Source: Candidatus Micrarchaeia archaeon (GTDB lineage Archaea > Micrarchaeota > Micrarchaeia > Micrarchaeales > CABMGC01). From it: a DNA stretch of 29,916 bases. The notes under the pieces are model-generated. The model made no database searches. It was not told the DNA's origin and saw only the letters and a program-made list of their open reading frames with translations. Positions 1 to 29,916 of this stretch are shown one piece after another. Numbering within the stretch: the first letter of the stretch is position 1; the number at the start of each line of letters is the position of its first letter. The stretch is from assembly GCA_049976845.1 (NCBI GenBank), contig JBMFHL010000007.1:1-29916 (forward strand), in the 5' to 3' direction. The translations under genes were made by a program, and so were the position numbers.

Positions 1-744
1 CCTGCAATCATAGCAATAGCTATTGTTGGTATTCCACAAATGAGTCTCACAGGATTGGCTGAGTTAATAATAGTGGCTGTGGTTGCTGGCGCCGCGCTCT
101 TTGCAGGCTTTGCTACAATTTACAGGTCAGTAGATAATGCAGGCATTGCAAATTCATACATGCTTATAGAATTGCAGCCCCCTATACTAATAATCTTTAG
201 TCTGCTTGCGCTGAGCGAGCACTTAAATTCATGGCAACTCATAAGCATGGCGCTAATATTCATAGGCATAGCGTTTGTTTTAATAACCAAGGAATTTAAG
301 ATAAGTAAGGAGCTTCTACCCTCTGTGGCAGGCAATATCCTATGGGCATCATATTGGATTGTGGCTGTAACCGCCATAACATACCTTAAAGAGTATGCAC
401 TGCTCATGCTGTTTATACGCGTTTTTGCAGCATTTTTTGCGCTCGCATATTATAGCAATTATAGTACCCGCGCTGCCTCCTCTGGCGTATCTATTAAAAA
501 GCTAGCAACCTCATCAATAATTGCATTTGCGCTTCTTGCAGGTTTGGCAGACGGCACCGGCAATATCCTTTTTGCATTTGTTTCATTTAGCCACAAACTC
601 GCTATAGGTAGCGCCATACTCACCATGGAGCCGATTGTGGTGTGGCTCATCGGCGTAGCATTGTACAAAGAAAAAGTCACAATGTTTCAGAAACTTGGCT
701 TTGCCATAGCAACAATAGGCTATGTCGCACTGGCAATAGCTTAA
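1..744 (+). CDS. EamA/DMT-superfamily membrane transporter, 5'-partial
   Basis: The frame is open from base 1 (PAIIAIAIVGIPQM...). It has many TM helices and two repeated DMT-like motifs (ELQPPILIIFSLLALSEHL...ISMALIFIG; TMEPIVVWLIGVALYKEKV...LGFAIATIG). Confidence 0.75.
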   Translation, partial: PAIIAIAIVGIPQMSLTGLAELIIVAVVAGAALFAGFATIYRSVDNAGIANSYMLIELQPPILIIFSLLALSEHLNSWQLISMALIFIGIAFVLITKEFKISKELLPSVAGNILWASYWIVAVTAITYLKEYALLMLFIRVFAAFFALAYYSNYSTRAASSGVSIKKLATSSIIAFALLAGLADGTGNILFAFVSFSHKLAIGSAILTMEPIVVWLIGVALYKEKVTMFQKLGFAIATIGYVALAIA

Positions 745-817
745 CTATATTATCTTCATCAAAATTTGGCACAAGCCTGCTCAAGTTTGCGAGAAGGCAA
801 AATTGAATGCAATTAAG

Positions 818-2452
818 CTAAGCCTGCGAAGCTATCCATATAGGAAATATGCCAGTTTTGTATGCGCCTGCCACCTTGTCTGTAGTGGTATTTATTATTG
901 ATATACTATCTGAGCCAGAGTTTGCAACATACACATACCCATCGTCGAAGGAGGTAGTTGCAAATGTGGGCAAGAACCCTACATTTATATTCTGTATAAA
1001 GGAGCGGCTATTTGTGTCGATGACTGAAACAGAGCTGCTGCCTGCATCTGTTATGTATGCATAGCCATTGTTTTGATCGAATGCTATGCCGAATGGTATG
1101 AATCCTGCAGAACTCTGCCACAATACTGCATTGCTGCTTGTATTTATAGCAACCACACTATCGAATCCTGGCAGCGTTACATAAATCACAGTGCCATTGT
1201 AATTAGAGGCGAGTGCATATGGTATTGCGTGAAGTGCTATAGTATCAACGAGGTTGTTGCTTGTGGTATTTATAATGCCTATGCTGCCAGATAACTGGTT
1301 CAGCACAAACACATATTTGGAATTCCCGCTTGCCAGAACAAAATCTGGATATACTCCTGTTTTAATATTCTTTACTATACTGCCTTTCTCATTTATTATT
1401 GTCACATTTCCAGAGCCAGAGTTTGCAACATACACATAGCCATTTGCATCTGCCATTGCAAACGGATAAGACCCAACTGCAACTGTCTTTATCAATGCAC
1501 CGCTAGTCCCATTCATTATCTCAACCTTGTTATCTTGCATCTCGCTTACATATGTTAAGGTCTGGTTGCTTGACACCGCCATGCTTGTCGGTTCAGCGAG
1601 ATTAGAAACTGTGCTCTCAACTCCATCTGACATATTTACTACTGTCAAATTGTCAGACAGAAGGTTTGCAATGAAGAGCCTGGGCTCTGAAGGAATAAAC
1701 ACTATAGTAACATTTGTTGTAAGTCCCGCATAAGAGACTGTTATAGTTGTCTGGCCTGTGGTGCCATTGCTTGAAAGATAGCTTATAAACCCATTTGATG
1801 TATTCTGGGCAATGCCAGATATTATACTTATTGAAGGATTGCTAGAAATGAGGCTCGGGCTTGCGATGGGTAGAGTATACCCAAATACATTCAATCCAAC
1901 CTCAAGACTTACATTGTTATTTGCTTTTGACATCTTCGAAGAAGGAGTTACAACAAGGCTGTACTTGGGCACAACAAGCTTTTTTGCATCAGTGGTATAA
2001 TTCCCTATAAATTTCTCGTTTACCGAGTTAGTGCAGCCGTTTCCGGGCATGCCGCAATACGAAGCGTTAACAACCAAAGTTCCAGAGGCGTATGAAAGCA
2101 AGGGCTTATACACATTGAGTTTACCGATGCAGAGCATCGGCTGCCCTGGTTTAACATAGCTAGGGCTGCAGTTAACAGTCGATGTGCTACTTCCATCGCT
2201 TATGCTCAACGAAGGCGCTTTTATAGCGTAAGGCTGCATATTGGTACCTAACATTGCAAACATCGTGCCAGTCTGGTTAGAAGCCTCTATAATGCCTATG
2301 CAATCTATGCCAAAATCAAATGTGCACTTTGAAGGTAGTAATGAATTGGCATTAGAAAATGATGAATAAACTAGATATACTACCAGTGCAGCGATAATGA
2401 ATACCGCAGTATAAACTAATATATACTCTATACTATTTTGAGCCTTCAGCAT
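818..2452 (-). CDS. Class III signal-peptide (pilin-like) surface protein with Cys-containing N-domain, Ig-like segment and C-terminal YVTN-type beta-propeller
   Basis: N-terminus MLKA|QNSIEY plus hydrophobic helix (Glu at +5). About seven ~42-aa repeats such as YVYVANSGSGNVTII, YAYITDAGSSSVSVID and YVYVANSGSDSISII. Many N-x-S/T sequons. Confidence 0.8.
   Translation of the reverse strand: MLKAQNSIEYILVYTAVFIIAALVVYLVYSSFSNANSLLPSKCTFDFGIDCIGIIEASNQTGTMFAMLGTNMQPYAIKAPSLSISDGSSTSTVNCSPSYVKPGQPMLCIGKLNVYKPLLSYASGTLVVNASYCGMPGNGCTNSVNEKFIGNYTTDAKKLVVPKYSLVVTPSSKMSKANNNVSLEVGLNVFGYTLPIASPSLISSNPSISIISGIAQNTSNGFISYLSSNGTTGQTTITVSYAGLTTNVTIVFIPSEPRLFIANLLSDNLTVVNMSDGVESTVSNLAEPTSMAVSSNQTLTYVSEMQDNKVEIMNGTSGALIKTVAVGSYPFAMADANGYVYVANSGSGNVTIINEKGSIVKNIKTGVYPDFVLASGNSKYVFVLNQLSGSIGIINTTSNNLVDTIALHAIPYALASNYNGTVIYVTLPGFDSVVAINTSSNAVLWQSSAGFIPFGIAFDQNNGYAYITDAGSSSVSVIDTNSRSFIQNINVGFLPTFATTSFDDGYVYVANSGSDSISIINTTTDKVAGAYKTGIFPIWIASQA
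912..937. repeat. 26-bp exact direct repeat, copy 1 (GAGCCAGAGTTTGCAACATACACATA)
   Basis: Identical to 1413-1438. Encodes YVYVANSGS on the minus strand. Spacing is 501 bp, in frame. Confidence 0.9.
1413..1438. repeat. 26-bp exact direct repeat, copy 2
   Basis: Identical to 912-937. Confidence 0.9.
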
Positions 2453-2526
2453 CTCTCCCCACCCCAGAGGCCTATGCCCTAATAATATTCCCTCTTGTTT
2501 CTCATATATAAACTAATGCCCTATTT

Positions 2527-3150
2527 TTAAATCTTTCTTTTGAATTCGCTAAGGTTCTTAAAAATGAAATCGGGCTTCGCCTCTTTAAGGGTTTCAATAG
2601 ATCCAAAGCCGTCTGCAATTGCGCAGGAGCCAATCCCTGCAAATTTTGCAGTGAGAATGTCAGTGCCCATGTCTCCTATGTATATGCTCTTTCTCTTACT
2701 GCTGTGCATGTTTTTGATTATCAGGAGCAATGGGGTTGGGTTTGGCTTGTATATCCTAATGGTATCGGCGCTAAGTACTATATCAAAATAATTTTCTATT
2801 CTGAGCATGGCAAGCTCTTTTCTTATCCTATCACTCTTGCCGTCGCTGAACAGCGCAATTTTTTTACCCTCTTTCTTCAGCTTCTCAAGCAGTTCAGATG
2901 CCCCTGGTTTTATCCTGGGCTTGAAAAAAAATGCGTACAGTTCATAAAACAGATCGTAGACACCATACTTTTCATTCCTGTCCAGCTGTATTGCGCTAAG
3001 CATATTCCTGTTGAATTTGTCCCTATGCGTAAGCACATAGTTCATGCTATACCTGCGCTTGAATAATCTAAGCACTCTGACAAGCGCTGTTGAAGTGCTT
3101 AGCGTGCCGTCGAAATCGAAGACGAAAAGGTCAAAATCTGAGAGGTGCAT
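2527..3150 (-). CDS. HAD-superfamily hydrolase (phosphoglycolate phosphatase-like)
   Basis: Motif I FDFDGTL, motif II S (LFSDG), motif III KPNP, motif IV GDMGTD. Confidence 0.85.
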   Translation of the reverse strand: MHLSDFDLFVFDFDGTLSTSTALVRVLRLFKRRYSMNYVLTHRDKFNRNMLSAIQLDRNEKYGVYDLFYELYAFFFKPRIKPGASELLEKLKKEGKKIALFSDGKSDRIRKELAMLRIENYFDIVLSADTIRIYKPNPTPLLLIIKNMHSSKRKSIYIGDMGTDILTAKFAGIGSCAIADGFGSIETLKEAKPDFIFKNLSEFKRKI

Positions 3151-3376
3151 GAAACTTTTACTGAGTTAAGCTATTTATCTTTTCCTGCCTTGTGCAATTG
3201 CTAGATCCAAATGTAAAGGTCAAAGCTTTGATTCTATGCTGGAAGAGCAATGAATACTTGATTATTTCATAGCTGCGATAATAGGTATTTAAAAATTCAA
3301 TTGCCAAAGATAAGCATGTGATGAGATAGGTGATCGCTGAGCCATGCTTTGCGATGACGATAGATAGGCGGTCTGA

Positions 3377-4249
3377 TTGGAAAACTTGAAGCAAAAAGAT
3401 ATCCTCGGAAAGCTGGGGAAAAGCAGTATACTCGCTACGGACATAGCTAGCCAGTTCTGGTGCGAGAAACAGATGGAGCTCAATTACATATATGGCAAGA
3501 GGTATACGAAGGCGATGGCAAAAGGGACAAAGATACACGAAGAGCTTCAAGCCCAAACCTATGTGCCCCTTGCCATAGAGCCAATAAATTATACAGATTA
3601 TCTTTACAAAGAAGGGTACGAAAATTATCTATCCTTGAAGAGCCTAAAGTCCAAGGGTGTTGGAAGGGAGATAAAAGTCTACGGCTCCATTAACGGCTAC
3701 AGGCTTGTCGGAAAAATAGATGAGCTCAAAATGGTCAGAGGCAAGGTTGTTGTTGTGGAGAATAAGACGAGGGAGATGAAGTACCAGATAAGCGAGGCAA
3801 TAATGAGGCCTCACAAGATTCAAGTGATGCTCTACAAAAAGATACTCGACGACATAATGTCTAAGAACTACACTATTGACAATTTCATGAATACTTATGG
3901 CAAAGGCCTCAAACCTATGTCTGAGCATTTCTTCCAGCAGCTTGAGGCCTTCAACATAGAGAAAAGCCTTGCAAGTATAGAAGGAATCTATAAAAAGATG
4001 TTTGAAGAAATCTATACAATGCCTCCAATAAGCGAAAGCCTAGAAGTGCAATATATAGACAGGTATACAGGAGAAAAAGCCGCAGCGGTGTCATTCAAAT
4101 ACGAGAAAGAAAAATTCGAAGATTTGATAATAAATGCAATGAAATACTGGAACGGAGAAGTAGAAGCAAGGCCTGTATCGGAGAGTGAGAAATGGAAGTG
4201 CAAGTTCTGCAAATTTTTTGGGAATGAATGCAAGGTATGGTATTCATGA
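3377..4249 (+). CDS. Exonuclease V (EXO5/Dem1-like) PD-(D/E)xK nuclease with 4Fe-4S staple
   Basis: TDIASQFWCEKQ, GTKIHEEL, REIKVYG...LVGKIDEL, VVENKTR, QVMLYK, YWNG...EKWKCKFCKFFGNEC (1+3 Cys). TTG start. Stop overlaps the alaS ATG (ATGA). Confidence 0.8.
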   Translation: MENLKQKDILGKLGKSSILATDIASQFWCEKQMELNYIYGKRYTKAMAKGTKIHEELQAQTYVPLAIEPINYTDYLYKEGYENYLSLKSLKSKGVGREIKVYGSINGYRLVGKIDELKMVRGKVVVVENKTREMKYQISEAIMRPHKIQVMLYKKILDDIMSKNYTIDNFMNTYGKGLKPMSEHFFQQLEAFNIEKSLASIEGIYKKMFEEIYTMPPISESLEVQYIDRYTGEKAAAVSFKYEKEKFEDLIINAMKYWNGEVEARPVSESEKWKCKFCKFFGNECKVWYS

Positions 4250-6894
4250 AACTAAGCAAAGAATCTCTAAGGGAGCAATTCTCGAAAGACTTCAAGGAGT
4301 ACTACTCAACAGAGCTTTTTGAGAGAGAAGGATTTAAGCGTAGGAAGTGCAAGATATGCGGCAGGTATTTCTGGAGCATACGCGACAGGGACACTTGCGA
4401 TGACCCTATACACACACAGTACACATTCTTCAGCGACAAGCCAACCAACATAAGTTATTATGAATTTTGGAAGAAGTTCGAAGAATTCTTCAAGAAAAAT
4501 GGCCATGAAATAATAAAAAGGTACCCTGTGGTGAGCAGGTGGAGGCAGGATCTTTATTTCACTATAGCAAGTATACAGGATTTCCAGAGAATAGAAAACG
4601 GCAAGATGAGCTTTGAATACAATGCGAATCCGTTGATAGTGCCGCAGATATGCCTAAGATTTAGTGATATAGAAAATGTAGGCGTAACTGGAAGGCATTT
4701 CACAAGCTTCATGATGGCTGGGCAGCATGCTTTCAATTGGCCAAAAGAAGGCTACTGGCGTGACAAGACTATAGAGCTAAATTTCAATTTTCTTACTGGA
4801 GTGCTTGGCGTTAAAAAGGAAAACCTAGTATACCATGAAGATGTTTGGGCAATGGGCGATTTCTCTGAATTTGGGCCTTGCCTCGAAAGTTTTTCCAATG
4901 GCAACGAGCTCGTCAACAGTGTTTTCACGCAGTTTCAATCTTTTAATGGGAATGTCTCTGAGCTGCAGGGTAAGGTAGTTGATGTCGGCTGGGGCTTCGA
5001 AAGGCTGTTGTGGTTTTACACTGGTCATGAAAATGCCTACGAAGCAGTATTCCATAACCAGATAGAAGAGATAAAGAAAAAAACAGGTATAGAATTTGAT
5101 TCAAATCTTTTCAAGAAGTTTTCAATGGCTGCCGGAGAGCTAAATGTGGATGAAGTAAAGAATGTGGATGTGCTCGAGAAGAAGATATTCGAGAAGACAG
5201 GTATAACAAGCAAGATATACAACGAGAAGCTGAGGCCAATACAGGCCATATACTCTATATTGGACCATACAAGGACAACACTCTTTGCAGTTAATGATGG
5301 TTCATTGCCTTCAAACATAGGTGGCGGTTACAATCTTAGAGTATTGCTAAGGCGCATGTTCGCATTCATAGAAGAATACAAGCTTGACATAAGCATACAG
5401 GAGATTGCAAAGTCAATAGCAAAAGACCTGAATGGCTTGTATCCCGAGCTCGAGAGCTCATTGGACACTTTCGGCAATGTAGTGGAAGTTGAGAAAGAAA
5501 GGTATGCAAAAAGCAAGGCAAGCGCAAGGAAGCTAGTCGAAAGCATAATTGCAAAGAACAAGCCAATAGGTGCTGAGGAAGCAAAAGTCCTATACGAAAG
5601 CCATGGGGTAACACCTGAATTCATATCTGCAATAGCAAAGGAGAAAAAGATAGACATTGAACTTTCGGAGAACGTCTATTCCCAGATAGTGGAGAGCGAC
5701 TTTGTTAAGAAAGAGAAGGCAAAAAAGATAGAAATAGACCTGCCGGAACTCCCAGCAACAGCACAGCTCTATTACGAATTTGCAGTTGAGTCAAAGTCAA
5801 AGGTTCTTTATGCAAAAGACAAGTATATCGTATTGGATAAAACCCCATTCTATCCAGAAGGTGGCGGGCAGGAGCCCGATACCGGCACAATCAACGGCAT
5901 AAATGTAGTCAACGTGCAGAAAGTGGGGAATGTGATAGTGCACGTATTGGATTCAAGCATAAGTAAAAGCAGTTATTTTGAGCAGGGCTCGGAGGTTGTT
6001 GCAAAGGTAAACGAGGTGCGAAGGAACAGGCTCATAGCGCATCATACCGCTACGCATCTCATAAGCGCGTGCTCAAGGGAGATACTCGGCAAGCATGCGT
6101 GGCAGGAAGGTGCAAGCAAAGCTCCAGACAAGGCGCACATAGATATAGCACACTACGAAAAGCTTTCAGAAGAACAGGTTAAGGCAATAGAAAATAAAGT
6201 AAATAGTTACATAATGAACGGCATAAAAGTGTCGGTAAGCGAAATGGACAGGGGCGAGGCTGAAAGCAAGTACGGCTTCACAATATACCAGGGGCATGGC
6301 GTACCTGCGAAGAAGATGAGAATTGTAACAATAACCACAAAGGAGGGAAAGCTCATAGACGCAGAAGCATGCGGCGGCTTGCATGCTGTTAACAGGGAAT
6401 ACCTGCTTGGCTTGGTAAAGATAATAGGCTCGTACAGAATTCATGACGGTGTAGACAGGATGGAGTTCGTTGCAGGCGGAGCCGCGCTAGATTATTTCAG
6501 AATGGAAGATTCGCAATTGCAAAAAATGTCTCCGCTGCTCAATCTAGAAAAAGACAAGGTATACGAAGGCGTAGTTTCGTTGAAGGAGAAGCAGAAGGAG
6601 CTTTATAAAAATTATACCTTGGTAGTAGAGCTTGCTGCAAAGGCAATAGCAGATTCCAGCATTGAAAAAAGCGAATATGTAATAGAAATCAATGCCCCTG
6701 TCGAACTTATGAGGGGCGTGGCACAGGAGCTTACAAAAAAGCGCAACTGCATTGCGCTAGTCAAAAGCAAGGACTATTGTGTCTGTATAAGCTCAAGCAG
6801 CAAGAGTGCAATAGAGTTTGCCAAGTCCACGCTTAAGAACTTCTCAGGAGGGGGCTCTGCAAAGGTAGCTGAAGGCAAGCTCAAAGATAATTAG
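4246..6894 (+). CDS. alaS: Alanyl-tRNA synthetase, archaeal type
   Basis: N-terminal CKICGRYFWS, YPVVSRWRQDLYFTIASIQDFQ, NVGVTGRHFTSF, VDVGWGFER, editing motifs HTATH and CGGLH, C-terminal GGGS. The ATG at 4246 overlaps the upstream TGA. Confidence 0.97.
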   Translation: MKLSKESLREQFSKDFKEYYSTELFEREGFKRRKCKICGRYFWSIRDRDTCDDPIHTQYTFFSDKPTNISYYEFWKKFEEFFKKNGHEIIKRYPVVSRWRQDLYFTIASIQDFQRIENGKMSFEYNANPLIVPQICLRFSDIENVGVTGRHFTSFMMAGQHAFNWPKEGYWRDKTIELNFNFLTGVLGVKKENLVYHEDVWAMGDFSEFGPCLESFSNGNELVNSVFTQFQSFNGNVSELQGKVVDVGWGFERLLWFYTGHENAYEAVFHNQIEEIKKKTGIEFDSNLFKKFSMAAGELNVDEVKNVDVLEKKIFEKTGITSKIYNEKLRPIQAIYSILDHTRTTLFAVNDGSLPSNIGGGYNLRVLLRRMFAFIEEYKLDISIQEIAKSIAKDLNGLYPELESSLDTFGNVVEVEKERYAKSKASARKLVESIIAKNKPIGAEEAKVLYESHGVTPEFISAIAKEKKIDIELSENVYSQIVESDFVKKEKAKKIEIDLPELPATAQLYYEFAVESKSKVLYAKDKYIVLDKTPFYPEGGGQEPDTGTINGINVVNVQKVGNVIVHVLDSSISKSSYFEQGSEVVAKVNEVRRNRLIAHHTATHLISACSREILGKHAWQEGASKAPDKAHIDIAHYEKLSEEQVKAIENKVNSYIMNGIKVSVSEMDRGEAESKYGFTIYQGHGVPAKKMRIVTITTKEGKLIDAEACGGLHAVNREYLLGLVKIIGSYRIHDGVDRMEFVAGGAALDYFRMEDSQLQKMSPLLNLEKDKVYEGVVSLKEKQKELYKNYTLVVELAAKAIADSSIEKSEYVIEINAPVELMRGVAQELTKKRNCIALVKSKDYCVCISSSSKSAIEFAKSTLKNFSGGGSAKVAEGKLKDN

Positions 6895-6899
6895 GTGGT

Positions 6900-7397
6900 T
6901 TGATACTACTCTATACTGTGTTCGCTTACCCAATTATATACATACTGCCTGCGTATGTTGCAAATGGCGCCCCAGTAATATTCGGAGGCGGCAAGCCCCT
7001 TGACCTTGGGAAAAAACTTTTTGGCAAAAGAATATTTGGGGACCACAAAACAATAAAAGGGCTTTTGGCAGGCCTGGCGAGCGGTTTCATAGTCTCAATA
7101 GTACTATCTTTATTTTTTCCTTACATGCTTGCCATAGGAATATTGCTTACGGTAGGAACACACATTGGGGATCTGCTTGGCAGCTTCATAAAAAGGCGCA
7201 TAGGTGCAAAGCCAGGCGTGAACATACCAATAATGGATCAATACTTATTCTTCGTAATGGCGCTGCTTTTTGCTCTTCCCTTTGGGCATCTTCCCTCACT
7301 CTACGGCTTAATATTCCTGGTAATACTTACAGGGATATTGCACAGGCTTACAAATATTGCAGCCCATAAAGCCAAGCTGAAAGATGTGCCTTGGTGA
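6900..7397 (+). CDS. carS: CDP-archaeol synthase
   Basis: LPAYVANGAPV, PLDLG...RIFGDHKT, GDLLGSFIKRRIG, PIMDQ, C-terminal KLKDVPW. Start is TTG 6900 or ATA 6903. Confidence 0.92.
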   Translation: MILLYTVFAYPIIYILPAYVANGAPVIFGGGKPLDLGKKLFGKRIFGDHKTIKGLLAGLASGFIVSIVLSLFFPYMLAIGILLTVGTHIGDLLGSFIKRRIGAKPGVNIPIMDQYLFFVMALLFALPFGHLPSLYGLIFLVILTGILHRLTNIAAHKAKLKDVPW

Positions 7398-7406
7398 CTC
7401 TTGCGG

Positions 7407-8885
7407 CTAAGCAGTCCAGGCCCACGGTAGAAGATTTATAAGCAGTGCCACTACTATTGCAACAGCAAGCGCTTTTATAAAGAGCTTGTTTTTGAACTCC
7501 AGATCATAAATGCGCCATCCGTCAAATCCTGGTATTGGAAGAAGGTTTACCACAGCAACTAGGAAGTTGAGCATGAACGAAAGCGCCGCTACAGTGAAGA
7601 TGAAATACAACAGCGAGCCTAAAATTCCTATTGGCACATACTCCTCGCTCAGCAGCACGCCTATCTTTCCAGAGCTACCAGTCTTGAACGAATACGAGCC
7701 CAAATTCGTTTTTACACTTACAGTTGAAAATGGCTTGTCACCAGCTGCAGCGACGTCAAAGCTGCTGAAGTTTTTTATGCTGTAGCCGTTCCAGCTTATA
7801 ACTCTTGAGCCCGGTGCAATTATGCCATTGGCAGGGTACCCCGGGACTGTTGCAGTGACCATTATACTAGTTAAGCAAAAGCTGCCTATGTTGAAAAGCA
7901 GCACGAGCATTATCAGGAAGAAAAATATTGAGAAGAGCATGTTCGAAGAAATTCCCGCTATAAGCATGCGGTCCTGCTTCTCTTTGCTAAGCTTCTTCAT
8001 TTCTTTCTCATCGGGCTCGACGAATGCACCCATAGGTATAATGCCGAAAAGCAGAACTCCAACCGATTTGAGCTTGACGTTTGCTATTCTGGCAAGCACG
8101 CCATGGGAGAATTCGTGCACTACAAGCAGTATTACAAGTGAAACTATGCCGGCAAAGAGTGGCATTGTCAAGCCTGGGAGCACCGGCGCAATGCCTGGGA
8201 TCTGTGAGCTTATGAGTGAATTGTTCGGCGCCCCAGCAACCACTGTGGAGACAAAAAAGAATGTGGAATAAAGTATGCTCCCTGCATTGTAAAGTATCGA
8301 CACAAATGTAAATGTGGCGAAGCCTCCGACAAAAGACAGGGAGTCAAGAGCAATGCCCTCTACATTTACTCCTGTGTTCATTGTGCTGTTTGCCATCTCT
8401 CCGTTTATTTTTCCGGTAATTGAAGGTATATTAAGGAAACCCATTGAAATGGACAGGTAAGGCAGAATAAAGAGCAGAAAAACAACTATGGTAATTAATC
8501 CCAGTGCAAAAACCTTCTTGCTTATGAATCTCCTAAAAAAGGGATATGCAAATATGCCAAAGCTTACTGTAAGGCCCCATTCTGCCAATGCTATCCACAA
8601 TCCTTTGTGGGAGCGCGACAGCCTGTCGATGAAATCTATGCCGTGCCTGCCTCCAAGCATGTAAGCCCCAAACGATCCATTCAGGCGGTTTATCCTGCGT
8701 ATTGCCTCTCCTGTTAATACGAGCGCAAGCAGGGCATAAGCCCATCGCAGCAGTGCCCCAGCATTCATAAAATAGAGATATGCTATGATTGCAACCGCAG
8801 CTATGCCCACGGCTATGCTAAGCAGTATCCTTGGCTTTTTTTCAATCTCCAATTTAGCAGAAGCATTTTTTCTATGTGCAGCCAT
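7407..8885 (-). CDS. Site-2 protease (M50) membrane metalloprotease with PDZ-like insert
   Basis: HEFSHG zinc motif, GAFVEPD, AGISSN, NLLPIPGFDG; multiple TM helices. Confidence 0.92.
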   Translation of the reverse strand: MAAHRKNASAKLEIEKKPRILLSIAVGIAAVAIIAYLYFMNAGALLRWAYALLALVLTGEAIRRINRLNGSFGAYMLGGRHGIDFIDRLSRSHKGLWIALAEWGLTVSFGIFAYPFFRRFISKKVFALGLITIVVFLLFILPYLSISMGFLNIPSITGKINGEMANSTMNTGVNVEGIALDSLSFVGGFATFTFVSILYNAGSILYSTFFFVSTVVAGAPNNSLISSQIPGIAPVLPGLTMPLFAGIVSLVILLVVHEFSHGVLARIANVKLKSVGVLLFGIIPMGAFVEPDEKEMKKLSKEKQDRMLIAGISSNMLFSIFFFLIMLVLLFNIGSFCLTSIMVTATVPGYPANGIIAPGSRVISWNGYSIKNFSSFDVAAAGDKPFSTVSVKTNLGSYSFKTGSSGKIGVLLSEEYVPIGILGSLLYFIFTVAALSFMLNFLVAVVNLLPIPGFDGWRIYDLEFKNKLFIKALAVAIVVALLINLLPWAWTA

Positions 8886-8964
8886 TTATTCACAACTAAC
8901 TTATATAAGAAAAGTTATTTTATATACTTATAACATAAATATCTTAATGCTTAATGGCGATGCT
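8886..8964. promoter_or_regulatory. AT-rich divergent promoter region between S2P and mbf1 with TATA-like boxes
   Basis: TTATATAA at about 8901 and purine-rich GAAAAG followed by TTTTATATA at about 8909-8926, between divergent starts. Confidence 0.45.
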
Positions 8965-9465
8965 ATGGAAACATGCGAAATCTGTGGCAGGGAAACTGAC
9001 ATGCTGTATGTTGTTGAAGTGGAAGGCGCAGTAATGGATGTCTGCAGCGAGTGCGCAAAAGGCAAAAAGGTAATTGAGAAGCTAAGCCAACATGCGGACG
9101 AGAAAAACAAGCAGTACATTTCTAAGAGCACTACTTCCAAAAGTGCAGAAGAAGTAATAACTCATTACGGCGCAGCAATAAGGAAAGCAAGAGAAAGCGT
9201 TGGGCTCCCACTGAAAGTGCTTGCAGAAAGGATAAACGAGAAAGAGAGCACGCTGCTAAGGGTAGAAGAGGAGAAGACGCTGCCCAATATAACGCTCACA
9301 AAGAAGCTCGAGAAAGAGCTGGGCATAAAGCTCACAGAGCAGGTGAAGGAGGAGAAACGGGTCCAGCTTAGGCCAAACGAGCCTATAACGCTGTGGGATG
9401 CCGCGGAGAAGAAAGAGAAAGCAAAGCATGGCAGTGTAAGCGGCGATGAAAATACAAGTGAGTAA
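8965..9465 (+). CDS. mbf1: Archaeal multiprotein bridging factor 1 (Zn ribbon + HTH)
   Basis: METCEICG...VEGAVMDVCSECAK, then HTH IRKARE...LAERINEKESTLLRVE...KKLEKELGIKL. The ATG at 8965 is preferred over the ORF-track start 8785, which lies inside the opposite-strand gene. Confidence 0.92.
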   Translation: METCEICGRETDMLYVVEVEGAVMDVCSECAKGKKVIEKLSQHADEKNKQYISKSTTSKSAEEVITHYGAAIRKARESVGLPLKVLAERINEKESTLLRVEEEKTLPNITLTKKLEKELGIKLTEQVKEEKRVQLRPNEPITLWDAAEKKEKAKHGSVSGDENTSE

Positions 9466-9467
9466 AA

Positions 9468-10523
9468 ATGGCAGTCGATTTGGGCAAGTTCGTAAATGAG
9501 GTAAAAAAGCCTATATCATTTCAGGAGCTCTCAGGAAAAAGGCTTGCCATAGATGCATACAATACAATTTATCAATTTCTATCAATAATACGACAACCAG
9601 ATGGCACTCCGCTCGTAGATTCAAAGAACAGGGTGACAAGCCATCTCTCTGGAATTTTTTACAGGACCATAAGCATGATTGAGAATGGCATAATACCAAT
9701 ATATGTTTTTGACGGCATGCCCCCTCTGCTCAAGCAGCGCACAATAGAGGCGAGGGCAAACAAAAGGAAAGAAGCATACGAGGAATGGCAGGAGGCAAAG
9801 GCAAAAGGCCTTATTGAGGAGGCGAGGATGCACGCCATGGCGAGCAGCAGGGTGAACAAGCAGATAATAGAGAGCTCGAAGGCCCTTCTCAGCGCAATGG
9901 GCGTTCCTCATATACAGGCGCCTAGCGAAGGCGAGGCGCAGGCTGCAAAGATGGTCTCTGAAAATTTGGTGTATGCAGCAGCAAGCCAAGACTACGACCT
10001 CTTCCTTTTCGGTTCAGAAGTGGTAATAAGGAACCTTGCAATAACTGGGAAGCGCAAGCTGCCGAGAAAAAACATTTATATAGAAGTAAGTACAGAAAAA
10101 GCGCTGCTCAGCGATATGCTAAAAAAGCTGGAGATAACAAGGGAGCAGCTTATATGGATAGGCATACTAATGGGGACAGATTTCAATTTGGGCATAGAGG
10201 GCGTTGGCCCTGCTACAGCGTTGAAGCTCGTAAAGCAGATGCCCAATGCAGCAGATCTGGTAAAATACGCAAGAGACAAATACGGCGATTTCGATGTGGA
10301 CCCGTTCGAGGTTGAAAAGATATTCATCGAGCCAGAAGTTGCTCATATTGAAAAGAAGGACATAGACAATATAATAAAAGAGAGCTCTCCAAGCAAGGAA
10401 GAAATACTAAAAATAATGTGCAGCGAATACGAGTTCTCAGTGGAAAGGATATCAAAATTTGCTGACAAGCTAGTTGCCATAAAGCAGAGTGCAGGGCAGA
10501 AGGGCATAGGCAACTGGTTTTAA
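9468..10523 (+). CDS. fen: Flap endonuclease 1
   Basis: AIDAYNTIYQFLSIIRQPDGTPL, TSHLSG, YVFDG, APSEGEAQAA, SQDYD, GTDFN, C-terminal PIP box QKGIGNWF. Confidence 0.97.
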   Translation: MAVDLGKFVNEVKKPISFQELSGKRLAIDAYNTIYQFLSIIRQPDGTPLVDSKNRVTSHLSGIFYRTISMIENGIIPIYVFDGMPPLLKQRTIEARANKRKEAYEEWQEAKAKGLIEEARMHAMASSRVNKQIIESSKALLSAMGVPHIQAPSEGEAQAAKMVSENLVYAAASQDYDLFLFGSEVVIRNLAITGKRKLPRKNIYIEVSTEKALLSDMLKKLEITREQLIWIGILMGTDFNLGIEGVGPATALKLVKQMPNAADLVKYARDKYGDFDVDPFEVEKIFIEPEVAHIEKKDIDNIIKESSPSKEEILKIMCSEYEFSVERISKFADKLVAIKQSAGQKGIGNWF

Positions 10524-10620
10524 TAAAGGGCATCAATAGTATAAGTCTATCAGGCAAGGCGCTGTTAATTGATGCAAAAGCATTTAAGAATTAAAGTCCT
10601 CAGAGTAAATTGAAAAATAT

Positions 10621-11559
10621 GTGCATTTTATGAGGTTCAAAGTCCTTAAAAGGTCATTAGGCCAGTCAGCAATGGAATACCTGACCACTTATGGCTGGGC
10701 AATCCTGATAATCGTATTGACAATATCTGTTTTATATGAGCTCGGCGTATTCAACCCAAATACCTACGTCTTAAGCAGCTGTGTATTGCCCTCGGGCTTG
10801 GACTGCAGCAAATACCTATTATCGACAAACGGCATCCTTACTGTCACTATAAAGAATACGATGCAGGATCCTATAAATATAACAGCATTAGGGTGTGTAA
10901 CTAACGAAACAACTTCAGGCATGCAAGCGCCATACTCTCCAATTTCAAATCAAGTCTATATACCAGTAGGTGGGAATTACACATTCAATATATACTGCCC
11001 TGCAGCAAGGAACTCAACATTTACAAGCATTTACAAGGGCTACGTCTCTGTAAATTATACTGATGACGTCACTGGCTTTGCCCAAACTGTTTTTGGAAGG
11101 CTAATAATAAAAGCATCAAGCAAGCCAACCACAAGCACGACGCTAACAATCTCAACAACTTCAACATCGACAACAACAAAAACAACAACATCCTCTACCT
11201 CTACAACAACCTCAACCACAACAAAAACGACAACCTCAATACGCTACACAACTACAATAGCTGGATTCGTACAGTGTAACCTTGGTGAGGGTGATAATAC
11301 CTGGAGCTGTACCTGGAATTGGAACTGTGTAGGCGTAAATGCGATATGTGGTAGCAATCCTGATACATGTAATTCAGGTACTCCATCAGATGAAATTGGC
11401 ACATGTAAGTGTTCTGCAACGCAAGATGGTTGTAGTTATTCATGGGACTGCGAAGCTACTCAATCACTAAAGTGCGGCGGCACTCCCTGTCCTTCATGTG
11501 GTAGCAGTGTTGGCACATGTAGTGAAGGTTATTCGACTCCATATACCGGTACTTGCTAA
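10621..11559 (+). CDS. Class III signal-peptide (pilin-like) surface protein with Thr/Ser stalk and 14-Cys C-terminal domain
   Basis: KRSLG|QSAMEYLTTYGWAILII (Glu at +5), Cys-paired N-domain, a T/S-rich run, and a terminal ~98 aa with 14 Cys. Start is GTG 10621 or ATG 10630. Confidence 0.8.
   Translation: MHFMRFKVLKRSLGQSAMEYLTTYGWAILIIVLTISVLYELGVFNPNTYVLSSCVLPSGLDCSKYLLSTNGILTVTIKNTMQDPINITALGCVTNETTSGMQAPYSPISNQVYIPVGGNYTFNIYCPAARNSTFTSIYKGYVSVNYTDDVTGFAQTVFGRLIIKASSKPTTSTTLTISTTSTSTTTKTTTSSTSTTTSTTTKTTTSIRYTTTIAGFVQCNLGEGDNTWSCTWNWNCVGVNAICGSNPDTCNSGTPSDEIGTCKCSATQDGCSYSWDCEATQSLKCGGTPCPSCGSSVGTCSEGYSTPYTGTC
11125..11256 (+). repeat. Low-complexity ACA-rich region encoding a Thr/Ser linker (PTTSTTLTISTTSTSTTTKTTT...)
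   Basis: Runs of ACA/ACC/TCA codons, with the unit STTTKTTTS present twice. Confidence 0.85.
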
Positions 11560-11583
11560 CAATGAAATACTAGCCCTGAAAAC

Positions 11584-12673
11584 GATATTGTCCAATAATT
11601 AATTCAGTTCCACTATTTCAAAAGGCATAAAAGCCCGTGGGTGCATACTGGTTTTTGGCGACTAGCATGCATGTAAATAAGAGAAATTGGAATTTATATA
11701 ACTTACAGTTGGTCAACAGAGGAAGGCCTTCCACATATGTAGAATCCGCGTTTGCAGATAATGGTGCAGAAGTCTCGAGACTTAACAAAGACAAGGTTGG
11801 ACACTCGTATGTATATTTGAATATTGTTATACTTTCTGTATTTGCATTAAAATGTGTATTCAAAATCCCTTATAGGGCAGCAGAAGGAACTATCAGGGAT
11901 TATGCAGAGAGAAATAATATTTTTGAATACCCCAATTTTAGGACGATATAGTTGAGAGTACCGCAAATGAAGAAAGAAGGTATAAAGTTCATGATATATG
12001 ATAAGGGCAAAGATGTCGACGTGCTTATTGATTCGACCGGCATAAAAATCTTCAAACGATGGAGAATATAGGGGCACAAAGTATGGGAAAAGGGGGTATG
12101 GACAAAAATATATGTCGCAGTAGACAGAAAAACACATAGGATACTTAATATTATAGTTACAGATGATCACATAGGAAATGTAAGGGAATTTGAACCTTTA
12201 ATCGAACCCGTAAAAGAAGCAAACACAATTGGCAATGCAGCTGCAGACGGTGCTTATAATTCAGAAGAGAATTTCAGGTATTGCGACGATAACAACATAA
12301 ATGCATTTATACCCGTGAGGATCAATTCTATAGGAAAACGCAGCAAACATAGGCGCAAACATGTCGTAGAGCAGTTAGATATAATTCGTAAAAGAGGTTA
12401 CAATTGCAATATTATACCTCCAAAGGAAATACGAGTGATAAATCAAATAAATTGGAAAAACAGACAGGTTATCACATGCGATCATTGGTTGAATCTACTT
12501 TTTCTGTATTCAAAAATGTATTTGGGGAGTATACTTTTTCAAAAAATAAAGATATGAAAGAGAAGGAATTACTTTTAAAAGCGGTTGCCTATAACAGATT
12601 TTTAATCTGAGATTAAAATTGTTGAAAAAGTAGTGCAAATATTATTCATTTACTGGAATTGTTGGACAACGCC
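11584..12673 (+). mobile_element. Decayed IS5-family insertion sequence (IS903/ISH1-like), about 1.09 kb
   Basis: Imperfect terminal inverted repeats GATATTGTCCAATAATT (11584-11600) and AATTGTTGGACAACGCC (12657-12673), 13/17 matches, enclosing transposase fragments. AT-richer than the flanks. No clear target-site duplication. Confidence 0.85.
11667..12610 (+). pseudogene. IS5-family DDE transposase pseudogene
   Basis: RNWNLYNLQLVNRG, IDSTGIK, WTKIYVAVD, ADGAYNS, IPVR, GYHMRSLVESTFSVFK. Broken by an in-frame TAG (11949-11951), compensating frameshifts at about 12055 and 12095, and a frameshift at about 12460. Confidence 0.88.
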
Positions 12674-12755
12674 TTACAAAAGCACTTTATTTATATTCTT
12701 ATAAACTATTGTTTGTATAATTAGGGAAATTGCAGTTTCAACAGGCATTGTCGCA

Positions 12756-14465
12756 TTGCTGCTCTCTTATACTGTCTTTACTTACCAGCAATTATTTTCG
12801 CCATATATGATGGCTTCAGTGCTTCTGCTTCCTGTAATCTCGCTACTCCTCTTCGTATTTTCTAATAAGTTTGCGAAGAAGAAAGCTTATCTTGCGCTTG
12901 GCATTTCATCAATAGTGTTTATTTTGCTGCTTAACCTAGCATATATACATCCATTACCTGGCGCATATGAAAACATATTGCGTGTATTTGTCCTTGTCTC
13001 GATTGCGACTGCAATATCTATATTCTTCATATACTTGATAGGAATAGTTTCTTCAAGGCATTTTGGAGTTTTTTATACAATCGTGCTTATAATATTGGCT
13101 TCTTCCTTTGCCTATATTTCGATGTACGGCTTCTCCAACGCCTCATGGAACGGCGTGGACGAGCTTGCCGCAAACTACTACTCTGCATACCTTTCCTTGC
13201 ACGGCGTCAACCCATATACGACAAGCATGCAGACGATATATAATGCAAGGCAAATCTTTCCAACAGTGCTGCTCAACGGCTCTTACGAAGATTTTTATGC
13301 ATATCCAGCAATGAGCTTCATTGCCTATATACCGCTTGTCGCGATTGGCATCGGGAGCAAATCGCTACTACTATTTGTTGCAGTGCTTATCTTTTTCGCC
13401 ATAACCTCTTCGTCTATCATCTACATACATTCAGGCAGCGACATGCACATGCTAATTCCAATAGCAATTTGGCTTATAGGATGCTATGCACTTGTTGGAG
13501 TTTCGAACGCACTCCTCGTTTCAATTTTCTTAGTCCTTGCATTTGTATATAAGAATAGGGGCTTTGCTTCGGGAATTTTCCTTGGCATTGCGGCAAGCGT
13601 TTCTCAGCTTGCTTGGTTCGCGCTGCCCTTCTTCTTAATACTCACATATAGGAGCAAAGGCAAATTAGGCATGCAGGTTCTTGGTGCATCTGCATCGTTT
13701 ATCGCAATCAATGTTTACTTCTTTGCACTTTCGCCAGGCGCATTCATCGGAAGCATATTTAGCATAATGAGCCCTAATACGCTTGTTTTCTTTGGCCAAG
13801 ACATAGCCCAGTTCTTTTACGCTTTTTATCCTGTTTCACAGCTTTATATCTCTGCATTGTCTATAACGGTGCTCCTCTTTTCAATGCTTGTATACTATAT
13901 TTACCCTAAGAGCGCAAAGTTGCTACTGGCGCTTGCGCCAATGCTCATATTCTTTGTATCGTGGCGCAACGTATCAATATATGGCCTTGCCTACATACCA
14001 TTGCTCCTTGCGGTTTATTATGACAAAAGCAAAGTGAAAACTACAGATATGCTGAAGAAGAAATATTATATAATCTATGGAATAGTTGCGATAATTGCAC
14101 TCTTTTCCTTGTTTGCAGTATATTCTCACAGTGTTTATGCTGCCGAAAAGACAATATCAATAAATCACATCTATCCTATAATAGGCGTAAGTAGCTACGG
14201 CTATTCTATGCAAGGCTTCATTGCCAATGTCTCAAGCAATGCAAATCGCAATGAAACAGTTACATTCTACATGATAAGCAGAAGCCCAAACGAAGAAGCG
14301 TACATGCTTGGCTCCTTGCTTCCTAAGCTTCGTGCAGGCTCCACAATGAACTATACTGTTAATTTTATACTGCCGCTTGTAAACAGCAACACAAAGGTAC
14401 TTGTTTTTGCATTCAGCAAAGACTACATAACCAGCAATGTTACAACACTCTCAAAGCTAAGATGA
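12756..14465 (+). CDS. Polytopic membrane protein, GT-C/GT87-like glycosyltransferase fold, probably 5'-truncated
   Basis: More than 10 TM helices; loop VDELAANYYSAYLSLHGVNPY and FYAYPAMSF; C-terminal extracellular beta-rich domain. Hydrophobic coding-like sequence continues in frame upstream to the IS end, with one TAA at 12702. Confidence 0.6.
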   Translation: MLLSYTVFTYQQLFSPYMMASVLLLPVISLLLFVFSNKFAKKKAYLALGISSIVFILLLNLAYIHPLPGAYENILRVFVLVSIATAISIFFIYLIGIVSSRHFGVFYTIVLIILASSFAYISMYGFSNASWNGVDELAANYYSAYLSLHGVNPYTTSMQTIYNARQIFPTVLLNGSYEDFYAYPAMSFIAYIPLVAIGIGSKSLLLFVAVLIFFAITSSSIIYIHSGSDMHMLIPIAIWLIGCYALVGVSNALLVSIFLVLAFVYKNRGFASGIFLGIAASVSQLAWFALPFFLILTYRSKGKLGMQVLGASASFIAINVYFFALSPGAFIGSIFSIMSPNTLVFFGQDIAQFFYAFYPVSQLYISALSITVLLFSMLVYYIYPKSAKLLLALAPMLIFFVSWRNVSIYGLAYIPLLLAVYYDKSKVKTTDMLKKKYYIIYGIVAIIALFSLFAVYSHSVYAAEKTISINHIYPIIGVSSYGYSMQGFIANVSSNANRNETVTFYMISRSPNEEAYMLGSLLPKLRAGSTMNYTVNFILPLVNSNTKVLVFAFSKDYITSNVTTLSKLR

Positions 14466-14644
14466 TATATTTACCATCCTGCATGTCACTCCTCACAAAC
14501 GCGTCTCCGTATTTTTTGAGCTTACACAAATAGTCTCAAACAGCATTTCATATTATGCAAGGTATAAAAGTTCGAGCTTATAAATATAAATTGTGCCGGA
14601 GAGCGCAAGGTTAATACTCTTAGAAGTTGGTGCGGTTATTTTTT

Positions 14645-16588
14645 ATGGAAGTGGATTACAGCAATGAATCCAATATAAGTCAGTTGGAAAAGTCTAAGCT
14701 CAGCATGGAGCACCTGAAGATAATGCTGATATCAGGCACAAGCTTCTTTACCGATGCATATGATCTCTTCATAATAGGCGTCGTATTAATAATGCTGAAA
14801 TCTATTTACTCCCCCTCGCCGCTTATGCTGGGCCTTTTGGCAAGCTCCGCGCTTTTCGGTGCCGTTATTGGGCCTGCATTATTTGGGTATCTTGGCGACA
14901 AATTTGGAAGGAAATATATATACTGGGTAACAGTCTCAATACTTGCCATAGCCGCTTTGGGCTCCGCGCTTTCGCAGACCCTGATCCTATTAGTGATATG
15001 GCGGCTTTTTCTAGGCATAGGCATAGGCGGAGATTATCCGCTCAGTTCAACAATAGTTGCCGAATACTCAAACAAAATTGACAGGGGGAAACTAATTGCA
15101 TCAACATTCGCAATGCAGGGCTTTGGAATAATTGCTGGTGTTGCACTGGCGCTTCTGCTTCTCTACATGGGCGTGCCGAATGCGATAGCTTGGCGTCTGT
15201 TATTGGCTATTGGGGCTGTGCCTGCGCTTCTTGTAATACCTGCAAGGAAAAAGCTCAAGGAGACAATATGGTATACCAAGCTCATAGCCAGCAAGGCGAA
15301 GGCGCAGGCAAGCGCAAGCCTGAGAAGCATAATAAAGAAGCGCCCTGGCATACTCATAGGTACGGCACTCTCATGGTTCCTGCTTGATGTTACATACTAT
15401 GGTACAGGTATATTTACGCCTTATCTAGCAACCCTGTTTGGCATGAAAGGTATACTTGCCCCCACTTTAACCACAGGAGTAATCTTCCTGATTTTTGCAG
15501 TTCCTGGGTACTGGGTTGCTGTGCTTCTTATCGACAAAGAAGGGCGCAAGCCCATGCAGGCAATAGGGTTCTTGGCAATAACAGTATCTTTCTTCCTGAT
15601 ACTGCTCTTCGGAAGCTACCTGATTGCGAGCTTATTGCCTGTTTTTCTTATAATCTACGGTCTTTCGTTCTTCTTCAGCAACTATGGCCCAAACACAACA
15701 ACATATGTCTATCCTGCAGAATTATACCCTACTGAATTGAGAGCAAGAGGGCACGGAATTGCAGCTACATTTGGCAAGCTTGGTGCCGCCATTTCTACGG
15801 TTCTTTTCCCAATACTAATACCTATAATTGGCAAGTTCATGCTCATAGGTTTGTTGGGCTTTGTCTCGCTGCTAGGTTTCATCGTGACAATAATACTATT
15901 GCCTGAAACAAAGCAGAAATCCCTTTTCGAGACATCAAGGGAATACGAGCTTCATCTAATCTCCACAGACCTCTCCTCCGAATTTATCAGCATAATTGGG
16001 CACATGCAGAGAGCATCGAGCACAATGTCGACAATGTTCAGTAGCGATGTAATCAAAACACGCAGGGAATTTTTCTCCTCGATTAAAAATGAGGAGCACG
16101 AGGCAGACATAAATGTGAAGAATATAATGGAGTATATAGCGCTTCACGAAGCAAATCCAGATACATTCAGCGACCTTGCAAACCTTGCAAGGAGGCTTGA
16201 TGACATAATAGATCTGGAAGAAGCTGTAGCATCACGGGTAAACATCTATTCAATAAAAAAGAGCAACAACTATCTAAGGGATTTCTCTGCAATAATAAAC
16301 AAGAGCGTAAGTAACATAAACCTAGCCATAAACGAGCTTATAGAATTCGAAGCGCAAAAGAACATAAAGGGCATAGGGGAAATGCACCGCAAGATAGCAA
16401 AGCTTGAGAACGAAGCAGACGAGATATTGAGGATGTCCCTAAGCAATATAATGAAGAGCAGCAATTTCAAGGAAATAATGAAATACAAAGAAATATATGA
16501 GCTGCTCGAGCTAATAACTGACAAATGCGTTGACGTAATGGACGTAGTAAGCGACATAACTATTAGATACTTATACAGCAATAAATAA
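14645..16588 (+). CDS. PHS-family (Pho84-like) MFS phosphate:H+ symporter fused to a C-terminal DUF47/PhoU-like domain
   Basis: MFS part: FFTDAYDLF, GDKFGRK, GIGGDYPLS, FAMQGFG, SWFLLDVTYYG, NYGPNTTT, PAELYPT..RARGHG, GKLGA, LPETK. DUF47 part from about 15960: EHEAD, LDDIID, LENEAD, KEIYELLELITDKCVD. One uninterrupted ORF. Confidence 0.88.
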   Translation: MEVDYSNESNISQLEKSKLSMEHLKIMLISGTSFFTDAYDLFIIGVVLIMLKSIYSPSPLMLGLLASSALFGAVIGPALFGYLGDKFGRKYIYWVTVSILAIAALGSALSQTLILLVIWRLFLGIGIGGDYPLSSTIVAEYSNKIDRGKLIASTFAMQGFGIIAGVALALLLLYMGVPNAIAWRLLLAIGAVPALLVIPARKKLKETIWYTKLIASKAKAQASASLRSIIKKRPGILIGTALSWFLLDVTYYGTGIFTPYLATLFGMKGILAPTLTTGVIFLIFAVPGYWVAVLLIDKEGRKPMQAIGFLAITVSFFLILLFGSYLIASLLPVFLIIYGLSFFFSNYGPNTTTYVYPAELYPTELRARGHGIAATFGKLGAAISTVLFPILIPIIGKFMLIGLLGFVSLLGFIVTIILLPETKQKSLFETSREYELHLISTDLSSEFISIIGHMQRASSTMSTMFSSDVIKTRREFFSSIKNEEHEADINVKNIMEYIALHEANPDTFSDLANLARRLDDIIDLEEAVASRVNIYSIKKSNNYLRDFSAIINKSVSNINLAINELIEFEAQKNIKGIGEMHRKIAKLENEADEILRMSLSNIMKSSNFKEIMKYKEIYELLELITDKCVDVMDVVSDITIRYLYSNK

Positions 16589-16605
16589 GCTAAAGTGGTG
16601 ATAAA

Positions 16606-16716
16606 ATGGGAAAGAGAAAAATAGGCAAGGCGCACAGGAAAATCGCATTGATAAGAATAAGAAAAATCAAGAGGAAAAGATACAAGCAAGCGAAGAAAAG
16701 AGTAGCATATAAATAA
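16606..16716 (+). CDS. 36-aa highly basic small protein (MGKRKIGKAHRKIALIRIRKIKRKRYKQAKKRVAYK), eL41/eS32-like candidate
   Basis: GGTG-N5-ATG ribosome-binding site; fills the gap between the transporter and cgi121; 18 of 36 residues are K/R and none is acidic. Below the ORF-track size cut-off. Confidence 0.65.
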   Translation: MGKRKIGKAHRKIALIRIRKIKRKRYKQAKKRVAYK

Positions 16717-16719
16717 AAC

Positions 16720-17157
16720 GTGGCATGCATGCTGAGTGGCAAGCCTGTTGCATACCTGTGCTCCTCAAGCATGGAGCCAAAGGAGCTAATAGCGCATGCA
16801 GCAAAGATCTCTTCGAAAAAGTGCTTTGTGCAGTTGTTTGCAGACAAGCCTAACTTAGCAGGAAGGCTTCTGCCTGCATACCTCAATGCCCTGCTAAGGG
16901 AAAAGGATTGTACAATGCGTTCTAATTCTATAAGCATGGAATTCCTGTTGCTTGCAAGTACGAGCATGAATATAAAGAACGCAATACGCAATTATGGCAT
17001 CTCATCAAGCAATAAATTCATACTTTTTGCCACAAGCGAGAAGATTGCTAAAAAATTCAAAGACATTGGAAAAGTAAAGGTAATAAAGAAATTAAAACTG
17101 TCCCTTGTAACGGAAGAGGCGGCAAAGGTTGCCGCAGCAGAGCTTCTAGAGGAATAG
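16720..17157 (+). CDS. cgi121: KEOPS subunit Cgi121-like protein
   Basis: VQLF...AYLNAL...MRSNSISMEFLLLASTSMNIKNAIRNYGI pattern, 145 aa. Start is GTG 16720 or ATG 16729. Confidence 0.65.
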   Translation: MACMLSGKPVAYLCSSSMEPKELIAHAAKISSKKCFVQLFADKPNLAGRLLPAYLNALLREKDCTMRSNSISMEFLLLASTSMNIKNAIRNYGISSSNKFILFATSEKIAKKFKDIGKVKVIKKLKLSLVTEEAAKVAAAELLEE

Positions 17158-18066
17158 AGAAGTTATTGCATAAGAAAGCAGCAAACTAACAACCGCTCCG
17201 CCAATCCATGTAAATGCTATAGCAATTGCCGGTTTCTTGAGTATTATCCTGTTTTTGTAGCTAAGCCCGGTGCCATAGACGCTTGCCACGAATGTCTGTG
17301 TATTTGATAGTGGTATTCCCAAAAAGGTTGCAATCTCCACAAGAATTACCGATACAAACTGCGAGTTTATCGAGTTTAAATACCTCATTGAAATTATATC
17401 GCTGCTTATGCGCCTCAACTCTCCTCCGTTTAGGAAAATGCTCCCTATCAATATGCCAAGCAGAGCAGCAATCATTGCAAAGGAGTTATTCGGCATCGAA
17501 GAATAAACGAGCCCTATTGTATTTGCGCCAAGCGCAAAGGCCGAGAAGAAGGAAAGGAAGATAAGCACAAGTTTAATTCTTTTTATACTCCTCCAGATCT
17601 TTTTGCCATTGACAATCGAGTGAGACAAGTTCATGAGCGGGGCTATCAACAGGATAGAAGCAACTGGCGCGGCAACCCAAAAAAGCACCATAAGCATAAC
17701 GAATCCCCAGCCTATACTAAAATGCATTGCCAGGCTTACTCCAACCAATATGCCGGTAAAGTTAACCGCCAAAGACTGCGGTACTCTCATCTTGTGTGCA
17801 ATGAGGAATACCACTATCGCTGTAAACAATGCAACTATCAATAACGGCTCAAACCGATATGGAAATATTGCATTGACTCCACGCCTCAGCATACCTCCTT
17901 CTAAAATTAGACCAAGTGCGTATCCTATTATGGTAATTGATACTCCCGTTTTTTTGCTTACAATTTTGCTGCCTATAACTGAACCAGAGCATGCTGGCAG
18001 ATTATTTCCAGAGACAAGCATAATTAGAATAAAAGAAAGTATAAAAGCGAACAAAGTTTCTATCAA
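17146..18066 (-). CDS. PiT-family inorganic phosphate/anion transporter with non-canonical signatures
   Basis: Two-repeat PiT architecture: SGNNL...G and PQSLA...GI; LGANTIG and GIPLSNTQ...G. GGTG-N5-TTG start. Downstream of a DUF47 gene. Confidence 0.8.
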   Translation of the reverse strand: MIETLFAFILSFILIMLVSGNNLPACSGSVIGSKIVSKKTGVSITIIGYALGLILEGGMLRRGVNAIFPYRFEPLLIVALFTAIVVFLIAHKMRVPQSLAVNFTGILVGVSLAMHFSIGWGFVMLMVLFWVAAPVASILLIAPLMNLSHSIVNGKKIWRSIKRIKLVLIFLSFFSAFALGANTIGLVYSSMPNNSFAMIAALLGILIGSIFLNGGELRRISSDIISMRYLNSINSQFVSVILVEIATFLGIPLSNTQTFVASVYGTGLSYKNRIILKKPAIAIAFTWIGGAVVSLLLSYAITSLFL

Positions 18067-18126
18067 ATAATCACCAAAGCTCCAAATAAAGTTTAAACGT
18101 TAGAGGTTTGCATTTTATTATCCTAA

Positions 18127-18768
18127 TTATGAAATAATGGAAGACATTATAGTGAGATATATATCTGAAGAGTCCTCGCAGTTGTCAAGCATGTCGTCAG
18201 CCTGGTGTGCGACCTCGAACAAGTGGTAAAAAGACCTGAAACCTATCTTTGCATTGTATGCGAAATCGAACAAGTTGTCTTTTATCTCGTCTCCCTTCTC
18301 CTCATAGCCCTCTATCTCCTTCCTTAACCTCTTTATTTCAGCAAGGTCGTCGCTTGCCTGCATCTTCCTCAGCATAATCAGCGCCTGCCTTGCCAGGGCA
18401 GTCATCTCCTTTAAACTGCTTGTCATAAGCAAACGGGCCTTTTTGTTTTTGATTTTATACCTTCCTATCTCTCTTGCAAGGTTATACATTGAATCGACTA
18501 TACTATCCTCTTTGTCAACGAGTGCTAGCATATCATCGATCAGGTTTGGTGCAACGCCTCCGCTGGTGACCATATTTGTTATCTCAAATGCAACATCATC
18601 TGATCTTTTTTCAAGAACCCTAAGCGAATCAAGGCTACTTTTCCCCTCTATGAGTTTATCAAGCATCTCGTTTGTGTCAAGGGCTACACCTATTATCGTG
18701 TTGAATTTTTTTATAATCCCTTCTTCGCCTCCTTGCAGGATTCTGTCGATTATTCCCATATCAAACAC
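18127..18768 (-). CDS. DUF47/PhoU-like phosphate transport regulator
   Basis: All-helical with a duplicated acidic pattern: LEKRSD...EDSIVD and YEEKGD...ADDMLDNCED. Immediately upstream of the PiT gene. Start is GTG 18768 or ATG 18759. Confidence 0.85.
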   Translation of the reverse strand: MFDMGIIDRILQGGEEGIIKKFNTIIGVALDTNEMLDKLIEGKSSLDSLRVLEKRSDDVAFEITNMVTSGGVAPNLIDDMLALVDKEDSIVDSMYNLAREIGRYKIKNKKARLLMTSSLKEMTALARQALIMLRKMQASDDLAEIKRLRKEIEGYEEKGDEIKDNLFDFAYNAKIGFRSFYHLFEVAHQADDMLDNCEDSSDIYLTIMSSIIS

Positions 18769-19410
18769 TCATTGTTCGTCCTTTAGCTCCTCATTGATTA
18801 TCTGGTATACTCTCGCAGCCTTCTTCTTGCCTATCTTGTCCACCTCTACGAGATCATCAATGCTCGCATTCATTACACCTTTTATACTCTTGAACTTATG
18901 CAATAAAGCCATTGCCAGCTTTGGCCCTATGCCGGGTATTGAGCCCAGTATAAGGAGCTGCCACTGCTTCTCTGTATAAGCCTTTTTTATGCCGACAAGC
19001 CTTGGCTCATGATCTTTGTGCTCCTGCTCCCTTCTCGCTATAAAAGCAAGCAATTCCGCCGTTTCTCCGGGGTAAGAGGAATACAAAACCTGTATGCCAT
19101 AATCTATATACACCTTCAGCGTAGCACCCAAAATTACATTATTGCTGAGCTTCATATCACCTTTATCCCCCTCTATAATTAGCATTGGTTTCTGGAAGCT
19201 TCCCTTAAGCCTCTCCAATTGCTCAAAAAGCCTTGCATTCATTATTGAGCTTTCAAAATCGCTCACAGTCTTGCGTTCAATGCATACCCTGTCTGAAAGT
19301 ATATAATCACCTGCAGGCAGCGTAGCGAACTCCAGCTCGACATCCTGGCTCTCCAAACCTTCAACGAGCTCCATATTTCTCTCTCTGCTGTCAACTATTA
19401 TCTTAAGCAT
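18769..19410 (-). CDS. xpf: Short XPF/ERCC4-type structure-specific endonuclease (nuclease + HhH2)
   Basis: IIVDSRE, GDY, IERKTVSDF, RLFEQL, LIIEG; HhH motifs IPGIGPKLA and VDKIGKKKA. Confidence 0.92.
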   Translation of the reverse strand: MLKIIVDSRERNMELVEGLESQDVELEFATLPAGDYILSDRVCIERKTVSDFESSIMNARLFEQLERLKGSFQKPMLIIEGDKGDMKLSNNVILGATLKVYIDYGIQVLYSSYPGETAELLAFIARREQEHKDHEPRLVGIKKAYTEKQWQLLILGSIPGIGPKLAMALLHKFKSIKGVMNASIDDLVEVDKIGKKKAARVYQIINEELKDEQ

Positions 19411-19444
19411 AGATTATAAATGTAAATATAAACAAATAAATATT

Positions 19445-20209
19445 ATGGCACAGAGAAGAAGCAAGAAGAAAAGGCCCAGCAGGGAAAAGCACATGCTGCG
19501 GGAGCAGCTTAAGATAGAGCAGGGCGTATTCGACAAAAGGACAATGATGAACCTAAGGCCATTTTTTACCCATGGGATAATCTCAAAGCTGTATTTTCTC
19601 ACTGCAAGGGGCAAGGAAGCAGATATATACATAGCAGAAGCCGGGCAAGGCGTGAATGATAATCTTGTCATAGTAAAAATCTTCCGCATAGAGACTTCTA
19701 GTTTCGATAAGAGGCTAGACTATATAATTGGCGATCCGAGGTTTGAGAAGATAAAGAATGGCATATTCCAAATAGTATATGCGTGGTGCAAGAAAGAATA
19801 TGGTAATTTGAAGCTGGCACAGGAAGCAAAAATAAATGCGCCTAAGCCTTACATGTTCTCTGGCAATGTGCTAGCAATGCAGTTTATAGGTAGCAATGGC
19901 ATGCCCGCAAGTTCCCTGAAGGAGACAAAGCTGAGCAACCCAAATGAAATGCTCTACGAAATAATACTGAGCATAAAGAAGCTTTACAAAATCGGACTCG
20001 TCCACAGCGATATAAGCGAATACAACATTTTAATCAGCGAGGGCAAGCCTTATATTATCGACTTCGGACAAGCGGTAGTCCTAGCGCATCCAAAAGCAAT
20101 AGAATTCCTTAAGAGGGATATAAACAACGTAATCGCATACTTCTCAAAGAATTATGGCATTAACGAAGATGCAGAAAAGATCTTTTCTGATATAGTAAAG
20201 CAGGGGTAA
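19445..20209 (+). CDS. rio1: RIO1-family atypical protein kinase
   Basis: GKEADIY, VKIFR, YIIGDPRF, WCKKEYGNL, NVLAMQFIG, HSDISEYNIL, IIDFGQAV, FLKRD. Confidence 0.93.
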   Translation: MAQRRSKKKRPSREKHMLREQLKIEQGVFDKRTMMNLRPFFTHGIISKLYFLTARGKEADIYIAEAGQGVNDNLVIVKIFRIETSSFDKRLDYIIGDPRFEKIKNGIFQIVYAWCKKEYGNLKLAQEAKINAPKPYMFSGNVLAMQFIGSNGMPASSLKETKLSNPNEMLYEIILSIKKLYKIGLVHSDISEYNILISEGKPYIIDFGQAVVLAHPKAIEFLKRDINNVIAYFSKNYGINEDAEKIFSDIVKQG

Positions 20210-20265
20210 AGTATCGGGTATAATATCTAAAGACATTATAGGCCAATATGATAGCAGAGGGTTAA

Positions 20266-20883
20266 ATGGAAAAAGCAGGAAATGCAGAAAAACTTGAAAA
20301 ACTTGCCGAGCACAAGATTAGTGAAGGAAAGCGCGTGCACACGGGATATGAATCCATTTTCAAAGAAGCCCTGCTCAGCGAAAGTGTGCCTGCATTCTAC
20401 GAACTTATAGCCTTCCCTTTGCATACAGGTTCAGTTTCTAAAAAAGACGAAAAATTCTATGTTCCAGATTTTATTACAGGCCTATTCATAAACGGCAAGG
20501 AGGTAATAATAGAGCCTCATTTCTCCATGTTAATCAACTTAAACTACATGAAGAAGTTGAAGGCGGTTAGGGAAGAATTTAATTTCTATATAATCTTTGC
20601 ATCTGACAAGCCCGAAGAAGAGATAAATACTGGCAAGGGGCTCTGCATAAGGGGCTTTGTTGATGATTTCTGGTATATTGAAGAGCAACTTGGCGAAGAA
20701 GCGTGGGCACAGCAGCGCATTGAAGCCACAAAGCATATTCAAACTCTAAAAAAGTCATGTGAGATGAAAAGCGAGGAAGAACTTACTATATATCTTTTTT
20801 CAAAAGTAGAAGAAATAGAGAGAATAAATTTAATAAAAGGGGCAAGGAGAATGAAACAGTTAAATGGCTATGGTACATTATAG
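20266..20883 (+). CDS. Hypothetical protein with PD-(D/E)xK-like nuclease motifs
   Basis: YESIFKEAL...FYE...YVPDF...EVIIEPH...KKLK. Overlaps the convergent aIF-1A gene by 16 nt. Confidence 0.5.
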   Translation: MEKAGNAEKLEKLAEHKISEGKRVHTGYESIFKEALLSESVPAFYELIAFPLHTGSVSKKDEKFYVPDFITGLFINGKEVIIEPHFSMLINLNYMKKLKAVREEFNFYIIFASDKPEEEINTGKGLCIRGFVDDFWYIEEQLGEEAWAQQRIEATKHIQTLKKSCEMKSEEELTIYLFSKVEEIERINLIKGARRMKQLNGYGTL

Positions 20884-21167
20884 CCTTTCCTCTTAAGCTC
20901 ATCTTTGTCCATTATGCTATACCTCCAGATAATGTCTCCCCTTTCGTTTCCCTGTACAACCCATGGCTTTACGAGCACAACATCCCCTTCTTTTATCCAG
21001 AAATTCCTCTTCAGCCTTCCTGGTATCATGCACATCCTTTCATTATTATCAGAGCACATGACAAGGAAATTAGATGCACCTGCAGCCTTTACAACCTTGC
21101 CAATGACCTCATTGTCCCTTGGATAAGGAAGCCTGTGCACTGTTTGGTTATTGTTCTTTTTATACAT
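20868..21167 (-). CDS. eif1a: Translation initiation factor aIF-1A
   Basis: EVIGKV...GASNFLVMCSD...RMCMIPGRLKRNFWIKEGDVVLVKPW...RGDIIWRY. Confidence 0.96.
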   Translation of the reverse strand: MYKKNNNQTVHRLPYPRDNEVIGKVVKAAGASNFLVMCSDNNERMCMIPGRLKRNFWIKEGDVVLVKPWVVQGNERGDIIWRYSIMDKDELKRKGYNVP

Positions 21168-21174
21168 AAAAACA

Positions 21175-21588
21175 CTAGTAATATTTTACGCTGTACCTTG
21201 CCCCGCAAGCCTCGCATACAATAGTTATAAAGCCCCTTTCCACTGACTCGAAGCGTGTATCGGGCTTGTGGCATTCCTTGCATATAACATAGAGCTCGAA
21301 GTACTTTCTTATCTTCTCGCTAATTTCACTTTGGCTTATTTTCTTGCTTATTATGAGCCTGCCTTCTTCAATATTCACTGGCGCAGCAATCTCTTTGGTG
21401 AAGTACCTCGCAATCTCCTCTGGTTTGCGCCTCGCAATATCAACAATCTGTGCAAAGTTCCTTATTATAGTCTTGCTCCCCTGCACAATAACATCTGCAT
21501 CAGGTATCTTGAAATCGGATACCTCTTTAGACAGGTTTGGCAGCTTAGAAAAGGCCCTGTTGAGGAGTGATTCATAATCATAATCCAA
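21175..21588 (-). CDS. eif2b: Translation initiation factor aIF-2 beta
   Basis: DYESLLNRA, GSKTIIRNF, YVICKECHKPDT...CEACGA zinc ribbon. The TTG at 21588 has a GGTG-N5 RBS; the ORF-track ATG at 21612 is an alternative. Confidence 0.95.
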   Translation of the reverse strand: MDYDYESLLNRAFSKLPNLSKEVSDFKIPDADVIVQGSKTIIRNFAQIVDIARRKPEEIARYFTKEIAAPVNIEEGRLIISKKISQSEISEKIRKYFELYVICKECHKPDTRFESVERGFITIVCEACGARYSVKYY

Positions 21589-21673
21589 AGAAACACCAAA
21601 TAGAATATTCATTTAAGATATAATAACTTTGCGCATCTTAGCTGCTCTAAATGTTTGATAGCAGAATGTCAGC

Positions 21674-22231
21674 TTAGCCGATCGCCACTCTTGCTTTCTT
21701 TAATCCATGTCTATATGCTGCATGGGTTATGAAGAAGGCTATAAGCAATGCCACTATCACAATGAAGATAGCATTGCCACTGCCTTTGCTGTTCCTTTTC
21801 AGCATCTGGACAGATTCACTGAAACCGCTTGCATAACTGATTATGTCAAAAACCTCTGCGAACGTGTTCCAGAGGGCAATAAGTATACTCCCAATGCTCT
21901 TCTTCTTTGCAGCTATTATTATCGATTGTATTGTAACCATCAAGCCGAAGCCTATTATGAGCAGTCCAAAGACAAGGAAGTCGAGGCTTACTGCAAACTC
22001 CAATACAGTTATTGGGATATAGCCTATGTAATATGCAAGTGCGGAGAGCACTATGATAAGCACGTACGCCATACCTGTGAATGCAAGCCCCAAGCCCGAG
22101 TATGCGGCAGCAGCAGTAAAACCGGAATGCTCCGATTTTCTTAGCAGGCCTATATTGTAGCCGCTGGCATAAGCATTCCATATGGATATTGCGAAATCCA
22201 GCACCAGTATAAGCAATAGTAGAAGTATCAT
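21674..22231 (-). CDS. Hypothetical membrane protein (about 5 TM)
   Basis: Hydrophobic helices; DFAISIWNAYASG and ALWNTFA motifs; coupled to the upstream CA-like gene (1-nt gap, GGTG RBS). Confidence 0.7.
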   Translation of the reverse strand: MILLLLLILVLDFAISIWNAYASGYNIGLLRKSEHSGFTAAAAYSGLGLAFTGMAYVLIIVLSALAYYIGYIPITVLEFAVSLDFLVFGLLIIGFGLMVTIQSIIIAAKKKSIGSILIALWNTFAEVFDIISYASGFSESVQMLKRNSKGSGNAIFIVIVALLIAFFITHAAYRHGLKKARVAIG

Positions 22232-22232
22232 G

Positions 22233-22922
22233 CTACACCTTTTTCATCGAAAGCTCAATCCCTTCTGCAAAAGGACTCATCTTTAGCCTGTTCATGTCTA
22301 TCTGCGCCTGCCTGTACTCGCTGCTGCCATTTGCAGCTATTACCCCCTTTGCTATTCCAAGCACCTTTGTGGCAATCTCTATGTCACTGTATTGCTCATC
22401 AAGGCTCATGCTTTGGATCACATACGTGCTGAACATTTTGTCTTTGCCTATAACTTCAGCGTACTTAATTTTCTCAGGTTTCATCAAGTAAAATTCATGC
22501 TCTCTCTTACTTCCATTATCCTCTATTTTGGATATGTCAAGCAGCTCTGCACTCGCCTTTATGCCATGCTTGCTTGCAATTGTAAGTATCTCTCTTTCTT
22601 GTATCTCTTTGTTAGAATTCTCAAGCTCCGCGCTATTATTGAACTTTACCCCTCTAAACTGCTCCACAAGGTTATCAACAAGGTCTTGGCTTAATTTTAT
22701 TTCATCATTGAGCGCCTTTGCAACTACCTTCATAGCCCCGCAATCGGTATGTGTAATCACCTTTATCTCACTTATATTGTTATCATTGATTATACTGCCT
22801 ATGGAATACTTCAGGGCCTTCACATTTGCGCCGCCATTCCTAAGGAAGATTGTGTTTCCATCATTCAGGCTATCAAGGTATTCGTTCAGTCTCCGATCCA
22901 TACACGAGATTATAAGTCTCAT
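22233..22922 (-). CDS. Beta-carbonic anhydrase-like protein (clade D type) with an extra C-terminal domain
   Basis: SCMDRR, RNGG, HTDCG (Cys/His/Cys zinc ligands and Asp-Arg dyad). Confidence 0.8.
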   Translation of the reverse strand: MRLIISCMDRRLNEYLDSLNDGNTIFLRNGGANVKALKYSIGSIINDNNISEIKVITHTDCGAMKVVAKALNDEIKLSQDLVDNLVEQFRGVKFNNSAELENSNKEIQEREILTIASKHGIKASAELLDISKIEDNGSKREHEFYLMKPEKIKYAEVIGKDKMFSTYVIQSMSLDEQYSDIEIATKVLGIAKGVIAANGSSEYRQAQIDMNRLKMSPFAEGIELSMKKV

Positions 22923-23074
22923 TACATGCCCCCTGCCACATATTCAAGCAAAAATATTCTTATGCATAAACATATAAAAATCATCTACAATGCAGCGCAT
23001 AACAGCGAATACATAAGATAATAGAATTTTCTATCCTATATCTATAAAAGGCAGTATTAAAAGCTGTGTTGAAA

Positions 23075-23662
23075 ATGGATGATATAGAGCTGCTCAAGAA
23101 ATACAACCAGTTATATTTAGAGATAATACTCCGCTACAAGGAGTATATAGAGGAGAAGGAGAGCCTGTATGTTGCAGAGCTCCCAAAGCTTGTCATGCCA
23201 GAAAACGAAGATGTGGTAAACATAGCAAATAAGCTAAAGGGCTCAGTGCCCAATTACACCTACGATGAAAATTACTACGATGCCGCAAGGCTTGCGTATT
23301 CTTACGTGAAAGATGAAATAACGCTGGCAAATTTGCCAATACAGTTCTGGCTCACCCCAGACGAAACTATAAAATGCGGAGCAGGCGACATATTCGACAA
23401 AGCTGTTCTCCTCTGCAGCCTGCTGGTAGCACTCGGAAACGTTTCAGCAAAGGTAATAATAAAAGTTGAGGATTCAGAAAGGGAATTTTTAGTATACTCT
23501 GAGTTTAATAATAGCATAATTGCAATGGACCTTGACTCTGGGATCAAAGAATACAAGAACAAAGACGAATTGCTTTTGGCCATGGGCATAAAAAGCAATG
23601 ATACCAGCGGCGAGGTAACAGCTTACGAATTTAATGACAAGATGTACAATTCCTTAGAATAA
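23075..23662 (+). CDS. Transglutaminase-like (papain-fold) protein lacking the catalytic Cys
   Basis: AYSYVKDEI...FWLTPDETIKCGAGDIFDKAVLLCSLL follows the W-x-x-P-x-E-T...G-D-C-x-D-x-A-x-L pattern with C replaced by I. Start is ATG 23075 or GTG 23066. Confidence 0.6.
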   Translation: MDDIELLKKYNQLYLEIILRYKEYIEEKESLYVAELPKLVMPENEDVVNIANKLKGSVPNYTYDENYYDAARLAYSYVKDEITLANLPIQFWLTPDETIKCGAGDIFDKAVLLCSLLVALGNVSAKVIIKVEDSEREFLVYSEFNNSIIAMDLDSGIKEYKNKDELLLAMGIKSNDTSGEVTAYEFNDKMYNSLE

Positions 23663-23685
23663 ATCCTTCTAATCTCAGCGTAAAT

Positions 23686-24732
23686 TCAGAATGTTTCGGC
23701 CCTGGCCCAGCTAATCTCTTCCCTAATTTCACTGCTAGCTCTGCTTGCTGTCAAGGACATTCTGCTGTAAGCGAGGGTGCCTATATTTATGAATGCAATT
23801 ATACTTATTGCAAGCAGGTAATAAAAGTTTGTGGTAAGGTACTCATAGCTTATAATCAGTAGTATCCCAGCAGCGATGCTCCAGCTTGCATAGAACCACC
23901 TGCTTTTTTTTGCAAAGACAAGAAGTCCGCCAATAATCCCTAATACAACAAGCAGCGTGTTAATGAATGAGATACTGTAGCTGTAGGTCAATGTGTTAAG
24001 GAAGTCACTAAAGCCAACCTTCTGTATGTAATTAATTATGAAAGTGGATTGAGGATAAACAAAATAAGCTAGCAGTATCGAATTCGCCAAGAAGAACGCG
24101 CTTGACATTAGACTAAAAGGATTAAATCCCTCCTTCTCATATCCTGCCTTGCCAGCTACTTTATCTATATCCTCTAAGCAGTAGAATGCTCCATCATATT
24201 CGACAAGATCTGCATAGCAAAAAGGCCTCTTGCAATAATTGCATATTGCATAAGCGGGTCTCCAAGGATGATTTACGCAGGTAAGCCCTTTTGCGAGCTC
24301 TATGCTTTCCTTCTCAACCTTGCTTGATTTCTTTGGAGTGCGTATCATGTCCGTGTTTGGCGTAGCAGTGTATGCAGGATGCTGCATGCCTATAAGTTTA
24401 TTTATGGGGTTTTGGTCTTCTGAAGGAGGCATTGCTTTAGGAACTTCAATTTTATTGGGTTTTTCTTCTTTTGCAGTACTCCCTAGCTTTAAATAGCTAG
24501 AAGCTACCTGCTGTTGCGGCTGAGGCTGCTGTAGCTGAGGTTGCTGTGGTTTGGGCTGAGGCTCAGGTGATTTTACAGGTATAACCTCTTTCTGTTGTGC
24601 CTGCTTGGGTTGCTGTATTTGCTGCGGTTGTGTGGCCGTCTGCTGCTTGGATGCCTGCTTTTTTTCTGTAGCGCCTGCCTTCTCTCTCATCTTGAATATA
24701 AACAAATCATCTGGGTCTACTGCCAAGCGCAC
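23686..24732 (-). CDS. Membrane protein with Q/P-rich disordered N-terminus, B-box-like zinc finger and about 4 TM helices
   Basis: QPQQIQQPKQ...PQPKPQQPQLQQPQPQQQ; CVNHPWRPAYAICNYCKRPFCYADL...FYCLED; hydrophobic C-terminal third. Start is GTG 24732 or TTG 24726. Confidence 0.7.
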   Translation of the reverse strand: MRLAVDPDDLFIFKMREKAGATEKKQASKQQTATQPQQIQQPKQAQQKEVIPVKSPEPQPKPQQPQLQQPQPQQQVASSYLKLGSTAKEEKPNKIEVPKAMPPSEDQNPINKLIGMQHPAYTATPNTDMIRTPKKSSKVEKESIELAKGLTCVNHPWRPAYAICNYCKRPFCYADLVEYDGAFYCLEDIDKVAGKAGYEKEGFNPFSLMSSAFFLANSILLAYFVYPQSTFIINYIQKVGFSDFLNTLTYSYSISFINTLLVVLGIIGGLLVFAKKSRWFYASWSIAAGILLIISYEYLTTNFYYLLAISIIAFINIGTLAYSRMSLTASRASSEIREEISWARAETF

Positions 24733-24745
24733 ACCCTAAAAATAC

Positions 24746-24973
24746 TCACCCTTCTCTTCTCCTTTCAGCTATCTCTCTCTTCTTCTCAAATATCTTTGAG
24801 TGCTTTGCACAGCTGATGCAATAATACACTTTTCTCCTTTCAAAGAACCTTACGTCATTGCCCGTGTGGGTCTCGGTGCCGAACCTTATCACTTTGTCAA
24901 ATGGTATGGCCTTGCTCCTTGGCACCCTTCGGCCGCAATTATCGCAGGTAACTAGCTGTTGTTTTCCTCTCAA
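24746..24973 (-). CDS. rps26e: Ribosomal protein eS26 (S26e)
   Basis: LVTCDNCGRRVPRSKAI...VYYCISCAKH. GGTG-N5-TTG start with an in-frame stop just upstream. Confidence 0.9.
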   Translation of the reverse strand: MRGKQQLVTCDNCGRRVPRSKAIPFDKVIRFGTETHTGNDVRFFERRKVYYCISCAKHSKIFEKKREIAERRREG

Positions 24974-25161
24974 TCTAACACCTTAAACATAAGAATACAT
25001 TCATTTATCATATTGCTATATTTAAGTTTATATACTTTCGCAAAAGGCGTATTTCAGTAAATAGTACACATATGCAAAATCCAACTCAAAAACAAAGCAA
25101 AACCTGAAGAATTTAGAAAGAAATAATAATATATATTGGAACAAATTAATGTGGTGAGCAT

Positions 25162-25791
25162 TTGAAGATTTATATAATAGGCGACGCTTCAGATGATATA
25201 GAGGATGCAGTGAACATTCTGGAGAAAGGAAACGTTACTGTAATAGCCAAAGAGGTCTCTGACCAAGCACAATTGAGCAGCTACATAGAGGATGCAGTTT
25301 CCAAAGGGGACTCCAATATAATAGTATTGGCCAAAGATCCAATGCATAGCAGCATAAGTCTTAACAAGAACAGAAGCATTAATGCGGCGTTATGCAGCAC
25401 TTCTGAAGATGTAGCATCAGCATACAAGGATGGCGCGAATGTAATAATACTAAAAGATGCAAGCGAAAAAGAGGAAATCCTTAATGCTATATTAAATGCC
25501 CCTATATCAAGTGTGCCAAAAGCAACACAGGATGCCCCTCAGGCACAAGCCAATGAAGCAGCAATTAAAAAAAGGAAGATGCATCAGCACATAGCAGCTG
25601 AAGGTCAGGCTAAGGAAAATAGCAAATCAGTTGTAAGCAAAGATGTTGGCAGTGAGCAAGAAGGAAATGCCCAGGAAGAAGAGGCGCATATAGATTTGGG
25701 CAACGGGAAAGGTTTTATAGGGAGCATAAAGAATGCATTAGGCATAATCGGCACAAAAAAGTCACAAGATAACAAAGCAAAGAGAGAATAG
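25162..25791 (+). CDS. RpiB/LacAB-fold protein, degenerate active site, charged low-complexity C-terminal tail
   Basis: MKIYIIGD..., SISLNKNRSINAALC, ANVIIL resemble RpiB, but the DHAG and CGTG motifs are absent. GGTG-N5-TTG start. Confidence 0.55.
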   Translation: MKIYIIGDASDDIEDAVNILEKGNVTVIAKEVSDQAQLSSYIEDAVSKGDSNIIVLAKDPMHSSISLNKNRSINAALCSTSEDVASAYKDGANVIILKDASEKEEILNAILNAPISSVPKATQDAPQAQANEAAIKKRKMHQHIAAEGQAKENSKSVVSKDVGSEQEGNAQEEEAHIDLGNGKGFIGSIKNALGIIGTKKSQDNKAKRE

Positions 25792-25793
25792 GA

Positions 25794-26129
25794 TTGGGTG
25801 GTACGATAAAGCTGACATGCAAAGACATAACTAAATTGGTTCTGCCTGCAATAAGGATTGCAGTAGCAGAGTCGCTTAGCAAAGGCTATAACTACAAGCA
25901 AGAAGAGATTGCAGAGAAACTTGGGATAGTGCAAGTTGCAGTGAGCAAGTATCTTAACAAAAAATACTCAAAAAAAGTTGAGAAGATAAAATTGTATATA
26001 GAATCAAAAGGGTTGGCAGAAAACATCACGAAGAGCATAGTAAGTGGTGGCAAGCCGGAAGAAATAGATAATGAGATAAATGCGCTTTGCGAGAACAAGG
26101 AAATACTGCAAATTGCGCAATTAAAATAA
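25794..26129 (+). CDS. Archaeal HTH transcriptional regulator (COG2522-like)
   Basis: KLTCK...VLPAIRIAVAESL...YKQEEIAEKLGIVQVAVSKYL; conserved terminal Cys. Confidence 0.8.
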   Translation: MGGTIKLTCKDITKLVLPAIRIAVAESLSKGYNYKQEEIAEKLGIVQVAVSKYLNKKYSKKVEKIKLYIESKGLAENITKSIVSGGKPEEIDNEINALCENKEILQIAQLK

Positions 26130-26150
26130 TAATATTAATTGGTGATAAAA

Positions 26151-27416
26151 ATGGCAGAAGAATTAGATCCTTTTGTGATAGCACAAGAACAATTTGATGA
26201 GGCCGCAGAGCTGATAGGACTAGAGCCTGCAGCGCGCGTGCTGCTCAGGGAACCGATGCAGACAGTTGAAGTAAGCATACCTACAAAAATGCGCGATAAT
26301 TCAACAAAGACCTTCAAAGGATTTAGGGTGCTCTACAATAATGCAAGAGGCCCAGGCAAAGGAGGTATAAGATTCCACCCGCAGGAAAATCTCAGCACCG
26401 TAAAGGCTCTTGCAGCATGGATGACTTGGAAAACAGCATTAGCAAACATACCTTTCGGGGGTTCTAAAGGCGGCGTAATCTGCGATACCAAGAGCATGGA
26501 TGAACGCGAAACAGAAAATCTTTCGAGAGGCTATATAAGGGCAATAAGCAGGTTCATAGGCACTGACATAGATGTGCCAGCTCCCGATGTATATACAAAC
26601 CCTCAGATAATGGCCTGGATGATGGACGAATACAGCAAGATGAAAGGCTACAATGATTTTGGCATGATAACAGGAAAGCCCCTTGAGGTCTGGGGCTCAG
26701 AGGGAAGAGGCGATTCTACGGCCATGGGTGGCATGTTCGTGATGAGAGAAGTCGCAAAATCCTTGGGCATAGACCTTAAGAAAGCAAAGATTGCTGTGCA
26801 GGGCTTCGGTAATGCGGGGATGTACGCATATACTTTGTCGAAGAAACTCTTCGGCTCAAACGTTGTAGCCATAAGCGATTCGAAAGGCGGCGTGTACAAT
26901 GAAGAAGGCCTTGATCTTGCTAAATTGAACGAGGCCAAGCAAAAAACCGGCAGTGTTGAAAACTACGAGGGTGGAGAGAGGATAACAAACGAGCAGCTTC
27001 TTGAGAGCGACGTTGACATACTTATACCAGCTGCAATAGAGAACCAGATAACAAGTAGCAATGCAGACAAGATAAGGGCAAAGGTAGTGCTCGAGCTTGC
27101 AAACGGGCCAGTCACACCAGATGCCGATAAGATACTGCTTGAAAAAGGGGTTTTAGACCTGCCTGATTTCTTGGTAAACAGCGGTGGAGTCATAGGCTCG
27201 TATTTCGAATGGGTGCAGAACATTGGCGGCTATTACTGGAGTGCGGATGAAGTTTACCAGAAGCTTGACAAGATAATAACAAAGTCATTTGTAGACACTA
27301 TGAATATGCAGAAGAGCTATTTAGACAAGGGAAAGAAAATAAGCCCGAGGAATGCCGCATATATAATCGCAATCGAAAGGGTCGCAAAAGCAATGAAGAC
27401 AAGGGGATGGTACTAA
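26151..27416 (+). CDS. gdhA: Glutamate dehydrogenase
   Basis: RGPGKGGIRFHP, MTWKTA, PFGGSKGG, DVPAPDV, ITGKP, QGFGNAG, ELANGP, GGVIGSYFEWVQN. GGTGA RBS before ATG 26151. Confidence 0.96.
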   Translation: MAEELDPFVIAQEQFDEAAELIGLEPAARVLLREPMQTVEVSIPTKMRDNSTKTFKGFRVLYNNARGPGKGGIRFHPQENLSTVKALAAWMTWKTALANIPFGGSKGGVICDTKSMDERETENLSRGYIRAISRFIGTDIDVPAPDVYTNPQIMAWMMDEYSKMKGYNDFGMITGKPLEVWGSEGRGDSTAMGGMFVMREVAKSLGIDLKKAKIAVQGFGNAGMYAYTLSKKLFGSNVVAISDSKGGVYNEEGLDLAKLNEAKQKTGSVENYEGGERITNEQLLESDVDILIPAAIENQITSSNADKIRAKVVLELANGPVTPDADKILLEKGVLDLPDFLVNSGGVIGSYFEWVQNIGGYYWSADEVYQKLDKIITKSFVDTMNMQKSYLDKGKKISPRNAAYIIAIERVAKAMKTRGWY

Positions 27417-27431
27417 TTCATCTGATTCTTT

Positions 27432-29159
27432 TTATTTTCTTTTTCTGAAGAAGTTCATAAGGTTGTCGAAATCCATTGCATTTATTATATCCTTTTTCTC
27501 TAGCCAGCCTCTTCTTGCAGTTCCAATGCCATAGCGCATGAATTCCAAATGCGATATTCTATGTGCGTCTGTGCCAATTTCAAATAGTAGATTGTATTCC
27601 ATCGCCTTCCTTATATTCTCATCGTTCAGGTCCAGCCTGTTTGGAAATGCATTGATCTCCATAATAACATCATTCTCTTTAGCCGCTTCGAAGACCTTGT
27701 CAAAGTCAAACGAGATCGGCTCACGTTCATTTATCAATCTATCTGTGGGGTGTGCAAGTATGTCTACATAGCCTGACTCTATAGCATTAACTATTCTCTT
27801 TGTCATTGATTTCATATCCATCCTAAGGCTGGTGTGTACTGCCCCTATTACATAGTCCATCTTGTCTAAAGTTTTCTCTTTCAAATCTAGCGAACCATCT
27901 TTCAATATGTCAACTTCCCCGCTTTTCAATACCTTTATATTATACCTATTTGCTACATTGTCTATGTAGTCAAAGTATCTCTCAAACTCCTCGTCATTCA
28001 TGCCGTTTGCAATGTGCTCCCCTTTGCTATGGTCAGAGAAGCCAATATAACTATAGCCCATGCCCACTGCTTTTTCTATCATCTCTTCTACGCTATTGGC
28101 CCCATCACTAAATTTTGTGTGCGTATGCAAATTGCCCTTTATATCTTCTATTTTTACAAGCTTTGGTAGTTTGTGCTCAACCGCAAGCTCCACTTCGCCT
28201 CTTGCTTCTCGCATCTCCGGCTCTATATACTGCATGCCCAGTTTCTCATAAACATCCTGCTCTGTGGCTCCTGCAACAATTTTGTCTTTTGCATCAAAAA
28301 GGCCATATTCATTAAGCTTGTACCTCTTCTTCACTGCGATTTTTCTTACTGCTATGCCGTGCTCCTTGCTTCCTGTAAAGTATTGCAGCGCAGCCCCAAA
28401 GCTTTTTTCCTCTACAACCCTTATATCACAACTCAATCCAATTTTCAGCCAAACTGTTGTTTTTGTTGGTCCTTTCACAGTAACGCTTTCAACTTCAGGC
28501 ATTGCAGATACAAAATCCATAACCTCATTGTTCTTCTCCGATGTTACTAGTATATCCAAATCCCCTACTGTTTCTCGCATCCTCCTAGTTGAACCTGCTA
28601 TAACTGCATTCTTAACGAGCCCAGAATCAAGAAGCTCCTTGATAATCCTCTCGGCTTCTGGCAGTGCATTGCCTAGCAGCATGCGCCGGCTTGTTTCATC
28701 AAGCATAGCAATGCCCTTTGCAATTTCGCTTTCGCTCTTTTCTCCAAAGCCCTCAAGCTTGCTCACCCTATGCTCAGCAATTGCCTTCTTCAAATCGTCC
28801 AAATTCTTTATACCTAGTTTTTTGTAAAGCGTATACACCCTCTTGGCTCCAAGCCCGTGTATGCTAGATAAGGTAGTGAAATCTACAGGATACCTCTTCT
28901 TGAGTTCTTCGTATTTTGCAATATTGCCTTTTTCTATAAATTCTTTTATCTTATCAGCAAGCCCTTTGCCTATGCCTGGAAGTTCCATAAGGCCATCAGT
29001 GCCTTTCCTCTTGAGTATGTCTCCAACGTCTTCCTGTAGCGTGCCTATAGTCATTGCGGCCTTCCTGTAAGCCCTTACCTCAAACGACCGTTCTTCTCCT
29101 TCAAGCTCGAGCATGTCCGCAATTTCATCGAAAATTTCTGAAATCCTCTTGTTGTACAC
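27432..29159 (-). CDS. polX: Family X DNA polymerase with C-terminal PHP domain
   Basis: RAYRKAA, LPGIG, GSTRRMRETVGDLDIL, LQYFTGSKEH, LNEYGL, YIEPEMRE; PHP motifs LHTHT, SDH, AHP, EINA, TDAH. GTG start. Confidence 0.96.
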   Translation of the reverse strand: MYNKRISEIFDEIADMLELEGEERSFEVRAYRKAAMTIGTLQEDVGDILKRKGTDGLMELPGIGKGLADKIKEFIEKGNIAKYEELKKRYPVDFTTLSSIHGLGAKRVYTLYKKLGIKNLDDLKKAIAEHRVSKLEGFGEKSESEIAKGIAMLDETSRRMLLGNALPEAERIIKELLDSGLVKNAVIAGSTRRMRETVGDLDILVTSEKNNEVMDFVSAMPEVESVTVKGPTKTTVWLKIGLSCDIRVVEEKSFGAALQYFTGSKEHGIAVRKIAVKKRYKLNEYGLFDAKDKIVAGATEQDVYEKLGMQYIEPEMREARGEVELAVEHKLPKLVKIEDIKGNLHTHTKFSDGANSVEEMIEKAVGMGYSYIGFSDHSKGEHIANGMNDEEFERYFDYIDNVANRYNIKVLKSGEVDILKDGSLDLKEKTLDKMDYVIGAVHTSLRMDMKSMTKRIVNAIESGYVDILAHPTDRLINEREPISFDFDKVFEAAKENDVIMEINAFPNRLDLNDENIRKAMEYNLLFEIGTDAHRISHLEFMRYGIGTARRGWLEKKDIINAMDFDNLMNFFRKRK

Positions 29160-29272
29160 AATAATTCATTTGATAAAAAATTAGATAAACCTTTAACCAA
29201 GGGATCAAATCCTTTTTAACAGAAAAGTATTTTAGCTTATTTATCTGTATAGTATTACCTTAGGGTGTTGCC

Positions 29273-29916
29273 ATGGATGACCTTCTCAATGCTGCGATGC
29301 AGAATGCGAATAATGATAGTGATCTATTTAAGCCAAGGATTGCAGTAGCAGGCGTTGGTGGCGGAGGGAACAATACAGTAAACAGGTTAAGTACGCTCGA
29401 CATCAAAGGCGCAAGCCTTTTTGCATTCAATACAGACTCAAAGCACCTCAATATGCTTAATCCTTCTATAAAGAAATTTGCCATAGGCTTTTCAATAACG
29501 CATGGACTTGGCGCAGGAGGCTTTCCTGATATAGGGGAAAAGGCTGCAGAGCTGTCAAGGAATGACATAGACCTTTTAATAAAGGACACAAATCTTTTGT
29601 TTCTGTGCGCAGGCATGGGCGGCGGCACAGGCACTGGCGCAGCTCCAATAGTTGCAGATGTGGCAAAGAAGAACGGCTCTATTGTAATAGGCATAGTCAC
29701 AATACCTTTCTCTCTTGAAAAAGTGAGGTTTGAGGTAGCAAGGAAGGGCATAGAAAAGCTTAGGCAGAATGTAGATACGCTGATAGTAATAGACAACCAA
29801 AAACTTGTCTCTCTGTATCCAAACCTCGGCATAGAGCAAGCATTTATGCTTGCAGACGAGATAACGGCAAGGGCTGTAAGAGGCATAACAGAAGCCATAA
29901 CACAGCCAAGCCTGAT
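29273..29916 (+). CDS. ftsZ: Cell division protein FtsZ, 3'-partial
   Basis: Translates to MDDLLN...IAVAGVGGGGNNTVNRL...AFNTD...HGLGAGG...CAGMGGGTGTGAAP...TIPFSLE...VIDNQKL. Absent from the ORF track because it runs off the window. GGTG-N5-ATG RBS. Confidence 0.96.
   Translation, partial: MDDLLNAAMQNANNDSDLFKPRIAVAGVGGGGNNTVNRLSTLDIKGASLFAFNTDSKHLNMLNPSIKKFAIGFSITHGLGAGGFPDIGEKAAELSRNDIDLLIKDTNLLFLCAGMGGGTGTGAAPIVADVAKKNGSIVIGIVTIPFSLEKVRFEVARKGIEKLRQNVDTLIVIDNQKLVSLYPNLGIEQAFMLADEITARAVRGITEAITQPSL

Follow-up and report, generated by a model that had tools for sequence, protein, structure and literature searches.

Phosphate carriers of the PHS family (TC 2.A.1.9), including S. cerevisiae Pho84, Serendipita indica PiPT (7sp5/8fvz) and rice OsPHT1;11 (9kmq/9kou), have a 12-helix MFS fold with an aspartate pair in helix 1, the D-Y of a GDYP motif, a Q, a W/D/Y set, an N and a K. 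In the eukaryotic SPX carriers (SPX-MFS/PHT5/VPT1, Pho87/Pho90 and XPR1) a fused cytoplasmic helical sensor tunes flux to phosphate status. S. aureus PitR, a single-domain PF01865 (DUF47) protein, controls phosphate homeostasis with its cognate transporter according to PMC13170248, which has PitR-type proteins as separate polypeptides of about 205-215 aa paired with PiT/PitA genes. PMC11705898 reports that PitR dimerises and that two-hybrid assays detected no interaction with PhoR or transporter proteins, so that direct contact between a DUF47 protein and a carrier is unproven even for this reference system. The NptA/YjbB Na/Pi cotransporters (PF02690 plus PF01895) have a C-terminal PhoU-like bundle on a phosphate carrier, and S. 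aureus NptA deprived of its PhoU domain shows altered phosphate-responsive expression (PMC13170248).

Here we describe a gene in which a PHS-type carrier and a PitR-like domain form one polypeptide. It lies in a 29,916-nucleotide stretch of a Candidatus Micrarchaeia archaeon (positions 1 to 29,916 of contig JBMFHL010000007.1, assembly GCA_049976845.1; hereafter the window). Its carrier half shares the PHS fold and each of the residues listed above, at 31-34% identity to the solved members across the carrier, but the protein is archaeal, its TM6-TM7 loop is much shorter, and it has a 200-residue DUF47 bundle that is absent from all matched solved PHS structures. With PitR and the DUF47 structures 3l39, 2olt and 2iiu it has in common a six-helix bundle, eight acidic residues and an association with a phosphate carrier; in contrast to PitR, its DUF47 domain sits covalently on an unrelated MFS carrier and belongs to a clade of its own within DUF47. 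From NptA/YjbB it differs in both carrier family and bundle family (no PF01895 match at E of at most 0.01 in a Pfam scan of the protein), and the bundle fold alone is shared. The likeness to the SPX carriers is one of concept only, since the Pfam scan gave no match to SPX (PF03105) and the sensor is C-terminal here and N-terminal there; by analogy only might the protein be called an archaeal functional analogue of SPX-MFS.

Architecture of the fused gene

The gene, its parts and the sequence preceding it are as follows.

14645..16588, forward strand: PHS-type MFS phosphate carrier-DUF47/PitR-like fusion gene (ORF list and translation, Pfam, AlphaFold2)
14645..15916, forward strand: MFS/PHS transporter domain, residues 1-424 (Sugar_tr, MFS_1, TIGR00887, PiPT/OsPHT1;11 alignment, Foldseek)
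15917..15973, forward strand: linker, residues 425-443, K-x-K/R-S-L-x-E-T-S-x-E-x-E-L (alignment A1, fused/unfused comparison)
15974..16579, forward strand: DUF47/PhoU_div six-helix bundle, residues 444-645 (PF01865, 3l39 match, tail-only model, Foldseek)
14563..14591, forward strand: TATA-like A/T-rich stretches TATAAAAG and TTATAAATATAAA, 55-80 nt 5' of the ATG (by-eye reading), a candidate archaeal promoter

The initial annotation had read a single ORF joining a PHS-type MFS carrier to DUF47, with no stop after LPETK, and both points hold: from the ATG at 14645 the frame encodes 647 aa and a stop, with the TTG at 14627 as an alternative start, and translation is uninterrupted over 14627/14645..16588 (+), so that 223 residues follow LPETK, about 200 of which are the DUF47 bundle. 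The HMM scan that it had proposed returned Sugar_tr (E 6.8e-42) and MFS_1 (E 1.4e-35), together with PhoU_div PF01865 in the tail at residues 457-639 (E 4.7e-9; 36.3 bits, cut-off 24.4), a match that spans profile positions 27-212 of 214 and passes the gathering score. By-eye reading of the junction at 15900-16020 revealed no homopolymer run.

The AlphaFold2 model of the full-length protein has a pLDDT of 91.1, with its lowest confidence in the linker (about 65 at residues 431-440), and a pTM of 0.81; as the carrier makes up only about 67% of the chain, that pTM may lend some confidence to the modelled placement of the two domains. When residues 1-436 and 445-647 were predicted as a complex, ipSAE was 0.00 in both runs with controls not folded, a value that speaks neither for nor against docking.

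The carrier half

The carrier domain comprises 12 transmembrane helices between residues ~18 and 424, with LPETK (420-424) at its end. Its closest solved relatives by sequence are OsPHT1;11 (E 2.4e-67) and PiPT (E 3.4e-57), and the structural comparison points the same way: the leading Foldseek matches are all PiPT/OsPHT1;11 chains (E 1e-18 to 1e-16, TMt 0.77-0.82; PiPT 7sp5_A at E 1.1e-18 and TMt 0.82), above sugar porters and SV2A. A 12-TM carrier with phosphate- and proton-binding residues in place had been proposed from the letters, and every motif then named was found, namely FTDAYD (D37/D40), GDYP (D130/Y131), AMQG (Q158), WFLLDVTYY (W244/D248/Y252), NYGPN (N346/N350) and GKLG (K378).

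Aligned with PiPT, the site residues are identical: D37/D40 correspond to D45/D48, D130/Y131 to D149/Y150, Q158 to Q177, W244/D248/Y252 to W320/D324/Y328, N350 to N431 and K378 to K459. We take Q177, W320, Y328 and N431 of PiPT to be phosphate/proton-site residues. The PiPT numbering is confirmed by the PDB variant entries Y150A, Y328F, Asp324Glu and K459Q. For the Pho84 equivalents, PMC5159500 assigns Asp178 to proton coupling, Tyr179 to Pi release, Asp358 and Lys492 to binding, and Asp76/Asp79 to proton shuffling. Across the 80 fused homologues of alignment A1, each named motif residue is either invariant or conserved to 90% or more. D37, D40, Y131, Q158, D248, N350 and K378 are identical across 33 fused and 47 unfused homologues, while among the 33 fused rows D130 is replaced by E in three, and W244 and Y252 each differ in one. 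Judged by its residues, the carrier retains the phosphate and proton site in full.

The best NCBIfam match is TIGR00887 (phosphate:H+ symporter) at 278.9 bits, under the equivalog cut-off of 610.3, and we therefore term the protein PHS-type and not a TIGR00887 equivalog. That cut-off was reached in none of 14 control prokaryote genomes, so the model appears to be tuned to eukaryotic members.

Fused and unfused carriers differ in the membrane core (T254, F257, F342 and N346) and in the linker (E435 and L436). N346 is shared by the fused forms, PiPT and OsPHT1;11 and is E in the bacterial relatives. Three linker positions (L427, S431 and E433) are invariant in alignment A1, and E435 and L436 are conserved when fused and mostly a gap in unfused carriers; the conserved C-terminal 'PET..SL.E.SGE' segment of OsPHT1;11 also occurs in the fusion. 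Outside the membrane core and linker, the comparison of 33 fused with 47 unfused sequences yielded no fused-specific conserved cytoplasmic surface on the carrier, so that the sequences give no hint of where a tail would dock.

The DUF47 tail

The tail is a genuine DUF47 domain and has all eight family-defining acidic residues. These form four pairs (E/D-x3-D) in helices 2, 3, 5 and 6, within the motifs E484-H-E-A-D488, L-D519-D-I-I-D523, E588-N-E-A-D592 and E622-L-I-T-D626, and the acidic pattern that the initial annotation had seen in the tail is thus there: all eight positions are invariant in fused homologues down to 39% identity. Among 129 DUF47 proteins of stand-alone length each is likewise conserved at 98-100%, and in the mixed alignment A2 (24 tails and 26 stand-alone DUF47 sequences) they are the sole invariant columns. 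D637 is invariant in fused forms only.

The tail matches 3l39 by sequence (E 3.6e-13), and its separate model (pLDDT 95.7, pTM 0.92) has 3l39 as its first Foldseek match, with an rmsd of 2.0 A across 201 columns and TM 0.85/0.89. Structure prediction, another check proposed at the outset, came out in favour of both halves. Below 3l39 rank 2olt, 2iiu and then PhoU structures, of which 1t8b, 2i0m, 1t72, 1sum, 1xwm and 4q25 give TM values of 0.56-0.71.

A canonical PiT and DUF47 pair lies 0.6 kb downstream of the fusion; its two genes share a strand, the stand-alone DUF47 gene being the 5' one.

17146..18066, reverse strand: short PiT/PHO4-family phosphate carrier, 306 aa (PF01384, E 8.4e-20)
18127..18768, reverse strand: stand-alone DUF47 protein, 213 aa (PF01865, E 2.2e-8; own DUF47 HMM, 2.2e-17)

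Against TIGR00153 the tail scores 32.5 bits and the stand-alone protein 28.8, both under the cut-off of 104.3. The two share 22% identity over 90 residues (BLASTP E 0.006). Descent of the tail from this neighbour was considered and rejected on that low identity and on the very long, separate branch of the neighbour in the tail tree.

Distribution and origin of the fusion

The initial annotation knew of no described PHS-MFS-DUF47 fusion, and our literature search likewise found no published account of one, but the architecture itself is far from rare, being spread widely through the public sequences of archaea from acid habitats. Of the refuting condition set at the outset, that the architecture be widespread and already characterised, the first half holds and, as far as our literature search goes, the second does not. 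PF01865 and PF00083 occur together in 115 of the best 120 database protein clusters, and the database annotation of the fusion reads only 'MFS transporter' or 'PHS family ... transporter'. The fusion is present at 29 of 80 related genome loci, every one of the 29 archaeal, and was seen in 17 of the 151 genomes sampled from Micrarchaeota, the source phylum, and in neither of the two other genomes of the source genus. Independent assemblies labelled Micrarchaeota, Marsarchaeota, Thermoplasmata and Thermoprotei carry it, down to 39% identity, and many homologues come from mine-drainage-labelled assemblies or bear acidophile names. Among the carriers of the fusion are cluster P0083, which NCBI names Tardisphaera saccharovorans, and locus L012, from the record of Ca. 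Micrarchaeum A_DKE, an organism described as a co-culture in PMC8975820. The nearest unfused relatives of the carrier are almost all bacterial, and include organisms with acid-habitat names (Sulfobacillus, Mesoaciditoga and others).

In a FastTree tail tree all 33 sampled fused tails fall in one DUF47 clade (SH-like support 99). A quick IQ-TREE of the carrier (81 rows, after truncated, split or odd loci L018, L019, L027, L029, L040, L042 and L066 were dropped) unites 31 of the 34 fused carriers with a single unfused one from Thermoplasmatota (SH-aLRT of only 80), places the fused L081 and P0171 among bacterial unfused carriers and leaves the fused P0128 on a very long branch. The carrier-half tree thus neither shows nor excludes a single origin of the fusion, and the tail tree supports one tail lineage. 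A split-gene precursor, in the form of a stand-alone DUF47 gene at most 6 kb from the carrier gene, was found at none of the 80 related loci with our own DUF47 HMM, which does recover the copy at 18127..18768.

Genomic context

The source genome (731 kb, 90% complete) yielded no PstB above cut-off, PhoU, PPK1 or PPX. The PiT gene at 17146..18066 is its sole PHO4 match and is kept at the same position in a genome of the same genus (G024). PstB above cut-off was seen in 2 of 151 Micrarchaeota genomes and in none of 71 in the two families with the fusion; in one of these families (f2), 11 of 12 fusion-bearing genomes have no PHO4 match. A scan of the neighbours of fused genes (130 ORFs at 26 loci) found no PiT or DUF47 gene among them. 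A GNAT acetyltransferase gene lies 5' of the fused gene in five loci labelled Micrarchaeota or Marsarchaeota, probably through synteny alone. Under the terms tried, the readable supplements of PMC8975820 (expression data) gave no entry for the fusion transporter.

A further feature of the window lies in a low-GC stretch (GC 0.347, 12001-13000) 5' of the variable block with the fusion gene.

12404..12610, forward strand: C-terminus of a DDE transposase, probable remnant (DDE_Tnp_1, E 4.2e-4, 20.6 bits, under the cut-off of 23; a weak match)

Proposed function and alternatives

We lean, if not by much, towards a phosphate importer that is driven by protons and carries its own cytoplasmic brake or sensor in the form of the DUF47 tail. 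The tail would lie at the cytoplasmic face, where its acidic sites might bind cytosolic phosphate or metal-phosphate species, and the ligand-bound tail would slow the carrier or lock it in the phosphate-replete cell. In acid habitats, where a very large pH gradient would power the symporter, such a brake could guard against phosphate and proton overload. The unfused relatives in acid-habitat-named bacteria imply that life at low pH is possible without the brake. Because no PhoU-domain gene was found in the source genome, we presume that the tail would act on the carrier directly and not via a two-component system. Where the fusion is the sole recognisable phosphate carrier of a genome, it would presumably be the main uptake route.

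More broadly, we consider it not quite as likely as not that PhoU-like bundles gate phosphate carriers by direct contact, whatever the carrier family. A PitR-type domain, its ligand site intact, would have moved from PiT onto an MFS symporter, there braking proton-driven uptake in cis as a sensor of cytosolic phosphate or metal-phosphate.

Alternatively, the tail might be a signalling output that reports transport state to, for example, a PhoU-domain transcription regulator, the protein then being a transceptor. The proposed link that PhoU makes between PstB and PhoR offers a model for such a role, and a gene for a PhoU-domain protein adjoins the fusion in 5 of 13 Thermoplasmata-labelled loci, in four cases with an AbrB/MazE-type DNA-binding domain. 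According to the two PitR papers, S. aureus PitR affects PhoPR-dependent expression (PMC13170248), and PitR and PhoU homodimerise (PMC11705898), making contacts between PhoU-like bundles plausible. We nevertheless consider this route doubtful: a PhoU-domain neighbour occurs at none of the 13 Micrarchaeota-, Marsarchaeota-, Thermoprotei- or UBA168-labelled fused loci, the 90% complete source genome contains no PhoU-domain match, and at 731 kb it has little space for dedicated regulators.

The protein might instead mainly export metal-phosphate or phosphate, detoxifying metal in mine drainage, with the acidic sites of the tail sensing metal. Some PhoU crystal structures show metal clusters bound by the E/D-x3-D pairs of PhoU-like bundles, and the many homologues from mine-drainage-labelled assemblies or acidophile-named organisms would suit such a role. 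PMC5859850 proposes that Pho84-like carriers of Metallosphaera sedula export copper-phosphate with protons; that model needs polyphosphate breakdown, however, and neither PPK1 nor PPX was found in the source genome. Proton-coupled export would also have to run against the proton gradient, which points inward in acid habitats, and 11 of the 12 fusion-bearing genomes of the f2 family are without any other recognisable phosphate importer, leaving uptake to the fusion or to a host. We regard export as the main function as quite improbable.

Equally hard to credit is a tail that serves dimerisation or stability as a structural module, with no sensing. PitR and PhoU are homodimers according to PMC11705898, and a carrier with no fused-specific docking surface would fit such a part, but a purely structural module would have no need of eight acidic residues that are invariant to 39% identity and shared with stand-alone regulators.

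That the fusion is an artefact, in which misassembly or a sequencing error erased a stop between two genes, finds a precedent at the related locus L027, where carrier and tail are in different frames, but is effectively refuted by the same continuous frame at 28 other independent loci (including L012, a record titled complete genome), by 16 further genomes of the phylum with the fusion (one copy, in G138, being in two pieces on two contigs), by the joint occurrence in 115 of the best 120 protein clusters and by the conserved linker. Conservation of the same fusion in so many independent assemblies argues against misassembly, and the fusion is real.

Significance

The means by which accessory proteins of the PhoU family control phosphate transport have long been in question. 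The conserved natural fusion of a PitR-type domain to a carrier argues for action at the carrier itself, and the fact that this carrier belongs to the MFS and not to PiT argues that the mechanism is transferable to another carrier family. As a one-polypeptide object with both halves confidently modelled and with solved relatives for both, the fusion lends itself to cryo-EM and reconstitution. For the biology of DPANN archaea, it is the only recognisable phosphate importer in most of the fusion-bearing genomes of one sampled Micrarchaeota family. If the importer is indeed gated directly in cis by its DUF47 tail, it would be an archaeal counterpart of the eukaryotic SPX-carrier fusions and a natural "Rosetta stone", and it would provide a single-chain model for the action of PhoU/PitR proteins.

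The fused gene and its product

The fused gene reads as a single open frame on the plus strand, with a start at 14627 (TTG) or 14645 (ATG) and a stop at 16586-16588; counted from the ATG, its product has 647 residues. In Pfam the protein is matched by Sugar_tr (E 6.8e-42) and MFS_1 (E 1.4e-35), and at residues 457-639 by PhoU_div/DUF47 (PF01865; E 4.7e-9, 36.3 bits vs a gathering score of 24.4). The top NCBIfam model is TIGR00887, a phosphate:H+ symporter (E 8.9e-83), with a score of 278.9 bits that is far under the equivalog cut-off of 610.3, and the tail is under the cut-off of TIGR00153 (32.5 vs 104.3 bits). No homopolymer run was seen by eye at the junction (15900-16020). The AlphaFold2 model of the whole protein (80 homologues; mean pLDDT 91.1, pTM 0.81) has 12 long helices and, after them, a tail of six helices, and the 20-residue linker between carrier and DUF47 bundle is conserved. 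Because this pTM exceeds what the carrier alone (about 67% of the chain) could give, the model suggests that carrier and tail pack in a defined way.

When the carrier sequence was compared with all solved structures, rice OsPHT1;11 (9kmq, E 2.4e-67) and fungal PiPT (7sp5, E 3.4e-57) were closest, with sugar porters and SV2A ranking far below; chains of the same two transporters take the top Foldseek ranks (E 1e-18 to 1e-16, TM 0.77-0.82 on target, 29-34% identity). The sequence alignment pairs the site residues as follows.

Site residues of the carrier and their PiPT equivalents
D37 / D40: PiPT D45 / D48
D130 / Y131: PiPT D149 / Y150
Q158: PiPT Q177
W244 / D248 / Y252: PiPT W320 / D324 / Y328
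N350: PiPT N431
K378: PiPT K459

The PiPT numbering is consistent with the PDB variant entries Y150A, Y328F, Asp324Glu and K459Q, and we take PiPT Q177, W320, Y328 and N431 to be residues with ligand roles. For the yeast equivalents, published work assigns proton coupling to Asp178, phosphate release to Tyr179, substrate binding to Asp358, phosphate binding to Lys492 and proton shuffling to Asp76/Asp79 (PMC5159500). Among 80 fused homologues every mapped residue is either invariant or kept in at least 90%. Across 33 fused and 47 unfused relatives, D37, D40, Y131, Q158, D248, N350 and K378 are identical throughout; D130 is E in three fused rows, and W244 and Y252 are each altered in one fused row. 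Since these residues are conserved, we infer that the substrate is inorganic phosphate, with proton coupling; the carrier is PHS-type, though under the NCBIfam equivalog cut-off. Close to the phosphate site, residues 254, 257, 342 and 346 are T, F, F and N in the fused archaeal carriers vs N, S, Y and E in the unfused, mostly bacterial ones, and at 346 the fused forms match PiPT and OsPHT1;11.

The tail matches by sequence (residues 457-642, E 3.6e-13) the crystal structure 3l39, a "putative PhoU-like phosphate regulatory protein" of Bacteroides thetaiotaomicron. With the tail-only model (pLDDT 95.7, pTM 0.92), Foldseek again ranks 3l39 first (TM 0.85/0.89, rmsd 2.0 A over 201 columns), followed by the Shewanella DUF47 structures 2olt and 2iiu; the PhoU proteins 1t8b, 2i0m, 1t72, 1sum, 1xwm and 4q25 rank after these DUF47 structures (TM 0.56-0.71), and in Pfam the PhoU profile PF01895 gave no match to the tail. 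Acidic pairs on helices 2, 3, 5 and 6 (E484/D488, D519/D523, E588/D592, E622/D626) are invariant in the alignment of fused proteins. Each of the eight residues is 98-100% conserved in stand-alone-length DUF47 proteins (n=129), and the pairs are the sole invariant columns when 24 tails are aligned together with 26 stand-alone proteins. The tail is therefore a complete DUF47, and its presumed ligand site is intact. D637 is invariant in the fused forms only, being present in 21% of the same stand-alone set. Score, fold and signature residues place the tail in the PF01865 family, but it departs from that family's usual setting, in which DUF47 is a protein of its own with its gene next to PiT. A database protein, P0225 (451 aa, cluster of 8 members), is another unusual fusion, joining the two PhoU-like families: PhoU repeats (PF01895, two stretches) are followed by DUF47 in one chain.

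The initial annotation had read this gene, from sequence alone, as a 12-helix PHS-type carrier with named phosphate and proton residues, joined in one frame to a DUF47 tail. The frame and Pfam domains confirm the joining; solved-structure matches, fold and site alignment agree with the reading of the carrier, as do the PF01865 score, the 3l39 match in sequence and fold, and the acidic residues with that of the tail. Its motifs were all found at the positions it gave.

Distribution of the fusion

A search of a 5.8-billion-protein database returned 1089 matches among the 8000 candidates scored. PF01865 and PF00083 occur together in 115 of the best 120 of these, in proteins of about 620-745 aa with identity down to 39%; of the five lacking PF01865, three are short fragments and two are full-length proteins (P0036, P0054) that match a custom DUF47 HMM. 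Where names are given, they are "MFS transporter", [quoted passage not shown] and, once, "putative sialic acid transporter". By organism, the labels are Micrarchaeota, Marsarchaeota, Thermoplasmata and Thermoprotei (Tardisphaera saccharovorans included), with one Methanothrix label.

In a locus survey with custom HMMs (one genome per species, 80 loci retained from 598 relatives), DUF47 lies in the same gene as the carrier at 29 loci, labelled Micrarchaeota (10), Marsarchaeota (4), Thermoplasmata (13), Thermoprotei (1) and "archaeon UBA168" (1); one fused locus, L012, comes from a record titled complete genome. The carrier is unfused at 49 loci, 48 bacterial-labelled and one from Thermoplasmatota (L084), and contig ends interrupt the remaining 2. 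At the "archaeon UBA168" locus (L027, 4990-7468) the carrier ORF (4990-6816) overlaps the DUF47 ORF (6770-7468) in a different frame, where the cause could be a frameshift error, decay to a pseudogene or a genuinely split form.

In a sample of 151 genomes from the window's own phylum, 17 have the full-length fusion. They all come from two families within a single order: f1, the family of the window's genome, with 5 of 26 (that genome included), and f2, with 12 of 45. The fusion is missing from both other same-genus genomes in this sample. Judged from sequence, the conservation across databases, loci and phylum sample settles that the fusion is real. At one Micrarchaeaceae locus (L046), an IS605 OrfB/TnpB-like gene (5314-5967, plus strand; OrfB_IS605 and Cas12f1-like_TNB) stands immediately 5' of the fused transporter gene, consistent with a patchy, mobile distribution. 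Unfused PHS-type carriers in two genomes of the same order (G016:C1:656121-657431, G128:C5:100971-102269) have one in-frame stop each (TGA, TAG) within the matched stretch and are possibly decaying genes.

As to other phosphate carriers, PstB scores above cut-off in 2/151 genomes and in 0/71 of the two families. PHO4, the PiT family, is present in 42/151: 19/25 in f1 plus the window's own genome, and 7/45 in f2. All five fusion-bearing f1 genomes also have PiT, as does only one (G141) of the 12 in f2.

Genomic context

The window's genome (731 kb, 52 contigs, 90% complete) has in this stretch the archaeal housekeeping genes AlaRS, CDP-archaeol synthase, FEN1, aIF2-beta, RIO1, Cgi121, ERCC4 nuclease, PolX and GDH. 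The features around the fused gene are:

12404-12610: weak DDE transposase remnant
12756-14465: 569-aa multi-helix membrane protein, no Pfam match
17146-18066, minus strand: PiT/PHO4 gene, 0.6 kb downstream of the fused gene; its product of 306 aa is unusually short for a PHO4 protein
18127-18768, minus strand: stand-alone DUF47 gene, just upstream of the PiT gene on the same strand

Cgi121 sits between the fused gene and the PiT gene. The latter is the genome's sole PHO4 match, and the stand-alone DUF47, only 22% identical to the fused tail, is its sole other DUF47 match. The genome thus has a canonical PiT-DUF47 pair beside the fusion, and separate and fused forms coexist; the pair is kept in same-genus genomes without the fusion. 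We found no PhoU domain, PstB above cut-off, PPK1 or PPX in this genome; at 90% completeness, these absences do not amount to proof.

The same-genus genome G024 retains the order RIO1 - ERCC4 - DUF47 - PiT - Cgi121 ... FEN1 - HTH and has, between Cgi121 and FEN1 (L098, G024:C5, 4169-6912), genes for a phosphoribosyltransferase and a DUF2341 protein. In the window the space between FEN1 and Cgi121 is taken up, from 10621, by an unknown ORF, the transposase remnant, the 569-aa membrane protein and the fused gene. Because G024 keeps the flanking genes and has other genes there, the fused gene occupies a variable slot next to the conserved PiT pair. This adjacency is not conserved elsewhere: of 26 other fused loci, 0 have PiT or DUF47 next to the fused gene. 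At the DNA level, a small contig of G036 matches the 569-aa gene with 71% identity. Near the start of the ORF at 10621-11559, about 50 nt (10663-10714) recur at many sites of related genomes (80-87% identity), and about 90 nt (11146-11239) match a run of tandem copies at G024:C3:121220-122325; the two matches together suggest a multi-copy protein family that has repeat units and shares a conserved N-terminus.

Origin of the fusion

A tail-only search of 1.84 billion representatives (E <= 0.001) gave 1417 matches; most of the best 150 are stand-alone proteins, about 205-215 aa long and with 26-39% identity. All 33 sampled fused tails fall in one clade (FastTree, 163 rows, SH-like support 99), which takes in the tails attached to P0128, P0171 and P0127, the carriers that diverge most; its sole other members are four short proteins (P0173, P0144, P0140, P0121) that may be fragments or split genes. 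The carrier tree (quick IQ-TREE, 7 odd loci left out) is less clear-cut: 31 of 34 fused carriers cluster with the unfused archaeal L084 (SH-aLRT 80), two fall among bacterial carriers and P0128 is a very long branch. With custom HMMs, no stand-alone DUF47 was found within 6 kb of the carrier at any of the 80 loci, and no split-gene precursor was seen there except L027. The simplest reading, which is not proven, is one fusion event followed by spread among archaea in common acid habitats.

The very divergent fusion P0128 (657 aa, 33% identity over full length) has the phosphate-site glutamine changed to W, the lysine to R and N346 to E, and may have a different substrate; its tail nonetheless clusters with the other fused tails.

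Proposed working of the fused protein

Both termini of 12-helix MFS carriers are cytoplasmic, and the tail is therefore cytoplasmic. DUF47/PitR proteins, according to a large survey, govern phosphate homeostasis together with their cognate carrier (PMC13170248). We propose that the tail would bind a cytosolic signal, phosphate or metal-phosphate, and would restrain the carrier at plentiful phosphate; left unrestrained, a proton symporter could, where the inward proton gradient is very steep, bring too much phosphate and acid into the cell. Three observations count against such tail-on-carrier control: no fused-specific conserved cytoplasmic surface was found between 33 fused and 47 unfused carriers; two-hybrid contact of Staphylococcus aureus PitR with transporters was not detected, according to the abstract of PMC11705898; and unfused bacterial relatives in the locus survey likewise bear acid-habitat names.

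The tail might instead act as a transceptor or relay, which we consider unlikely. In its favor, a gene for a PhoU-domain regulator adjoins the fused gene in 5/13 Thermoplasmata loci:

L021, 8581-9690, minus strand: two PhoU repeats
L024, 7998-9077, minus strand: two PhoU repeats
L026, 7998-10172, minus strand: two PhoU repeats
L045, 7998-9326, minus strand: two PhoU repeats
L060, 3848-4849, minus strand: two PhoU repeats

Four of the five also have an AbrB/MazE-type DNA-binding domain, and proteins of this make-up are candidate phosphate-responsive transcription factors. That the tail acts directly on the carrier is more plausible than that it signals to a regulator, since no PhoU-domain gene was found in the window's genome and that genome is so small.

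Metal-phosphate export, proposed for Metallosphaera Pho84-like carriers (PMC5859850), has a still lower probability for the fused protein. The fusion is the sole recognisable phosphate importer in 11 genomes of the phylum sample, which favours uptake as its main job, with the proviso that these kin are not independent and come from samples only. A purely structural tail, serving dimerisation, strikes us as just as improbable as export; the acidic pairs, kept as in stand-alone DUF47, speak against it.

Relation to known systems

The nearest described analogue of the fused protein is NptA, with its fused PhoU domain, although carrier and bundle there belong to different families; eukaryotic SPX-carrier fusions are near by analogy only. 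Full-text literature searches, with subscription journals and InterPro architecture tables outside their scope, found no description of an MFS-DUF47 fusion, and the initial annotation likewise knew of no described PHS-MFS-DUF47 fusion. The large PitR survey covers single-domain architectures only, and the words "fused", "fusion", "archaea" and "MFS" are absent from it (PMC13170248). What the window contributes is the adjacent canonical PiT-DUF47 pair, the placement in a variable slot and the single clade of tails, together with the near-complementary distribution of fusion and PiT in one family.
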